Under the pieces are notes generated by a model. It saw only the letters and a program-made list of their open reading frames with translations, ran no database searches and was not told the origin of the DNA. 64,000 bases of DNA from an uncultured delta proteobacterium (GTDB lineage Bacteria > Myxococcota_A > Polyangia > Fen-1088): NCBI GenBank assembly GCA_963737265.1, contig CAVTRY010000007.1, positions 160,001 to 224,000 of the forward strand, in the 5' to 3' direction. How positions within the stretch are numbered: position 1 is the first letter of the stretch; every line of letters begins with the position of its first letter. The position numbers were made by a program, and so were the translations under genes. This document shows positions 1 through 64,000 of the stretch, in pieces.

Positions 1-381
1 CTGGGGCGAGTAGACGATCCGCGCCAGTTGGCGGAAGACGCCGTTCCGGTGCCGCCCGCAGCCCTGGCCGAGCTGGTCGACCTCGTCGAAAAGGGCACGC
101 TGTCCGGCAAGCTCGGCAAGGACGTCTTCGCACGCATGTGGCAGGAAAAACGCCGCGCCGGCGACATCGTTGCCACCGAGTCGGTCAGCCTGGTGTCCGA
201 CGTGGCCGTGATCGAGGAAGCCTGCAAGCGCGTGGTCGAACGCAGCCCCGCCGAGGTCGAGCGTTTTCGCCAAGGCGCCGCCAAGGTCATGGGTTTCTTC
301 GTCGGCAACGTGATGAAGGAAACCGGCGGCAAGGCCAATCCCAAGATCGTGAACGAGATTCTGCGCAAGTTGCTCGGCTAA
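1..381 (+). CDS. gatB: Asp/Glu-tRNA amidotransferase subunit B, C-terminal part (runs off window start)
   Basis: C-terminal GatB/YqeY-like sequence 'GTLSGKLGKDVF...GFFVGNVMKETGGKANPKIVNEIL'. Confidence 0.93.
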   Translation: MGRVDDPRQLAEDAVPVPPAALAELVDLVEKGTLSGKLGKDVFARMWQEKRRAGDIVATESVSLVSDVAVIEEACKRVVERSPAEVERFRQGAAKVMGFFVGNVMKETGGKANPKIVNEILRKLLG

Positions 382-391
382 AACGCTGCGA

Positions 392-1114
392 CTACGGCCC
401 GGTCGCCGGGTCGTCCTGCCGTCGCACCGCCGCGGTGGTGAGAAGATGGCCGTCGATTTCGGACCAACGGGCCTCGGCCCAAAATGGTCCTTCGTGCTTG
501 GCGAGCGCCAGGGTCACGCCCACGCTGCCGTCGGAATGGGGCAGCACCTTCGCCTCTTGAAAGGACACGTAGCGCCCGATGAGCGGATTGATTGCCTTGT
601 ACAGCGCTTCCTTGAGCGAGAAGTGCAGGACGATCTCGCGGCGGCGCATGTCATCGGGGAGGGCAGCCAGGGCGGCCAGCTCTTCCGGCGTCATGACCCG
701 GCCGCTAATGTCCGGCCGGCGATCCCATCCTGGCTCGGTCGGCGAAGGCGGGGTTGTGGGAACCGGCTCGATATCCACGCCGACGGAAAGGCCAGCGTGC
801 CCGCGCGCGGCCAGGGCAACGGCCAAAGAGCGCTTGTGGCTGATCGAGCCCGTTACGCCCACGGGTAGCTCGGGGGCGCCTCGCGTGGTCGCCAAGATCG
901 GCCCGGCGTCGAGCCCCATATCCTGCAGCGCCGCGTGCAGGGCGATGCGGCCAGCAAGCCAGGTCGGCTTTCGCGCGGGAGAGAGGGTTCGGAGAAAATC
1001 GCGTTCTTCGTCGGCCAGCGCGGTCAGGCTGTCGGCGTGGATTGTGTTGGCCACGCGGACGCCCACACAGCGTCCGTGCGGTAGGTCGACCCGAAATACG
1101 ATGTCGGCTGACAT
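392..1114 (-). CDS. 4'-phosphopantetheinyl transferase (EntD/Sfp-like)
   Basis: Motifs 'GSISHK', 'VGVDIE', 'FSLKEALYKA'; start placed at MSADIV. Confidence 0.88.
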   Translation of the reverse strand: MSADIVFRVDLPHGRCVGVRVANTIHADSLTALADEERDFLRTLSPARKPTWLAGRIALHAALQDMGLDAGPILATTRGAPELPVGVTGSISHKRSLAVALAARGHAGLSVGVDIEPVPTTPPSPTEPGWDRRPDISGRVMTPEELAALAALPDDMRRREIVLHFSLKEALYKAINPLIGRYVSFQEAKVLPHSDGSVGVTLALAKHEGPFWAEARWSEIDGHLLTTAAVRRQDDPATGP

Positions 1115-1249
1115 GGCAGAGAGTGCGTGACTGACGTGAGCTGCGGGCAACCGGATTCGAGGGTATCACAAGACCACCCGCAGCGCGGGCTTCGCAGAAA
1201 TCTGAGGCGAGGCCGTTTCGCTGGCGCGCTACCGGTAAACTCACGCTAG

Positions 1250-3052
1250 CTAGCGAGAGCATGTCTTCTGAAGCGCCCGAAATCGTTCGTCGCTTGGGAC
1301 CAGCTGCTCAAGCTCGGCGAAGCGCGCCCGCGCGCGTTCAATGAAGCCGAGCTCGCAGGCCCACGACGCATCGACGTAGTTGCGCCAGGCGAGATACCCG
1401 CGCACCTGGCGATCATGCTCGGCTTCGCCGATCGCCCAGGCCGGCAGGGGCCGCATGCGTGCTGGCGACGTGCTCTTGGCTGGCGCCCACAGGTCGCCGG
1501 CCGGTCCAAGCTCGCGACGAACCTCCGGCGCCGTCACGGCGTCAGGCTCGATGCGCACCGGGCGGCTGTGGTCGAGCTTGGCGAGTTGAGCTGCGATGCC
1601 TTCATGCCTGCGGTAGGCGTCGACGACCGGACCTAGCTCGGGCAGCGCCGCGGCCACGCGATCCGCGTAACCCGGACCCCCGGCGAAGGCCAGGTGCGCC
1701 CAGGCCACATCGGGGCGCGCGCCTTCGACGTAGCGTTCATACCCGACCAGAAAGCCGGTCTCGAAGTGGTGGGTAAGCAGCGCTGCGCGCACTGGCAGAT
1801 CGGACAGCATGCTGCGCACCTCGAAGTCAGCGGCGCGTGCGTTGCGCAGGCCGGGGTACCGTGCTGGCCAGGGAAAGCGCGTGAGCGCACCGACGAGGAA
1901 TGCTAGCGCGAGGATCGTTCGCAGTCGTTTTGGTCGGAAGATCGCCGTTGCCACGGCGAGGGCCGTGCCCGACAGAACGGCAATCAGCGCCAAGGCGGGG
2001 CCGAGGTAGCCGCGAATATCGGGATTGCCTGGATCGAGACCTCCGACCAGTGCCGCGGTCATCGACCCAGCCGTCCCGATTAGCACCGCAATGCCGAAGA
2101 CGCGTGATTTAGCCCGGCGAAGCAGAAAGTACGCGCCTGCCGGGGCCATCAACGCGAAGATCTTTTCCAGCTCTTCGATGGGCAAGAACGGCAGATCCCA
2201 GGGCGACGCGTTGCCGTGAACCACCGCCGTCTTTTCCGCGAAGGTTTGCGCCGATACCACCCACCAAAAACCATGCGCCGTGCGTGCGTCGCCCCACAGG
2301 ACATTGTCGAGGCCGCGTTCGGCACCGCCAAACAGCGCCGCCGTGCGCAATGGAAGATAGGCGTGAACGGCCATTCCTACCGCGAAAGCTGCGACCGACA
2401 ACAGCAGCAACCGCATGCGCGCGCCCGAGCTCGCCAGCACGGGAAGCGCAGCCGCCACCGCGCCCAGTCCGACCAGGCCGGCCACCAGCGAGTGATTGCC
2501 CACGCCCAAGCCGACGAGCATGGCCGCGACGAAGGCCGGCCGGACATCCTTGCTCGCCTGCGCGCGCAAGGCCAGCCACAGGGCGCCGAGGGAAAGCGCG
2601 GTCTGCACCGCATACACTTCGGCGCGGTTGCTCACCATGACGACGCCCGGCGCGTAAGCAAAGGCCAGGGCCGCGGTCGCCGCAACGATTGCTCGGGTCA
2701 TCTCGCTGGTTACGTCGGTAACGAAACGCAAGGTCCGCGTGGCGTCGAGCACGAGTAGGAACACCAGCACCCCCGCCAGCGCACCCGCCAGCGCCTGCGA
2801 CAGCGCGACCTTGAACGCCACATTGCCGAGCGGCAGCAGGGTGACGAGCTTGGCGAAGAGCAGCGTGGTTTCTTCGCCCGGTGGATGCGCCACGCCGAGG
2901 CCAAAGGCCGCGGTGGCCAGCTCCGCCGAATCCAGCGGATAGGCGGTGGGCGTTGCGGCCAAGACGTAGGCGACGAACGCCGCGAGCCCGACGCCCACGG
3001 CTCCCCACAGTCGAGGACCAGATTCCGTGTCGCTCTTCGTCTGGGCTGGCAA
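1250..3052 (-). CDS. DUF2723/TMEM260-like polytopic membrane protein (putative glycosyltransferase)
   Basis: 'DSAELATAAFGLGVAHPPG', 'AEVY' and 'GLGVGNH' motifs with many hydrophobic segments. Confidence 0.75.
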   Translation of the reverse strand: MPAQTKSDTESGPRLWGAVGVGLAAFVAYVLAATPTAYPLDSAELATAAFGLGVAHPPGEETTLLFAKLVTLLPLGNVAFKVALSQALAGALAGVLVFLLVLDATRTLRFVTDVTSEMTRAIVAATAALAFAYAPGVVMVSNRAEVYAVQTALSLGALWLALRAQASKDVRPAFVAAMLVGLGVGNHSLVAGLVGLGAVAAALPVLASSGARMRLLLLSVAAFAVGMAVHAYLPLRTAALFGGAERGLDNVLWGDARTAHGFWWVVSAQTFAEKTAVVHGNASPWDLPFLPIEELEKIFALMAPAGAYFLLRRAKSRVFGIAVLIGTAGSMTAALVGGLDPGNPDIRGYLGPALALIAVLSGTALAVATAIFRPKRLRTILALAFLVGALTRFPWPARYPGLRNARAADFEVRSMLSDLPVRAALLTHHFETGFLVGYERYVEGARPDVAWAHLAFAGGPGYADRVAAALPELGPVVDAYRRHEGIAAQLAKLDHSRPVRIEPDAVTAPEVRRELGPAGDLWAPAKSTSPARMRPLPAWAIGEAEHDRQVRGYLAWRNYVDASWACELGFIERARARFAELEQLVPSDERFRALQKTCSR

Positions 3053-3072
3053 CGTTTCCCTATGTTACCGTC

Positions 3073-4593
<1,521 letters not shown>

Positions 4594-4709
4594 GAGTGAC
4601 CTAGAACGGCGCGGCCGAGTGGAAGCGGCCGGGGCGATGAAGTGGCTCGGCCTATGTCGGATGGCCGTGCAATTTTCGTGTCGGCGTTCTACGCTTGGCA
4701 CTGAATTCG

Positions 4710-7287
4710 ATGATCAAACATCCCGATTTTCTCGAGGTCTTCTCCAGCGTAGCAACTCGGCGAAGCAATCACCTCGCGGTCGAGGCCGACGAGGGCACGT
4801 TCACCTATGCCGAGCTGGATCGGCTCTCAAACCAGGTGGCGAATCGCCTGCGCGCCCTGGGGGTAGACCGGGAAGCACGCGTGGGAATCTCGCTGCCCCG
4901 AGGAGCGCGCGAGCTGGTCGCCATGCTTGCGACGGCGAAGGCGGGTGGGGCTTACGTCCCCCTCAATCCGACTTATCCGGAAGAAAGGCTGCGCGGCATC
5001 ATCGACGAAGTCTCTCCCCAGGTCGTGGTGGTAGAGCCCGGATCTGCACTGGCCTTGGGTCATGAAGGGCAGATCCTTCTTTTCCCCAGCATCGAGGCCG
5101 CGGCAGCGGGGTTCCCGGCAACCGCACCAACCGTCAAATGCGATCCCGATCAGCTGGTGTACATCCTGTTTACCTCCGGCTCGAACCGGACGTCCCAAGG
5201 GTGTGGAAATCACACGCGCAGCGTTCTCGAATTTTCTCGGATCGATGATACGAAGTCCAGGCATGGCGGAGAACGAGCGCCTTCTCGCCATCACGACGAC
5301 CTCGTTCGATATCGCCGGTCTCGAGCTTTTCCTGCCGCTCTGTGTGGGCGCCACCGTCTCGATCGCGGATTACGAAACCGCGCGAGATCCGCGCAAGCTA
5401 CGTCGTCGCTTGGAAGGCGCCGACATCTCCGTGTTGCAGGCCACGCCCGCCACCTGGCGCCTGCTGCTCGAAGCGGGCTGGCTCGTCGACAGAAAACTTC
5501 GAATGCTTTGCGGTGGCGAAGCCTTGTCTCCCGCGCTCGCCGACCGCTTGTTGGCCGCCGATGGCGAGCTGTGGAATCTCTATGGCCCGACGGAGACGAC
5601 GGTGTGGTCGTCGCTCGAGCGGATTCGGCCGGACTACGATCGCATCACCATCGGCAAGCCCATCGATGAAACCGAGATCTACGTCCTCGACGAAGCGTTG
5701 AATTCCGTTCCCATCGGTCAGGAAGGCGAAATTTGGATTGGCGGTCGCGGCGTGGCGCGCGGCTATTGGCGCCGCCCTGACTTGACGGCCGACCGCTTCG
5801 TGGCTCGCCCGCACATCGCTCCCGACGACAGAATCTATCGCACGGGCGATCTCGGCCGGCTACGCCCGGACGGACGTTTCGAGTGCCTGGGCCGCCTGGA
5901 CCGCCAGGTGAAGATCAGCGGCAACCGCATCGAGCTCGGGGAAATCGAGACGGTTTTGCGTTCCGTGGCGGGCGTGGGCGAAGCCTTGGTCGTTGCCGAT
6001 CGACCCGAGGGCGGCGAGCCCCGTCTTGTCGCCTATTGGACCGGCCCGGCGCAACGGAAGGATATCGTCGAAGCGGCCCAGCGCAGCCTTCCGGCCTACA
6101 TGGTCCCGGCGGCCTACGTCCAGCTGCAAACCTTTCCACTCAACACGAATGGGAAGATCGATCACAAGGCTCTGCCCAAACCCGAGCTCGTGGAGCAGCC
6201 CAGGCTGCCAGCCGGACGCCAGGCTACAGAAATCGAAGCCCGCATTACCTCGGTTTGGGCGCAGGTTCTTGCCATGGCGCATGTTCCGCTCAACCAAAGT
6301 TTCTTCACTCTGGGTGGAACGTCGGCCCTGGCCATCGAGGCGGTTGCCGGCATCGAGAAAGAGCTGGGCGTCGAGCTACCCTTGCTGGCGTTCTTCGATG
6401 CGCCGACGGTGGAAGGCATCGCAGCCAACGTTGGCAAGTTCTTCTCTCCCGACGCGCCCATCGTCGCTCGGCTGCGCCAGGGACATCCGGAGCGAGAGCC
6501 TCTGTTCTGCCTCTTTGGTGTGACGCTTTACCAAGCCCTGGCCCTTGAGCTCGCCGAAGATCGTCTTGTGTTTGGCGTGCATATCCCATTTCGCTACGTG
6601 CCCGGGCGCGATCCGCGCCCCACGCTCCCGGAGATCGGCCGACGCTACGTGGATTTGATCCGAGAGCACCAGAGCCACGGTCCTTACCACATGCTCGGAC
6701 TGTGCTTCGGCGGCATCGTCGCCTACGAGGTGGCGCGCCAGTTGGAAGCCGCAGGAGAAACCGTGGCCACGGTCACCATCATCGATGCCGTCCTGCCCCA
6801 TGCTATTCACATCGACAAGCGCAGGCGCTTGCGCTCTCACATCGCGCGGGCGTGGAAGAATCCAGGCGACTTCGTCCGCTACGTGAACAAGAAGCTAAAG
6901 GAACGCTACCATGGTTCGTTCTTGCACGACCTCGTTCAGACCTTGCGCGCTCCCGCGGGTGTTCCGCCAGCCATCGATCTTCCCGTCGACGGGCCGGAGG
7001 TCGAGGCCGAGGTTCATCGTTTCGCCGCCCAGCCCAGCAAACTAGCGACGCGGGTGCTGGTCGTGTGTGCGACCGACGAACCCAGGCCGGGATGGACGAC
7101 CGTGTCGGCCGACGAAGGCTGGGGTGATCGTGCTGACTCCGTGGTCATCTGCAACGTTCCGGGAACCCATCTCGGTGTCCTGAAGGATCCTCATGTGCGC
7201 CTTCTCGCTCGTGCGATCACCGAGGGCTTTCACCCTCAGCCGCATTGCGACGAGACGCCCGACCCGGGTATGCACCTCACGGATTAA
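4710..7287 (+). CDS. Stand-alone NRPS module A-T-TE with a +1 frameshift near 5185
   Basis: A3 motif FTSGS/TGRPKG split by one extra A; NLYGPTE, YRTGD, NGKID; PCP 'FFTLGGTS'; TE 'GLCFGG' with His in 'PGTHLG'. Confidence 0.88.
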
Positions 7288-7798
7288 GCTGCAACGACAT
7301 GGCTAGGCCGACGTTGCTGGCATCGATACGACTGCCTCCGTAGTTGAGATACATCTGCGTGTACCGCACGGAAAAACCGACGGCGGTGTGCCATGTCTCG
7401 GCGAACAGCAAACCGCCTTCGCCAAACCAGCCCCAGGGAGATTGAAAGGATGCGTTCGCGACAGACAAGTCACCGCTGCCCGACAGCTTGGGATCGAGTT
7501 CCTTGTGGGGACCGCCTGCCAGGGTGAAGTACCAACGCGTGCTCATGCGCAGATAGGCCTGCAACCAGGCCGAAAATGGAAAGCGCGTCCAACCCATGCT
7601 GGCGTTGGTTGCATCGATGGAATCATATTTCACACCGATGCGCGTACCCGCGCCGAGACCCAAGGTGTCGCCGAACCACAACGGCATCGCTGAGAAGCCG
7701 ATCCCGGCGAAGATGCCGCTACCGGCCTCCAGCGACTGACTGCTGCCGTTAGTCATGATGGCGCTCACCAGGTTCTCACCACCAAAATCGCCACTCAA
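7277..7798 (-). CDS. Probable outer-membrane beta-barrel protein, possibly 5'-truncated
   Basis: Alternating aromatic/hydrophobic strand pattern; no signal peptide; TTG start only. Confidence 0.45.
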   Translation of the reverse strand: MSGDFGGENLVSAIMTNGSSQSLEAGSGIFAGIGFSAMPLWFGDTLGLGAGTRIGVKYDSIDATNASMGWTRFPFSAWLQAYLRMSTRWYFTLAGGPHKELDPKLSGSGDLSVANASFQSPWGWFGEGGLLFAETWHTAVGFSVRYTQMYLNYGGSRIDASNVGLAMSLQLNP

Positions 7799-7899
7799 TA
7801 GGAGTCCAGGAGTCGCCCAGGCAAAGGCATTAAGCGGGTCAACCGCGTGTTCGGATGGCCATTCCTGATTTGAGGATAGAAATCTTCGAATCGCGTTGC

Positions 7900-7939
7900 C
7901 CCTCTCCCCCGAACCCGACCCGAACCCGAAGGGAGAGGG
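7900..7939. repeat. REP-like hairpin
   Basis: CCCTCTCCC (7900-7908) and GGGAGAGGG (7931-7939) form an inverted pair around a duplicated CCGAACCCGA loop. Confidence 0.5.
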
Positions 7940-7996
7940 CGTTTCACTGCGACCGCCTAACGCCTATGGGAGTCCCTGAAGTGTCTTAGGCGGGAG

Positions 7997-8825
7997 CTAT
8001 TTGTGTTGAAGCGTGCCGGCCACGAAGTGTACGTAGCTGGAAGCCAGGACACGCATACCGAGGGGACTCAGGTGGCCGCCGTCGCTCGAAGTAGTCGGCG
8101 AACAAAGCGGGCGTGGGCTGGCCATCGATGGGGTAGGTTTCGCGGGTTCCAGCGAGATCAGTCGATTCGACGCGGGCGATGTCGAAGATGGGCTCGTTCG
8201 CGAATTCCGTTCGTAGCAAGCGATTGAATTGCTCGCGCTTGGCATTGAGCAGGTCGGACTCGGGGCGCATGCCGAGGAGGCGCTTAATGCGGGTCTTGAT
8301 GCCTTGTTCCCGGATTCTCAGCGGCGCGGTTGCGTGGGCGATGATGACGGCAGGATGGCGCGCCTTGATGCGAGCAATGGCGTGCTTGTAGTAGTCGAAC
8401 AGATCCCGCACGTCCGTGTCGCGGGTGAAGTCGGAGTAGCAGAATTTCATCAGCGCAAGGTGAGGCGGATTCCCTTGTAGACTGTCCAGCGCTGCCTCGA
8501 ACCCGTCGATCTTGGTCTTGGGACTTCCGTTCTTGCCCGGCCGGGTCTCGATGATGCCCGGTCCGGACTGACTTTTGCCGGCGTCGAGATCCTCGATGGG
8601 CCAGGTCGTGCCTGCCTCCTCAAGGAGCTGGCGTAGGCCGTCGAGGATGTTGGCACCTACCGACTGGTGCGCGAAAAGCACGCGCAGCTTGCTCGCTGCC
8701 GCAATAGACTGCTTGCTTTCAGGAGGCATGGACTGCTCCATCGTTGGGGAAGCGCCGCCGGGTGGCGAGCACGCGGCAGACACGGCGCCCGCGCTCGCCG
8801 CCAGCACGGCCAGAACCTCCGTCAT
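7997..8825 (-). CDS. Putative SGNH/GDSL-like lipoprotein, frameshifted near 8090
   Basis: Signal/lipobox-like 'AVSAAC', 'FAHQSVG'; removing one T restores 'ADYSSDGGHL' (DxxH) in the 7997 frame. Confidence 0.55.
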
Positions 8826-8934
8826 TCGCCGACCTGTCATCTTGCAACCGCTAGGCTGGCAGGAGTTTACCGCCGCCGGCCCGGAAACGGTCAAGCGAGA
8901 TCGCGGGGCTGGGAATCACCATTTCGACGAAAGA

Positions 8935-9064
8935 AATGGTCGCAGTGGATCTTTCCAAACCGGCGTCGGTTATGCTATCTCTTCGCGACCTTCCCGGCCC
9001 GCCTGGGCCGAGAACCCGATGGCTCATTGGGACAATGCATCACAAAGGCGAGCATAACTAGGCT
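8935..9064 (+). pseudogene. Relic 3' tail of a tyrosine integrase from an older element
   Basis: Reads MVAVDLSKPASVMLSLRDLPG versus MVAVDLSKPAAVVLSLRDAPG at 19082-19144; strong DNA similarity; same position relative to the att repeat. Confidence 0.8.
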
Positions 9065-9117
9065 AAATTAAAAGATAATGGGCGCATAGCTCAATTGGTA
9101 GAGCAGCGGACTCTTAA
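9065..9117 (+). repeat. attL: 53-bp direct repeat, 15-bp leader plus 5' half of tRNA-Lys
   Basis: AAATTAAAAGATAATGGGCGCATAGCTCAATTGGTAGAGCAGCGGACTCTTAA is identical to 19212-19264. Confidence 0.92.
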
Positions 9118-9229
9118 GCCAGATGCTGCAATGAGCCCTGATTAGACCGAGCGCTCACGCCAAACAAAACGCGCGCTTACGGCAGCCAGAGACGCCGCAT
9201 GATAGCCAGGAGTTATCACCTGTGCGGGC

Positions 9230-9252
9230 CACTTGGGCAGAACATGGGCAGA
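9230..9252 (+). promoter_or_regulatory. Putative integrase arm-type binding sites
   Basis: CACTTGGGCAGAacaTGGGCAGA matches CACTTGGGCAGAgaaTAGGCAGA at 19146-19168 at the other end of the element. Confidence 0.55.
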
Positions 9253-9570
9253 GCCGGTGCGCCAAACAGAGCGCGATCAGGGTGATGGCCGAGCTCGCCG
9301 AAATGCGCCACGACCCCGGCTCGGACGTCGCCGGACTCGCCCCCGCCATCCACTCCATCTGCACGCAGGGCACCTGTAGCTTCTAGACCCCTTCTTGGCA
9401 GGTTGTAATGGGGTCCCAGGAATGCGCGCCCTCGCGGCACCGTGATCTCCTCGTGCGCGCCTTCCGACTCTGGTGCGCGCTGTGAGCGGGCACACGTGGC
9501 GCAGGCATTCCTCTGTCCCGGCTATCTCCAACGAAAGGAAACCGGATACAATGTCTTGCTGAGGCCGTCC

Positions 9571-10053
9571 ATGAAGGAAAAGGAGCTCCGCGAGCGTATC
9601 GAGCAGTTCTTGCGCAAGACGGCCCGCAATGTCGTGGTGCCCGCGTCGGTGGGCTTGGGGCTGAGCGTTTCCGGCTGCGATCAACATGCGTTGCACGCCA
9701 CGGCCGCCGATGCGGGGGGAGATTCGGCCGCGCAGGTCTCGGACGTGGCGAAGGTTTCGACCTCGGACGTTCCGCCGTCGGCGCCGGAGGTCGGGGATGC
9801 GACTTCTCCGAACGACCTTCCGCTCGTGGCCCCGCCCTATCTGCTGGTCGCGCTCCCGCCAGATGATGTTGCCCCCGACCAGACCCGTGACGTTGAATCC
9901 GAAGCCGGAACGCAAGGCCCGGACGCCGCGGCCGACGCCTACGTGCCGATACCTCCACTCATTTACGTCTTCTATATGCAGCGGGCAGAGACGGACGCCG
10001 CGGCCCCGCCCGACGCGGCGGCGATGCTTTCCGCCTCTCCAGAGAAGGCGTAG
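9571..10053 (+). CDS. Lipoprotein-like putative radical-SAM substrate/precursor
   Basis: Charged leader MKEKELRERIEQFLRK, hydrophobic stretch, lipobox-like VSGC, acidic low-complexity body with Pro-flanked Tyr motifs; ends 3 bp before the rSAM start. Confidence 0.6.
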   Translation: MKEKELRERIEQFLRKTARNVVVPASVGLGLSVSGCDQHALHATAADAGGDSAAQVSDVAKVSTSDVPPSAPEVGDATSPNDLPLVAPPYLLVALPPDDVAPDQTRDVESEAGTQGPDAAADAYVPIPPLIYVFYMQRAETDAAAPPDAAAMLSASPEKA

Positions 10054-10056
10054 CTG

Positions 10057-11029
10057 GTGCTCGAAGTATTCCGGCGAATCGGGTTCGTACCGCGCGCCTG
10101 CGGCTGGGAGAATCACCCTCCGGTGCAACATGGGCTGCCGGCACTGCGGCTCGCTGGCCGGACGAGCTCGCGACGACGAGCTATCACACGACGAATGCCT
10201 GCGCGTGGCAGACGAGCTGGTGCAGCTGCGCTGCGGGCGCGTGACCCTGACCGGCGGCGAGCCGACCTTGCGCCAGGACTGGGACGTGCTCGGCGAGCGC
10301 CTGGCCAGGCAGAAGGTTCGGGTGGCCATCCTTTCCAACGCGTGGACGTGGAGCCCACGCGACGCTGAACGAGCCGCACGCGCCGGTCTGTCCAGCGTGG
10401 GCTTCAGTCTCGATGGACTCGAGCGCGAGCACGACGACTTCCGCGGCTCCGGCTCGTTTCCACGCGTTCTTGCGGCACTGCGCACGGCGCGGGACGTGGG
10501 TCTCGAGTTTGGTGTCAACACCACCATCTATCGTGGCAATCGTCATCAGCTCGTGGCATTGCGCGATCTGCTCGTATCCGGGGGCGTGCGCTCATGGCAA
10601 CTGCAATACGCCGTTGCCACCGGCGCCATGGCCCGCCATCGCGAGCTGGTATTGCCGCCCGAGGATGTGCTGTGGTTGGTGCCGCAAATCGCCGAATTCT
10701 GCCGGGAGCGCAAGGGCGGCATGTACATCGTGGCGAGCGATCACATCGGCTACTACGGGCGGCCTGAAGGCCATCTGCGCCAGGCCGACGTCAGCATGCC
10801 CTTCTGGTTGGGGTGTTGGGCGGGCATGCAGGCGCTCGCCATCGAGAGCAACGGCGACGTGAAGGGCTGTCTCTCGCTGCCTTCGGCCCGCCATGGCGAG
10901 ACCCGCTTCATCGACGGCAACCTGCGCACCACCAGCTTGCGCGCCATCTGGAACCGCCCCGCGGGATTCGCGTACAACCGCGGCTTTCATCCCCAGCAGC
11001 TTCGCGGGTTCTGCCGCGTGTGCCGCTAC
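10057..11029 (+). pseudogene. Radical SAM/SPASM maturase (PlpX/TIGR03913-like), frameshift near 10110 and SPASM truncated at ~11029
   Basis: 'WE/ITLRCNMGCRHCGS', 'TGGEP', 'CWAG..AIESNGDVKGCLSLP', 'GFCRVCRY', then homology stops abruptly. Confidence 0.8.
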
Positions 11030-11967
11030 ACGGCCGCGACCGACGTCTTCGATGCCGTCGTTGCCCTCGCCGGCTGCGGCAACAGCGACAGAGGCGCCGT
11101 ATCCACCTTGGCGTTCGGAACAGCAGGCTCCGCCGTCCTCGCGACTGCGCTGGTTGCCGGCGTGGTCGTCTTGACCTCAGCAGGTGGAGTCGCCGCTGGC
11201 CCGCCGGCTCGAAGCCGAGGCCGGCCTTGGGGGCGACATCGTGCGTTCCTTGGCCACCGTTGGTGCGGCTGCACGTGGGATGGTGGCAGCGGCAACGGCT
11301 CGAGGCGCAGACGTGGCGGCGAAAGTCCGGACAGTCGTGCTCGGCGGGGACGGCGTTGCTCTTGCCATGGCCAGTGCCCTGACCGACGGGACTTCCTTGG
11401 ACTGGGCCGGCGTGGATGGCAGGGGCGTACGGCCCAGCTCCATCTTGTCGTGCAACGGACGTTCGTGGTCGGCGCTTCGCTGCTCATGCTCCGCGCGCAC
11501 CCTTTGCTCGACCTCTCTCCGCACCTCTTGCTCAACCTGCAGCCTGATCTCCTTCTGCATCTGGGCTCGCGCCTTCTCGCTCTCGCCCTTCAGCTCGTTG
11601 CCCAGGGTGACACGCAACTCCTGCTCGAGCGTCGCTCGCAGCTCCATGTCCCGCGCCGCGAGCCTGTCCGCCTCCCTTGGCGTGCTCGCAAGCTCGGCAT
11701 GCGCCTCTGCGCGGAGCCGCATTCAGGGCACCTCCGTCGAACGAGGCCGATCCATGCCAACACCGAGGCCAGCGCCAGCGAGCCAGGGCCAAGTCCCCAT
11801 CCACCCACCGGCGACCAATGGGGCAAGGCGTTCGAAGGGTCCTGCCCGAGGGTGAGGGACCAGAGTCCTCCGATGCCCCCGGCGAACGCTATCGCGGCAG
11901 GAATCACCGGCGCCACGGCCGGCTTTCCGATCCCCGAGATGGCTCTTTGACATCGTCTGCAACGCAT
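11026..11967 (-). pseudogene. Membrane protein with CxxC...CxxC, coiled coil and Pro/Ala-rich tail, broken over three frames
   Basis: MRCRRC-hydrophobic segments-CPECG frame, then an E/R-rich coiled-coil frame, then a P/A/T-rich frame. Confidence 0.5.
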
Positions 11968-12281
11968 GTGTCACCTATTAGGCTATTCCTCATCCGACCG
12001 GTCGGCGAGAAATGAAAAAGGCTTACCGCGGTAGGGTCGGGGCTCATGCGATGGAGCAGTCAAGGTCTACGGAGCGAGCCGACGTGAAAACGATCACGAC
12101 GGAGAAGGACCTTGCACGACGTGAACGAACGGCGTTTCCGTCGGACAGGTTCGCCCTCATGTTGTCAGATTTCTGAGACTCTGTGGTCTGCGAGGCTCGA
12201 CGAATGGCGGACCAGCCAAGGTCTCGCACCTCTCCGCGTTTGGACCATGGCTTGCTACGCTTTCACCCGAGGAGAAAGTTG

Positions 12282-13205
12282 ATGCGCTCACTTACAACCA
12301 AGGGTGGACTCGGATTGGCCGTCGCATTGTGCTTTGCCGGATGTCAGAAGGAGGGCCTGGCGACCGCTCCGGATTCTGGCGTCTCGCAGGGTGGCGTTGT
12401 CGCCGTGGGCGGCACGATCGGAACGGGCGGGGCAGGCGGACTACAGGGAACTGGTGGTGAGCCTGCAACGGGCGGAAACTCGGGTCAGGGCGGCTTGCCA
12501 GGTGGCGTTGGTGGTGCGTCCGCAACGGGCGGGAACGCCGGTCAGGGTGGTTTGCAAAGCGCCGCTGGTGGCACCACTGGAGCCGGCGGCCGGTCAGCTC
12601 TGGGTGGGGCGATCGGAACGGGAGGCACTGCTGGTGCCGGTGGTGCAGGAACCGGTCGCGATGCGAGCGCAGACGCAGGATGTCCGTCGGGCTGGACGAT
12701 TTGCTGTGGTCAGTGCCTCAGCCCTCTGGCGGGGATCTGCGTCGGGCCCTGCCCAGCAACGGGCGGGTCGGGCGCGGCTGGTGGCGTTCACAGCGCCGGT
12801 GGTACTAGCAGCGGTGCCGGCGGAAGCCTTGGCGGATTGGGGGGCGCACCGGGCGATGGCGGCGGTCAACCAACGGACGGTGGGCTGACCTGCGCGGATC
12901 TACAGGCTCTCTACGCTGAGGCCCTACCAGCGGCACGAAGCTGCGATGTCAATGCGAGCGTACAGTGCCAACAATTGGTCAGTTCATCTTTGTCGGTGTG
13001 CCCCGTCTGCACGACCCACGTGAACGACTCTTCAACCCTAACTACCATCAAGGCAAGGTGGGTGCAGGCCGGCTGCGATACATCTGTCGCGGTCCTTTGT
13101 CCAGAAATTGCCTGCGTCCAGCCAGGATCGAGCGTCTGCGTCACAGTCGACGGTGGTAGCGGTACGTGCAACGAGGTCTACCTCATCTTGCCAACAGAGC
13201 CGTGA
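12282..13205 (+). CDS. Myxobacterial-type Gly-rich, Cys-rich lipoprotein
   Basis: Lipobox 'CFAGC', GGxxGTGG linkers, two Cys-rich modules; RBS GAGGAG upstream. Confidence 0.7.
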   Translation: MRSLTTKGGLGLAVALCFAGCQKEGLATAPDSGVSQGGVVAVGGTIGTGGAGGLQGTGGEPATGGNSGQGGLPGGVGGASATGGNAGQGGLQSAAGGTTGAGGRSALGGAIGTGGTAGAGGAGTGRDASADAGCPSGWTICCGQCLSPLAGICVGPCPATGGSGAAGGVHSAGGTSSGAGGSLGGLGGAPGDGGGQPTDGGLTCADLQALYAEALPAARSCDVNASVQCQQLVSSSLSVCPVCTTHVNDSSTLTTIKARWVQAGCDTSVAVLCPEIACVQPGSSVCVTVDGGSGTCNEVYLILPTEP

Positions 13206-13498
13206 AACTACGACCGCCCATTCGCACCGTCGCGATCCAAATCCCAGCCCTCGCCATCCACGAGGCCGACGCCATCATCGACTTGCTCGGACAGCTCCAG
13301 GGCGCCCTGTGGGACTCCTACGGCGCCGCCATCGTCGATCGCAAACTGAGGCAGCTCCCTTTGTCGCGAACCAAGCCAGCAGTCCCTCCGACCCACCCTC
13401 CGACCCCAGCGACGACAACACGCCCTTCTGATTTGCGCCCGGCCAGACACCTGCCGCGACGACGGTCACGCCTCGGGCCGGCGGGCTCTACCATGTAG
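13202..13498 (+). CDS. Small hypothetical protein, possibly a transposon accessory gene remnant
   Basis: GTGA overlap with the upstream stop; helical 'IIDLLGQLQGALWDSYG' segment. Confidence 0.35.
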   Translation: MKLRPPIRTVAIQIPALAIHEADAIIDLLGQLQGALWDSYGAAIVDRKLRQLPLSRTKPAVPPTHPPTPATTTRPSDLRPARHLPRRRSRLGPAGSTM

Positions 13499-13681
13499 GG
13501 CTCTCGGCCGGAGAGCAATGGCTTGGTGAAGCAGGCGGGGGCGCGGTTGGCGAACCTGCTGAACGCGGCTTTCAAATGATTCGCGACCGGCGGACGCCGA
13601 GGTGCCCCACACCCACCGCGCCACTTTGCTCCGGCACGGAGGGCGCCACTGCTTTCTTGGCGGCAGCTATACTTGCCGCCC

Positions 13682-14389
13682 ATGTGCGGCCGGATGACCT
13701 TAACAAGCAGCGATTTGGGACAAGTTCTCGGCGAGCTGAAGGAAGCACTCGGAAGCGCGGGCGTGTGGCCCATTTCGGCCGACGACGATGCGGCCTCGCT
13801 GTTTCGGCCGCGCTACAATGTCGCACCGACACAGCTTCACCCGGTCTTACGCCGCCTGCGAGACCACGCGAACCTGGGCTTCGCCAGTTGGGGCGTTCTG
13901 GCGCGTGGACTAGGCAAGCCACCCGCCATCAATGCACGCGCCGAGACCGTATCGGTCAAGCCTGCCTTCAAAGACGCCTTGGCAACCAGACGGTGCGTGA
14001 TCCCGGCGGATGGTTTTTTCGAGTGGAAGTCGGGCCCGGACGGCCGTCAGCCGCTGTGGTTCCACCGACCTGATGGCAAGCTGATTTTGCTGGCCGGGCT
14101 CTTCGAGGAAGGCATGGCGACGGGAAACGAACCAGTGCGCGCGCGCTTCGTCGTTCTGACGACGTCGCCCAATGCCCTCATGGCCCCGGTTCACAATCGG
14201 ATGCCGGCGCTGCTGTCCCCGTCGGAGGCAGCGGACTGGCTGGCGGAACCGACGGTGAAGGTGCTGCACCCAGCGCCTGATGAGCTGCTCGTCGCAACAC
14301 CAGTTTCCACGCGGGTGAATTCGCCTCGGCACGACAATCCGGCTTGCCTGGGTCCACCTCGAGGCGTGCAGATGCGCCTTTTCGAGTAG
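13682..14389 (+). CDS. SOS response-associated peptidase (SRAP/YedK/HMCES family)
   Basis: N-terminal MCGR, 'RYNVAPTQ', 'INARAET', 'RCVIPADGFFEW', 'HNRMP'. Confidence 0.93.
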   Translation: MCGRMTLTSSDLGQVLGELKEALGSAGVWPISADDDAASLFRPRYNVAPTQLHPVLRRLRDHANLGFASWGVLARGLGKPPAINARAETVSVKPAFKDALATRRCVIPADGFFEWKSGPDGRQPLWFHRPDGKLILLAGLFEEGMATGNEPVRARFVVLTTSPNALMAPVHNRMPALLSPSEAADWLAEPTVKVLHPAPDELLVATPVSTRVNSPRHDNPACLGPPRGVQMRLFE

Positions 14390-14509
14390 TTGGCGAGCTT
14401 GAGGACGTTGACGGCGCCGCGCAAACAGGCGGCTAAATCACGGGCGGCGACCGGCGCGTCCGAAAAGCATCCAATCTTGGAACGCGCAAGTCCTCACAGC
14501 CATCCTCCC

Positions 14510-15313
14510 ATGCCATTCCCAACACGTAAACCTTGTCCGTCATCGACCCACTGGGGCCGCTGGGAAATATGTTCGGCCATCATCGCTGGCCTGGCGTTGC
14601 CGTTCCTCGTTGCTTGCCGCCATGACACCAGCAGTCTGTTTCCGCTTGCGGTCGGATTCCAGCCGCTAGAACCCAGCACAGCGCCGCTACCCGCCCCAGT
14701 CACAGGCGACGCTTATCCGGAAGTGCAGACCTCAGTCACAGGAAACCGAGATGGCCACGACTGGGCACATTCCCAGGCATACGTCCACGCAGCGCTATCC
14801 GATGTCTGGACCGCCATGCAACTCCCGACGGTCTGTCATATTCACGGCACCAACTCGTGGACCGTGCAGGACGTGGGCTCCGAGCCGTTCCCCATGAGCT
14901 TCGTCATTCACTACAGCGCCGGCCCGTCGTTCTATTCGGTCGAATGGGAAGACACCTACCGCGGCGGAGTGCTCGCTGGAACGACCGACGCTCCTGCCGC
15001 CTATGGCATGCGTGGCCAGAAGACTTGGGGCACCACCTTCGTAACACTGCAGTCGATCTCGGTCGGAGCTCGGCCCGTCCAGGGAGAAAGCAGCGTGGCT
15101 GCACTTGAGATGGTTGGCTGGCTCAACGCCACGGACTCGGGTCAATCGGATGCCGCTGGGATGCTGTCGGACTTCTACCAAGGCCTTGTCGCCCAGATTC
15201 ACGGCGGAGCTGATGTTGGTGCGGCTGGGACGGACGGTGGCGCTATCGAGGTGGGCAGCGTGGATACCGGCACAGAGGAATCACCGCCTGGCGACAGCAT
15301 TTCGCAACCATAG
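14510..15313 (+). CDS. Hypothetical lipoprotein
   Basis: Hydrophobic segment ending in 'LVAC'; ~267 aa open frame. Confidence 0.55.
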   Translation: MPFPTRKPCPSSTHWGRWEICSAIIAGLALPFLVACRHDTSSLFPLAVGFQPLEPSTAPLPAPVTGDAYPEVQTSVTGNRDGHDWAHSQAYVHAALSDVWTAMQLPTVCHIHGTNSWTVQDVGSEPFPMSFVIHYSAGPSFYSVEWEDTYRGGVLAGTTDAPAAYGMRGQKTWGTTFVTLQSISVGARPVQGESSVAALEMVGWLNATDSGQSDAAGMLSDFYQGLVAQIHGGADVGAAGTDGGAIEVGSVDTGTEESPPGDSISQP

Positions 15314-15497
15314 ACCAACTCGGCAGCGAGCTGGTCGGAACCTCGCTCATGGGCCGACTTCAGCCCGCGTTCGTCGGGAAGATCTGGATTCGGCATTCCA
15401 TCCGAAGCGATGCCGAGGATTTTCGCGATCACTGCCAGCAGCGACCTACCATTCGACATTCGACTGCCTCCCGTCTGCGAAGTACAATCCCCGTGAA

Positions 15498-15689
15498 ATG
15501 TTCTCTGAACACCTCGCCAAGATTGAAACCACACTCCGGCACAGCACCAGTATTCCGGAGGCCACTCGACAGGAATTGCTCGACCTCGTGGCTGCGTTAA
15601 GGACGGAGGCGACGCCGTTGCTGGCGACGCACGGCGAGTCAGCGCGTGAAATTGCGGACAGCGCGGAAGCTGCGGTACAGGCATTGTAA
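15498..15689 (+). pseudogene. Truncated DUF4404-like helical protein
   Basis: 'HLAKIETTLRHSTSIPEATRQELLDLVAALRTE..THGESAREIA' ends early at an AT-rich junction. Confidence 0.45.
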
Positions 15690-15744
15690 AGTTTATTTAT
15701 TTACAGCGCCTAACCAGCCGAGCGGCGCGCACCTGGTTGTCCAC

Positions 15745-15831
15745 AAGGAGCCAACGATCTTCAAGGCCAAGCCAGCTCGCATGGTGATCAAGGGACGCCC
15801 TGTGAAAGCGGCCAAAGATGCTGTCGCGTAG
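15745..15831 (+). pseudogene. C-terminal fragment of an HU-family DNA-binding protein
   Basis: 'KEPTIFKAKPARMVIKGRPVKAAKDAVA*' resembles the HU arm/C-terminus; no N-terminus present. Confidence 0.5.
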
Positions 15832-15904
15832 GCACCGACCAGCGGCTTGGCCGAGTACGAAGATGCTATCGCCCCCGAGGTTCGATGGCACCTTCGGGGC
15901 CTCT

Positions 15905-16309
15905 ATGGGCCAGTACAACAGTTCCATCACGCGCGTACGCCCCGTGTTTCAGTCGCTCTTCACCCGAGACCCGACTGCGTCATCCTGGCTCCCCGCGCTT
16001 CTTCGCCTGACAGGACGGGATACCTACGGCGCGCTGCTTGCTGAGAAACCGGGCGTACCGCCGCCGTGGCTGTGGCGGAAGCGGTCCTTCGGCGCGATTG
16101 ACCTTGAGGCTTGCTTTGAGCACAGCCTGCCGCCGCCAGAGCCTTTTCTCCGGTGGCTGATTGAGCATCCGGAGAGAATGCAGGTGCCTACTCCCGAAGA
16201 ACTAATGCGGCTTGGTGAAGATACTCGTCGACCACTGCACGCCCCCATGCGCAAGGGGAAGCACACTTTTGGCGAACGGAGAGAGAAGGATGCAGATTGT
16301 GGCGGTTGA
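15905..16309 (+). CDS. Hypothetical protein, probably C-terminally truncated
   Basis: MGQYNSSITRVRPVF...LPPPEPFLRWLIEHP looks globular, then degrades. Confidence 0.35.
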   Translation: MGQYNSSITRVRPVFQSLFTRDPTASSWLPALLRLTGRDTYGALLAEKPGVPPPWLWRKRSFGAIDLEACFEHSLPPPEPFLRWLIEHPERMQVPTPEELMRLGEDTRRPLHAPMRKGKHTFGERREKDADCGG

Positions 16310-17169
16310 TGCCTTGTCTCGTCCCTCTACTGTTCTTGTCAGCAGTCTCGCCAACGCCCGATGGCGGCGTGCCTGACGCCTCGGCAGCCCAGTCTGGGGT
16401 GCAAGGGTTTGACTTGCGTTGGAGTCACGTCACGACACCGAAGCCGGGCCGGTCTCGCTCCATCGGTCAGCCAGGAGCGGGTTGCTTGCAGGGGGCGGTT
16501 TCCTTGCCCTTGCACGGCCCAGGCTGGATGGTCATGCACCCTGAACGGCATCGCGAGTTCGGCCACCCGGCGCTGGTGGCCTATCTACGCGATCTCGCGT
16601 CCAGCACGCGTCGCCACCACCTGGGCCTCCTGTGCGTGGGCGATCTCGGCCAGGCCCGCGGCGGGCCTATGCCAACCGGTCATCGCAGTCACCAGACTGG
16701 GCTCGACCTCGATGTCTGGTATGCAGCACCGGCCAAGCCACGCTTGTCGGGCAAAGCGCCCGTGCCGCCCGAGGTGGTCGACCTGCGCACCGGCAAGCTG
16801 CTGCCCACCTGGAACAGCCGCGTGGCGCGCCTGATCGAGACCGCAGCCTCCGATGCGGCCGTGGACCGCATCTTCGTTCATCCGGCCATCAAGCGCGCAC
16901 TTTGCAAGGACAAAAGTCGGGCTGGTGCGTGGCTGCAGCGGGTGCGGCCCTGGTGGGGGCACCACGACCACCTGCACGTGCGCCTGCGATGTCCTACTGA
17001 TAACCCCGATTGCAAGGAGCCGCAGCCCTTGCCCACCGGTGAAGGCTGTGATGCCTCGCTCGACTGGTGGTTCTCCGACGATGCGCGCGCCACCGCGGCC
17101 AAGCGCAGTCCACCCGGCGAGGGCGCCCCTCCCATGCCAGAGCAGTGTGAGTCAGTCCTTGAGCACTGA
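16309..17169 (+). CDS. mepA: Penicillin-insensitive murein endopeptidase
   Basis: 'GHP', 'GDLGQARGG', 'HRSHQTGLDLD', 'RPWWGHHDHLHVRLRCP'. Confidence 0.9.
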   Translation: MPCLVPLLFLSAVSPTPDGGVPDASAAQSGVQGFDLRWSHVTTPKPGRSRSIGQPGAGCLQGAVSLPLHGPGWMVMHPERHREFGHPALVAYLRDLASSTRRHHLGLLCVGDLGQARGGPMPTGHRSHQTGLDLDVWYAAPAKPRLSGKAPVPPEVVDLRTGKLLPTWNSRVARLIETAASDAAVDRIFVHPAIKRALCKDKSRAGAWLQRVRPWWGHHDHLHVRLRCPTDNPDCKEPQPLPTGEGCDASLDWWFSDDARATAAKRSPPGEGAPPMPEQCESVLEH

Positions 17170-17479
17170 CAGCGCAACACCTACGCGGCAGTTGCGTCGG
17201 TAAACAGCGCCGCCGCATCCTCGGCGCCAAGGTGCTTCAGGTAGTGTCCGAGTGCTCCACGGAAAAACTCCATGCGGTTCTTGATGCCGCGCGCGCGCCA
17301 CGCCTAGTCCAGCTTGTCGACCACTGCGGCCTCCATGTGCAGGGGCCTCACAGGCGACCTGCCTATCGGCTCACCACTGCAAAACGGTGTCCAGCATCTC
17401 GTACAGGCCCCCGAGGCTCTTCGAACGACCGCAGGAAATTCCGTGCACCCATCGCCCGCAGCGGCCAAGATTGCGGGCC

Positions 17480-18187
17480 GTGGACCGGCTTCGCACCCAT
17501 CGACGAAGGTTTCTTGCAGGCACGGCTGGAGCAGGGGCACTGCTGATCTGCCGGGGAATGGCCAGCGCGAAGCCTGCTACTTCCGAGAAGGATAACGGTG
17601 GCGACATCTCCCCGACCGAAGACCTCATGCGCGAGCACGGCGTCGTTCGTCGCCTTCTACTCGTGTACCAGGAGGCAGTGCCTCTCATCGCGACCGGCGA
17701 CGTGCCCGCTTTGCGCGTGGTCACCGGTGCGGCGGACATCATTCATCGCTTCGTCGAGGGTTATCACGAAAGGCTGGAGGAGGAGTTTGTCTTCCCCAAG
17801 CTGGAGAAGGCTGGAAAGCTGGTCGAGCTGACCAAGGTGCTTCGGGTCCAGCACTCGGTGGGACGAAAGCTCACCGACTCGATTGTCAGGGTGGCGAGAA
17901 TTGGAAAAGCAGCCACGGCCGAGCAGCGTCGGGCCGTGGTTCTCGACATCCAGGCCTTCCGGCGCATGTACGAGCCCCACGCGGCCTGGGAAGACACCGA
18001 GCTGTTCCCAGTCTATCGGGGCGAGTTCACCGAGGCGGAATTCGACAAGCTGGGTGATCGATTCGAAGAGCAGGAGCATAAGCTTCTCGGTAGCGGCGGT
18101 TTCGCGGGAACACTGAAGGAGGTGGGTGACCTCGAGCAGGCGCTAGGTATCCACGATCTTGCAAAGTTCACAGCTGCTTCGAAGTGA
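17480..18187 (+). CDS. Hemerythrin-domain protein with Tat-like signal
   Basis: 'RRRFL' Tat motif; 'EDLMREHG', 'YHERLEEEFVFP', 'HAAWEDTELFP'. Confidence 0.82.
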   Translation: MDRLRTHRRRFLAGTAGAGALLICRGMASAKPATSEKDNGGDISPTEDLMREHGVVRRLLLVYQEAVPLIATGDVPALRVVTGAADIIHRFVEGYHERLEEEFVFPKLEKAGKLVELTKVLRVQHSVGRKLTDSIVRVARIGKAATAEQRRAVVLDIQAFRRMYEPHAAWEDTELFPVYRGEFTEAEFDKLGDRFEEQEHKLLGSGGFAGTLKEVGDLEQALGIHDLAKFTAASK

Positions 18188-18190
18188 GAG

Positions 18191-18373
18191 CTGACAGAAA
18201 TCGCGGCGCTTCGCCGCGCCGTCGGAGCTGATAGCGTTTTCGCTGCATCTAAGCGTCTCGGCATATCGCCTCACACGTTGGAGCGAGCCCTGGCTGGCGT
18301 TGGACTGCGGAAAGGCACTGCCCTTCAGATTCGACTCTCGCTGGAGCTGCAGCAGAACGGCGACGCCCAATGA
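18191..18373 (+). pseudogene. 5'-truncated small HTH-like protein (not in the ORF track)
   Basis: Open frame 'AASKRLGISPHTLERALAG' ending at TGA 18371-18373; no start codon. Confidence 0.4.
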
Positions 18374-18437
18374 CCCTCTTGGATTCTGAGTCCGCGCTGG
18401 CGCTGCTCCCGGCTTCGATCGAGCGACTGGAGCTCCC

Positions 18438-18740
18438 ATGAGCGTCGAGGATGCGATCAGCGGTGCCGTTGCCGTGGCCGTGGCGCCCATGCTCGAAGAG
18501 CTGCGCGCATTACGAGCCACCGTCGACGCACTCCGAGCCGGGTCCCCATCCCGGCTCGCCACCGTGGCCGAGCTGGTCCGCCTAGGCTACGGGTCACCCG
18601 CGAGCGTGCGACGACGAATCGCAGATGGCACGTACCCTGCGAGAAGGCACGGGAGAAGTATCAGGATCGATCTGGCCGCGCTCAAGCCCCCGACGCCCGA
18701 GTTCGTCGTTGAGCTCGCCGACAAAGCGAGGCGCAGGTGA
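18438..18740 (+). CDS. Excisionase-like HTH protein
   Basis: 'TVAELVRLGYGSPASVRRRIADGTYPARRHGRSIRID'; overlaps the integrase start. Confidence 0.65.
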   Translation: MSVEDAISGAVAVAVAPMLEELRALRATVDALRAGSPSRLATVAELVRLGYGSPASVRRRIADGTYPARRHGRSIRIDLAALKPPTPEFVVELADKARRR

Positions 18741-19204
18741 GCGACATCGACCTAGGAAGGGCCGAGGAAGGATTGACTGGAGGCGTCGGACAACTCTTCA
18801 GGCCGACGTGCACATCACGCGGCGGGCGGCCCGACATCGGAAGTCCAGCCCAGTTCATCCGCCCCATCACCGTGCACAAGGCGCTTGCGAAAGCGCTGGT
18901 GGCTTGCGAGCTGCCCAAGATGACCCTGTACCAATGCACGCGTCACACGTTCGCTTCACAGTGGGTCATGAACGGCGGCAACCTGGAAGTGCTCGCCAAG
19001 ATCATGGGCCATTCCTCCACGTCCACGACCCAGCACTATGCTCACCTTGCCCCGGATTTTTTCGGGGCCAAGGCGTTCGATATGGTTGCAGTGGATCTTT
19101 CCAAACCGGCAGCGGTTGTGCTATCTCTTCGCGACGCTCCCGGTACACTTGGGCAGAGAATAGGCAGAACGCATCGAGACACCGCGGAGAAACAACTAGC
19201 ATAA
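18737..19204 (+). pseudogene. Tyrosine integrase, internally deleted (C-terminal catalytic part only)
   Basis: 'TRHTFASQWVMNGGNLEVLAKIMGHSSTSTTQHYAHL' retains the box II R, H and Y; only 155 aa. Confidence 0.85.
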
Positions 19205-19211
19205 GTACGCG

Positions 19212-19264
19212 AAATTAAAAGATAATGGGCGCATAGCTCAATTGGTAGAGCAGCGGACTCTTAA
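19212..19264 (+). repeat. attR copy of the 53-bp repeat, forming the 5' half of the intact tRNA
   Basis: Identical to 9065-9117; begins just after the integrase stop. Confidence 0.92.
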
Positions 19265-19299
19265 TCCGTTTGTTGTAGGTTCGATTCCTACTGTGCCCA
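19227..19299 (+). tRNA. tRNA-Lys (anticodon CTT), CCA not encoded
   Basis: Acceptor stem GGGCGCA/TGTGCCC, D arm, anticodon arm GCGGA-CTCTTAA-TCCGT, T arm GTAGG-TTCGATT-CCTAC. Confidence 0.97.
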
Positions 19300-19300
19300 C

Positions 19301-19893
19301 GATTGAATCAGGAACCCTGGAAGGGTTCCTGTAACCTCCCGCGACGAGCTCCGCCGAGCTAGGCTCGGCTTCGCTCACGCGATTGAGGAATCAGGAACCC
19401 TGGAAGTCCTGTAACCTCCCGCGACGAGCTCCGCCGAGCTAGGCTCGGCTTCGCTCACGCGATTGAGGAATCAGGAACCCTGGAAGTCCTGTAACCTCCC
19501 GCGACGAGCTCCGCCGAGCTAGGCTCGGCTTCGCTCACGCGATTGAGGAATCAGGAACCCTGGAAGTCCTGTAACCTCCCGCGACGAGCTCCGCCGAGCT
19601 AGGCTCGGCTTCGCTCACGCGATTGAGGAATCAGGAACCCTGGAAGTCCTGTAACCTCCCGCGACGAGCTCCGCCGAGCTAGGCTCGGCTTCGCTCACGC
19701 GATTGAGGAATCAGGAACCCTTGGAGGGTTCCTGAGGGTTCCTGTAACCTCCCGCGACGAGCTCCGCCGAGCTAGGCTCGGCTTCGCTCACGCGATTGAG
19801 GAATCAGGAACCCTTGGAGGGTTCCTGAGGGTTCCTGTAACCTCCCGCGACGAGCTCCGCCGAGCTGGGCTCAACTTCGCTCACGCGATTGAA
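19301..19893 (+). repeat. Tandem array of 7 double-hairpin units (5 x 80 bp, 2 x 93 bp)
   Basis: Units start at 19301, 19381, 19461, 19541, 19621, 19701 and 19794; no unique spacers. Confidence 0.95.
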
Positions 19894-19945
19894 AGGACTT
19901 ACGCCATGGACCGCTATGGTCCGGCAAGTAGCTACTTCGGTCAGC

Positions 19946-20821
19946 TCACTCGACAAAGACCTGAGCAAGGGTCGCGAGTAGATAGGCCACCGAGACGTAG
20001 CCGTTCAGGTTGAAGAAGGCCAGGTTGAGGCGCGACAGGTCGGACGGTCGGACGATGGCGTGCTCGTAGGTGAAAATGGCGACCACCACGGCCACGCCTA
20101 GAAAGTAGATGACGCCGAGGCTGGCCGCTCGCCCCGCGGCCATCAGGGCCACGGCCGTACCAGCGTGCATGACCGCGGAGATAGCGAGAGAGGCCCGGAC
20201 GCCGAAGCGGGCAGGAATGGAATAAATCCCCGACTTGCGATCGAAATCGCGGTCAGCCAGAGCATAAAGAATGTCGAAACCGCCGATCCAGGTGGCCACG
20301 GCAATCACCAGCCAGACTGCCGGCGCGGCCAGCTCGCCGCGCACCGCAATCCATGCGCCCGCGGGCGCGACGCCGATGGCCAGCCCAAGAAAGAGATGGC
20401 ACAGCCAGGTGAATCGCTTGGTGAAGGAGTACCCCAGAACCAGCACCAGGACCAAGGGCGAAAGAACCAGGCAAAGCTTCCCCAGACTGGCCGCGGCAGC
20501 CACGAAGACGACGGCGCTGGTGGCGGTCAGCACGCTGGCAGCCAACAAGGAAACCCTGCCCGTCGGAATTTCGCGACCGGCAGTGCGCGGATTTTTTCCG
20601 TCGAAGGCGCGGTCGGCGATTCGGTTGAAACCCATCGCGGCGGTGCGAGCACCGGCCATGGCCACGAGGATCGCCACCACCTGAACGGCGGTGATGCTAT
20701 GCCCGCGCGCGGCGATGGCGGTGGCGGCAAGCGCGAACGGTAAGGCAAACACCGTATGGCTGAATTTCACCATACGGCCAAAAGTGACAATCGCGCTGAC
20801 AAACGATCGGTCGGTTTCCAT
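19946..20821 (-). CDS. UbiA-family prenyltransferase (MqnP-like)
   Basis: 'KFSHTVFALPFA', 'FNRIADRAFDGKNPRTAGREIP', 'YSFTKRFT', 'FDILYALAD'. Confidence 0.92.
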   Translation of the reverse strand: METDRSFVSAIVTFGRMVKFSHTVFALPFALAATAIAARGHSITAVQVVAILVAMAGARTAAMGFNRIADRAFDGKNPRTAGREIPTGRVSLLAASVLTATSAVVFVAAAASLGKLCLVLSPLVLVLVLGYSFTKRFTWLCHLFLGLAIGVAPAGAWIAVRGELAAPAVWLVIAVATWIGGFDILYALADRDFDRKSGIYSIPARFGVRASLAISAVMHAGTAVALMAAGRAASLGVIYFLGVAVVVAIFTYEHAIVRPSDLSRLNLAFFNLNGYVSVAYLLATLAQVFVE

Positions 20822-20912
20822 TGCAGGCGCGAGTCTACTCATTTCCGCTCTTGCTTGCACAGCGAGCCAGCCACGAACCCAGGTCGGCCGGTCGCGCGAA
20901 GGGGGGCGCTGG

Positions 20913-21437
20913 CTAGGCCTTGCCGAGGGTCTTGCCGCCCGACTTCCACTCGACCGGGCACAGCTCGCCGGTCTGTGCCGCCTGCAGCAGGCGCAGGGTT
21001 TCGCCCACCGAGCGGCCGATGCGAGGAACGTTGACCGATTCGGTCACCACGTTGCCCTCTGGATCGATGACGAACGTACCGCGGTTGGCGAAGCCGTTGG
21101 CCTCGTCGAGCACGCCGTAGTCGCGCGCGATCTTCTTGGTGAAGTCCGCAATCAAGGGATGGGCAAGCTGGCCCAAGTCGCCCTTGATCCAGGCCTTGTG
21201 CGAGTGCTTCGAGTCCGTCGAACAACCGAGAACGACGGCATTGAGCTCCCTGAATTCCTTATCCCGCTTCGAGAACTCGGTGATCTCGGTGGGGCAGATG
21301 AACGTGAAGTCGAGCGGATAGAAGAAGAGTACGACCCACTTTCCCTTGTAGTCGGACAGTGAGACCTTCTTGAAGTCTCCGCTTCCGACGACAGCTTCCT
21401 CGGTAAACTCCGGTGCTTTCTTTCCTGCGAGTGCCAT
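20913..21437 (-). CDS. ahpC: 2-Cys peroxiredoxin
   Basis: 'FFYPLDFTFICPTE' and C-terminal 'LCPVEW'. Confidence 0.93.
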   Translation of the reverse strand: MALAGKKAPEFTEEAVVGSGDFKKVSLSDYKGKWVVLFFYPLDFTFICPTEITEFSKRDKEFRELNAVVLGCSTDSKHSHKAWIKGDLGQLAHPLIADFTKKIARDYGVLDEANGFANRGTFVIDPEGNVVTESVNVPRIGRSVGETLRLLQAAQTGELCPVEWKSGGKTLGKA

Positions 21438-21506
21438 AGATTTTTCCTCCACCGGTTAGATGGCTCCGGCGTCGATTGGTCGCATCCATCCCACAGGTTT
21501 TGCGCC

Positions 21507-23411
21507 CTAAAGCCACTCATAACGCATGTTCCGTCGCCGCGGCGTGAAACCGGCTGCGCGCACGTAGCCCTCGATGTCGCTGGCCGACAGCTTGAACACC
21601 GCGCCTGCCTGCGCCACCACGTTTTCCTCGATCATGGCCGACCCGAAGTCGTTGCCGCCAAAGCGCAGGCCGATTTGGCCGATGGCCGGTCCCATGGTGA
21701 CCCAGGAAACCTGCACGTTGGGGAAGTTGTCGAGGTACAAGCGCGCGAGAGCAAGGGTGCGCAGGTAGCGCGTGGCGGTCGTGTCGTCGCGCAACGGGAG
21801 GCGCGTACCCTCGGCTTGGAAGCTCCAACAGATGAAAGCGGTGAAGCCAGCGGTTTCGTCCTCGAGCGCGCGCAGCTTGTCGAAATGTCCGACGATGTGA
21901 TCGGCCTTTTCGCCGAAGCCGAAGACCATGGTTGCGGTGCTGCGCAGGCCGAGCGAATGCGCCTGGCGCATGACATCCAGCCAAGTCGCCACCGAGCATT
22001 TGTGGGGCGAGATGCGGTGCCGGATCTCGTCGTCGAGAATCTCGGCCGCGCCACCCGGAACCGAGTCAAGCCCCGCCGCCATCAGTCGTTCGAGGACGGC
22101 GCGGATGGTGAGATTCTCGCGCTCCGCGAGATAGCGAATCTCCTCGGGTGAAAGCCCGTGGATGGCGATGGGAAAATTCGCCTTCATCCAGCGGAACAGA
22201 TCCTCGTAATAGGCGAGCCCGAGCTCTGGGTTGATCCCGCCCTGAAGCAGGACCTGAATGCCGCCCATGTCGATTGTCTCTTGCAGCTTCCGGGCAAGCT
22301 CCGCGCGCGACAAGGTGTACACGCGGCCGTCGCCGGGCGGCCGGTAAAAGTTGCAGAACTGACAAGCCGTGGTGCACGCGTTGGTGTAGTTCACGTTGCG
22401 GTCGATAATGTAGGTGACCACGCCTTGGGGATGCAGCGAATGGCGGCGCGCGTCCGCCGCCAAGCCCAAGTCGTAAAGTGCGGCCGAGTCGTGCAGACGG
22501 ACGCCGTCGTCGAACGATAGGCGAACGCCGGCCGCGGCGTCGGAAAGCACGCTGTCGAGCGAACGAGGCGCACAAACCTTGGTCGATCTAGCTCGCGTTT
22601 CGTTGGCGAAAAAACGAATCACGGACTTTCGCCCGACGCCAACCAGGCCGGCCGCTTGCGCGCGGGTGAGAAAGGCGGTGGCGCCACAAAGCTCGCCGGC
22701 CCCGAACTCGTAGTGGATGTTCTCGCGCAGGTAGCGCTTACAAAGGTCGGCGGCAACGCCGCTTTTTTCGGCCCACGCGCCCGCAATCTCGTCGCGATGA
22801 GCGAGCCCCTGCGCCAAGCTGTCTTGCAGAAGTGCAACATCGCCCGGTGAAACCGCATCGGGTCGGCCGATCCACGCGGCGTAAACGAATGGCAGGCCCA
22901 CACGCTTGGTCCACTCGGCCCCGAGGTCGTAGACGTAACGAAAGCGCGCCGTGGCCGAAAAACAGAGATCGCCGATCATCAGGGCGCCGCGGCGACCCCC
23001 GACAAGATCGGCGATGCGGTCGTGCTCCGCGCGCGCGTAGCCGGGCGCAAGGCCGCGCTCGCGCGTAAGCAGCTGGACCAGGATCTGCGATGTGCGCGAG
23101 GCATCGTCGAGGAGGATGGTGTCCATGTCCTGCCATGGAACGTCGCCCATCAGCATCACCGTGCGCACGGAACCGCGCGAGGCGATGGCGACGCCAGGCA
23201 CCATGCGGAATTCGTCGGGCGCGTCGGCGAAGCTGCCGATGGGCATGAGCGCCAGATCCGCGTCGCCGCTGGCGATCGCGGCCGAGCAGCGCGATGGCAG
23301 ATCGAACCGGAGGTCGAAGCGATCGCTCCCGGCCGCAAGACCGCGCTCGATGCCGTAGACAATGGGACGGGTATTCAAAAACGAAACCGCGGTCAGACGC
23401 AAACGGGGCAC
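21507..23411 (-). CDS. mqnC: Fusion of chorismate dehydratase (MqnA) and cyclic dehypoxanthinyl futalosine synthase (MqnC)
   Basis: N-half 'VSFLNTRP..IGD..DLGAEW..GLPFVYAAW'; C-half 'TYIIDRNVNYTNACTTACQFCNF..DFGSAMIEENVV'. Confidence 0.88.
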   Translation of the reverse strand: MPRLRLTAVSFLNTRPIVYGIERGLAAGSDRFDLRFDLPSRCSAAIASGDADLALMPIGSFADAPDEFRMVPGVAIASRGSVRTVMLMGDVPWQDMDTILLDDASRTSQILVQLLTRERGLAPGYARAEHDRIADLVGGRRGALMIGDLCFSATARFRYVYDLGAEWTKRVGLPFVYAAWIGRPDAVSPGDVALLQDSLAQGLAHRDEIAGAWAEKSGVAADLCKRYLRENIHYEFGAGELCGATAFLTRAQAAGLVGVGRKSVIRFFANETRARSTKVCAPRSLDSVLSDAAAGVRLSFDDGVRLHDSAALYDLGLAADARRHSLHPQGVVTYIIDRNVNYTNACTTACQFCNFYRPPGDGRVYTLSRAELARKLQETIDMGGIQVLLQGGINPELGLAYYEDLFRWMKANFPIAIHGLSPEEIRYLAERENLTIRAVLERLMAAGLDSVPGGAAEILDDEIRHRISPHKCSVATWLDVMRQAHSLGLRSTATMVFGFGEKADHIVGHFDKLRALEDETAGFTAFICWSFQAEGTRLPLRDDTTATRYLRTLALARLYLDNFPNVQVSWVTMGPAIGQIGLRFGGNDFGSAMIEENVVAQAGAVFKLSASDIEGYVRAAGFTPRRRNMRYEWL

Positions 23412-23414
23412 AGC

Positions 23415-24515
23415 CTAGACAGCCTCCTGCTTGGTTGCGGGCGAGAATCTGCCGTAAAGCGTATCGCGCTCGACGGGAACGCGCCCGGCCTGGCGCACGA
23501 TGCGCGCGATGGTGTCGGGTGCGAGCGCCTGCGGCGAATGGGCGCCGGCCTGGTGATAGATCTTTTCCTCACTGACGGTGCCGTCGAAATCGTCGGCGCC
23601 GAACCACAGCGCCGTCTGTGCCGTAGCAAGACCGAGGCTCACCCAATACGCTTTGATATGCGAAATGTTGTGTAACATTAGGCGCGCCACGGCGCAGGTA
23701 CGCAGGGCTTCGGTCGCGGTCGGCGCGGGAATGTCGCCCAAGGCATTGTTGTCGGGATGGAACGGAAGCGGGATGAAGGCGAGTAGGCCCCCGGTTTCGT
23801 CCTGTAGCTCGCGCAAGCGCAGCAGATGCTCCACCCGCTCGGTCAGAGTCTCGACCGTGCCGAACAGCATGGTGCAGTTGGATTTGATGCCCAGGCGGTG
23901 TGCCGTGCGATGCACGTCAAGCCATTCGTCCGCACCGCATTTGTTGGGGCAGATCGCCGTGCGCACGCGGGGCGAAAAGATTTCCGCGCCGCCGCCAGGC
24001 AGCGAATCGAGCCCGGATGCCTGCAATCGGCGCAGAATTTCCTCGATGCTGCGGCGGTAAAGACGGTGAAAGAAGAAAATTTCCACCGCTGAAAAGGCCT
24101 TGATGCGGATGCCTGGCTCGATGGTTTTGAGCTGCGCAAGAAGATCGGTGAAGTACTCGAACGGCAAGCCGTCGTGCAATCCGCCGACGATGTGAACCTC
24201 GGTCACGCGATCGCCAACGGCAAGCCGCGCACGCAGCTTGTCCACCGCCTGTTCGACGGTCAGCACGAAGGCGCCCGCGGCGCCGGCATCGCGCCGAGAA
24301 AACGAGCACAGCTTGCACGCCGCCACGCACACGTTGGTGGGATTGATGTGGAGATTGCGATTGAAATAGGTGCGGTCGCCGTGCAGACGTTCGCGTACTT
24401 CGTTGGCCAGCCCGCCCACGTCGAGAAGATTCGGGTGCTGGTAGAGCTCGAGGCCATCAGCTAAGGACAAGGCGACGCCCGAGCGCACCTTCTGGGACAA
24501 GACGGGAAAACTCAC
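23415..24515 (-). CDS. mqnE: Aminofutalosine synthase
   Basis: 'HINPTNVCVAACKLCSF', 'LPGGGAEIF', 'HIKAYW', 'DGTVSEEKIYHQAGA'. Confidence 0.9.
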   Translation of the reverse strand: MSFPVLSQKVRSGVALSLADGLELYQHPNLLDVGGLANEVRERLHGDRTYFNRNLHINPTNVCVAACKLCSFSRRDAGAAGAFVLTVEQAVDKLRARLAVGDRVTEVHIVGGLHDGLPFEYFTDLLAQLKTIEPGIRIKAFSAVEIFFFHRLYRRSIEEILRRLQASGLDSLPGGGAEIFSPRVRTAICPNKCGADEWLDVHRTAHRLGIKSNCTMLFGTVETLTERVEHLLRLRELQDETGGLLAFIPLPFHPDNNALGDIPAPTATEALRTCAVARLMLHNISHIKAYWVSLGLATAQTALWFGADDFDGTVSEEKIYHQAGAHSPQALAPDTIARIVRQAGRVPVERDTLYGRFSPATKQEAV

Positions 24516-25198
24516 AGCGCTTGCACCTTTCCTTCCGGCAAGCGCTCGCACGGGACAAATCCCGAGGCACGCAAAAGCAGCACCGCCTCGTCACGGGTGA
24601 GCTCGTTGCTGGACGCGTGCGCGCCCAGGCGCAGCGCGCGCTGGCTCACGACAGCACCCAGCATTTCGTCCGCGCCGAACGACAAACAAAGCTGGCCGAG
24701 CTTGTGGCCGAGCCGTTCCACATCGACGACGACGTGCTTCGACGGGCAGGCCATCCGGCACGCGGCGAAGAAGTGGATGGTGTCGAGGCCCATGGCTTCG
24801 CCCACCGGCGTGGGCATGACCCCGTCGATGGCCGGGACCTGGCGCAGGACCTCGCCAACTTTTTCGAGGCGCGTCCGGCGTAGCACAGGCGATTCGCCCG
24901 CGGCAAATGGCACACGAATCAGACCACGCATGCCGAGCGCGACCGCTTCGCGCGCGACCGCCACGCCGCAAAGTACGGTGTTGGCTCCCGCTTGTTGCAC
25001 CGCCGGCAGCCCGCCGAGCCCGGCGAGATCCTCTTCCTCGACCAGGGCGCACACGGCTTCGCGCGGTCCCAACCAAGAACCGTCCGGCTGCAAGCGACGC
25101 GCACCCACAAAAAAGGCGCGTCCGCCAAAGGCGGCGCGTGCGGCCGCCAGGGCCGCGCGACCGAGTCCAAAAAGATCCAAATCCCGTTCCGAGCTCAT
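24512..25198 (-). CDS. Degenerate MqnE/CofH-like protein lacking the CxxxCxxC motif
   Basis: C-terminus 'GHKLGQLCLSFGADEMLG..LLRASGFVPCER' parallels MqnE; translationally coupled on both sides. Confidence 0.6.
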   Translation of the reverse strand: MSSERDLDLFGLGRAALAAARAAFGGRAFFVGARRLQPDGSWLGPREAVCALVEEEDLAGLGGLPAVQQAGANTVLCGVAVAREAVALGMRGLIRVPFAAGESPVLRRTRLEKVGEVLRQVPAIDGVMPTPVGEAMGLDTIHFFAACRMACPSKHVVVDVERLGHKLGQLCLSFGADEMLGAVVSQRALRLGAHASSNELTRDEAVLLLRASGFVPCERLPEGKVQAL

Positions 25199-25759
25199 GG
25201 CGACTTCCCCCAGCGTGGCGCGAGCGTGGCTCCGACCGCGAGCTGGTCGAGCACACGCGCCACAACGGTATCCACGATCGCATCCACGGTCGTCGGGCGA
25301 GTATAGAATGACGGCGCCGCGGGCAGCACGATGGCGCCAGCTTTGGCCACGGCGAGCATGTTTTCAAGGTGGATCAGCGACAGCGGCGTCTCGCGCACGA
25401 GCAGAATGAGCTTGCGCCTCTCCTTGAGCGCCACGTCGGCGGCCCGGCCGATGAGGTCGTCGGCCATGCCGCCCGCAATGCGCCCCACACGGCCGACCGA
25501 ACAGGGCACCGCCACCATGGCGTGCCACAGGGCCGAACCCGACGCGAACGAGGACGTGAAATCGTCGTTGGCGTATTCGCGAAAGCCGTAGCTGCATTCG
25601 GTGCCAAGTTCGTGTTGCCACACGCGCCGGCCATTGGTCGAAAAGCAGATGGCGACCTCGAGATCGGATTGCGTTTGGCGCGCGCTCGAACAGGGCGTCG
25701 AGCAACCGCTTGGCGTAGATGGCGCCGGAAGCGCCAGTGATGGCGACCAAGATTTTCAT
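25195..25759 (-). CDS. ubiX: Flavin prenyltransferase, frameshift near 25675
   Basis: 'ILVAITGASGAIY' in one frame; 'ASGS..PCS..ALKERRKLILLVRETPL' in the next. Confidence 0.9.
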
Positions 25760-26487
25760 TCCGCCACCACCAGCGCAGCGACCCCGGCGGGAAACAGATC
25801 GGCTCCGGTCACCGTCGAGAATCCGACCTTGCGCAAGAGCACCTCAAACTCGGTGCGCGGCAAGAACCGCATGATGGACTCGGGCAAGTAGCGGTAGGCG
25901 GCGCCATCCCCGGTCACGGCACGGCCGAGCAGGGGCAGCACACGAGCGTTGTAGAAGCCATCCCAGAAGGCACGTCTGCGCGCGGGCCGAAAGAATTCCA
26001 GGATCGCGATGCGGCCCCCAGGACGTACCACCCGCCGCAGCTCCGTCATTGCTTGTTCGAGATTGCGCAGGTTGCGCACACAAAAGGCCGAGAAGGCGAC
26101 GTCGAAAGCCGCGTTCTGATAGGGCAGGTCGTGCCCATCGGCGACCTGCGCTGCCACGTTCGCGGCACGCAGCTTTTTCCGCCCCTCGGCCAGCATGTTG
26201 CGTGCGAAGTCCGCGCCTAAGACCACGGCCGCGGGCTTCCGTCGCAAAATCGCGATGGCGCCGTCGAGCGTGCCGGCGCCAAGGTCGAGCACGCGCGGCG
26301 AATCCCCGAGCCCCTGCATCAGCGCCCGAATCGCCTTGCGGCGCCAAAGCCCGTCGACGCCGGCCGACATGATCCGGTTCGCGCGGTCGTAGCGGGTAGC
26401 GATGCGATCGAACATCGCCCTGATATCCTCGCGAACGACTTTCGGGACGACTCTCGGGACATCGGCTCGAGGCGCGGCAGCCGGCAT
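25756..26487 (-). CDS. menG: UbiE/MenG-family (demethyl)menaquinone methyltransferase
   Basis: 'MFDRIATRYDRANRIMS', 'VLDLGAGT', 'AYRYLPESI'. Confidence 0.88.
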   Translation of the reverse strand: MPAAAPRADVPRVVPKVVREDIRAMFDRIATRYDRANRIMSAGVDGLWRRKAIRALMQGLGDSPRVLDLGAGTLDGAIAILRRKPAAVVLGADFARNMLAEGRKKLRAANVAAQVADGHDLPYQNAAFDVAFSAFCVRNLRNLEQAMTELRRVVRPGGRIAILEFFRPARRRAFWDGFYNARVLPLLGRAVTGDGAAYRYLPESIMRFLPRTEFEVLLRKVGFSTVTGADLFPAGVAALVVAE

Positions 26488-27515
26488 CACGCCACCCGGT
26501 CGACGGAAAGTCTCGACAGCTCGACGAGCGCGTCCCGGTACTGCGACGCTGGCAGCGCCACGAGCTCGGACGTGGCGGCGTCGGCAAACGCAACGGCTCG
26601 CTTGCGCGCGCGTTCCACCCCGCCTGCCGCACGCACCGAGGTCAGGATGGAATGCGCTTTGTCGGCCGGAATTCCTTGCTCGCCCAAGGCATCGCGAATG
26701 CGCGCGCGCAGGTCGGGATCGGTTTCGCAGGCCAGCAGCACCGGCAAGGTTAGCTTGCCTTCCTGCAAGTCGCGCCCGCCCGACTTCCCGGTCACGCCCT
26801 CGTCGACCGCACAATCCAGGATATCGTCGGCGATCTGGAAGGCGCGGCCGAGCGCGCGGCCGTAGCGCCCCAACACGGCATCGAGCGGTGCAGGGAGCAC
26901 GCCCCCCACGCGCGAACACCAAGCCATGAGCGACGCGGTCTTGCGATCGGCCACGCGCAGATAGGCGTCGACGGTGGCATCTGGATCGCCAGCGCCTTCA
27001 AGTTGCGCCACTTCGCCCTCGGCCATTTCGGTAACGGTGGCCGCGAGCGAGCGCACCATGGCGATCGATCCGGTCGAGGCGACCAGCTCGAGCCCGCGCG
27101 CCAGGCAGAAGTCGCCCACCAGCACGGCCACGCCGTTGCCAAAAATCATGCGCGCGGCGGGCCGCCCACGGCGGACATCGCCGTTGTCCACGACGTCGTC
27201 GTGAAACAGCGTCGCGGTGTGAATCAGCTCCGCCGCGCAGCCGGCCGCGATCGCGTGATCCAAGTCGCTCTCGCAGGTGCGGGCCACCAGCACGGAAAGG
27301 AGCGGCCGCAGGCGCTTGCCACCCGCGCCAAGCAGATGGGTGCCCACCTCGGGGATGCGACCAACGGGACTGTCCATCTGTTCGCAAAGGCGCGTCTCGA
27401 CGGCGTGCATTTCACCGGCGACCAGAGACCACAAATCGCTGACGCGCCTACGGGAGATCGCCGGAGAAACTGCCGGAGGTCGGATAAGATCGATGTGAAT
27501 GGCCGCTCTGCTCAT
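26487..27515 (-). CDS. Polyprenyl diphosphate synthase
   Basis: 'GGKRLRP', 'HDDVVD', 'FQIADDILD', 'DLQEGKLTLP'. Confidence 0.93.
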   Translation of the reverse strand: MSRAAIHIDLIRPPAVSPAISRRRVSDLWSLVAGEMHAVETRLCEQMDSPVGRIPEVGTHLLGAGGKRLRPLLSVLVARTCESDLDHAIAAGCAAELIHTATLFHDDVVDNGDVRRGRPAARMIFGNGVAVLVGDFCLARGLELVASTGSIAMVRSLAATVTEMAEGEVAQLEGAGDPDATVDAYLRVADRKTASLMAWCSRVGGVLPAPLDAVLGRYGRALGRAFQIADDILDCAVDEGVTGKSGGRDLQEGKLTLPVLLACETDPDLRARIRDALGEQGIPADKAHSILTSVRAAGGVERARKRAVAFADAATSELVALPASQYRDALVELSRLSVDRVA

Positions 27516-28606
27516 GACACGCGCCTTGTGATTCTAAGATCCAGAAAACCCGTGGGCGTTTCGTTCGATAGAGCCGCAAGCTGTCCGCATGCTGCGGCCT
27601 TGTCGTCGCCGCGCGGGGTGCGAATGTACACCGGGAGATCGGGGCGGCGTACCGCGGCCTGAAAGGCCAACACGCTCGCGTCGCTGGGGCGCTCGAACGG
27701 CAGGCCAGGAACCGGGTTCCACGGAATGAGGTTCACCTTGCTCGGGATCCCTGCGATCAGGCGTGGCAAACGCGCGGCGTCCACATCGGAATCGTTCACC
27801 CCCGCGAACAGCACGTATTCGAAGGTGATGCGGCGGTGGTGGGCCAGCGGAAATCGGCGCGCGGCGGCCAGTAGGGCCTGGATGTTCCAGCGCCGATTCA
27901 CCGGCATGAGGCGATCGCGCAGCTCGTCCGTGGTGGCGTTGAGGGAGATGGCTAGGTTGGGGGCCGGTCGCACCTTGGCAAGAAGGTCGATACCGGTCAC
28001 CACTCCCGAGGTCGACACCGTTAATCGCCGCGGCGACAGGCCCGCGCCCCAGGGGTGCTGGATAATCGATAACGCGCGGGTCACTTGGTCGAAATTATGC
28101 AACGGTTCGCCCATTCCCATGAAGACAATATTGGTCGGCTTTTGTCCCGAGATTTCCATCGACCAGTATAGTTGCTCGACCATTTCGCCAGCAGTCAGGT
28201 TGCGGCCGAATCCCAAGGTGGCTGTCGCGCAGAAGGAACAGCCCCAGGCACAACCAACCTGGCACGAAATACACAGGGTCAGCTTGCTGCGCGCCAACTT
28301 GTCGTCCGGGATCAGCACCGATTCGATGGCGCGCCCGTCGTGGGTGTGAAAGCGAAACTTGCGCGTACCGTCCGACGAATCCACCGCCCCGTCGGGAACC
28401 AGCGGCAGGAGCCCGCTGTCGGCCAGCATGGCATCGCGCAAAGGGCGCGGTACCGTGGACGGCGCGAATGGATCGCGAACGCTGCCCACGCCGCCAAAAC
28501 CCGGGCCATGCAGCCAGCGAAACAGTTGTTCGGCGCGAAACGGCAGCTCACCCGCGCGCGCAACACGCTCGCGTAGCTCCACGATGGTGAACGATCGAAG
28601 ATCCAA
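27512..28606 (-). CDS. rlmN: 23S rRNA/tRNA m2A methyltransferase
   Basis: 'QVGCAWGCSFCAT', 'MGMGEP', 'AACGQL'. Confidence 0.94.
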   Translation of the reverse strand: MDLRSFTIVELRERVARAGELPFRAEQLFRWLHGPGFGGVGSVRDPFAPSTVPRPLRDAMLADSGLLPLVPDGAVDSSDGTRKFRFHTHDGRAIESVLIPDDKLARSKLTLCISCQVGCAWGCSFCATATLGFGRNLTAGEMVEQLYWSMEISGQKPTNIVFMGMGEPLHNFDQVTRALSIIQHPWGAGLSPRRLTVSTSGVVTGIDLLAKVRPAPNLAISLNATTDELRDRLMPVNRRWNIQALLAAARRFPLAHHRRITFEYVLFAGVNDSDVDAARLPRLIAGIPSKVNLIPWNPVPGLPFERPSDASVLAFQAAVRRPDLPVYIRTPRGDDKAAACGQLAALSNETPTGFLDLRITRRVS

Positions 28607-28618
28607 GTCTGCGGATTA

Positions 28619-29686
<1,068 letters not shown>

Positions 29687-30376
29687 TTAGAATATGCTCC
29701 CAACGTCGATCCCGGCCGCCAGTGCGCCTTGGTACCCGACATAGGGCACGACCGTGATGCGCTTGTAAAGCAGGTTGGGCCGCAGAAGAGCTCGCACCGT
29801 CGAGGTCGTGGGGTTGGAGTATCCGTTGAAGATCGTCGCGGCAGCATTACCGGAGTTCTGATCCAGGGCTGTGCTGTAGTAGCGCGTGGACTGATAGTCG
29901 AACGCGACCAGTACTTCCGGCACGAAGACGAAGTTGGTCCCGAATTCGAACCGGCGATACACTGACGGGCCTGCGACCACGCCCCAGCCTTCTGGATTGG
30001 CCACCGGGCTGCTGCTTGGTCCAATGCCGGTGTAGAAGACCCGCTGCACGCCAAGCAGCACCGCGACCGAAATCGGCATGGATTCGTCGGCTCGAAGAAG
30101 GTGAGCGCTGACGAACGGCATGACGCCATAGCCGGCTAGATTCTTGGCGTTGCCGCCCGTGTAGGCGTATCGCGTGAAATCCAAACCAACGTCGAATACG
30201 CCCCGGTAGGAAAAGCCGGCAATCAGCGACGCGCCCCACGCATCCTTCAGCACGCCAGCCCCGACCATGGCGTTCATCGTGTTGGGATCGCCCTTCTCGA
30301 TGAAGATGCTCTGCGCGTGGGCCGCGCTGGCGAGCAGGGTGGCGGTCAGAAAGCACAGGCCAGTGATTTTTTGCAT
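29687..30376 (-). CDS. Exported hypothetical protein, probable beta-barrel
   Basis: Signal peptide ending AHA; amphipathic strands; C-terminal Phe. Confidence 0.55.
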   Translation of the reverse strand: MQKITGLCFLTATLLASAAHAQSIFIEKGDPNTMNAMVGAGVLKDAWGASLIAGFSYRGVFDVGLDFTRYAYTGGNAKNLAGYGVMPFVSAHLLRADESMPISVAVLLGVQRVFYTGIGPSSSPVANPEGWGVVAGPSVYRRFEFGTNFVFVPEVLVAFDYQSTRYYSTALDQNSGNAAATIFNGYSNPTTSTVRALLRPNLLYKRITVVPYVGYQGALAAGIDVGSIF

Positions 30377-30458
30377 CGATGTTCCTCCCAAGCGGCAGCC
30401 GATGGGCCGCCATGATGGCACGGTCGGTCTTGCAGTCCAAGCACTTAACTAGCGCTAA

Positions 30459-33443
30459 TCAGGCCAGTAGGGCAAGCAAGTCGTCACACGTCAACGAAGC
30501 CGCAGCTGCCGCATCGCCCAAAGCGGCCTCGCCGATAGCCCGCTTGCGCTGCTGCAAATCGAGAATGCGTTCCTCGACCGTGTCGGTGGCGACAATGCGG
30601 TAGATCATGACTGGGCGCTCTTGGCCGATGCGGTGGGCGCGGTCGGCGGCCTGATCTTCGACCGCCGGATTCCACCACGGATCGCACAAGAACACATGAT
30701 CCGCGGCGGTCAGATTTAAACCCGTTCCGCCCGCCTTGAGCGAAATGAGCAAGACCGGCGGCCCGCCCTCGCCCTGGAAGGCCTCGACCACGGCGGCCCG
30801 GTCGCGAGTGCTGCCGTCGAGGCGTGTGAAGGCGATGCCAATCTGTTTAAGCGCTGGCTCGATGAGATCGAGGAGCGAGGTCCACTGGGAGAAGACCAGG
30901 GCCTTGTGCCCATCCTCGGCGGCGTTCACCAAGGCATCGACCAGGGCCTCGACCTTGGATGACGTGGCGGCGGTCTGCCCCGGCAGAAGGCCGGGGTGGC
31001 AAGCCGCCTGCCGCAACCGCAGCAGTGCCTCCAGCGCCTTCATCACATCGAGCTTTCCCGTTCCACTCGCGCCCACGGCAGCCACGAGATCGCTTTGCGT
31101 TGCGGCTCTAACTGCGTCGTAGATGCCGCGCTCGCGCTCATTGAGGTCGATCTTGATGGTGACCTCGCAGCGCGGAGGAAGCTCGGGCGCCACCTCGGCC
31201 TTGCGCCGGCGCAGAACGAAAGGGCGGATGCGCTGGCGCAGGGACTGGGCCGCGCCGGGCATGCCGTCCGCAATCGGACGCGCGGTCTCGGCGTCGAAGT
31301 CGCGCCGGCCGCCGAGCAGGCCGCGATTCGCAAAATGCATCAGGCTCCACAGCTCGTCCAGGCGATTTTCCACCGGCGTGCCGGTCATGGCCAGACGAAA
31401 ATCGGCGTTGAGAGCGTAGGCCGCGCGCGCGACCTGGCTGTCGGGGTTCTTGATCGCCTGCGCTTCGTCAATCACCACCGTGTCGAAGCGACGGCGCGCC
31501 AGCTCCTCGCCGTCGAGACGCAAGATTGCGTAGGTGGTCAGGGTGACGTCGGCGCTGTCGTCAAACTTGCGCGACGGACCGTGGTACACGGCCACGCGCA
31601 GCGCCGGACGAAAACGCGCGAGCTCGGCGCGCCAGTTGGGCAGCACGCTGGTGGGACAGACCACCAACGTCTTCTTGTTGAACACGCACATGGCTTCCAC
31701 GGTCTTGCCGAGGCCCATGTCGTCGGCGAGAACGCCGCCCAGCCCCACGCTGCGCAGGAACGACAGCCAATTCACGCCGATCTGCTGGTACGGACGCAGC
31801 GTCGCCGCCAAGTCGCGCGGCAACGGTGCCTCGGGCAGGCGCTCGAAGGTCTCGGCGAGCGGCGCCAAGCGATCGAGGCCGGGTGGAGGCGGCTGGTCGA
31901 GATCTTCGCAAAACCGGCCAAGCGTGGGCAGCGCATGGGTGGCCAAGCGACCGTCGCCGGCGCGCGCGGCGAGCAAGGACGCAAGTTCCTGTCCGTGCTT
32001 GGCCAGCCAGGCTTCGGGCAAGGGCGCGAAGCCGCCGCCGTCGAGTGGCACGAGGCCAAGGCCGTCCTGCCAGGCCGATAGCACCGCAGCGGCGCCGACG
32101 CTGCCGGCGAGCTCGCTCTTGCCCTCGGACAGGACAGTGAAATCCAAGTCAAATCGAACGTTGGGCAGGCCAGCCGCGGCGCCGCCTGCGGCCTCGACGC
32201 GCAGCTTGGGTTCGAGGCGCACGTGGGCGCCCACCAACTTGGCGCCGTCGCCGGCCAGCTCGCCCCGCCAGCGCTTGAGCTTGTCCACGAAGCGCGCGGT
32301 GTCCGCGCCCTCGAAGCTGGTGTGCCTGCCGCACAGAAGGCTGAGATCGGAACGTAACTTCTCGAGCAAGCGACGTTCCGCCGATTCGTCGCGCACGGGC
32401 ACGGGACCGGATAGGTGAACCAGCCTGCCGTCGTCGATGCGCGCGCACGGTGGGTTGCCGTACACCAACTTGGGCAGGACCGCGATCGACGAACCTGTCT
32501 GGCTGAGGTCGAGCACCAGCCGCGGGGCGATGCCACGGGCGATGCGCGGCAGGCGCTGGGTGCGAACCTCGACCAGCATGCGGCGATAAAGGTCGGGCAA
32601 AACCCGCGACGCCACCTCGCCGAGCTCGGCCGCCGCGTAGGTGCGCACGAGGGGCAGGTTCTGCAAGAATCCGCCGCACAGATCGATCTCGCCGTGGCGG
32701 GCGATCTCGTCGGCGGTCGCAACCACGCCCGCGCTCGGCACGGTGGTGATGCGCGGATCGCGGCGCAGGGTGATGGTCACGCCGTCGCCCTGATCGGCCA
32801 CGACCGCGTGGGGCAGCACCTCTTCCTCGGACATGGCTACCTGCCGGCCGTCGAGAAAGACCATGCGACACCCGACGAGCACGCGAATCAGCGCGTCCAG
32901 CTTGGACGGCGGCAGCGTGGCTCGTGCCGCGCTTTCGAGCAAGCGATCGGCCTGCAGATCGCACTGTTCGACCTGCACATCGCGCGCCTCGGCCGGCCGC
33001 GACAGCAGCGCCGACAGGGTGCCGTCGAGCTGGGTTTCACTGCCATCGGCGCGTACGATGAACCGGCGCAAGGTCAGGCCGCCGTCGACCTGGGCGAAGC
33101 GGTAGGCCACGCGCGCCCAGGTCTCGGCGGTGCTCTGGACGGGCTTCGCTTGCGCGGCGCCGCCGGCGTCTTCCTGACTGAGAGCGATCCCTGCCGCCGT
33201 TAGGTGCTCGCAAGGACGCTGCCGGCCCGGGCAGTCGCAATCCCACTCGTCCTCGCCGGGATAGAGTACCACCTGCGCCGGCACCGCCCGGCCCTGCGCG
33301 CGCACGCGCAGCACGATTTCCTCGTCGCTGCGCGACTCCACCGTCACCGCGCCGGCGCGCACCAGGTTCACGCCCGCCGACCAAACGCCCGCCTTGCAAG
33401 CGCGCCGAAGCGAGGCAATGAGCTTTGCGGTTTCGGCGTCCAT
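30459..33443 (-). CDS. SWIM-finger SNF2-family helicase
   Basis: SWIM 'CDC..CEH'; '[10 protein letters not shown]', 'DEAQ', '[11 protein letters not shown]'. Confidence 0.93.
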
Positions 33444-33466
33444 GTTGCGAGGGAAGAAAGAGTTCG

Positions 33467-33563
33467 CCACAGAGACACGGAGAGCACAGTGAGAGAAGAA
33501 GAAAGGGTTTCCGGATCTTGGATCCGAACTACTTCTACCTCTGCGCTCTCTGTGCCTCTGTGG
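33467..33563. repeat. Long imperfect inverted repeat (REP/MITE-like)
   Basis: CCACAGAGACACGGAGAGCACAGTGAG pairs with CTCTGCGCTCTCTGTGCCTCTGTGG; inner GGATC-TTG-GATCC hairpin. Confidence 0.75.
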
Positions 33564-33575
33564 TGAAAAATCCGG

Positions 33576-34832
33576 CTAGAGGTTTGCGATGATGCGCGTG
33601 CCGAACTCTGAACACGACACCTCGGTTGCCCCCTCGGTCAACCTAGCGAAGTCGTAGGTGACGGTTTTCTGCGCGATGGTCTCCTCGATCGCCGCGACGA
33701 TGCGGCTGGCGGCGCCGTTCCAGCCGAGGTGTTCCAGCATCATGATGCCGGACAGAATCACCGAACCAGGATTCACTTTGTCCAGATTCGCGTATTTGGG
33801 CGCCGTGCCGTGCGTGGCTTCGAAGACCGCGTGCCCGGTCAGGTAGTTGATGTTCCCGCCCGGCGCGATACCGATGCCGCCCACCTGCGCCGCGAGCGCA
33901 TCCGACAAATAGTCGCCGTTCAGGTTTAGTGTCGCGACCACATCGAACTCGTCGGGCCGGGTCAGCACCTGCTGCAACGTGATGTCGGCGATGGAGTCCT
34001 TGAGCAGAATCTGTCCCGCGGGCGGCTTGCCAGCGCAGTCGTCCCAGCCGACGACCCGGCCCGCGTATTCGCGCTTGGCCAGGGCGTAGCCCCAGTCGCG
34101 AAACGCGCCCTCGGTGAACTTCATGATGTTGCCCTTATGAACCATAGTCACGCTCTTGCGCCCGTGTTTGAGCGCGTAGTCGAACGCGGACCGCAGAAGC
34201 CTTTCCGATCCCTCGCGCGAGACCGGCTTGATGCCGATGCCGCTCGTCGCCGGGAAGCGGATCTTCTTCACGCCCATTTCGTTTTGCAGAAACGCGATGA
34301 GCTTTTGTGCCTGGGGCGATTCGGCGGGCCATTCGATGCCGGCGTAGATGTCCTCGGTGTTCTCGCGGAAGATCACCATGTCGACCTTTTCTGGATGTTT
34401 GACCGGCGACGGAACGCCGCGAAAATAGCGCACCGGCCGCAGGCACACGTAGAGGTCCAAGATTTGCCGGATGGCGACGTTGAGCGAGGTGAAGCCGCCG
34501 CCAATGGGCGTGGTGAGCGGCCCCTTAATGCCGACCAGATAGGTCTTGAAGGCCTCCAGGGTTTCATCGGGCAACCAGGTGTCGAACAGCTTCTTGGCTT
34601 TCTCGCCAGCGTAGACCTCGGCCCAGGCTATCTTCTTCTTGCCGCCAAACTCCCTTTCCACCGCGGCATCGAGCACCCGCACCGAGGCACGCCAGATATC
34701 AGGACCTGTTCCGTCCCCTTCGATGAAAGGTAAGATGGGATGATCGGGCACTTGCAAGATGCCCTGCTCGTTCATGGTCAAGGGCTCGCCGCCCGCGGGA
34801 ATTTCCGGTTTCGGAGAAAAAGCGGTCGTCAT
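33576..34832 (-). CDS. icd: NADP-dependent isocitrate dehydrogenase
   Basis: '[10 protein letters not shown]', 'KGPLTTP', 'HKGNIMK', '[10 protein letters not shown]'. Confidence 0.96.
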
Positions 34833-34883
34833 GATGAAGACCTTTTACCGCAATCGATACGTCCTCGTCGACTGCTGCGTCGC

Positions 34884-36844
34884 TCACCTTACCTTCGTCC
34901 CCGGCGAAACCTCGCGATCAAAGACGCACAGGGACAGCTTGTCGCCGCCGGCAGCCAGAATCATGCCTTGCGAAACCACACCTCGAATCTTGGCCGGCTT
35001 CAGATTGGCCAGGTAAAGCACGGTGCGGCCCACCAGATCTGCAGGCGCGTACGCACCGGCAATGCCGGAAATGACCGTCCGTTGCTCGCTGCCCAGATCC
35101 AACGTCAGTTTCAGCAGCTTCTCGGTCTTGGGAACGGCCTCGGCGGCGAGCACCTTGGCCGAGCGAAGATCGATGCGAGCAAGGTCTTCGATAGCGATTT
35201 CGCCAACCGTGCTCGCATCGTCCGCCGCGACGGCCTTGAGTGACGGTGTCTGGTCGAGCCAGGCCGCGATGAGCTCTCTCTGCCGGTCTGGATCGATGCG
35301 CGGAAAAATCGGCTTGGGCTCGACCAACTTGCCGCCCGGCCAGCCGCCCCATGGTTCGGACGGCCAAAGGCCGAAGTCCTGCTCGCGGCCGATCTGGCGC
35401 AGGATCTCGCGCGAGGCTTCGGGCATGGCCGGCGCGACCATTTGCGCCGCGCGACGGATAAGCTCGCACGTGCCGGCCAAGACCTCGCGCAATTCGGCCA
35501 GGTTTCCGGCCTTCTTGAGCTTCCACGGCGCCGTGCGGTCCAGATACACGTTGCCCGCGCGGATCATGGTCCAGGTGGCTTCCAAGGCGCGCGAGGGTTG
35601 CATGTCGTCCCACGCCTTGGTCGCGGCCGCGGTCATGTCCTGCGCACATTGGCGCAAGACTAGTTCTTCCTCGGACAACGGATCGCCCGCCGAATAGCCC
35701 TCGCGGTGGGGCGCATCGAGGGTTTCGCCGAGTTGGCGGGCCATGGAAATGGTGCGGTTGACGAGATTGCCGAGATCGTTGCCGAGGTCGGATTCGTAGC
35801 GCTGGAAAAGCGCCTCGTAGCTGAAATCGCCGTCGTTGCCAAGGGTGTACTCGCGCAGGACGAAGTAGCGCAGGGGATCGGCGCCGATGGAGTCGGCGAT
35901 GAGGCGCGGATCTACGCGCGTGGCCGGCATGGACTTGGAAATCTTCTGCCCCTTGACGGTGATGTAGCCGTGGCAGAACACGCCCTTCGGCGTCGGCAAT
36001 CCCGCGGACATCAGCAAGGCCGGCCAATACACGGCGTGAAAGCGCAGAATGTCCTTGGCGATGAGGTGCGTGCACGCGCCCCACAAGGCCTGTGCGCGCG
36101 CGTCGCTGGTGATCTTGTCCGGCCCGCCCAGCGCTGACACGTAGTTGGTCAAGGCGTCGAGCCACACGTAGACGACGTGGCTGGGATCGTTGGGCACCGG
36201 GATGCCCCATTTGACCGTCGAGCGCGAGATGGACAGATCCTTGAGCCCCGAGCGCACGAACTCGGTCACCTCGTTCTTGCGCGTTTCGGGCCGGATGAAG
36301 CCCGGTTTTTCGTAAAGCGCGAGCAACTTGTCCGCGTACTGGACAGACGGAAAAAGTAGTTCTCCTCGCGCACGCGCTCGACCGGTTTGCGGTGGATGGG
36401 GCAAACCTTCGCGCCGCCCTCTTCGACCACATCCTCCTCGGCTTTCCACCCTTCGCAGCCCACGCAGTACATGCCGTCGTAGTCGGCCTTGTAGATGTCG
36501 CCCTTGGCCAGCATGCGCTGCCACATGGCTTCGACCGAGGCGTGATGGTCGGGGTCGGTCGTGCGGATGAAGCGGTCGTAGCTGATGCCCGCCTGCGCCC
36601 AGACTTCTTTGAATTTGGCCACGATCCCGTCGCTGAATTCCTTGGGGCTGACGTTTTGCTCGCGCGCCATGCGGTCGATTTTCTGCCCGTGCTCGTCGGT
36701 GCCGGTGAGGAAGTAGGTCTCGTGGCGGCGGGCGCGGTGGTAGCGCGCGAACGCGTCGGCCACAGTGGTGGTGTAGAACGTCCCCAGGTGGGGAACGGCG
36801 TTCACGTAGTAAATTGGGGTGGTGACGTAGCAGTAGTCAGCCAT
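34884..36844 (-). CDS. metG: Methionine--tRNA ligase with C-terminal tRNA-binding domain, frameshift near 36340
   Basis: 'TTPIYYVNAVPHLG', 'GTDEHG', 'YVWLDAL', 'KISKS', C-terminal 'SQGMILA'. Confidence 0.95.
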
Positions 36845-36898
36845 GCCGGTAGGTTAACAGAGATGTCGCCCGACGGTGCACTTGGGATCGGCGACTAG

Positions 36899-37852
36899 CT
36901 AGGAGCCTTCGTCGCTGTCGTCGTCTTGGTCGCTTGGAACGGCACCGGGCGCCACGACAGCCTGGGGGCGCGGCGACGCTGGACCGCGAAAATTGGGGTC
37001 GTTCGCAACCAAGCGAACCTCGGACACCGCGAAGTTCATGGGCGGCTTCTCGAAGAAGGAAACCCGCACGCGCCCGCCGAGCACGTCGAGATCGTCGACC
37101 CGGCCGATGCCCTCGGGCGTCTCGACCCGCTTGCCAGCCTTGGGCAGCCCCTTCGACATTTCCACGTAGAGCTCGTCCTCGTAGACGAGACAGCACTTGA
37201 GCCGGCTGCACTGACCCGCGATCTTGGTCGGATTGAGCACCAGGCGCTGATGCTTGGCCATCTTGATGGAAACCGGGGCAAAGTGATTCAAGTAGGTGGC
37301 ACAGCACAGCTCGCGTCCGCACGAGCCAATGCCGCCCGTGATCTTGGATTCATCGCGTACGCCGACTTGGCGCATCTCCACGCGCAGGCACAGGTGCGCC
37401 CCCAAGTCACGCACCAGGCTGCGGAAATCCACCCGTTCCTCGCACGAGAAAAAGAACGTGGCACGATCGCTGCTGCCGCCGAGATCGGTACGAAATAGCT
37501 TGATGGGCAAGCCCAACCCGCGGGCGCGTTCGCGGGCAAAGGCCAGGGCCTCCTGCTGAAGCCGGCGATCTTGTTCCGCGCGTGCGACATCGCGCGGCTC
37601 GGCCCTGCGGATCACGCGGCCAAGCGCGCCCGCTACCTGCCGCATTCCAGTCGCGACAAGCACCACCGCCAGCACGGAGTCGCGCCGATCGTCGACGACG
37701 ACCCGCTCGCCCTGGCGCAGCTCCAGGCCGCCGCAATCACAATCCATGGTCCGACCGCTCAGCGCGAAACGCACCCTGACCGTGGCGCGAACCGCACGAT
37801 CCGAGCGATCGCGCACGGGCTGCGGCGCGGACGGGTTCGAGCTTTCGTTCAT
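36899..37852 (-). CDS. PSP1/YaaT (RicT) domain protein
   Basis: 'RVDFRSLVRDL', 'GGIGSCGRELCC', 'CSRLKCCL'. Confidence 0.9.
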   Translation of the reverse strand: MNESSNPSAPQPVRDRSDRAVRATVRVRFALSGRTMDCDCGGLELRQGERVVVDDRRDSVLAVVLVATGMRQVAGALGRVIRRAEPRDVARAEQDRRLQQEALAFARERARGLGLPIKLFRTDLGGSSDRATFFFSCEERVDFRSLVRDLGAHLCLRVEMRQVGVRDESKITGGIGSCGRELCCATYLNHFAPVSIKMAKHQRLVLNPTKIAGQCSRLKCCLVYEDELYVEMSKGLPKAGKRVETPEGIGRVDDLDVLGGRVRVSFFEKPPMNFAVSEVRLVANDPNFRGPASPRPQAVVAPGAVPSDQDDDSDEGS

Positions 37853-38856
37853 GCGAGCCCTGCCTCGAGGGTTCGCAGATCCATCAACATCTTTTCGAGC
37901 GCGGTCACGGGATTCACATTGGACGACAGGGCCAGGGAAGTCTGCACCACTTCACGCAGAGCGCGACGAAGCACTGCTAAAGCGTAACCTTTTCTGGCGT
38001 GGTCCGCGAGAGATTCAAGCTCGGCGACGCGATCGCGTAGCAATGCAAGGTCGTTGGCCCCCGCCGCAGTGACAAGCGCGTCGCGATACAGGCGCGCCAG
38101 CAGCTCCAGCGCCTCGGGCAGATCCTGCCGACTTTCCTTGTCGGAAAACGCCGACGCCGCATCAAAGATTGCGGCCATCTGCTGGTCTGCCGCCGCCTGC
38201 CGGAAGTTTGCCACGATGGTCCACGGACTCGCTTCCGCCTCGGCTGCGAGAGCCTCGAGCAAGCGTCCCGCCTGCCCCCCGGCCAGCGCGGCCGCGGTTT
38301 CCGCCTGCGCCCTGGTGGCGCCCCTGCGCGAGGCAATTTCCACCAGAGCTGCTGCTCGCAAGCCCACGAAGCGAATGCGCTGCGTGCGCGATCGAATCGT
38401 GGCAAGCAGTCGGTCGGGCGCCGAAGTGACCAGCACCAAGTAGTTGCCGGGAAAGGGCTCTTCTAGCGTCTTGAGCAGGCAGTTCGCCGAGCTCGGATTG
38501 AGGCAGTCCGCTCGATCGAGAACGATGACACGCGCGGGAGATTCGTGGGGCCGGGTCGAGGCGAGCGCGACGACTTCGCGCGATTGATCGACAATGTACT
38601 GCTGCGCAGCCGGCTCGAAAATTCTCGCGTCGGGATGCTGGCCGAACTCGATGCGCCGGCAGGTGTCGCAGGTGCCGCAGCCGCTGCCGGGCGCCTCGGG
38701 ACAGCACAAGGCGAGCGCCAAGCCCAGCGCCGCGCTTCGCTTGCCCGCGCTCTCCGGTCCGTCGAAAAGGCAGGCGTGGGCAAGGCGTCCGGACGCGACC
38801 GAGCGAAGCAACATCGCGACCGCGTGATCTTGTCCGACAATGTCGCGAAGAAGCAT
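37849..38856 (-). CDS. holB: DNA polymerase III delta' subunit
   Basis: 'CGTCDTC..HPD', 'ANCLLKTLEEP', 'TIRSR'; usual holB-PSP1-metG order. Confidence 0.92.
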   Translation of the reverse strand: MLLRDIVGQDHAVAMLLRSVASGRLAHACLFDGPESAGKRSAALGLALALCCPEAPGSGCGTCDTCRRIEFGQHPDARIFEPAAQQYIVDQSREVVALASTRPHESPARVIVLDRADCLNPSSANCLLKTLEEPFPGNYLVLVTSAPDRLLATIRSRTQRIRFVGLRAAALVEIASRRGATRAQAETAAALAGGQAGRLLEALAAEAEASPWTIVANFRQAAADQQMAAIFDAASAFSDKESRQDLPEALELLARLYRDALVTAAGANDLALLRDRVAELESLADHARKGYALAVLRRALREVVQTSLALSSNVNPVTALEKMLMDLRTLEAGLA

Positions 38857-38926
38857 GGGAGCAACAAGCTAGCAAAATCCGCGCGCCGAATCGACAGTCC
38901 CGCTCTTCGTGGCTAGACTCGCTGTC

Positions 38927-39583
38927 ATGAGCATCCTTGAGCGGCTGTCGACCCTGGTGAAATCGAACGTCAACGATCTCATCGACGAAATGCAGGATCC
39001 GGCCAAGGAAATCGATCAGATGGTGCGCGACATGGAGGATTCCGTTCGCCAGGCGCGCCTGGAAGTCGCGTCGTGCATGGCCGAGGAAAAACGCCTGGCC
39101 AAGCAGTCCGAGGATTTGGCCGCGGCGGCAAGGTTCTGGGAAGAGCACGCCGCGCGGGCGGTGCAAGCCGGCGACGACGCGCTCGCCAAGGAGGCGCTTC
39201 GGCACAAGGCCGAAAAGGAAGCGGATCGCATCGAGACCGACAAAGCCGCCGCCGAACAGAAGCTGCAGGTGGACAAGCTCGCGGCGGGTCTGCGCACCCT
39301 CGACTTGCGCGTGAAGGATGTAAAGCTGCGCCAAGGCAGCCTGCGCGAAAAGGCCCGCGCCAACCGCGGCCAGGATCCGGTTTCCACCGGCACGTCGGCG
39401 TTCTCCGATTTCGAGCGGATGTCGGGAAAAATCGACGCTGTGGAAGCCGAGGCTAGCCTGTCCGACGAACTAGCCGGGAATACGGCCGAGAGACGCGCGA
39501 CCGAACGCAAGTTGGAAAACTTGAGCGAAGACAGGTCGATCGACGACGCTCTCGCGGCCCTCAAACGAAAGCTATCGAGCTAG
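38927..39583 (+). CDS. PspA/IM30 family protein
   Basis: 'MSILERLSTLVKSNVNDLID..DP', coiled coil, 'FSDFERM..EAEA'. Confidence 0.9.
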   Translation: MSILERLSTLVKSNVNDLIDEMQDPAKEIDQMVRDMEDSVRQARLEVASCMAEEKRLAKQSEDLAAAARFWEEHAARAVQAGDDALAKEALRHKAEKEADRIETDKAAAEQKLQVDKLAAGLRTLDLRVKDVKLRQGSLREKARANRGQDPVSTGTSAFSDFERMSGKIDAVEAEASLSDELAGNTAERRATERKLENLSEDRSIDDALAALKRKLSS

Positions 39584-39636
39584 CCCACGTTATACATCAA
39601 CTGCACCCTGTCAAAGCGCGCGAGCGGGCTTGAAGA

Positions 39637-39719
39637 CGCGTGCGGAGCCTGCCAGCTTTGCTGGCAGCGCAGCACCGCGGGAGGGTTTGGGAACCCTCCC
39701 AGGGTTCCCATCACAATCG
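39637..39719 (-). repeat. Solo diverged copy of the double-hairpin unit found in the tRNA-linked array
   Basis: Reverse complement reads CGATTG..TGGGAACCCTGGGAGGGTTCCCA..CCTCCCGCG..hairpin..CACGCG. Confidence 0.75.
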
Positions 39720-39723
39720 GGCT

Positions 39724-40515
39724 CTAGTGTTCTCGCTGCATGGCCGCCAGGCGACGCGCCATCAGAAGGAGCAGCGTGGCCAGCAAAGCCAGCACCAGGC
39801 AACCGACCGCCACGCAGCCAAGCACGACGCCTCGACTGTCCGTCGTCATTCGCAGGGGGCCGAGCGCGACGAGGTTCACGCCTTGTGGCGCGGGTGCTTC
39901 GGGCGCGGCTGTCACCACCACCGCGACCGCGTCTCTCTCCAGGCTGGGCACGCTTCCCGCCACCAGCTTCTGCACCTCTGATTCCAGAATTGGCGCCGGC
40001 CGCCCGGCGCGGGCCTTGAGCAGCACGGCCGCCTGCGCGGGCACGCGTGGCTTGCCGTCGGCGGCCAGCGGGTCGGGCTCGGGCAACACCAGATGCACTC
40101 GCGCATTCACAACGCCCTCAACGGTTTCCAGCGTCCGCTCGATCTCGCCGGCCAGGGCCTCGACATAGCGGGCGCGCTCCTCGGTGGGCGTCGGCACGAG
40201 GCTCGGCTGCTTGTAGACCTCGCCAAAGCCCGAGCGCCGGCCGCGCGGCAAGCCCAACGAGCGCATCAGCTCCAACGCGCGCACGGCGTCGGACTTGGCG
40301 ACAGTGACGACGAACGCTTCTCCGCCCGCTTCGTCGCGATTCTTGCTGGCGCCGATGCCTCCGCGTGCGAGAGCGGTCACCACCTCGTTGGCCGCCGCTT
40401 CGTCGAGCCCGTGCTGAATGGGCGTCGAGCAGCCGAGCACGAGAAACACCGCGATCCATGGACAACGCCCACGACGAACCGCGTCGCTTTCACATCGGTT
40501 GTGAACCATTGCCAT
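39724..40515 (-). CDS. sctJ: Type III secretion inner-membrane ring lipoprotein (YscJ/SctJ family)
   Basis: Lipobox 'VLGC', 'GLDEAAANEVV', 'SLVPTPTEERARY', 'GVVNARVHLVLP', C-terminal TM. Confidence 0.85.
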   Translation of the reverse strand: MAMVHNRCESDAVRRGRCPWIAVFLVLGCSTPIQHGLDEAAANEVVTALARGGIGASKNRDEAGGEAFVVTVAKSDAVRALELMRSLGLPRGRRSGFGEVYKQPSLVPTPTEERARYVEALAGEIERTLETVEGVVNARVHLVLPEPDPLAADGKPRVPAQAAVLLKARAGRPAPILESEVQKLVAGSVPSLERDAVAVVVTAAPEAPAPQGVNLVALGPLRMTTDSRGVVLGCVAVGCLVLALLATLLLLMARRLAAMQREH

Positions 40516-40533
40516 CCCTCGCTTCTACAAGGT

Positions 40534-41223
40534 TCATACGTCCAGTTCTCCGAGCGCCTCGCGCAATTGATTGACGGCTCTCGCATGCAGCCGACTGGCC
40601 CACGATTTGGAGAGCCCGAGCCGGGCGCCTGCCTCTTCCAGTTTCATGTCCGCAAAATAGTAGAGCTCCATCAGGCGACGTTCCTTCTCGGGAAGGGTGG
40701 CGAGGGCTTTGCGCACGCGTGCGCGCCCCTGCGTGTCCTGCAACTCATCGTCGGGCGCCTTGAAGCGGTCGTCGGGAATCTCCCAAGCGCCCTCGATGGA
40801 CGTGATATGGACGGTCGCAACGCCGCTCAAGATCTCGGCGATATCGTCGAGCACCTGGCCACGGTCGGTCTTCCTCGCGGAAGGCTCCGCAGCCGCGCTG
40901 GCGGCTTCGCGCTCGGCCGCCGCCGCCACGTATTCGTTGGCCCGCTCTTCGGCCCGGTAGCGGGCATAGTCGCTGCGCGAATACCAACCCATGGTGCGCA
41001 TGCCGTCGAAGATTGCGCCCCGGATCCTGTAGTACGCGAACGTGGCAAAGGCCACGCCCTGCCTGGAATCGAACTTCCGGGCCGCCTCGATGAGCCCCTG
41101 GGTTCCGTAGCCGACCAAATCGCCCGGTTCCATGGTCTTGCCGAGCCGCCGCTGTAATTTTGAGGCGATCGAGTGCACCAAATGCAGGTGCTCCTCGACA
41201 AGCCGGTCCCGATCAGCCGCCAT
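40534..41223 (-). CDS. FliA/WhiG-type sigma-70 factor
   Basis: 'GLIEAARKFD', 'FATFAYYRIRGAIFDGMR', region 4 'LGLSKSWASRLH'. Confidence 0.88.
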   Translation of the reverse strand: MAADRDRLVEEHLHLVHSIASKLQRRLGKTMEPGDLVGYGTQGLIEAARKFDSRQGVAFATFAYYRIRGAIFDGMRTMGWYSRSDYARYRAEERANEYVAAAAEREAASAAAEPSARKTDRGQVLDDIAEILSGVATVHITSIEGAWEIPDDRFKAPDDELQDTQGRARVRKALATLPEKERRLMELYYFADMKLEEAGARLGLSKSWASRLHARAVNQLREALGELDV

Positions 41224-41344
41224 GACAGACGGAGACTAGAACAAGGCCTTGCCGGTCCCGTCAAGCCGGTAGTGCATTTGGGCAGTTTCGAGGCAAGGCA
41301 CGTCTTGAAGGCCGAGCCTTATTGCTTCACTATGGCCTGCTGTA

Positions 41345-42124
41345 ATGGTGGATCTGATTTCCTCCTTGATCCTATCGGTCTATGTCGCCCTGATCGCGAC
41401 GTCCTACGGCGTGTTCGCCCTGCTGCCGGCGGGTGCGCGCAACCGGCGCCTCGACGGACATGGCGGTGTCATGCTCAGCCGCGGAGTCATGGAGGTCGCG
41501 TACAAGCTGTTCAATCCGCTCATCAGCCTGCTTTTCACCCTGCGCGTTACCCCCAACATGATCACGGCGTTTTCGCTCGCGCCGGCCATGCTCTCGGCGT
41601 ATTTCCTGGCCGAGGGGCACTTTGGTCTGGGGGCAATCCTCGCTACGGGTTCCGGGTTTTGCGACATGCTCAACGGCATGCTGGCTCGTCGCTATGGCAC
41701 GATGTCGGATGTTGGCGAGTTGTTCGACGCCGCGATGGATCGCTACGTAGAGTTCTTCCTGCTGGCTGGGCTGACTTTCTACTTCCGCCACCAGCCGGTC
41801 GTCGAGGTCGTGTGCCTGGCCGCCCTGCTCGGCTCGTTCATGGTCAGCTATTCGACGGCCAAAGCGGAAGCCCTGGACGTGCCGCCGCCCAAGGGGGCCA
41901 TGCGCCGCGCCGAGCGAGCGGTGTACCTCATCGTCGGCTGCTGGCTGGTTCCTCTCTGGGCGCGTGTGATGCCCGGACCGGGCACCTTCGTCGGGCTCGC
42001 CATCCGTCAAGAATTTCCGGTTGAGCTAGCCATGCTCGTGGTGGCCGTGGTAGCCAATGTATCGGCGGTGCGGCGCATGCTCCGCACCGCCCAGTTGATC
42101 CGGGCCAAGAAGCACGCCCCATGA
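41345..42124 (+). CDS. CDP-alcohol phosphatidyltransferase (PIP synthase-like)
   Basis: 'TPNMIT', 'DMLNGMLAR..GELFDAAMDR', 'SYSTAKAE', 'RAER'. Confidence 0.85.
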   Translation: MVDLISSLILSVYVALIATSYGVFALLPAGARNRRLDGHGGVMLSRGVMEVAYKLFNPLISLLFTLRVTPNMITAFSLAPAMLSAYFLAEGHFGLGAILATGSGFCDMLNGMLARRYGTMSDVGELFDAAMDRYVEFFLLAGLTFYFRHQPVVEVVCLAALLGSFMVSYSTAKAEALDVPPPKGAMRRAERAVYLIVGCWLVPLWARVMPGPGTFVGLAIRQEFPVELAMLVVAVVANVSAVRRMLRTAQLIRAKKHAP

Positions 42125-43485
42125 ATCCATCGCAGCCGAAGAACCAAAAGCCATCCATTACCACCTCCGTCCCCGGCCCCAAGAGCAAGGCCCTGCGCGC
42201 GCGCGAAGATGCGCACCTTGCCCCGGGCTTGCAGGGCTACGCGTTGATGGCGGGCATCGCGGTGGCCGAGGCCAAGGGCAGCGCTATCACCGACGTCGAC
42301 GGCAATACCTTTCTCGACTTCATCGGCGGCATCGCCGTCAATGCCCTCGGCCATTCCCACCCTGTCTACGTCAAGGCATTGCAAGATCAGGTCGGCCGCG
42401 CGTCCGTCGGCGCGCTCACCTCCGAAGCGCGCGTGCAGCTGGGCGAGCGCCTGGCCGCGCGTACGCCAAGCAAGGCCCTGCACCGCTTGCAGCTTTATTC
42501 GAGCGGCGCCGAAGCCGTGGAGAGCGCGCTTCGGCTAGCCAAGTGCCACACCCACAAACACGAGTTCGTCAGCTTCTGGGGCGGCTTTCACGGCAAGACC
42601 ATGGGCGTTCTGTCGCTCATGGGGTCGCGCTTCAAGGAAGGCCTTGGACCCATGGTGCCGGGGGCGCATCAAGTCCCGTACGCCGACTGCTACCGCTGCC
42701 CGCTCGGCACGACCTATCCGGGCTGTGGCATGGCCTGCGTGGAATTCGCGCGCAAGCAGCTCAAGGTGGCGTCCGCCGGCTCCATCGCCGCCATTATCGT
42801 CGAGCCCATGCAGGGAACCGCGGGCAACGTCATTCCGCCCAAAGAATTCCTGCCGGCCGTGCGCGATCTGGCCCATGAGCTCGGCGCTTTGCTGATTGCC
42901 GACGAAATGATCACCGGCATGGGTCGCACCGGCCGCAATTTCGGCGTCGACCACACCCAGGTCGTGCCCGACATCATGACCGTGGGCAAGGCCTTCGGCG
43001 GCGGCTTTCCCCTTTCGGGTATCGTGACCACCGACGAAATCTCGGCCGCCAAGCCGTGGAGCAATCCGTCGGGCTCGTCGTCGAGCTACGGCGGCAACCC
43101 CCTGGGCGCCGCCGCCGGCGCCGCCGCACTCAAGATCATCGACGACGAGAAGCTGGTGGAAAACGCCGCCCAGGTCGGCGCGACCATGCTGCTCGAGCTG
43201 GAGACCTTCGCCGAGCGCTATCCCTTCGTTGGATTCGTTCAGGGCGCCGGCCTGTTCCTGCGTATCGAGCTGGTCAAGGACAAGACCAGCAAAAAGCCGA
43301 TGCCGCGGCCGGTGACCGACCGGATCTTTCACGAATGCGTGCGGCGGGGCCTTTTGACCATGGCCTACAGCCCGAACTTTCGCATCCAGCCCGCGCTGAC
43401 TATCGATGAAGCAACGGCCAAGAACGGCCTCGCGGTGCTAGCGGAAGTCTTCGATTCGGCCGCGCGCGACGGTTGGTGGAAATAG
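42121..43485 (+). CDS. Class III PLP aminotransferase
   Basis: 'DVDGNTFLDF', 'SGAEAVE', 'FHGKT', 'LIADEMITGMGRTG', 'TVGK'. Confidence 0.92.
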   Translation: MNPSQPKNQKPSITTSVPGPKSKALRAREDAHLAPGLQGYALMAGIAVAEAKGSAITDVDGNTFLDFIGGIAVNALGHSHPVYVKALQDQVGRASVGALTSEARVQLGERLAARTPSKALHRLQLYSSGAEAVESALRLAKCHTHKHEFVSFWGGFHGKTMGVLSLMGSRFKEGLGPMVPGAHQVPYADCYRCPLGTTYPGCGMACVEFARKQLKVASAGSIAAIIVEPMQGTAGNVIPPKEFLPAVRDLAHELGALLIADEMITGMGRTGRNFGVDHTQVVPDIMTVGKAFGGGFPLSGIVTTDEISAAKPWSNPSGSSSSYGGNPLGAAAGAAALKIIDDEKLVENAAQVGATMLLELETFAERYPFVGFVQGAGLFLRIELVKDKTSKKPMPRPVTDRIFHECVRRGLLTMAYSPNFRIQPALTIDEATAKNGLAVLAEVFDSAARDGWWK

Positions 43486-43499
43486 CTTCGCGGCAACCG

Positions 43500-44243
43500 C
43501 TACTGGTTGCGCCAGGCTGCGTAGACTAGAAACAGCCGGCTGTCGGTGCTGCCGTTACCGATGGCATTGTTGAGCTTGAGCTCGGCGCCCAGATCGAAGG
43601 CGTGCTGGACCAGGTAGTTGAGGCCGACGCCGAGAGGCATGGTCCAGTCGTTGCCGAAGTTCTTGGTCGAGCCGTAAAGACCGGTCTCGCCGAAAAGCGC
43701 CATCGCCGGCGTGAGCTGGTAGGCGAATTCAAACGGGATGTAGATGGCATCGCCGTTTTCCGAGCGATTGTTCAGGCCCACGCCGACATAACCGGAGGTC
43801 GCAATCGAGAAGCGCGGCTGGATGAATTTGAAGGCGACGCCGGCATCGAGCCGCAACAGCGCCGGGCTGGAGAACGAGGCGACTTCGAGAGCGCCCAGGA
43901 GCGCCAGATGCATGCCCCGCTCCTTCATGACCGAGTAGAGCATCCCAATGGCGAGGTCGTTGTAATGCTTGCCGCAGCCCTTGAGACACAGACCGTTGCC
44001 TGGGTGGAAGAGCCGCAGCTCGATCTCGTCGGTGAGCCCCAACCGGATCTCGAAGGGAATGCTCACCGGACTGCCAACCGATCCCTCCGAGAGGTTGATG
44101 ACCACCGGCACGCGCAGCTGCAACATCTCCGTCGGCAACAGCAACGGCCGCAGCGCGTATTCGTCGGGATACGTAGTCTGTGCGCGAGCTGTGCCGGCAA
44201 AGGCGACGGTTCCGAGGAGAATGGCAAGGATGAGCTTCCGCAT
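43500..44243 (-). CDS. Exported hypothetical protein, probable outer-membrane protein
   Basis: Signal peptide ending ARA; beta-strand pattern. Confidence 0.55.
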   Translation of the reverse strand: MRKLILAILLGTVAFAGTARAQTTYPDEYALRPLLLPTEMLQLRVPVVINLSEGSVGSPVSIPFEIRLGLTDEIELRLFHPGNGLCLKGCGKHYNDLAIGMLYSVMKERGMHLALLGALEVASFSSPALLRLDAGVAFKFIQPRFSIATSGYVGVGLNNRSENGDAIYIPFEFAYQLTPAMALFGETGLYGSTKNFGNDWTMPLGVGLNYLVQHAFDLGAELKLNNAIGNGSTDSRLFLVYAAWRNQ

Positions 44244-44367
44244 GCGCGAGCATCCTACGCACAAAGAAGAACCGGGCCACCCAAAAAGGCGCCGGTCTTT
44301 TCGTTTCGTGGTTTCTTGCCGCTCGGCGTGCTATCCCAGGCGGACGTTTTGACTTGAGGCTTTTGTG

Positions 44368-45594
44368 ATGAAATTCGCCGTGTTTCTAATCGATGGGATG
44401 GCCGACGACCCGCTCGAAGAATTGGGCGGGAAGACGCCGCTTGAGGCCGCCCGAACCCCGGTGCTCGACCAGCTCGCGCAGAACGCGCAGTTCGGAACCT
44501 TCGTGACCCTGCCGGCGGCCTTTCCCACGTCGTCGGACGTGGCCAACATGTCGGTGCTGGGCTGGGATTTGGCCTCGTCGTACACCGGGCGCGGCGCCAT
44601 CGAAAGCTACGGGCTCGGCGTGCCCCTCGACGACCAAACCGTCGCCTTCCGCATGAATCTCATCACCACCAAGGGCGCGCTGCTGGAAGACTACTCGGCC
44701 GGCCACATCACCGAGGGCGAAGCCGCCGAGCTGGTGGATTTCCTGCAAGCCAAGCTCGGCAGCGCGGAAGTCGAGATCCGCAAGGGCGTTTCCTACCGCC
44801 ACATTCTTTACCTCAAGGGCAAGCGCTTCTCGCCAGCCGTCGACTACGACAAGCCCGATTCATCGCACGGCATGGAATGGGCCAAGATCCTGCCGCGCCC
44901 GCGCGTGCCCGCGGCGGAGGCCACGGCGGCGCTCTTGCGCGACTTGATGATGAAGTCGCGCGAGCTTCTGGCCGATCACCCGGTGAACCGCAAGCGAATG
45001 GAAGAGGGCGAGAACCCCGCCAACATGATCTGGCCTTGGTCGGGCGGCTGCAAACCTGACATGCCGTCGTTCGAGCGGCTCTATGGAAAAAAGGGCAGCA
45101 TCATCTCGGCGGTCGACGTGATTTTGGGTCTAGGTCTGCTCGGCAAGATGGAATCGCTGCGGCCCGAAGGCGCGACCGGGTTCCTCGACACCAACTACGA
45201 AAACAAGGCGCTCGCCGGGGTCGACATGCTCCGCCGCAACGACTTCGTCTACATCCACGTGGAAGCCGTCGACGAATGCGGGCACCTCGGCGACCTGCCG
45301 AACAAGATCAAGGCCATCGAGGACTGGGATGCGCGTCTGGCGAAAACCTTCTTCGACGAGTACAAGAAAGTCCACCGCGACGAGCTGCGCGTGATGGTGT
45401 TGCCCGATCATCCTGTGCCGGTAAAGCTGCGCAAGCACACGCGCGATCCCGTGCCGGTCATGGTGGCCGGCGCAGGGGTGAAGGGCGACTTGGCGCTCAA
45501 GAAATACAGCGAACCAAACTGCGCGCGCGGACGCTACCAGGGCCTGACCGGACGCCAGCTCATGGATCTGCTGTTCGCCCCAAGCGTGAGCTAA
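44368..45594 (+). CDS. Cofactor-independent phosphoglycerate mutase family (ApgM-like)
   Basis: 'DGMAD', 'KTPLEAARTP', 'SDVAN', 'HVEAVDECGH', 'PDH', 'HTRDPVP'. Confidence 0.88.
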   Translation: MKFAVFLIDGMADDPLEELGGKTPLEAARTPVLDQLAQNAQFGTFVTLPAAFPTSSDVANMSVLGWDLASSYTGRGAIESYGLGVPLDDQTVAFRMNLITTKGALLEDYSAGHITEGEAAELVDFLQAKLGSAEVEIRKGVSYRHILYLKGKRFSPAVDYDKPDSSHGMEWAKILPRPRVPAAEATAALLRDLMMKSRELLADHPVNRKRMEEGENPANMIWPWSGGCKPDMPSFERLYGKKGSIISAVDVILGLGLLGKMESLRPEGATGFLDTNYENKALAGVDMLRRNDFVYIHVEAVDECGHLGDLPNKIKAIEDWDARLAKTFFDEYKKVHRDELRVMVLPDHPVPVKLRKHTRDPVPVMVAGAGVKGDLALKKYSEPNCARGRYQGLTGRQLMDLLFAPSVS

Positions 45595-45610
45595 AGCGAG
45601 CCGCTGGGGT

Positions 45611-46753
45611 CTAGGCGGTTTCCTCGACTGTCGCGATAGCGGGTGCGTGCGCTCGCGCGCCGCGCGCCGGACGGTCGGCCACATTCTGTTCAAGGTCGAG
45701 CTGCCGGCTGCCCTCGCGCGCCGAACGATACGCTCGCTCGATGAGTTGAATGCACAGAAAAGCCTCGCTCGCGTCTTTGCCCACGAACTCGTTCTTGGTC
45801 ACGGCTGCTCTGAATTCGTCGAACAGGGAGCTGAACCAACCCACGTGGCTGGCGTCCATCCAGTCCGACGGTGCCACGCGCTGCTCGAAGCGCCACTTGC
45901 CGGGCGAACCCGGCGCGACGACGCCCGGCCCGGCTTCGAGAATGGCGACCTCGATGCTTTCGTCCTCGACGCGAATCGCGCCGCGCGCACCGTGCAGGGT
46001 GTAGATCACCTTGCGCACGCCCGCGGTCCACGACAAGTGGGCCGACACGATGCCGGACGGGAAGGTCAGCGTGCAGCCCATCGTGTCCTCGGTATCGAAA
46101 CCCGGCGAGATCGAGGTGTGGGCCGTGATGGCGCTTGGATAGGACTTCATCCATTCGAAGGCCAGATAGAAGGTATGGCTGCCGTGATCCATGGCGATGC
46201 CACCGCCAGCGTAAGAGCGCTCGCGCCGCCAATCAGGCCGCCATTCGGCGACGCCCTTGGCGTGGGTGTTGCGAAACGTTTGCATGGTCACCAGATGCAC
46301 CGGGCCGATGACGTCTTCGTCGAGCACACCGCGCACCGCTTTGACCACCGGCGCGTGCTTGTAGTTGTGGCAGGGAAAATAAACGCGCCGAGCCTCCTGA
46401 GCATGACGGAGCATGCCGGCCGCCTCCTCGACCGAAGTCGCCATCGGCTTTTCGCACAGAACGTGCAAACCGCAATCGAAGGCCGCATGCGCAACTTCCG
46501 CGTGATGCGCGGGGGGAGTCGCAATGTCGACGAAGTCGAGCGCCTCGGCCGCCAGCAGCGAGCGATGATCTGGGTAGATGCGGGCGTCTGGAAACTGCAC
46601 ATGGGCGGCCTGCCGCCGTGCTTCGCAGATATCGGCTAGCGCGACGATCTCGACCGCGCGGCCGTTGCCCATATGCTTTGCGTACGTCGGCGCGTGTCCT
46701 CGGCCAGCAATGAATCCGTAGCCAATGACCGCGCCGCGTAATGGACGACTCAT
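45611..46753 (-). CDS. Gfo/Idh/MocA oxidoreductase
   Basis: 'GAVIGYGFI', 'HVLCEKPM', 'GGGIAMDHGSH'. Confidence 0.9.
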   Translation of the reverse strand: MSRPLRGAVIGYGFIAGRGHAPTYAKHMGNGRAVEIVALADICEARRQAAHVQFPDARIYPDHRSLLAAEALDFVDIATPPAHHAEVAHAAFDCGLHVLCEKPMATSVEEAAGMLRHAQEARRVYFPCHNYKHAPVVKAVRGVLDEDVIGPVHLVTMQTFRNTHAKGVAEWRPDWRRERSYAGGGIAMDHGSHTFYLAFEWMKSYPSAITAHTSISPGFDTEDTMGCTLTFPSGIVSAHLSWTAGVRKVIYTLHGARGAIRVEDESIEVAILEAGPGVVAPGSPGKWRFEQRVAPSDWMDASHVGWFSSLFDEFRAAVTKNEFVGKDASEAFLCIQLIERAYRSAREGSRQLDLEQNVADRPARGARAHAPAIATVEETA

Positions 46754-46910
46754 GACCACGCATTGCTACCACGACTTACCTCGTCGTGCCTACCCTTCTG
46801 TGGTGCAAGATGCGAAGACATCGTGCAAACTGCTCAGGTGTTTAGCTCTTCTAGCGCATCGCTTCACAAATCGTGGCTGTGGCATCAACGACCTTCGCTC
46901 GCAACCCAAG

Positions 46911-47060
46911 GGCTCCAGGCTTCAGGCGTAATGCGTCAATGCGGAGCACGAGCGGTCGCGCGGTAGACACGCAGGGCCAGATCGTCTGCCCATGGCAAAG
47001 ACCTTGAGCTTTGCTGGATCTCGACTCACCCGCCTGAACTGGAGCGTGAAGCCTGGTGCC
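46911..47060. repeat. Intergenic inverted repeat pair
   Basis: GGCTCCAGGCTTCA (46911-46924) versus TGAAGCCTGGTGCC (47047-47060), 13/14 complementary. Confidence 0.5.
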
Positions 47061-47249
47061 TGAGGCCTCATGACACGACCGCAGAAGAGATCGTCGCGCC
47101 ACGCGAAGAATCTCGGAAGCAGCAGAATAGAGTGGCGGATCACCCGATCCTTCCTTCCCCCGTCCGTGATAAACCGGACGAGCCTGGGGCCGGGCTGGGT
47201 CTTACACTGGGGCCGCCTGGGAATTTTCCGCCACGCCAAAAGAACCGCC

Positions 47250-48434
47250 ATGCGCAGGGCCTCGCTCGGAACGCTATTTTTGACCGTCTTCCTCGACCTG
47301 GTGGGATTCGGACTCATCATCCCCTTCCTGCCGTCCATGGCGCGCGATCTGGGGGCGAGCGATTTCGTCGCCGCCGCCTTGGCCGCCTGCTATTCGCTGA
47401 TGCAGTTCGTGGCGGTGCCAATCTGGGGACGCATTTCGGATCGGGTAGGCCGCCGCCCGGTGCTGCTGTGGAGCATCGCCGCCTCGGCGATGGGCATGGT
47501 CTTCCTGGGACTGTCGCAGAGCCTGGCCACGATTTTTCTTGCCCGCCTGTGGAGCGGCGCCGCGACCGCCAACATCTCGGTCGCGCAGGCCTACATCGCG
47601 GACGTCACCACGCCGCGCGAGCGCGCCAAAGGAATGGGCATCATCGGCATGGGCTTTGGCCTCGGCTTCATGGTGGGTCCGTTCATCGGCGGCGAGCTCG
47701 GCCGCTTCCACGTCATCGGCCACCAAGGAACCCTGCCCGCCTTCGTGTCGGCCGGCTTTTCCATCGTCAATCTATTCTTCGCGCTCCGTTACCTGCCTGA
47801 ATCGCTACCGCCCGAGAATCGCACGCAGTCGCGGCGCAAGCTCGCCATCGTCGATTTCACGGCCCTGCGAAACCTGGGACGTCATCCCGGCGTGGGCCTG
47901 ATCCTTCTTATCGCCTTCAACTCGATCTTCTGGTTCGCGGGTGTGCAGTCGATTTTCCGCCTGTTCACCCTCGATGCCTTCACGATGAACGTCGAGCACA
48001 CCGGGCGCGTGCTGGGGTTGGTCGGGTTGGTTTCGGTGATCGTGCAAGGCGGACTTATCGGCAGGCTCAACCGGCGCTTCGGCGAAATACGACTGCTGGC
48101 GGCGGCGCTGGTGCTCATGGCGACGGGCTTCGTGCTGCAAGGACTTAGCGTCAGCCTGGGAGTGCCCATGTTCATCGTGGCCGCGGCCATCACCGCCGCG
48201 GGGACATCGCTGCACATGCCCAGCGTTTCGAGCTACGTTTCGCGCCGAGTGGGGCCGGAGATTCAGGGCGCAACCTTGGGCCTCATGCAAAGCTCTGGCG
48301 CCTTAGCGCGAGCGACCGGCCCGCTCGTCTGGGGTTTGCTCTACCTCGAGCTTGGCTTGCGCGCGCCGTTCTACATCGGAGCCGCGGCCATCGCGTTGCT
48401 TATCATTGCGATTCCGCGCCTGCCACCGCTCTGA
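47250..48434 (+). CDS. TetA/DHA1-type MFS transporter
   Basis: 'FLDLVGFGLIIP', 'GRISDRVGRRPVL', 'AQAYIADVT', 'GFMVGP'. Confidence 0.92.
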   Translation: MRRASLGTLFLTVFLDLVGFGLIIPFLPSMARDLGASDFVAAALAACYSLMQFVAVPIWGRISDRVGRRPVLLWSIAASAMGMVFLGLSQSLATIFLARLWSGAATANISVAQAYIADVTTPRERAKGMGIIGMGFGLGFMVGPFIGGELGRFHVIGHQGTLPAFVSAGFSIVNLFFALRYLPESLPPENRTQSRRKLAIVDFTALRNLGRHPGVGLILLIAFNSIFWFAGVQSIFRLFTLDAFTMNVEHTGRVLGLVGLVSVIVQGGLIGRLNRRFGEIRLLAAALVLMATGFVLQGLSVSLGVPMFIVAAAITAAGTSLHMPSVSSYVSRRVGPEIQGATLGLMQSSGALARATGPLVWGLLYLELGLRAPFYIGAAAIALLIIAIPRLPPL

Positions 48435-48577
48435 CGGTTCATTTTCGCGACTCCGGGGCGACCAACAAGGGTGGCCGTGGTCGGAAACGCCGCCGTGGCC
48501 GTGCCGGACAGTTGGGACGTTATCGCCGCACAAATTGCGTTGTGCACCAGACTTGGTTAGCTTGATTGCTAGAATTC

Positions 48578-49489
48578 ATGCCAGCCAGTCAACTCATCCC
48601 GGCTCTCGCGTGTTCGGCGCTGCTTGCGCTTGTGCCGCGCGCCCATGCGGGCGAACGCGGGAATGTCAACCCGCGAACCGGTCTTTTCGAGCCGCCCTTG
48701 TCCGATCTGCGTAAGGCGGCCGAACGTGAGGATCACACCGAGTTGGCGCGCACCGCAGGCCGGCTCGGCCCGGCACGCCTGGCCAAGGCGCTCGCGGATC
48801 CGGACGCACGAACGGCGCAAGCAGCGCTCGACGCCCTGCCACTCCTGCCAGCCGGTATACTCCTGCTTGGCGAAGCCTTTCCCCTTCTCGGCGCGGCCGA
48901 CGACACCACACGTGCGCACGCCGTGCGTTCGGTCGTCGCCTTGCTGGCGTCGAGCGATCCCGCTCGTCTCGAGGAATGGGAGATCGCCGACGAGACCACA
49001 CGTGCAACCTGCCGCGCTCTGGCCGCTGTGGCCGGGACCGAGGGACTTCCGATAACCACGCGCTTGCTTGCGGTCCAGTCGCTCGTCGGCCAGCACAGCG
49101 CCTGCGCGCCCAGCGCGAAACCAACCACGCTTCTGTCATCGCCCGAGCCCGAAATTCGGAGAGCAGCGGTGCTTCTCTTCGATGCGAAAGCCGGTAGTGC
49201 GCTACTGGCAGCGGCCAACGACAGCGATGGTCGGGTCGCCGCAGCAGCGGGCGCGCGTCTGTGTGGGTTCAGGTTGCCGACCGAGGGCAGCACCACTGCC
49301 ACCCATCCCTTGCGCCAGCTCGCGCTGGCCGAGGGCGCCGCAGCTGAGGACGTGGTCGAGATGTTACCCTGCCTGGCGGCGTCGACCGATCGCGCCGACG
49401 CTCAAGCCCTTCAGGATCTAAGAAATCTCGGTTCGCCCGTTGTCCGCGACGCAATCAAGCGGTTGAGAGAAACCGGCGTTACGCCGTAA
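48578..49489 (+). CDS. Exported HEAT-repeat-like protein
   Basis: Signal peptide ending AHA; 'L.DPD..', 'PEPEIRRAAV', 'D.DGRV..AA' repeats. Confidence 0.55.
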   Translation: MPASQLIPALACSALLALVPRAHAGERGNVNPRTGLFEPPLSDLRKAAEREDHTELARTAGRLGPARLAKALADPDARTAQAALDALPLLPAGILLLGEAFPLLGAADDTTRAHAVRSVVALLASSDPARLEEWEIADETTRATCRALAAVAGTEGLPITTRLLAVQSLVGQHSACAPSAKPTTLLSSPEPEIRRAAVLLFDAKAGSALLAAANDSDGRVAAAAGARLCGFRLPTEGSTTATHPLRQLALAEGAAAEDVVEMLPCLAASTDRADAQALQDLRNLGSPVVRDAIKRLRETGVTP

Positions 49490-49520
49490 AGGTGGTCGCT
49501 GTTTGCGAGCTAGCCTAGAC

Positions 49521-50153
49521 TCATTTCTCGTCGCGTGAACGATGCCGGTTCGCGTGTTCGTCGATTTTGCGCGAGGCGATCTGGAGCAAGGCCGCAACGC
49601 CGGATTGCACCACCTTCTCGAACTCCTTCGCGCCATCGGCGGACGTCCCGCCCGCCCGAAGAAACTCCTGCTTCCAAGCCGCTCGCTCCGCCCGCTTTTC
49701 CTGGCGTTCCCGTCGACGCCGTTCCCGCTTTCGCCTGCGCAGCAAACGGTCATGCGGGGCAATCACGTGGCGCAGGCGAAACGTGAGCAAGATCGCGCTG
49801 CAGAGAAGTGGCCACTTGAACCACGCGCCGTGAAAAAAGCGCGTGTCGACGAAATAGAGAATCCCGTTCATCACGGCGTGGCTGACCAACGTGGAACCGA
49901 AGCGTTTGAGCTGGAGGGCACGTTCTTCGCGAATCTCCATGGCCTCATCGTGCTGGGCTAGCTTTCGCGTGCGCACTTGCGCCAACTCCGCCGTGGCGCG
50001 CTCCAGCGACGCGCGATCGATGCCGGCCTCGTCGGCAATGGCCACGAGATCGTCGTGATCGAGGTCGTCCCTGCGTTCCGCCTGCGCGTCGAGCGCACGC
50101 CGGATAATCTCGTTGATCTCGTCTTGCGTGTACGTCGGTTTGTCGCTGGTCAT
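49521..50153 (-). CDS. 2TM-domain protein
   Basis: 'YTQDEINEIIRRAL..IADEAGID' N-domain, two TM helices with 'WFKWPL'. Confidence 0.6.
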   Translation of the reverse strand: MTSDKPTYTQDEINEIIRRALDAQAERRDDLDHDDLVAIADEAGIDRASLERATAELAQVRTRKLAQHDEAMEIREERALQLKRFGSTLVSHAVMNGILYFVDTRFFHGAWFKWPLLCSAILLTFRLRHVIAPHDRLLRRRKRERRRRERQEKRAERAAWKQEFLRAGGTSADGAKEFEKVVQSGVAALLQIASRKIDEHANRHRSRDEK

Positions 50154-50275
50154 CGGTCAATGTTTGGTGACTGGCTAGAGATGGGCGAGGCTCTCTCTCT
50201 TCTTCGCCTCGTACCCCGCTGCCAAGATCAAACCTTGGTCGAGCAGATTTTTCAGGGTTCTAAGGTATTCCAAGA

Positions 50276-51025
50276 TCAGCCTCGGGTCACGGCGTAGAAC
50301 AGGATTCCGTACCATTCACGAAGTGCGGTCTCTGTCCGCTGCAGCCCGGCGACGGCTGGCAGAAAATCAAGCAGGGTGAGCGAGCTGTCGGGATTGATCT
50401 GGAAGTCGACCGGAAAGGGTATGAAGTTGACACCCGCTCCTCGAAAAAGGCGGGCCGCACGTGGCATATGCCAGGCCGACGTCACGAGGGCAATCTTTCC
50501 CCAGCCGCGCGTGCGCATCAGATCGGCCACGGCCAACGCCTCGTCGACGGTGTTGCCGACCTCGCGCGTGACGATGATTCGCTCCGCCGGAATCCCGCGC
50601 GCCACGGCCTCGCGCCTGGAAAACGCACCTTCGACTTCGGCTTGTCGTGACCAAGGAAGGCGACCGCCGGTGAAGACAAGCCAGTCCGCCTTCTTGCGCT
50701 GCCACAGCCGAATGCCAGCCTCTAGCCGCTCGTTGGCCTCGCCCAGGTTGGGCAGGTACCCTTCTGGCGCGGGCGGTCCGAAGATTCCACCCAGTGGCAC
50801 GATGGCATCTGTCTTCTCCACTTGGTCGATAGCCAGCGCCGGATAGCGCGATTCGAGCCAGTGGGTAAGGCGGTTGCCAACCAAGGGCATGCTGCACAGG
50901 TAAAGGACGGCCAAGGCCGCGAGCGCCGGCCACCGCTTCTTGCGCAGCACTGCAACCAACAACAGCACCACCACCCAGCCGAGTGGCAGCACGAAAATGG
51001 GCAGGAGTTTGTTGAGAAAAAGCAC
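50276..51025 (-). CDS. YdcF/DUF218 family protein
   Basis: 'IVPLGG', 'FTGG', 'NTVDEA', 'LVTSAWHMPRA'. Confidence 0.88.
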   Translation of the reverse strand: MLFLNKLLPIFVLPLGWVVVLLLVAVLRKKRWPALAALAVLYLCSMPLVGNRLTHWLESRYPALAIDQVEKTDAIVPLGGIFGPPAPEGYLPNLGEANERLEAGIRLWQRKKADWLVFTGGRLPWSRQAEVEGAFSRREAVARGIPAERIIVTREVGNTVDEALAVADLMRTRGWGKIALVTSAWHMPRAARLFRGAGVNFIPFPVDFQINPDSSLTLLDFLPAVAGLQRTETALREWYGILFYAVTRG

Positions 51026-51044
51026 GGGCGGTTGAAAGACGCGG

Positions 51045-52049
51045 TTAGATTCCCATCGGCGCGCCGTCGCTTTCCAGGGATTTCTGGGCTGCTTCGAGGA
51101 TGCGCACCACGCGCATTGCGGATTGTCCGTCGGTGATGGGCCGCTTGCCCTCGGCTATGCACTCGACGAAATGCCGGCACTCGCGCTCCAGCGGCTCGAC
51201 CATGGGAATCTGCGGGATATGGATGTCGCCATTGCGAATCGACAGAAATTGCGCGTATTCGGTGAACGACTGGGGCCGGTCCACGCCTTTGTCGTAGACG
51301 CGAAGCTTTTCCACGGGATGAACGTCATCGAACTCGACCATCTTTTGCGAACCTACGATGGTCAAGCGGCGCTCTTTGCGTGGATCGAGCCACGACACTT
51401 GAATTTGCGCGCTGACGCCGCTGCGAAAGCGCAGGTTCACGAAGACAACGTCCTCGATTCGGCTTTGCAGATAGGTGCCGCCGCGCGCGCTCACGGACTC
51501 GGGCTCGTCGGCAAGCAGATACTCGATCATCGCCACATCATGCGGAGCCAAGCTCCACAGGGCGTTCTCGTCCTGACGAACGCGGCCGAGATTCACCCGC
51601 ACGGCGTAGATATAGTAGATGCGCCCGAGCTCGCCGCTGTCGATCATGGCTTTCAGGCGCTCGACCGCGGGATGGAAGAGCATCAAGTGCCCGACCATCA
51701 GAACGCGCTTGTGGGTCTCCGCGGCCAGGACCACGGTGTGCGCGTCGGCGGCGTCGAGCGCCAGCGGCTTTTCCACCAAGACGTGCTTGCCGGCGTTCAG
51801 CACCCGGCGCGCCTGGGTGGCGTGATCCTTGGCCGGGGTCGCCAACACGACCGCATCCACGTCGCCCGCCGCGAGCGCGTCTTCCAGATCGTTTTCCAGA
51901 CGGGCGCGCGGAGCGATGGTGCGTGCCCGCTCCTTGGCGAGCTCGGCCGGGTCGCACACCATGACCAGCTCGGCTCCTTGCGTGCGACTTATGGCACGCA
52001 CGTGGTTGATGCCCCACGCGCCAGCTCCTACGACGGCGATGCGAACCAT
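51045..52049 (-). CDS. Gfo/Idh/MocA oxidoreductase (WbpB/WlbA-like)
   Basis: 'VVGAGAWG', 'HVLVEKP', 'WSLAPHD'; in an operon with a DegT aminotransferase and an acetyltransferase. Confidence 0.85.
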   Translation of the reverse strand: MVRIAVVGAGAWGINHVRAISRTQGAELVMVCDPAELAKERARTIAPRARLENDLEDALAAGDVDAVVLATPAKDHATQARRVLNAGKHVLVEKPLALDAADAHTVVLAAETHKRVLMVGHLMLFHPAVERLKAMIDSGELGRIYYIYAVRVNLGRVRQDENALWSLAPHDVAMIEYLLADEPESVSARGGTYLQSRIEDVVFVNLRFRSGVSAQIQVSWLDPRKERRLTIVGSQKMVEFDDVHPVEKLRVYDKGVDRPQSFTEYAQFLSIRNGDIHIPQIPMVEPLERECRHFVECIAEGKRPITDGQSAMRVVRILEAAQKSLESDGAPMGI

Positions 52050-52050
52050 G

Positions 52051-53130
52051 TCAGCTCCTTTGGCGATAGAAGGCGGCGATTTGTTCGACCACATAGGCCT
52101 GCTGGGTGGAGGTTAGCTCGGCGTAGATGGGCAGAGCCAACACTTCCTGCGTGGCACGCTCGGCATGGGGAAAAGCACCCTGTCTGTACCCGAGTTCGAC
52201 GAAACAAGGTTGCAAGTGCAGCGCGAGAGGATAGTAAACCTCGGTTCCCACGCCGTTCTTGGTCAAGAACTCGCGCAAGCCATCGCGCAGCGGAGCGCGA
52301 ATGACGAACTGGTTGTAGATGTGGCCCGGGACGTCCGCGGGCAGGATCAGGTCGGACGGAATGCCGGCGGTCGCCGCGAATAGCCGCCGGTAGCGCTCGG
52401 CATTCGCGCGGCGGCTCGCGGTCCAATCGGGAAGTCTCGCCAGCTTCACGCGCAGGATGGCGGCCTGCAGGGCGTCTAGCCGAAAGTTGCCGCCGACCTT
52501 GTAATGGATGTATTTGGGCCGACTGCCGTGCGCCCGCAGGATCGCGACTTGGTTGGCGAAGCTCTCGTCGTCGGTCAGCAGCGCGCCGCCGTCGCCCAAT
52601 GCGCCCAGGTTCTTCGACGGGAAGAACGACAGGCAACTGGCAAGGCCCGCCACTTTGCAAGCGCCAATCGCTTGCGCTGCGTCTTCGACTGCGGGGACGG
52701 CCAAGTCGGGCACGGTAGCCGGACGGCCGAAGAGATGGACGGGGATGATCGCTCGGGATTTCGCCCCGCACGCGGCCGCTGCGGCCCGCGGATCGAGATT
52801 GAAGGATTCGGGGTCGATATCGGCGAACGCCGGCCGCGCACCCAAGCGCGCGATGCAACCGACGGTGGCATAAAAAGAAAAGGGTGTTGTCACCACCTCG
52901 TCGCCGATACCAACCCCAAGCGCCATGAGCGCGACCAGCAGGGCATCGCTTCCGGACGACACCCCGACCGCACGCCGGACCCCGAGCGCGAACGCGAGTT
53001 CTCGTTCGAAGGCCTCGACCTCGGGTCCGAGGATAAACGCGCCGCCATCCACCACGCGAGCGATGGCAGCCAGGATCGCCTCGCGCAGCGGTGCGTTCTG
53101 CGCCTTGACGTCGAGCAGGGGTACCTTCAT
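52051..53130 (-). CDS. DegT/DnrJ sugar aminotransferase (WbpE-like)
   Basis: 'FILGPEV', 'EDAAQAIG', 'SFFPSKNLG'. Confidence 0.92.
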   Translation of the reverse strand: MKVPLLDVKAQNAPLREAILAAIARVVDGGAFILGPEVEAFERELAFALGVRRAVGVSSGSDALLVALMALGVGIGDEVVTTPFSFYATVGCIARLGARPAFADIDPESFNLDPRAAAAACGAKSRAIIPVHLFGRPATVPDLAVPAVEDAAQAIGACKVAGLASCLSFFPSKNLGALGDGGALLTDDESFANQVAILRAHGSRPKYIHYKVGGNFRLDALQAAILRVKLARLPDWTASRRANAERYRRLFAATAGIPSDLILPADVPGHIYNQFVIRAPLRDGLREFLTKNGVGTEVYYPLALHLQPCFVELGYRQGAFPHAERATQEVLALPIYAELTSTQQAYVVEQIAAFYRQRS

Positions 53131-53134
53131 CGCT

Positions 53135-53764
53135 TCATCGTGCCCCCGGCGTTAACGTCTTGTCGCCCACCGAGGAGAGAGTCTCACGGTACTTCTGGCC
53201 GCAGGATGCACAAGCCAGGACGGCTTCTGCGGTGTCTGCCAGGCGCATTCCGCAACGGCACATCCACCCCACCACGCGGCCTGGTACGCCGACCACGAGA
53301 GCGTAGGCTGGAACGTCCCTGGTCACGACTGCTCCCGCGCCGATGAAGGCATAGTCGCCGATGCAGTGGCCACACACCACGGTGGCATTAGCACCGATGG
53401 ACGCACCTCGCCCGACGCGGGTGGCTCGGTATTCGGCCTTGCGTTCGATGAAGGCGCGCGGATTGACGACGTTGGTGAAGACCACCGAGGGTGCGACGAA
53501 TACGTCGTCCTCGAGCACAACATCATCGTAGAGCGACACGTTGTTCTGGATCTTGCAGCCGTCACCCACCACGGCGCGCCCAGCCACGAAGACATTCTGG
53601 CCCAGCACACAGCGTGCGCCAATGCGCGCCCCGGCCATCACATGGCAGAAATGCCAGACGCGCGTGCCGTCGCCGATGTGGGCCGGCTGGTCAACGACGG
53701 CTGTCTCGTGAGCCCAATAGCCGGTGCGGCTGCGGACGTTGGATGGCGACCTTGGCTCGGCCAT
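53135..53764 (-). CDS. Hexapeptide-repeat N-acetyltransferase (WbpD-like)
   Basis: 'WHFCHV', 'GQNVFV', 'KIQNNVS', 'VFTNVVNPR'. Confidence 0.9.
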   Translation of the reverse strand: MAEPRSPSNVRSRTGYWAHETAVVDQPAHIGDGTRVWHFCHVMAGARIGARCVLGQNVFVAGRAVVGDGCKIQNNVSLYDDVVLEDDVFVAPSVVFTNVVNPRAFIERKAEYRATRVGRGASIGANATVVCGHCIGDYAFIGAGAVVTRDVPAYALVVGVPGRVVGWMCRCGMRLADTAEAVLACASCGQKYRETLSSVGDKTLTPGAR

Positions 53765-53829
53765 GGATTGCCATAGTACACCAGCAAGAGGCGCGCTCGC
53801 ACCGAACGGCGGTTAAGCCTCGGGCTGAG

Positions 53830-55146
53830 CTAATAGACGACGCCGACGCGGAAAAGCAGGACGTGCTTGGCGTAGTCGATGCCGGCCGTTGCGTCGGCCG
53901 GGTTTGTGTCGGAGGATCGATTGAGGCTCAGCGTGTAGCTGGCCCCGGCGAGGAAGAAGTTGCCAATCATGTAGTCGATGGACACGCCGGCGATGATGTT
54001 GTTGTCGGTTCTGGAATTTGTCAGGTCGCTTCTAGGGGAGTTTGTCAGGCCGCTGCCAACAAAGCGACGGTTCTCGTAGCGGCCGTAGGCATAGGTCACG
54101 AACCGGCCGGCGATCATCTGGCGGTAGGCACCGTAGACCGCGTCCATGTTGTAGTACTGGCCCACGAACGGCGAGTTGGCGAAATCGTGGTGATAGCCAA
54201 TCCCCGCTTGGGAAAGGATCGACATGTTGTAGTTCAGCTCGGTGACGACTCCGACGCCGCTTGGACTTGCGCCGGATGAATAGAATGCGTTGCTATAGCC
54301 GGCCGCGATGTTCACTGCCAGCTTCCCGGTTAAAAGACCGCGCAGACCGAGAAGAGTCCTCAAGGGAAAAGATGAAGTGCCGGTTCCACCGTTGATATAG
54401 GTGACCGCGCCCTGCGCGACCTGAACGTAGATCGAGGTCTTGGGCAACCAACGCCAGCCTATGTCCAGCACGCCTTCGTTCCCCATATTGCTGCCCCTGG
54501 CGTAGGTGCTGCCTTCGTAGTTGTCGATGAGGTTCGAGTAGCGAAGCATGACTCGGAGCCGCCCGCCCCCGGGAGCGAACCTAAGGCTGGCCGACGCCAT
54601 GTTGTCGTCGCGGATGATGGGCGAGCCGCTGGTGTAGGGTGCCTGCTCGTAGCGGCTGAAGGCATCCGAGAGCGATAGGCTCAGCGCCTGCCCCGACGAA
54701 AACTCGACGGTACCGCCGGCGCTGGGGTTGAGCGCGTTCTGTGCTTGGATATCGGGAGCGCTGGTAAGGTACTCGCGCCAGTCGACCGATGCGTTGAGGT
54801 TGTAGTACGTTCCGGACGGGATGCTTCCGTCGCGCTCGGCGTTGGTAAGCTCAAGCCGAGGAGTTACGTGCAGGACCGGAGCTGCCCGTGGGTCGGTGCT
54901 GTAGAACACGTTGCTGTCGTAGCCTATGTCAGCGAACACGCCCGCGTGCAAGATGACGTCTTCGCCAAGCTTGAGCCCGGAGGCCAGCCCCCTCGTCGTC
55001 AAAGAGCGACCGGCGCCCGCTGCCATCGACTCCAAGGCCGGGCCGGTGGAGCTGGTCATCTGCATCTGCGCCCACGCCAGCGGACTTGCCAAGATGGCAA
55101 AGGAGATGGCAAAGGTAAAGGCAAGTACAAGTGGCCGTGGTCGCAT
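53830..55146 (-). CDS. Outer-membrane beta-barrel protein, possibly a polysaccharide-export porin
   Basis: Signal peptide, 'GYDSNVF', many amphipathic strands, terminal Tyr. Confidence 0.7.
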   Translation of the reverse strand: MRPRPLVLAFTFAISFAILASPLAWAQMQMTSSTGPALESMAAGAGRSLTTRGLASGLKLGEDVILHAGVFADIGYDSNVFYSTDPRAAPVLHVTPRLELTNAERDGSIPSGTYYNLNASVDWREYLTSAPDIQAQNALNPSAGGTVEFSSGQALSLSLSDAFSRYEQAPYTSGSPIIRDDNMASASLRFAPGGGRLRVMLRYSNLIDNYEGSTYARGSNMGNEGVLDIGWRWLPKTSIYVQVAQGAVTYINGGTGTSSFPLRTLLGLRGLLTGKLAVNIAAGYSNAFYSSGASPSGVGVVTELNYNMSILSQAGIGYHHDFANSPFVGQYYNMDAVYGAYRQMIAGRFVTYAYGRYENRRFVGSGLTNSPRSDLTNSRTDNNIIAGVSIDYMIGNFFLAGASYTLSLNRSSDTNPADATAGIDYAKHVLLFRVGVVY

Positions 55147-55215
55147 GGATTCTCGTCTTAAGTATAGCGGGCGCCGCGCATGTCCGTGTCAGTCAAGTTC
55201 GTTCAGGCGTTCGGG

Positions 55216-55800
55216 TTAGGGGAGACCTGACGGACTCGAGGGTGGTGGTCGATCGACGATGGCGACCGGCGGTTCGGCTGGCGGGGGCTGATCCACAGTT
55301 TCCTGCAGGCCGGGAGGCGCTTCGACAACGACCTTCGTGGGCCCGACGTAGTTGGTTTCCGCCCCGACGCAGCCGTCGGCTTCGGCTCTAAGTACTTGCG
55401 CCTTCTGGTTTATGATCGTGACACGTGTGTACTCATGTAACTCGGCGCTTTCGTCGCGACGAGCGATGCATTCCTGCAGGCCTTGTAGCGCTTGATCCAT
55501 CATGTTGCCGTTGACCTTCACCTGGGTCAGCTTGTCGAGCAGGCAGTTCAGACGGATGACGTCTTGGTCCTTTTTGGCGGCCTCGACCTGGGTCTGCACC
55601 TGGAGCGTGATGGTCTCGATTTGTTTGCGGTACTCACGTCCCTGGCCAAGCATTGCATCCGGGCTGATGGTCGACTTTTGGGGAATTGACAGATCTACAG
55701 CGGCGGGTGCGTTGTCCGACACATCCCCGCTCGCAGGCGCGGCCAGCGCAACCGGCGCCGCCAGAAGGATTAGCCACGTGACTCTGAACACCCTAAGCAT
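55216..55800 (-). CDS. Exported helical hypothetical protein
   Basis: Signal peptide; 'DVIRLNCLLDKL..EADGCVG' with a Pro-rich tail. Confidence 0.6.
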   Translation of the reverse strand: MLRVFRVTWLILLAAPVALAAPASGDVSDNAPAAVDLSIPQKSTISPDAMLGQGREYRKQIETITLQVQTQVEAAKKDQDVIRLNCLLDKLTQVKVNGNMMDQALQGLQECIARRDESAELHEYTRVTIINQKAQVLRAEADGCVGAETNYVGPTKVVVEAPPGLQETVDQPPPAEPPVAIVDRPPPSSPSGLP

Positions 55801-55921
55801 GTTGGACCTCACGGACATTGGAAACACGCACCGATCATGACGCGTCGGCTCGCAGGATTGTGATGTGGAACAGAGGAAATATATGGCCCGGCTAAACGAT
55901 GTGTCAACCTCGCGGGCGAAA

Positions 55922-57322
55922 TCATTGGGATGCCTGAAAGACAAATGGGTAGACGACCTCGACAGAGCCACCCGACGGTGCCGGGAAGCGCCAACGCAAA
56001 ACGAGACTCTTGATGCATGAAGACACCTCAGAATCCCCCATGCTGTCTTCTTCGATATCGACGCTTGAAACCGTGCCAGCGGCGGTGATCGTCCAACGCA
56101 CCTTGACCTTGCCGCTTAGATTGGGATTGCGCTTGAGCGCGCGCTCGTAACAGGCCTTGATGGCGCCGATGCGCGCGCGTACCTCTTTGGAAACAAGCGA
56201 CGGATCGAGCTCGCCGTCCACCGCCGGGGCCTCGCTCTTGACGATGCCGCTGACGCGTTTTTCCGTCGAGCCAGCGCCGGTATCGCCGCCCGCAATCGAG
56301 CCCGCGCCGCGCAGCCCCGAGATATTCGCCACCTTGCCCGTTCCGCCGGTACCCGTCTTCACGCCACGCAACGACGCATCGCTGGTGGCCACGGTAAGGC
56401 CGCCAACTCCCTGGAAGGCCTTTTCCTGGTCCCGGTCCACGTCGCCTTTTCCAAGTACGTCCGCGATAGAACCTGACCCATCGGCTTTTGCCCCGAGCAG
56501 CTTGAGGATTCCAGTGTTGCGCACCTGTTCGGCGAGACGCGCGCGACGCTCGGCATCGAGCCGAGCTTTTTCCTCGGCGGAGATCTCCTTCTTGGGCGCC
56601 TTGTTTGCCGCCGTCGCCGCGGACTTCTTCTCTATCTTCGCCTCGTCTTCTTTCTTATCGTCATCTTTGGTCGCCGTTTCCTTGGGCGGTTCGGGCGGCT
56701 TGGCCTTGATCACCATTTGCACGAAGCGATCGGGGATCTCCTCGATGTCCGGCTTGCGTGGCCAGTCCACGCTGCGCAGGTAGATGACAAACACGAGATG
56801 CGCCAAGAACGAGACCGACGCGATGCTCGTGTATACCCAGTCCATGCCGGTGAAGAGCGAACCGCGCACCGAGGCCGGGAGTTGGGGCCGGGGTTGCGGC
56901 GGTGGCGGGGTAACGAATTGGAACAAGATAGTCAGGTCGCCGATTGTGACCTTGCCGCGCGATCGCTCGTCGAGCACGTAGAGAGAGCTCGACCCTTGTT
57001 TGCGCAGACGCCCCGCCTGCTTGAGTTGAGCTAGCGAGATGACCTCGTTGCCGACCGCGATGCGGGCATCCATGCCATCGGCGAAACGGGCGATGTAGCC
57101 GCGGGCATTCACCTCGAACAGCAACCATTGCTTGGGCAGCGACTCCGAGGGAACGGCGAAGGTCGCTTTGGCGGACCATCCAATCGAGATGTTCTCACGC
57201 TTCCTGATGAGACGTTCTTCGACGATCCGGCCGCCTTGGACGATCCCAATGCGGAGGATGCGGGACCTCGGGGCAGCAGTGCCGCCTGTCCTCGATGCCG
57301 TGGCCCCTTTCTGCGTTGCCAT
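55922..57322 (-). CDS. GltG/PglI-like protein with a TonB-like (AgmX/PglI) C-terminal domain
   Basis: N-terminal 'LRIGIVQGGRIVEER', single TM, 'IKACYERALK.NP.LSGK..WRFP..YPFVF'. Confidence 0.85.
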   Translation of the reverse strand: MATQKGATASRTGGTAAPRSRILRIGIVQGGRIVEERLIRKRENISIGWSAKATFAVPSESLPKQWLLFEVNARGYIARFADGMDARIAVGNEVISLAQLKQAGRLRKQGSSSLYVLDERSRGKVTIGDLTILFQFVTPPPPQPRPQLPASVRGSLFTGMDWVYTSIASVSFLAHLVFVIYLRSVDWPRKPDIEEIPDRFVQMVIKAKPPEPPKETATKDDDKKEDEAKIEKKSAATAANKAPKKEISAEEKARLDAERRARLAEQVRNTGILKLLGAKADGSGSIADVLGKGDVDRDQEKAFQGVGGLTVATSDASLRGVKTGTGGTGKVANISGLRGAGSIAGGDTGAGSTEKRVSGIVKSEAPAVDGELDPSLVSKEVRARIGAIKACYERALKRNPNLSGKVKVRWTITAAGTVSSVDIEEDSMGDSEVSSCIKSLVLRWRFPAPSGGSVEVVYPFVFQASQ

Positions 57323-57350
57323 TGAATCGTTCCCTCGTTGGTTAGTCCGC

Positions 57351-57740
57351 CTAGAACGGCGCTTTCGTCACACTGTCCAGGATCTTGGGCACAAACTCTT
57401 GTTTGAGCTCGTGCCAGTCGTAGTTAATGCCGGATTTCTGGAGCACGTAGAATGCTTCGGGTTTCTGGATTTTCCCCTCGATGACGATCTCACCCTCGAT
57501 CTTGTAAATCTTCTTGCCACCCGCGCCGCGCTCCACCTTCACCTTGGTTGCCTGACTGTCGGCGTCACCCGGAGCCGCCGCGGCGGCCGATTCCGGCTTC
57601 ACCGGCTCGGCCTTGACCGGAATCTCCGCCGACGGATTCTTCTGGGGCTGGGCCAAGGCGGCAGAAATAAGGCCGACCAACGCCACGCAGCCGAGCAGAG
57701 CGGGAACCAGCCGAAGCTTGAGAAAGAAATGCGTACTCAT
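57351..57740 (-). CDS. GltF/CglF-like protein
   Basis: Signal peptide and 'IEGKIQKPEAFYVLQKS'; position between gltE-like and gltG-like genes. Confidence 0.75.
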   Translation of the reverse strand: MSTHFFLKLRLVPALLGCVALVGLISAALAQPQKNPSAEIPVKAEPVKPESAAAAAPGDADSQATKVKVERGAGGKKIYKIEGEIVIEGKIQKPEAFYVLQKSGINYDWHELKQEFVPKILDSVTKAPF

Positions 57741-58828
57741 GGGCTTCTCGGGCCGCTTGGTTGCGTGGACGGGCGAGGAGGGGGTGCTGCGGGCCAGCCC
57801 GGAGGCGCAGCCGCGGGAGAACCAGCGGCAGGCTCCGGCGCCGAAACGGGTCCTGGCGCCGCGGGCGTACCTGAGGCAGGGGCACCCGGCGCGGGCGGTT
57901 TCTTGGCGTCATCCGCAACCTTCTTGGCCGCGCGTTGGCGATCCCGCTCTTCTTGCTTCTTCTGGCGCTCGATGCGCTTCTGTTCCTTCTTGATGCCTTC
58001 CTGCGCCTCGTTTAGGTAGACGTCTACCTCCGGCGGCACCATCTGACCCACACCCGTCAGCATCTGTTTGTACTGCTGCAAATAGGACATAGCGGCATTG
58101 AGCCTGGCCGTGGTGTCCATGTCGGGCATCTTTTCGGCGTCGAGATGGAGGATGCCGAGGTTGAACACCGCGTCCGCGTAGCGCGGGAAGAGCGCCAGGG
58201 CTTGCTTGTATTCCGACAATGCCCTCTCGTATTGCTTGACCCCGCGGTACGCGCTGCCGAGATTCATGTGCGCCTTGGTGAAGGTCGGCTGAAGCTGGAC
58301 CGCCTTCTCCAGCACCGGCACGGCTTCGCGGTAGTTTTTAACCACCAAGTATTGCGCGCCCAGGTTGTTCCACATGATGGCGTTGTCGGGCCGGGCTTCA
58401 GCCGTCTTTTTGAAAAGCTCGATGGCGCCGGGCGTGTTGTTCTTCTCGACCTCCATGAAAGCGAGCATCTGATAAATCTCGGAACGTTCCGCTTCGCGCG
58501 CGCCGGCGTTCTTCATCATGTCGCCCAGGGTCTTCACCCACTCGTACTTGCCGAGCTTGAAATAGGCCTTGGCCATCACCAGCATGGCGGGCGTAAAGCG
58601 CTCGTTCTTGTTGAGCGCGGCCTTGGCCTGGACCACGGCGCCCTGATAGTTGCGGGCGTCGTACATTTTCTGCGCGGCCATGACCTCGTCGGTGGGAAGC
58701 ACGGCAGGCGGCGGCTCGCGGCGCTTGCGCACCCCAGCAGGGGCTGGCGCCTCGGTCGCGACACCCGTCGCGGGCCAGCCAATGCCTCCGACGAGAAACA
58801 GAGCGAGAAGCGTGTGCCGTCTCATCAT
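57737..58828 (-). CDS. GltE/AglT-like TPR protein
   Basis: TPR repeats (WNNLG, HMNLG, FNLG); synteny. Confidence 0.75.
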   Translation of the reverse strand: MMRRHTLLALFLVGGIGWPATGVATEAPAPAGVRKRREPPPAVLPTDEVMAAQKMYDARNYQGAVVQAKAALNKNERFTPAMLVMAKAYFKLGKYEWVKTLGDMMKNAGAREAERSEIYQMLAFMEVEKNNTPGAIELFKKTAEARPDNAIMWNNLGAQYLVVKNYREAVPVLEKAVQLQPTFTKAHMNLGSAYRGVKQYERALSEYKQALALFPRYADAVFNLGILHLDAEKMPDMDTTARLNAAMSYLQQYKQMLTGVGQMVPPEVDVYLNEAQEGIKKEQKRIERQKKQEERDRQRAAKKVADDAKKPPAPGAPASGTPAAPGPVSAPEPAAGSPAAAPPGWPAAPPPRPSTQPSGPRSP

Positions 58829-61800
58829 GGGTACTCCACGCCGATGTGCTCATCCTTGATGAAGGGGAATTCGTCGGGTAGGTACTTAGACAGGTTCTCC
58901 CGCGCCTTTTTCACGTAGTCGTTGGTCACGCCGAGATCCGACGCCCGTTGCAGGGTCGCCTTCCACTGTTTCTTGGCCTCGTCTTCCACGGGCGTGACGA
59001 ATTGGTAGATGGCGTCCTTGTATTCGGTCTCGGCCACGCCACACAAATTCGGGTCGACCTTGCAGGCCTTCTTGGACAGCTTCTTGACCTCCTCGGGGGG
59101 GTTGTCGGCGGCCTTGATCAGCTTCTGTGCGAACTCATAAAAGATGTCGCCGCGCCGGAGAAACGAGGCCAGCGTCCAGTTGGCATCCTTGTAGTCCCAA
59201 ATCTTGGCGTACTCCTCTTGAAGCTGCTTGGCCTCCTCGGTGAACGTGTCGAAGACCTTGCGCACCTGCTTGGGGTCGCTGGTGAAGCGCAAACTCTTGG
59301 CCTGGAACGCCTTGAACTTGTCTTCAAGAATCAAGTAGTCCGCTTTCGCGGCGGCGGCGGCGGCGGGCGTCGCGGGCGGCAGTCTGCGCGCGATGAACTC
59401 GTCACGCACCTGCTTGTAGGCCGCCAGCACCGCACGTTTGTCCCGCCCCTGCTCGGCCAAAATGGCAAGCTGAAGGTAGGCTTTGACGACGTACTCACCC
59501 GCGGGCGGCTGCTTGCCATAGCGCTTGATGAGCTCGCGCAAGCAGGCGACCTGCTTGGCGGTGTCGAGCGCCTTTTCGTACGCCGTGCATGCGAACGCGA
59601 ATGCCTGGGCCGAGTCGGATGGCTTGTCGGCGATGTTGTCCGCGTACTTCTTGTAGAGGTCGGCGGCGCGCGGGTATTGCTGATCGTTGTCGAGAAGCTG
59701 GGCCGCGATCCCGAGCGCTTCCTTGCGGTGTTCGTACTTGGCGAACTTGGGATCGGTCGCCACCTTGAGGTAGCCGCCCACGGCTTTCTCGAACTCGAAA
59801 AAGCGGTACTGGTTGCGGGCCGCGTTCCAGACCGCATCCTTGGCCAGCAGCGAATCCGGATAGTCGCGCGCCAAGCGTTCGTAGCACCTGGTGGCCTCGC
59901 CATACTTGAAAATCTTCTCGTAGATCACGCAAGCGTTGTTCAGGTTGCTCGGCGCATCCTGATCCTTGGGATTGGCGGCGATGAGATCCATCAGGTCGAG
60001 CGCCAAGCCCTCATCGAGATCGGTCGCCGTCTTGCTGCGCGGCTGGCCCGCTCCCTTGCCGCCGCCGGCAACCTGCGCCGTGGTGGCGGTGCCGGTGACC
60101 ACGGCGATACCGCCCGCACCCTCGCGGCACTGGACCAACTGCTTGTCGGTGCCCTTCTCTTCGTTTTCGAGCGCGATATCGAGGCGCTTCTTGATGACGG
60201 TGGTCTTGACCGAAGCCTTGATGTCCTGGATGCGAGCAAGATACGGCTTGGCCAGCGGCGACTTGCTGCACGGCGAGTCGCCAAACTTCTCCACCACCTG
60301 AAGCAAGCGGCCGAGGGCGCAGTCCTTGGCCTCTTCGTTCTCGATGTTGAAGTCGATGAAATAGGTGGTCAGGATGGCGTCGTAGGCCTTGAAGCCGATT
60401 TCTGGGTTGGTGGCGCAGTAGGCATCGGAGATCTCCGCCAGGCGGGCGCGCGCCTCGGGCCACTGACGATGCTTGAGCAGGAGCACGGCCGAGGCGTAGC
60501 GCAAATCGGGCACGCGCTCGTCGGGCAGATTGGCGATGTACCAATCGAGCGCCTCCATGTACCTGGTGTATAGCTCGTGCATGGGCACGGGAAGCACCGG
60601 CGGCTTGGTGTTCGTTTCATCCGGGATGGGCGGATCCTCGATACGCCGTTCTCGCTTGAGCTTGTCGATGAGCTCTTCGTAGGCCTTGATGACCTGCAAA
60701 GCGGCATCCTTTTGGTACTGGTTGTCGATGTTGGAGTCGCGCACGGCGATGTAGGCGGGGATGGATTCCTGCACCTTGCCGCCGTAGTAGAGCGCATCGG
60801 CGAAAAATGCCGAGAAGGCGTAGGCGCGTTTCGAGTTGGGGTAGGCGGCGAGATATTTTTCGTAGAGCTCGGCCGCCGTTCGGTAGGTCTGCTGGCACTC
60901 GTCGAGTTTCTTGAAATCGGATGTGTTCTCCTGCCACTTCGACCGGCAGGCCTGCGCCGCCGCGTGCACGTTGGTCGCGGCCGTCAGCAAGGCGTCTTCG
61001 GCAAGCTGCGCGGCCACCGCCAGCGCTTCCTGGTTGCTCGCGTTTTGCCGGTACCACTCGCTGCCCTTGCTGTAGGTGCGGCCCAGGGTTTCGCGCTCCT
61101 TGGCCGCGGCGACGAGATTGCGATCGCGCTCGTAGGCCTTGACGATCTTCTCCTGCAACTTGGGCGCGTCCGCGAAGAACGGCCACTTCTGCAAGATGTC
61201 TTTGTAGACCGCGATGGCCTCGGCGTACTTGGTGGAGTCGAAATAGATGTCACCCAGACGCTGGAAAACTTCCTTGACGTGCGGCTCGCTCTCGCGGCCG
61301 TGATAAAAGCTCTGCGCTCGCTGCAGGCCAGTCTCCGGGTCAGGCAAGGTATCGCCGTCCCAATCGGGCTCCGAGAAGCTGATGCCAAGGTACTGCACGG
61401 CCTCGGGGCGCAGGTCGGAACCGAATTTGTCGCCCGCGGCTTTCTTGCTGTCGGCCCACTTGACCAAACCGTCGAATTCGCGAATGGCGTCGAGGAAACG
61501 GTTGTCCCGGTAGTAGGACCAGGCCAGTTTATAGATGGCCTTGTCGTAGTAGGACGAATCCTTGAACTGCAGCACGCGGCCGTAGGCCGAGATGGCGTAG
61601 GAAAGCTCGGCGGCATCGAAGTGCATTTCGCCAACACGGGTCCACGCCTCGGGCAGGAACTTGGAGTCCTTCTTAATCGGGGTGCAATCCTTGTAGTAGT
61701 CGATGACCGGGCCCTTGCCGAGGCCGGTGGCGGGCGCGCTCGGCGCCGGCGGATCGAGCGGCCTATACTGGTTGCTGCACACGAGCGCCAGCAAGGCCTG

Positions 61801-62445
61801 CCGCGCCTCGGGGTCCTGCCCCATTTCGCCGAGACAGAAGCCAAGCAAGTAGTAGGTCGCATCGAGCAGTCGGTAATTGGGGAATGCGACGAGCAGCCGC
61901 CGGTAAAGGTTGACGGTCTGGCTGTAGTCGGCCTTGGGTGCCGGCGTGGTGGGCGGACTGGCTGAATCGAGGGCCTTCTGGTAGGCCTCCTGAGCATTGA
62001 GGAAGTCATCGGAAGACTTCTCGTAATACAGCTCCGCCAGACGGAACATCACGTCCGGCGTCCATTTCTTGTCCGCCGGATACCGGCGCAAGAAGCCCTC
62101 CAGCACCGCGATGGCGTCCATACGCCGCTGCTTCTCCTCGCTCTCGTTGAAGGAGATCATCGGCTCGTACTTTTCGCGAATGCCCTTCATCTTGTCGAGG
62201 TAGGCACGTTTGATGATCCCCGAGGCCGCTTTGCGAAAACCGGTGATTTCCTCGGCGTAGCGGGTGAGATCGGCGGCCATTTCGTCGACCGCCTTGGGAT
62301 CGACCGGACCGACCTTGGCTCGCGCCGGAGCCGCCGCCGCGGGACCGGTCTTTGCCAGCAGACTCGCCAGCGCGAGCAAGCCCCCGAGGCGGCCAAGACG
62401 ACCGAGACAGGAATTCCGACGAGCGCGCCACCCGGCCACGGTCAC
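58825..62445 (-). CDS. GltD/AgmU-like large TPR protein
   Basis: 1206 aa with many TPRs ('FRLAELY', 'YKLAWSYY'); synteny. Confidence 0.78.
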   Translation of the reverse strand: MTVAGWRARRNSCLGRLGRLGGLLALASLLAKTGPAAAAPARAKVGPVDPKAVDEMAADLTRYAEEITGFRKAASGIIKRAYLDKMKGIREKYEPMISFNESEEKQRRMDAIAVLEGFLRRYPADKKWTPDVMFRLAELYYEKSSDDFLNAQEAYQKALDSASPPTTPAPKADYSQTVNLYRRLLVAFPNYRLLDATYYLLGFCLGEMGQDPEARQALLALVCSNQYRPLDPPAPSAPATGLGKGPVIDYYKDCTPIKKDSKFLPEAWTRVGEMHFDAAELSYAISAYGRVLQFKDSSYYDKAIYKLAWSYYRDNRFLDAIREFDGLVKWADSKKAAGDKFGSDLRPEAVQYLGISFSEPDWDGDTLPDPETGLQRAQSFYHGRESEPHVKEVFQRLGDIYFDSTKYAEAIAVYKDILQKWPFFADAPKLQEKIVKAYERDRNLVAAAKERETLGRTYSKGSEWYRQNASNQEALAVAAQLAEDALLTAATNVHAAAQACRSKWQENTSDFKKLDECQQTYRTAAELYEKYLAAYPNSKRAYAFSAFFADALYYGGKVQESIPAYIAVRDSNIDNQYQKDAALQVIKAYEELIDKLKRERRIEDPPIPDETNTKPPVLPVPMHELYTRYMEALDWYIANLPDERVPDLRYASAVLLLKHRQWPEARARLAEISDAYCATNPEIGFKAYDAILTTYFIDFNIENEEAKDCALGRLLQVVEKFGDSPCSKSPLAKPYLARIQDIKASVKTTVIKKRLDIALENEEKGTDKQLVQCREGAGGIAVVTGTATTAQVAGGGKGAGQPRSKTATDLDEGLALDLMDLIAANPKDQDAPSNLNNACVIYEKIFKYGEATRCYERLARDYPDSLLAKDAVWNAARNQYRFFEFEKAVGGYLKVATDPKFAKYEHRKEALGIAAQLLDNDQQYPRAADLYKKYADNIADKPSDSAQAFAFACTAYEKALDTAKQVACLRELIKRYGKQPPAGEYVVKAYLQLAILAEQGRDKRAVLAAYKQVRDEFIARRLPPATPAAAAAAKADYLILEDKFKAFQAKSLRFTSDPKQVRKVFDTFTEEAKQLQEEYAKIWDYKDANWTLASFLRRGDIFYEFAQKLIKAADNPPEEVKKLSKKACKVDPNLCGVAETEYKDAIYQFVTPVEDEAKKQWKATLQRASDLGVTNDYVKKARENLSKYLPDEFPFIKDEHIGVEYP

Positions 62446-64000
62446 TTCTCCTCCTCAAGCAGCGATCGGAAGTCTTCGTCGACGGATTTTAGTTCCAGCT
62501 TCTGCTGGTTGATGAGCTTGGAGACAGTCGTGGTGCGCTCGTCCTTGAGCCCCCACGCCACATCGACGAGCCCGACATCGGACTGCACGACCAGGTCGTA
62601 GAATCGATCCGTGACCTTGGAAAGCATGGCGAATGCCAGGCCGCCACCCAAGCTCTGCGACTCGCTCAAGATGCCGCCAAGCTTGATATTCGCCGCCTCC
62701 AAATCGCCCTTCTCCGCCACGATCTGCTTCTTGAGCTCGCCTAGGCGCCGGCTCGCTGCCGCTTCGATCCTCGCGTCGAGCTCGGCGAGCCGAGCTTGTA
62801 CCGAGTCCGCCCTCTGCAGGAGAGCCGCAACCACGTCGAATTGGCGTAAGTCGCCGCCGGAAAGGTTGGCGCGCGTGGCTTGGAAGACGTCGCGTTCCTT
62901 CTTCATGCTGGCGCCGAGGCTGGCGATGGCACCACGATCCGAGTCGCCAGTCGCCGCCGCCACCGTCGCCTCGCGAGCCGCTTCCGCGATGGTGTTGCGG
63001 ACGCGGTCGTTGGCGGCGCGCAAATCGACTATCGCCTGGCGCATGCCCGAGACCGGCTGGGCGAGCTCCTCGGGCTTGATCTTCTGGTCGGCGCGCGACT
63101 TGATGAAGTACTGCTCGATGGCGACCAGCTCGGCGTCCATGCCCTGCACCACCACGTTTAACTCGGAGGCTTGCGCGTCGAGCTGGTCGAGCGCTGTGTG
63201 CGCGCGTTTCTCCCGATCCTGAAGGGCCGCGGCGGTCAGCGGCAAACCCTCCAGCTCCTTCTCGGCGACCATGCGCTCGACCCCGATCTGCTCCAACTTG
63301 GCCTTGTCGTCGGCGCTCAGATGTTGCGCCGTCAGCGCTCGCATCTTAGCGCCGAAACGTCTGCGCATCTCGACGATCTGATTGAGCACCTCGGACGATC
63401 GTGTGCGCACGGCCGCAAGGTCGGGGAAAATGCCCACCTTGATCTGACCTGCCACCGCCATCTCCAGACGACTGAGCGTCTGTTCCGAGTCCTTGATTCC
63501 GCGCTGCAATTCGCCCACATCTTCGGTCAGGGCCACCACACGCGCAACCTCCGGATCGGCCTTGACCCACGTGATGGCGGCCTTGGGCACGATCACCGAG
63601 ATGTCGAATTTCTCCATGCCCTTGCCGATAAGCGACTCGAAATACTTGGGGTCAGCCTGGCACTTGCCGAGGGTTTCCTTGAGCTGGCTGTGAACCGGAT
63701 CGAATTGCTCTCGCGCTTGGAGAAAGGCGTCGTTTGCCAAGGCAAAGTTGGCCAGACGAACGTGCAAATTCCCCATCAACAAACGCAGCTCGGGCGCCTG
63801 CGGGCTGTCCGGGTTCTGCAGCAACATGAGATCGAGGGCGCGGTAGGCGGCCTTGAAGTCCTTGGCCTTGATCGAGGTCCACGCCAGCTCGTTCATCGCT
63901 TCCTCGAAGTGCAGCGACTGCCGCGCGACGCTGCCGTAGGCTTCGCGGGCCTTGTCGAACTGATCGCGTTCGTAGTACAGGCGACCAATCGCGAGGCGAG
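62442..64000 (-). CDS. TPR/coiled-coil protein of the glt-like cluster (runs off window end)
   Basis: Open frame to the window edge; TPR motifs then coiled coils, 'DVGLVDVAW'. Confidence 0.7.
   Translation of the reverse strand, partial: RLAIGRLYYERDQFDKAREAYGSVARQSLHFEEAMNELAWTSIKAKDFKAAYRALDLMLLQNPDSPQAPELRLLMGNLHVRLANFALANDAFLQAREQFDPVHSQLKETLGKCQADPKYFESLIGKGMEKFDISVIVPKAAITWVKADPEVARVVALTEDVGELQRGIKDSEQTLSRLEMAVAGQIKVGIFPDLAAVRTRSSEVLNQIVEMRRRFGAKMRALTAQHLSADDKAKLEQIGVERMVAEKELEGLPLTAAALQDREKRAHTALDQLDAQASELNVVVQGMDAELVAIEQYFIKSRADQKIKPEELAQPVSGMRQAIVDLRAANDRVRNTIAEAAREATVAAATGDSDRGAIASLGASMKKERDVFQATRANLSGGDLRQFDVVAALLQRADSVQARLAELDARIEAAASRRLGELKKQIVAEKGDLEAANIKLGGILSESQSLGGGLAFAMLSKVTDRFYDLVVQSDVGLVDVAWGLKDERTTTVSKLINQQKLELKSVDEDFRSLLEEEK

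Follow-up and report, generated by a model that had tools for sequence, protein, structure and literature searches.

A probable fossil integrative element at the anticodon loop of a single-copy tRNA-Lys(CTT) gene

A direct repeat ending at the anticodon loop

The window, a 64-kb stretch of DNA from an uncultured Myxococcota bacterium, contains a single tRNA gene detected by ARAGORN, tRNA-Lys(CTT) on the + strand at 19227-19300 (Rfam score of 75 bits), and an Rfam scan of 8800-20000 revealed nothing besides this tRNA above threshold. The gene count asked for by the original prediction gave one copy: no other gene in the genome has this anticodon. A repeat finder identified a 70-nt repeat pair (9051-9120 and 19198-19267, 94% identity), within which base-by-base reading delimits an exact 53-bp direct repeat (9065-9117 and 19212-19264) comprising a 15-nt leader followed by nt 1-38 of tRNA-Lys(CTT). 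The final 7 nt of the repeat are the anticodon loop CTCTTAA and the repeat ends at the 3' edge of the loop, exactly as originally predicted. Within the window there are exactly two copies of the 38-nt tRNA part (two matches in 0 of 100 shuffles), while a 3' fragment of tRNA-Lys was found nowhere in the genome. An 80-nt tandem array lies downstream of the tRNA gene. The features of the locus are as follows:

8927..9064, + strand: probable decayed integrase C-terminal tail of an older same-family element (old attR P arm), displaced leftwards (85% DNA identity, 8933-9014 versus 19079-19160)
9065..9117, + strand: left direct repeat, probable attL (left crossover junction), with leader and displaced tRNA nt 1-38 (9080-9117)
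9118..18437, no strand assigned: interior cargo, with the rSAM, SRAP, M74 and hemerythrin genes below and other, unassigned ORFs (Pfam)
9225..9252, + strand: two candidate P' arm-type sites (TGGGCAGA words), 108-135 nt past the crossover (repeat finder)
within ORF 9686-11950: radical SAM/SPASM region (Pfam)
13673-14389: SRAP peptidase (Pfam)
16297-17169: M74 murein endopeptidase (Pfam)
17387-18187: hemerythrin-domain protein (Pfam)
18438..18740, + strand: AlpA/Xis-like HTH_17 gene (Pfam HTH_17, E 0.0049, below the gathering score)
18737..19204, + strand: integrase remnant, retaining ~142 C-terminal aa and a short 'DIDLGR' piece (Pfam; alignment to the G012 relative)
19141..19168, + strand: candidate P arm-type sites (TTGGGCAGA and TAGGCAGA), within integrase codons GTLGQRIGR, 59-86 nt before tRNA nt 1
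19212..19264, + strand: right direct repeat, probable attR (right crossover junction), with element-borne leader and tRNA nt 1-38
19227..19300, + strand: intact tRNA-Lys(CTT), probably rebuilt, with nt 39-74 and the downstream flank native (ARAGORN, Rfam, UbiA synteny with L033)

Homology between the two copies continues upstream of the repeat into the C-terminal coding tail of an integrase, and tblastn with this tail matches 8933-9040; the arm-site words are degenerate in this left tail on reading the sequence. The interval between the repeats measures 10,147 bp, with the integrase remnant at its right end and the integrase stop codon 22 nt before tRNA nt 1.

A decayed integrase and its candidate arm-type sites

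The remnant is a 155-aa ORF with 75% identity to a full-length integrase of G012 (open frame of 450 aa; 426 aa counted from the first start codon). It lacks ~240 N-terminal and ~38 internal residues, and its Pfam match is limited to the last 40 positions of Phage_integrase (PF00589, profile positions 130-169 only), scoring 36.5 bits against a gathering score of 27.1, compared with 47-74 bits for full-length relatives. The catalytic set is incomplete: by alignment, RHTFAS keeps its RH and HYAHL its Tyr, and the GH is also retained, but the region bearing the first Arg (GLRTGE) and the Lys is missing. No intact integrase of the clade was found in the source genome, where the open frames of its members measure 55-201 aa. 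Judged by its sequence, the window copy appears to be an inactive remnant and the element a fossil. When the 426-aa G012 ORF was used to query a phage collection, the best matches were generic integrases of 26-30% identity and no close characterised relative was present; phage Mx8, whose host is a myxobacterium, was not among the best 15 of 237 matching phage records.

The original prediction placed a xis-int pair before the tRNA. An integrase remnant does lie there, but the putative xis is an AlpA-like HTH_17 gene that probably owes its position to a deletion. Its product shares 81% identity over 64 aa with the HTH_17 protein of the intact G001 element, in which the gene directly precedes a primase-helicase gene. 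In the intact element L050, 4.4 kb separate int from HTH_17, which is followed by the primase gene, and the adjacency seen in the window therefore likely reflects loss of the intervening DNA.

Candidate arm-type sites were found on both sides of the core. A 12-nt word, CACTTGGGCAGA, is common to the P' and P arms and was reached by none of 200 shuffles. The segment 9087-9259 and the left end of the intact G012 element share 76% identity. Reading by eye at 42 loci showed a paired repeat at the arm position in the integrase tail, with either this motif or a different one. We compared the 200 nt before the tRNA with the 300 nt after the far crossover in seven elements, with 200 shuffles each. In four of the seven, direct words are shared between P positions -81 to -78 and P' positions +113 to +117, and the Gly-CCC element bears a different, co-varying word pair. 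The longest shared word exceeded all 200 shuffles in three elements and was borderline in two others (reached by 22 and 45 of 200 shuffles), while the remaining two have no exact shared words, only imperfect ones by eye. With arm words flanking the core on both sides and varying by lineage, the sequences point to a heterobivalent, lambda-like attP, in effect the classical layout with the tRNA half flipped. Beside the loop, the P' side resembles the 3' strand of the anticodon stem only loosely (0-3 nt of extra identity), too little for us to propose symmetric core sites. Two short motifs, CTAGCCTAAGT (Leu-Ala-stop) and TTGAAATT, are conserved before the tRNA; as a guess, they could represent a -10-like element or an IHF-type site.

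Relatives and known systems

Homologues of the integrase fragment are present in 17 of the 41 genomes searched (G000 counted). Among 27 loci from relatives, 19 have a downstream tRNA on the same strand, with a gap of -23 to +26 nt between the integrase stop and tRNA nt 1 in 17 of them, while four others run towards a tRNA from its 3' side and the last four contain no tRNA. Among the 80 Myxococcota loci of a wider set, which partly overlaps the first, 35 have a same-strand tRNA at a gap of -23 to +23; all these counts come from kin genomes and are not independent samples. Counted by anticodon, the targets include at least 16 different tRNA genes, and the hosts are Myxococcota.

Full-length integrases fill the position of the remnant in six relatives. 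All six full-length same-strand loci tested (Arg-TCG, Arg-ACG, Thr-CGT, Val-CAC, Gly-CCC and Arg-CCT) carry a 5' fragment of their own tRNA 6.5-12.3 kb upstream. The identity starts at ~nt 1 and ends 0 to 3 nt past the 3' edge of the anticodon loop. The homologue search that the original prediction had proposed thus upholds its claim of a rarer 5'-type family, with full-length integrases pointing into tRNA 5' ends and crossover at the anticodon loop. The leader is present in the window's repeat, as predicted, but is not a general feature: with native left flanks, identity begins at ~nt 1, and its repetition here would come only from the left copy having been the right end of a related, older element. 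The intact elements encode HTH_17, a Toprim/D5_N or DnaB-like primase-helicase, AAA_25 and HTH_3, a gene set typical of small integrative elements.

According to textbook accounts, elements that insert into tRNA genes carry the 3' part, so that the tRNA gene keeps its own promoter. The opposite mode is already catalogued in Islander (Hudson, Lau & Williams 2015, PMC4383910), where 159 of 3919 islands have a 5' fragment and 3760 a 3' fragment; on this basis the window element is of a rare but known type. It bears the signature of that class, with a full tRNA gene, a cognate and co-oriented 5' fragment upstream, an integrase gene inside an interval whose length falls within the 2-200 kb allowed, and a crossover centred on the anticodon. 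The portions of PMC4383910 that deal with this class give counts, without integrase clade, attP anatomy or taxon. Klebsiella islands with integrases of clade I.d also integrate upstream of their target, the arg2 tRNA gene, unlike all other islands found in that work (bioRxiv 10.1101/2020.11.02.365908); the sections describing them report a D-loop sublocation, a gammaproteobacterial host and one named target tRNA, whereas the elements described here have an anticodon-loop crossover, Myxococcota hosts and their wide range of target tRNAs. A literature search on 5'-end tRNA integration returned nothing specific.

Classical 3'-type tRNA integrases, of the anticodon-loop and T-loop kinds, also have members in this integrase clade, L047 (Leu-CAA) and L038 (Ser-GCT), with full-length identity of 42-52%. 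In these, as in the window, the integrase 3' end adjoins a tRNA-derived segment; arm words lie in the integrase tail and ~120-140 nt past the crossover, and the displaced fragments are 13.5 and 14.3 kb away. However, in their attP the tRNA segment is the 3' part, inverted relative to int, which leaves the gene its native promoter, whereas here it is the 5' part, in the same orientation as int, with displacement of the native promoter. The attP also overlaps integrase coding sequence, as in the Mx8/SSV type, where the integrase gene runs across attP (PMC4383910), but only arm-type sites lie inside the ORF. The stop codon precedes the crossover, being always upstream of the anticodon loop in the window and in the 17 and 35 same-strand loci with the short gaps given above, and integration would therefore neither split nor alter the integrase.

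Origin of the locus and consequences for tRNA expression

An unoccupied site is found in L033, a member of the same genus, with the order tRNA-Arg, a 64-nt spacer holding the promoter-like TTGACT-17-CATACA, tRNA-Lys, UbiA and a further gene. L033 UbiA has 77% identity to window 19953-20785 and the next gene 84%, while in the window the upstream DNA seen in L033 is swapped for an integrase tail and leader. This comparison supports the earlier proposal that the tRNA has been cut off from its native promoter. The left flanks of intact elements contain -35/-10-like pairs on reading by eye (for example, TTGACA-17-TATCTG and TTGACG-17-TAGGAA), and a sigma-70 consensus scan of 8700-9500 and 18400-19950 returned no promoter-like and no terminator-like sites. 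Integrase tails lie upstream of 7 of the 52 tRNA genes of the source genome. A crude -35/-10 score did not separate these seven (mean 7.6) from the other 45 (mean 6.3) and was dropped, as it also missed promoters readable by eye. The original prediction suggested that a need for a promoter could explain why the integrase tail survives in both copies. This may fit tails beside live tRNA genes, but does not account for the left copy, which appears to be a displaced old attR.

We considered whether the att-like ends are real but enclose 10 kb of trapped chromosomal or mixed DNA, brought together by homologous recombination between integrase-tail/tRNA modules of different tRNA loci or by later insertions and deletions, rather than one arriving element. 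The interior (9260-18437) has no DNA similarity to the six intact elements, is absent as a collinear block from 12 of 12 congeneric genomes and could be a mosaic, with rSAM, SRAP, MepA and hemerythrin genes that look like housekeeping genes and parts that match scattered congener contigs. Near-identical tails at several tRNA loci (80 nt identical between Lys-CTT and Gly-CCC in the source genome) would be substrates for recombination, and tRNA-Arg(TCG), which adjoins tRNA-Lys in L033 and L035, is on a different contig here. Island cargo is normally variable and non-syntenic, however, so that the interior fits an island equally well; moreover, the left end has P' arm sites at the canonical distance within its match to the intact G012 end, and an element-type HTH_17 gene persists. 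We consider trapping unlikely.

Still less probable is a local duplication of an integrase-tail and tRNA unit, or an assembly artefact, with the half tRNA a decaying pseudogene unrelated to site-specific recombination. The upstream tail is indeed copied together with the tRNA part, and among contigs of four thin runs compared with 8600-19700 (short contigs, depth ~2-5 at best; chosen from 16 runs, none of them recorded as RNA) no listed contig spans either junction with 31 nt on both sides; these contigs likewise show no element-skipping (excised) joint, at a cover too thin to weigh this. Yet identity stops at the edge of the anticodon loop, as it does in six independent elements of other genomes, the distance from the break to the arm sites is that typical of the family, and tail copies of 85% identity beside a tRNA part of 100% better fit two different elements. 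An assembly artefact in particular appears very unlikely, because six other genomes show the identical layout. Barely credible is an ordinary 3'-type island misread, with the element downstream of the tRNA and the upstream integrase from something else: the clade has 3'-type members and the tandem array follows the tRNA, but the genome lacks a tRNA-Lys 3' fragment, the downstream flank is syntenic with the congener's unoccupied site and the sole fragment is a 5' fragment lying upstream.

The repeat anatomy, the layout across the family, the arm repeats, the congener's unoccupied site and the integrase decay lead us to conclude with high confidence that 9118-19264 is a fossil integrative element of ~10.1 kb, inserted into the anticodon loop of tRNA-Lys(CTT) by a heterobivalent tyrosine integrase. 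Its attP would have run from the integrase 3' coding tail with two arm-type sites through the stop codon, a 22-nt AT-rich leader and tRNA nt 1-38 to a crossover within the 7-nt anticodon loop, followed by a spacer of ~110 nt and two further arm-type sites. Integration would have joined the element's tRNA 5' half to the native 3' half, pushing the former 5' half and its upstream DNA to the far (left) end. Since this displaced DNA appears to be the tail of an older same-family element, we infer two integrations in series. Later deletions probably wrecked the integrase and thereby fixed the element in place. The original native upstream region would now be gone from the genome, such that transcription of the single-copy tRNA-Lys(CTT) would depend on element-derived upstream DNA.

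What is new is the link between the minority 5' mode and a defined integrase clade, which has intact members, an attP that can be read and sisters of the classical type; this makes it testable what sets the orientation of integration and how a 3'-type element becomes a 5'-type one. Annotation pipelines that expect 3' fragments alone will miss such islands. For the host, the lasting cost or effect is single-copy tRNA genes with integrase-tail upstream regions. Tentatively, 5'-type elements of this myxobacterial lineage might act as a ratchet that rewires tRNA genes, the promoter being swapped, loss of the native copy locking the host in and the integrase tail with its arm sites being kept as a tRNA control region, as at the seven tail-bearing genes. 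Element-derived DNA would in that case drive tRNA supply, which resident or incoming integrases bound to the arm sites could perhaps modulate, while the displaced native tRNA promoter would fire into the far end of the element and could drive element genes.

Repetition of the tRNA-Lys(CTT) 5' half and decay of its integrase

The sole tRNA gene that ARAGORN detects in the window is tRNA-Lys(CTT) on the plus strand (19227-19300; Rfam, 75 bits). The repeat finder pairs 9051-9120 with 19198-19267 (70 nt, 94% identity) and, directly upstream, 8933-9014 with 19079-19160 (85% identity). Base-by-base reading revealed an exact 53-bp block inside the 70-nt pair (9065-9117 and 19212-19264) composed of a 15-nt leader and tRNA nucleotides 1-38, the final seven bases being the anticodon loop CTCTTAA. 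The window contains exactly two copies of the 38-nt tRNA part (two matches in 0 of 100 shuffles), and a whole-genome search found neither a third copy of it nor a 3' fragment of tRNA-Lys(CTT). The repeat and the intact tRNA had been described correctly to the base in the original prediction. Beginning 5 nt past the tRNA, an 80-nt tandem array (19305-19892, 6.2 copies, 94% match, no matching Rfam family) passes into 93-nt units; its unit is a copy of the post-tRNA hairpin GGAACCCTGGAAG..TCC with a stretch resembling the last tRNA bases, and the corresponding place in the congener locus L033 holds just two such hairpins.

The ORF upstream of the tRNA (18737-19204, 155 aa) matched the Pfam integrase model over its last 40 positions only. 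Alignment with full-length relatives showed that the C-terminal ~142 residues and a short 'DIDLGR' piece are kept, while ~240 N-terminal and ~38 internal residues, including the first catalytic Arg and Lys, are missing; as judged from this alignment, the integrase gene is dead. The neighboring ORF (18438-18740) has a weak Pfam match to HTH_17, and its product shares 81% identity with the HTH_17 protein of L050, the locus of an intact element in the related genome G001. The two genes are adjacent in the window, as had been seen, but they do not represent a native xis next to int: since in L050 the HTH_17 gene immediately precedes the primase-helicase gene, 4.4 kb from int, the adjacency is by this comparison a deletion scar.

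Integrase relatives and the tRNA ends they address

Homologues of the integrase fragment were found in 17 of the 41 related genomes searched, the window's own counted. For 27 loci drawn from the relatives, we noted the tRNA and the gap from integrase stop to tRNA. A wider scan gave 80 loci, 79 of them from Myxococcota-type MAG records (with titles such as Myxococcales, Anaeromyxobacter, Labilithrix, Polyangia and Archangiaceae) and one (L130) from a record titled Rickettsiales.

Position of tRNA genes at integrase loci. The two sets overlap in part and the genomes are kin, so counts are descriptive only.
Relatives, same-strand downstream tRNA, close: 17/27 loci, gap -23 to +26 nt
Relatives, same-strand downstream tRNA, further: 2/27 loci, gaps 77 and 792 nt
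Relatives, converging on tRNA 3' end: 4/27 loci, gap -1 to 10 nt
Relatives, no tRNA in the ±1.5-kb locus: 4/27 loci
Wider scan, same-strand tRNA: 35/80 loci, gap -23 to +23 nt
Wider scan, same-strand tRNA further away: 5/80 loci, 78-830 nt
Wider scan, converging tRNA: 4/80 loci, three at -1 to 17 nt, one at 815 nt
Wider scan, no tRNA within 1 kb, or room too short: 33/80 loci
Wider scan, integrase running off the contig: 2/80 loci
Wider scan, no C-terminal match: 1/80 loci

For six full-length same-strand cases, we searched each genome with its own tRNA plus 100 nt upstream. A 5' fragment of the same tRNA lies 6.5-12.3 kb further upstream in all six (Arg-TCG in G012, Arg-ACG in G002, Thr-CGT in G001, Val-CAC in G010, and Gly-CCC and Arg-CCT in G008), and identity at the junctions runs from about nucleotide 1 (-3 to +4) to the 3' edge of the anticodon loop, with 0-3 extra bases. 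Thus, the expectation that full-length homologues point into tRNA 5' ends, with 5' fragments at the far boundary, held in every case tested (6/6). Among the genes of these elements are those for HTH_17, Toprim/D5_N or DnaB-like primase-helicase, AAA_25 and HTH_3 proteins, the gene set of a small integrative element.

The family has left traces across the window's own genome, in which a homologous integrase tail, the Leu-Ala-stop motif and a short AT-rich leader immediately precede, on the same strand, 7 of 52 tRNA genes (Lys-CTT, Arg-TCG, Arg-TCT, Arg-CCT, Leu-TAG, Gly-CCC and His-GTG). Protein search matched open frames of 55-201 aa at six of these loci, and the His-GTG tail matched at the DNA level only. 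A displaced 5' fragment of the Arg-TCG gene itself lies 1.8 kb upstream of it, broken in the anticodon loop; this copy (C2:54820-54963), an integrase tail with tRNA nucleotides 1-34, is more diverged (83%). At the Leu-TAG fossil, the last 290 nt are 90-100% identical to a full-length gene of another species, with nothing further upstream. Tail deletions beside a single-copy tRNA are presumably harmful, and the proposal that tails survive through promoter need fits the live tRNAs but not the displaced left copy. Elsewhere, a 106-nt copy of the 85 nt preceding tRNA-Arg(CCG) and of just the first ~10-20 nt of the gene (C23:325454-325558), 4.4 kb upstream of the gene at C23:329878, has no integrase-tail homology and may represent another kind of 5' duplication, of the D-arm type.

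Two of the converging loci were examined for displaced fragments, and both have the classical layout, in which the element supplies the 3' part of the tRNA (3'-type, as opposed to 5'-type). A 3' fragment of tRNA-Ser(GCT) in G009 (nucleotides 64-92) lies 13.5 kb downstream, and one of tRNA-Leu(CAA) in G008 (nucleotide 29 to the end plus 17 nt) 14.3 kb downstream. In a quick tree of 60 integrases (SH-aLRT support only, midpoint root), at least four changes between the two layouts are needed, and the Ser-GCT 3'-type integrase groups with two Gly-CCC 5'-type integrases as their sister, at a support of 100. A single gene, tRNA-Val(CAC) of G010 (C17:204846-204918), appears from its fragments to have been used by both integration modes: it bears a 5'-type element with the fragment 7.5 kb upstream, and a 3' fragment (nucleotides 30-69, 100% identical) lies 70 kb downstream.

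Candidate arm-type sites in the integrase tail

We searched each element for words shared between the 200 nt before the rebuilt tRNA (P) and the 300 nt past the far crossover (P'), with 200 shuffles. Direct words common to both sides occur at matching places.

Candidate arm words by element.
Window: word CACTTGGGCAGA, P -81, P' +113, 0/200 shuffles
G012: 15-mer, P -79, P' +114, 0/200 shuffles
G008 Arg-CCT: 20-mer, P -78, P' +117, 0/200 shuffles
G001: 9-mer, P -79, P' +116, 22/200 shuffles
G008 Gly-CCC: different word pair, P -73/-63, P' +133/+143, 45/200 shuffles
G002: imperfect similarity by eye, longest exact word at chance level (194/200 shuffles)
G010: imperfect similarity by eye, longest exact word at chance level (191/200 shuffles)

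The candidate arm sites of the window form pair D4 of the repeat finder:
19141-19168, P, within the last integrase codons (GTLGQRIGR)
9225-9252, P'

When 42 loci are aligned on the tRNA start, the P position always shows, by eye, two direct words ~11 nt apart, which vary among lineages. Read from sequence, the layout of arm sites, ~100-120 nt, core, ~115 nt and arm sites is that of a heterobivalent integrase site. Because the integrase stop codon precedes the tRNA, integration leaves the integrase gene unsplit, whereas a split is reported for Mx8 and SSV (both mentioned in PMC4383910). The 80 nt of integrase tail with the arm sites (19094-19173) are identical to the tail upstream of tRNA-Gly(CCC) on contig C11 of the same genome, and the leader and tRNA parts behind them differ between the two loci, which hints that a tRNA-specific spacer might be exchangeable behind one arm module.

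The 3'-type Leu(CAA) element has the word AAGCCACC.ACTGGCAACAGA in its integrase tail and again ~120-140 nt past the far crossover, the same arm-word geometry as in the 5'-type. As the anticodon loop is close to the gene's midpoint, an arm-to-core spacer of ~60 bp could hold either tRNA half, and the two types would differ only in the reading direction of the target gene relative to a fixed attP frame.

Promoter, history and precedents

The congener locus L033 is ordered int-tail remnant, tRNA-Arg(TCG), a 64-nt spacer with TTGACT-17-CATACA, tRNA-Lys(CTT), UbiA and a next gene. Its UbiA shares 77% identity with window 19953-20785, and the gene after it 84%; by this synteny L033 is an unoccupied tRNA-Lys site with the window's right flank. 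The window no longer has the spacer and tRNA-Arg at this position, tRNA-Arg(TCG) lies on another contig, and the genome contains no further tRNA-Lys 5' fragment beyond the 9080-9117 copy. In the relatives, -35/-10-like pairs (for example TTGACA-17-TATCTG and TTGACG-17-TAGGAA, by eye) adjoin the displaced fragments in the left flanks of intact elements. These pairs and L033 together indicate that the native promoter travels with the displaced fragment, supporting the claim that the tRNA is cut off from it; with that promoter displaced, the rebuilt gene must, by the same comparison, owe its transcription to element DNA or to read-through. A consensus scan found no promoter before the rebuilt tRNA-Lys, and our own -35/-10 score was uninformative.

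In elements with native left flanks, identity begins at nucleotide 1 without a shared leader. For the window locus we infer that an older family element would have integrated first, of which the tail (8927-9064, with degenerate arm words), leader and 5' half alone would survive. A second element would then have integrated into the rebuilt gene, so that the repeat here includes 15 nt of leader, and would later have lost its replication genes along with most of the integrase. The interior has no similarity to the six intact elements and no collinear counterpart in 12 congeners, and thus may be cargo or, as the main rival reading, a later mosaic.

Several features lie in or beside this interior. 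At 11212, contigs of two public runs are one base shorter than the window, and the radical SAM/SPASM ORF (9686-11950) has an implausible Arg-rich C-terminal half, so that a one-base error of assembly or a true frameshift may be present at this point. The segments 15745-15832 and 17176-17347 match many scattered congener places at 78-90%, and have contig depth far above their surroundings in two metagenome runs; they may represent dispersed repeats of small size or non-coding elements under conservation. A non-ribosomal peptide synthetase-like ORF (5062-7287; adenylation, carrier and thioesterase-like, by eye) lies to the left of the old integrase tail.

In the literature searched and the phage collection, with Islander compared by counts only, we found no description of this myxobacterial integrase clade, of arm sites inside an integrase tail, or of a clade in which 5' and 3' types are paired. 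Of the 3919 islands in the Islander table (PMC4383910), 3760 have a 3' fragment and 159 a 5' fragment, and the Islander filters explicitly admit an upstream 5' fragment; a Klebsiella preprint describes an integrase clade with islands upstream of a tRNA-Arg gene at a D-loop sublocation (10.1101/2020.11.02.365908). The feature in the window is real and its 5'-type interpretation is supported overall. Islands with 5' fragments are a known, rare kind, to which the window element is newly added, with an unusually clear anatomy.

Follow-up and report, generated by a model that had tools for sequence, protein, structure and literature searches.

Spliceases are, to our knowledge, the only cellular route to beta-amino ketoamide residues in ribosomal proteins, and all of those described that we know of need a Tyr-Gly pair. 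They have found use in protein engineering and yield protease inhibitors, and their types are reportedly defined by Scott et al. 2022 (Chem). The closest parallels to the locus described here are the binary spliceotide systems, RhaX/RhaA and the RcsX/RcsA and RasX/RasA pairs of Rheinheimera, in which, according to passages of two papers, a radical SAM/SPASM enzyme adjoins its precursor and no separate RRE or Y protein is present (PMC11414181, PMC11626197), as is the case in our locus. The same passages give further points of likeness: models place an alpha-helix from the precursor's N-terminus on the enzyme and the Tyr site in the barrel, and Tyr is an invariant core residue. Parts of PMC11414181 also describe spliceases as acting at X-Tyr-Gly (XYG), the binary systems as having a leader helix and no Y protein, and an AlphaFold placement of XYG in the splicease active site; inhibition of proteases by ketoamide spliceotides is described in parts of PMC11626197. 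The other comparison is with the type I spliceotides, made by PlpX/PlpY/PlpA and by PcpXYA of Pleurocapsa. Our statements of likeness to RhaX and PlpX rest on such published descriptions and on NCBIfam scores, not on direct comparison of the sequences.

The locus lies in a window of 64,000 nucleotides (the whole stretch of DNA that was analysed) from an uncultured member of the Polyangia. A first-pass annotation had seen here a two-gene unit with a 3-bp gap, whose first gene encodes a leader-like helix followed by a lipoprotein-type signal, lacks Tyr-Gly and has its four tyrosines in two islands. All of this holds. Gene 1 is an intact ORF of 160 amino acids, from ATG at 9571 to TAG at 10051-10053, and after a 3-nt gap the enzyme gene begins with GTG at 10057. 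The features are as follows.

9472-9570, plus strand: upstream region, part of the conserved block (homology with peat and permafrost contigs starts at 9472)
9571-10053, plus strand: gene 1, intact precursor lipoprotein of 160 aa (E=5.9e-26 against the leader HMM)
9571-9630, plus strand: N-terminal charged helix, residues 1-20, proposed to be recognised by the enzyme and to activate it (conservation, complex model)
9631-9678, plus strand: hydrophobic segment and lipobox (VVVPASVGLGLSVSG-C, Cys36; conservation)
9814-9861, plus strand: core site 1, DLPLVAPPYLLVALPP, with Tyr90 (D82, P89 and Y90 invariant)
9934-9981, plus strand: core site 2, DAYVPIPPLIYVFYMQ, with Tyr124, 132 and 135 (Y132 invariant)
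10057-10110, plus strand: first 18 codons of the radical SAM gene (GTG start, ...ACGWE), 100% identical to the N-terminus of the orthologue in genome G008
10111, plus strand: extra A that shifts the frame, missing in the G008 orthologue and in contigs of three runs (X2, X6, X18)
10112-11029, plus strand: radical SAM/SPASM body, 306 codons, I19-Y324 (Pfam, NCBIfam, 95% identity to the G008 orthologue)
11030-11950, plus strand: unrelated DNA where the final 53 codons of the enzyme gene would be (relatives go on with sequence encoding GDVCRGGCTW)

Contigs from peat and permafrost runs, about 96% identical, align over 9472-11029, and the alignment with the G008 orthologue begins near 9522; a promoter scan of the upstream region found no sigma-70-like consensus. 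The gene 1 product runs from MKEKELRERIEQFLRKTARN through VVVPASVGLGLSVSGC into an Ala/Pro/Asp-rich chain, with 27 A, 17 P and 15 D among the 124 residues C-terminal of the Cys. Its only tyrosines are residues 90, 124, 132 and 135, located in APPYLLV and AYVPIPPLIYVFYM, and none of the four is followed by Gly, so that the X-Tyr-Gly motif is absent. A lipobox, V-S-G-C at residues 33-36, stands behind the hydrophobic segment. All 25 aligned homologues have Cys36, and the three positions before it (-3 to -1) hold only lipobox-type residues, with some A or S at -3. The n-region of this signal is a conserved charged helix of 20 residues; lipoprotein n-regions are usually shorter. The source genome has genes for both LspA and Lgt, with one match to PF01252 (128.2 bits) and seven to PF01790 above the cut-off (best 195.1 bits), three of the latter being adjacent pieces on contig C5. 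Searches of Pfam, NCBIfam and the ESM Atlas gave gene 1 no family or name, its 30 homologues are all unnamed, and no NCBIfam model matched the precursors at E<=0.1.

This family of 30 proteins is small, and every member has the invariant N-terminal helix, the lipobox cysteine and 2-5 Pro-Tyr-[Leu/Met/Ile/Val] sites. In the 25 aligned homologues E3, R7, I10, F13, L14, A18, R19, V22, V23, P24, A25, S26, G28, C36, D82, P89, Y90 and Y132 are invariant. Across the family 69 of 80 tyrosines are followed by L, M, I or V and four by Gly, and 48 of the 80 are preceded by Pro. At site 1 (Tyr90, n=25) the next residue is L in 16 sequences, I in 3, M in 3, V in 2 and G in 1; at site 2 (Tyr132, n=25) it is L in 7, I in 5, M in 5, V in 4, G in 3 and H in 1. 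Individual precursors mix the types: the one at L060 has VPYGV together with PPYM sites, and at L032 a single precursor combines YG, YA and YM linkers. The observation is more than chance: the motifs of gene 1 return in these 25 homologues, and relatives have the pair at the same spacing.

The enzyme is splicease-like, as had been proposed from its motifs. Those motifs are present, and the body of the gene holds CX3CX2C (10124-10147), the GGE motif (10250-10264) and the first SPASM cysteines (10814-10882, CWAGMQALAIESNGDVKGCLSLP, and 11012-11029). The WEITL motif is split by a 1-nt insertion at 10111: WE is encoded in one frame (10057-10110) and ITLRCNMGCRHCGS in the following one (from 10112), and WEITL appears only when the insertion is read through. 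The window enzyme matches Radical_SAM (2.1e-25) and SPASM (2.3e-08) in Pfam. In NCBIfam it scores 209.7 bits with TIGR03913 (GDL motif peptide-associated radical SAM/SPASM maturase), 202.8 bits with TIGR04103 (nif11-class peptide radical SAM maturase 3) and 125.1 bits with TIGR04133 (rSAM_w_lipo), and the intact orthologue scores 247.7, 239.1 and 127.6 bits, against curated cut-offs of 591.75, 725 and 425 bits. The enzyme is therefore no member of TIGR03913, which the first-pass annotation took for the PlpX type, nor of the other two families, and function cannot be transferred by membership since its scores reach the cut-off of neither splicease-related family. PlpX itself is placed in InterPro IPR026482, not TIGR03913, in the relevant passage of a review. 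The first two models are nevertheless the nearest families, at about 40% of their cut-offs, and they stand far above other NCBIfam families: the intact enzymes of three sister clades reach 248-273 bits with TIGR03913 and 239-258 bits with TIGR04103, the next family giving 127-139. The third-best match, TIGR04133, shares the combination of a radical SAM/SPASM enzyme with a lipoprotein, judged by the name of the model, but at 125-139 bits against its cut-off of 425. Ten cysteines (C23, C27, C30, C253, C271, C319, C322, C328, C332 and C349) are invariant in 44 enzyme sequences, and the intact orthologues keep CX3CX2C and the full SPASM set. No splicease is found among the solved structures, where the best sequence matches are SkfB (1.2e-14) and PqqE.

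Intact relatives of the damaged pair had been expected, and five genomes from the same genus of Polyangia have them. Within the clade formed by groups A, B and C, an ORF matching the leader HMM (E<=2.6e-17) lies directly upstream of 21 of the 23 enzymes; the two others are L018, where the contig ends too early, and L022, with only a C-terminal precursor remnant. Core type and enzyme clade correspond one to one (PY[LMIV] in 6 rows, YMAQ in 11, Gly-rich YG/YA in 6), and each of the three enzyme clades is monophyletic with support of 100/98-100. The precursors of the sister clades have the same leader and other cores, either Tyr-Met-Ala-Gln or the Gly-rich Tyr-Gly/Tyr-Ala type, the Gly-rich Tyr-Gly type being that of loci L013, L014, L021, L024 and L025. 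The core of outgroup clade D is DLPxxxDxYG. More distant relatives use Tyr-Gly, and among them are fusion proteins in which the enzyme is followed by a hydrophobic segment, a lipobox and Tyr-motif tails. No third conserved gene stands beside the pair, as the flanks differ in four loci (L009-L012), and the cassette occurs only in one genus of the Polyangia (Myxococcota) and in a neighbouring one. The first-pass reading was to be given up if the closest homologues lacked such precursors or conserved Tyr motifs, or if the enzyme grouped with unrelated SPASM families. It survives, because upstream precursors and Tyr motifs are conserved and change in step with the enzyme clades; the best matches of the enzyme are TIGR03913 and TIGR04103.

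A complex model of the intact orthologous pair scored 0.91, a mark that 116 of 157 solved complexes but just 2 of 215 mismatched pairs attain, and the best of three controls scored 0.00. At least 83% of the contacts agree between runs, and the pLDDT of the partner is at least 54. The model is a prediction from our own alignments and says nothing on catalysis. On the precursor side the interface consists of residues 1-18, which have the lowest expected errors (0.8-1.7 A), and of residues 90 and 93-103 (DLPIMAVPYLVVLP), which contact barrel positions 61-65, 90-92, 112-115, 152-154, 178-183 and 225-229. The helix is thus predicted to dock on the enzyme with the first Pro-Tyr-Leu site inside the barrel, and with its docked leader helix and the lack of a Y protein the modelled pair would have the features of the binary type.

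The reading that we lean towards, as the most likely, is that the tyrosine sites are modified in the cytoplasm, probably by tyramine splicing, and that the protein is exported afterwards. The precursor would consist of an amphipathic helix (the first 20 residues), a lipoprotein signal peptide with its lipobox Cys, and an acidic, Pro/Ala-rich and probably disordered mature part with 2-5 Pro-Tyr-[Leu/Met/Ile/Val] sites. The product of gene 2 would be a stand-alone, binary radical SAM/SPASM enzyme of the splicease lineage that works without a Y protein. In the cytoplasm the enzyme would dock the N-terminal helix, comparable to the leader helix of RhaA in the binary spliceotide systems, and each Tyr site would be threaded into the barrel and modified through 5'-deoxyadenosyl radical chemistry. 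The likeliest reaction would be excision of a tyramine equivalent, by which the residue before Tyr, mostly Pro, would become an alpha-keto-beta-amino (ketoamide) unit. The unfolded chain may then be exported by Sec and lipidated by Lgt. LspA would cut at the lipobox and remove the leader, and signal peptidase II would therefore double as the leader peptidase. The end product would be an electrophilic polypeptide anchored to the membrane, which could plausibly serve as a tethered protease inhibitor. The locus in the window would be a recently damaged copy of such a self-contained two-gene protein-modification cassette.

Several differences set the pair apart from the described systems. The binary spliceotide systems have an X-Tyr-Gly core, whereas the core here is Pro-Tyr-[Leu/Met/Ile/Val]; the mature chain here is protein-sized, about 120 residues with several sites, and the enzyme is below the NCBIfam cut-offs. 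Because the leader here contains a lipoprotein signal, the product would keep a lipid anchor instead of being set free as a peptide. With the type I spliceotides the enzyme shares its lineage as far as NCBIfam shows (TIGR04103, 239 bits), and the splice tags derived from PlpA (..YGVVFPG and ..YGLPI; PMC10533398, Table 1) have a hydrophobic context after Tyr similar to ..PYLVVLPP here. In contrast to that type, the locus has no PlpY-like gene, no Nif11 or NHLP leader and no Gly after Tyr, and its host is a myxobacterium. Our literature search, with the type tables of Scott et al. 2022 outside it, found no report of splicing without Gly at +1 or with Pro at -1, and, with that paper as a whole outside it, no paper joining the terms spliceotide and lipoprotein.

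The pairing of enzyme and substrate leaves room for chemistry of another kind, which we regard as a somewhat unlikely but serious competitor. Tyr could be cross-linked (C-C or C-O) to a neighbouring residue, as by PqqE, streptide-type or three-residue cyclophane enzymes, or it could undergo oxidative decarboxylation, desaturation or epimerisation, in which case the aliphatic +1 residue would take part in the reaction rather than just being tolerated. The local context of the sites, with its aliphatic +1 residues and frequent preceding Pro, is indeed unlike XYG, and the enzyme belongs to neither of the curated splicease-related families and also matches other Tyr-modifying SPASM families, namely the mycofactocin maturase (113 bits) and PqqE (81.5 bits). 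Yet the scores for the two splicease-related families are about double those for any cross-linking family, and tyramine excision as set out in parts of PMC9811515 gives the +1 residue no chemical role. Three modelled contact positions (65, 91 and 229) consistently separate the non-Gly clades from clades C and D, which have Tyr-Gly, and this may point to a changed reaction; with about three independent clades it is only a lead. Tyr-Gly occurs together with Tyr-Met, Tyr-Leu or Tyr-Ala at homologous or neighbouring sites of the same precursors, so one reaction for all sites is simplest. The new chemistry raised in the first-pass annotation is a possibility that need not be invoked: ordinary splicing that tolerates other residues at +1 is at least as likely, because close paralogues and some family members have Tyr-Gly at homologous sites.

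It is also conceivable, if improbable, that the Cys is not lipidated and the hydrophobic stretch is no signal peptide, the whole N-terminus being a classical RiPP leader and the product soluble or released by another protease. Conservation of the N-terminal 36 residues far beyond that of ordinary signal peptides, and the unusually long charged n-region, would fit this. Against it, the Cys is invariant behind only lipobox-type residues, the otherwise unrelated leaders of distant relatives retain the hydrophobic stretch and the small-residue/Cys junction, and the fusions set the same element between a cytoplasmic enzyme and a Tyr-motif tail; in the model, too, the low-error contacts of the leader come from residues 1-18 only, not from 19-36. 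Adjacency alone is weak evidence of an enzyme-substrate link, and the genes could be mere neighbours with the enzyme acting on something else. This is already disfavoured and appears very improbable, given that the pair is kept in nearly all clade members despite differing flanks, that precursor type tracks enzyme clade, that the complex model far outscores its controls and that natural fusions of enzyme and Tyr-motif tail occur.

Taking the preferred reading of cytoplasmic tyrosine modification and export further, we tentatively propose a splicease-type lineage that has left the Tyr-Gly rule and acts on Pro-Tyr-[Leu/Met/Ile/Val] sites of exported lipoproteins (Tyr-Met-Ala-Gln in a sister clade). 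It would make alpha-keto-beta-proline-type ketoamides or perform a new tyrosine reaction, with the lipoprotein signal peptide as RiPP leader and signal peptidase II as leader peptidase, and would yield a lipid-anchored surface polypeptide, armed after translation. A natural clade with Pro-Tyr-Leu/Met and Tyr-Met-Ala-Gln cores would mean either a wider usable splice motif or a further tyrosine reaction, and this suggests that the enzyme family accepts more motifs, or performs more chemistry, than is known. A lipoprotein signal as leader, together with the natural enzyme-signal-core fusions, would offer a way to couple cytoplasmic radical chemistry with export and membrane anchoring, which would be of interest to RiPP and cell-envelope researchers. 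If this is true, published mining would have missed these systems, because a survey, as reported in part of a review, looked for Tyr-Gly-rich neighbours of the enzymes (PMC10849128).

The window copy had been judged probably dead, and its enzyme is probably inactive, although one of its two lesions may not be real. Homology to all relatives ends exactly at 11029, past which the open frame continues by chance to 11950, and the missing 3' end was not found anywhere else in the genome. The cysteine set is kept only to C322; the loss of three auxiliary-cluster cysteines (C328, C332 and C349) and of part of the modelled helix-docking surface makes a functional enzyme improbable. The frameshift at 10111 may be an assembly error, since other 1-nt indels occur in the assembly; of the two lesions, the truncation at the 3' end carries more weight. 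The contigs of one 100%-identical run (X1) cover neither 10111 nor the junction at 11029. Of 305 codons compared between the enzyme genes of the window and G008, 32 show a synonymous and 13 a non-synonymous difference, with 13 synonymous and 7 non-synonymous changes derived in the window lineage and 7 and 4 in that of G008. Over these 305 codons we saw no relaxed selection on the broken gene, so its damage is either of recent date or artefactual. No product is made from the window copy, unless the lesions are assembly errors.

The mobility proposed for the system was not borne out, as Pfam searches of eight neighbouring ORFs gave only SRAP and NRPS-type domains and no mobile-element family. 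Positions 8500-12500 held no tRNA or Rfam family, and a guessed tRNA 3'-end pattern gave no hit. A decayed tRNA-Lys copy lies upstream of the locus and the pair is found at non-syntenic locations among the relatives, which together give only a hint of past rearrangement.

We class the cassette as a variant of the splicease-type systems, in which a radical SAM enzyme excises a tyramine equivalent at X-Tyr-Gly, the difference being that its precursor cores lack Tyr-Gly. We do so because the published survey of PlpX-like enzymes was based on Tyr-Gly, and because no paper joining "spliceotide" and "lipoprotein" turned up in our literature search, outside of which that survey and its supplements lay. 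According to a review (PMC10849128), the survey screened for Tyr-Gly-rich neighbours of the enzymes and reported 189 genera and 27 confirmed enzyme-substrate pairs; cores without Tyr-Gly would be missed by such a screen. In the window the genes are arranged as follows.

9571-10053, + strand: gene 1, the precursor, an ORF of 160 aa from ATG 9571 to the stop codon at 10051-10053
From GTG 10057, + strand: radical SAM gene, first 18 codons (…ACGWE), in one frame
From ITLRCNMGCRHCGS at 10112, + strand: remainder of the radical SAM gene, in the next frame

The first-pass annotation had described a two-gene unit, and indeed the stop of gene 1 is followed by 3 bases and then GTG 10057, with the motifs it quoted present; its remark that the enzyme motif can be read only after repair was likewise right, as this motif spans two frames. 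Gene 1 begins with a charged stretch, MKEKELRERIEQFLRKTARN, and a hydrophobic segment ending in V-S-G-C (Cys36). Ala (27), Pro (17) and Asp (15) are abundant among the 124 residues after Cys36, and the 4 tyrosines (90, 124, 132 and 135) fall within APPYLLV and AYVPIPPLIYVFYM. There are 30 homologues of gene 1, none of them named. An alignment of 25 shows the first 36 residues to be almost fixed (E3, R7, I10, F13, L14, A18, R19, V22, V23, P24, A25, S26, G28 and C36), and Y90 and Y132 to be the invariant Tyr sites. The residue at +1 of the 80 mature-region tyrosines is L in 32, M in 16, V in 13, I in 8, P in 5, G in 4, and Y and H in 1 each, while Pro precedes 48 of the 80; Gly follows Tyr in 1 of 25 sequences at site 1 and in 3 of 25 at site 2. 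Because of these +1 counts, we take an aliphatic residue to occupy the place of the canonical Gly. Further along the window, a 340-aa ORF without a Pfam match (12183-13205) combines a lipoprotein-type signal (..LAVALCFAGC) with a Gly-rich region and a C-terminal domain rich in Cys, which ends in ..NEVYLILPTEP, reminiscent of the PPYLILP sites in the gene 1 family.

The window enzyme carries the Pfam domains Radical_SAM (2.1e-25) and SPASM (2.3e-08). Intact enzymes score highest against two splicease-related NCBIfam families, TIGR03913 (247.7 bits, cut-off 591.75) and TIGR04103 (239.1 bits, cut-off 725), the latter presumably corresponding to InterPro IPR026482; TIGR04133 comes third with 127.6 bits. 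By these scores the splicease-related families are the clade's nearest relatives, yet with both values below the cut-offs it belongs to neither. In a review (PMC11002830), PlpX itself is assigned to IPR026482. No splicease structure was found among solved chains, where the top sequence match was SkfB (1.2e-14).

A leader HMM made from precursor N-termini identified an ORF directly upstream in 21 of the 23 enzymes of the closest clade, the two misses being L018, a locus at a contig end, and L022, a locus whose precursor is reduced to a C-terminal remnant. The sister precursors have a common leader and three core types, with the window copy belonging to type A.

Core types of the sister precursors and their enzymes
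Type A: core Pro-Tyr-[LMIV]; 6 enzyme rows; enzyme about 380 aa
Type B: core repeats [KRL]-Tyr-Met-Ala-Gln/Pro; 11 enzyme rows; enzyme with a C-terminal TPR domain
Type C: core Gly-rich repeats GG[TV][VL]-Tyr-Gly or Tyr-Ala; 6 enzyme rows; enzyme about 380-390 aa

These types were defined from the precursors first and then tested against the enzyme tree. Maximum likelihood on 57 enzymes recovers types A, B and C as one clade each (support 100/100, 100/99 and 100/98), and the three join in a clade at 100/100; the tree rows are close relatives and thus represent few independent events. The leader family of types A-C is narrow: of 201 genomes sampled from the class it turned up in 6, belonging to 2 of 110 genera. 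One genome of a neighbouring genus, G041, holds seven leader matches (L060-L066), several of which are short leader-only remnants; its type A-like precursor mixes VPYGV with PPYM sites, and its type B-like precursor has at least 5 YMA[IM]MPDA-type sites as well as YSAAMPDA and YAAPVP variants.

Outside the A-C clade the precursors have different leaders, still with a hydrophobic segment and a small-residue/Cys junction at the end. Those of L034, L036 and L037 have D[AL]LPxxxDxYG repeats, and that of L032 (genome G035) is a 410-aa lipoprotein with about 8 Cys-rich repeats, CxDGxDNDGDGxxDCxDxDC, parted by short linkers that contain one Tyr each, followed by G, A or M. In other Polyangia families (L030, L033, L035, L038 and L039) the enzyme continues, within one ORF, into a hydrophobic segment that carries a lipobox and then into a Tyr-motif tail, and so takes the leader's place. 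The fusion tails are acidic or Cys-rich, with Tyr motifs such as FFYGPVPP, CCDCDYMGPSP, NDYGVPIPMYGVP and PEYGIKP. At a further set of loci (L044-L050, L059 and L042) a 300-500-aa precursor lies ahead of a radical SAM/SPASM gene, with tandem enzyme genes in L044-L048. The N-terminal domain of this precursor spans about 110 aa; it also has an internal lipobox, a middle part that is Gly-rich or of another kind, and the C-terminal motif ..YKGVSFPD or ..VYLGVRFV.

For a complex model we paired the L010 enzyme, which is intact, with its cognate precursor, using custom alignments of 44 and 25 rows respectively. The predicted complex has a median score of 0.91, against 0.00 for the best of three controls. 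Of 157 solved complexes 116 attain this value, as do 2 of 215 mismatched pairs; three runs share at least 83% of contacts, with a partner pLDDT of at least 54. The confidently predicted interface is twofold: residues 1-18 of the precursor pack on residues 1-16, 233-259, 323-334 and 364-365 of the enzyme, and the DLPIMAVPYLVVLP site (precursor residues 90 and 93-103) meets enzyme residues at the strand ends of the barrel, among them the GGE region. A sequence search found no similar solved complex. The modelled helix docking and Tyr-site placement mirror the picture that Richter et al. (PMC11414181) give of spliceases, in which the enzyme binds a leader helix and takes the Tyr site into its active centre.

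In the proposed pathway the helix would recruit, and perhaps activate, the enzyme in the cytoplasm, and radical chemistry would modify each Tyr site. The unfolded acidic chain would then be exported and lipidated by Lgt, with LspA cleavage at Cys36 taking off the leader; Lgt and LspA genes are present in the window's own genome. As for the chemistry, splicing would be the most economical, because Tyr-Gly and Tyr-Met/Leu/Ala co-occur in single precursors, because the post-Tyr context of the gene 1 family resembles PlpA-derived splice tags (PMC10533398), and because tyramine excision, in the account of PMC9811515, does not involve the +1 residue chemically. Another tyrosine reaction is a serious rival; at the modelled contact positions 65, 91 and 229 the non-Gly clades have residues unlike those of the Tyr-Gly clades (type C and the outgroup clade D), which is no more than a lead towards it.

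The window copy is probably dead. It has an extra A at 10111 relative to the 95% identical orthologue in genome G008, with which homology stops past the Tyr codon at 11027-11029. Contigs from three peat/permafrost runs (X2, X6 and X18) contain a relative about 96% identical across 9472-11029, without the extra base at 10111, and continue beyond 11029 with sequence encoding GDVCRGGCTW, unlike the window. The window enzyme is without its last 53 codons (377-379 codons in relatives), including three invariant cysteines (C328, C332 and C349) and part of the modelled helix-docking surface beyond residue 324, and the missing 3' piece was not found anywhere else in the genome. X1, the sole run that is 100% identical to the window, reaches neither lesion. 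Its short contigs, otherwise identical, have one base fewer at 11212, a hint that the assembly contains 1-nt indel errors. An NRPS-type gene (4695-7287; AMP-binding, PP-binding, thioesterase) 5 kb upstream of the cassette has its adenylation domain split across frames near 5185, with profile positions 4-173 and 174-384 in separate ORFs; this gene could be a pseudogene, or the split could stem from an assembly indel. Because of these two cases the one-base indels in the window may be assembly errors. The 3' truncation is a structural difference and a stronger sign of inactivation than the 1-nt insertion. Codon comparison with G008 (32 synonymous and 13 non-synonymous differences in 305 codons; 7 non-synonymous and 13 synonymous window-derived, 4 and 7 G008-derived) shows no sign of long-term decay. 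On the minus strand, three overlapping ORFs (11026-11967) resemble one frameshifted gene, without a Pfam match, whose product would have CxxC...CxxC at the N-terminus, then a hydrophobic stretch, then a charged part resembling a coiled coil; the stop codon of one, at 11026-11028, lies beside the enzyme breakpoint.

The names given to near-identical proteins point to a Polyangia (Myxococcota) MAG as the source. Pairs with an intact enzyme gene occur in G008, G005, G012, G004 and G006 (L009-L012 and L020). The intergenic gap is 3-6 nt in four pairs (window, L010, L011 and L012). At L009, in G008, gene 1 has a 1-nt insertion after codon 5 and the enzyme gene is intact, the reverse of the window. 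The system had been called mobile, a reading that gained no support: a search of 8 neighbouring ORFs returned no family of mobile elements. It can fairly be called "often rearranged": the ORFs bordering the pair are not the same between loci, and the window flanks match elsewhere in relatives' genomes, for example at C25:384,763 and C25:415,844 in G008, with the cassette at C25:31,371. A decayed tRNA-Lys(CTT) duplicate, including about 150 nt of the upstream region, lies at about 8934-9140, some 430 nt before gene 1; it is a copy of 19079-19300 with a 13-nt T-arm deletion and uncalled by ARAGORN; the intact gene is at 19227-19300. The window's genome holds two further cassettes: a Gly-rich Tyr type on C11 (about 635.8-637.0 kb; L003/L004), where the enzyme gene is broken into two frames and the precursor has no leader, and a Tyr-Met-Ala-Gln type on C22 (about 153.0-154.7 kb; L002), which appears intact.
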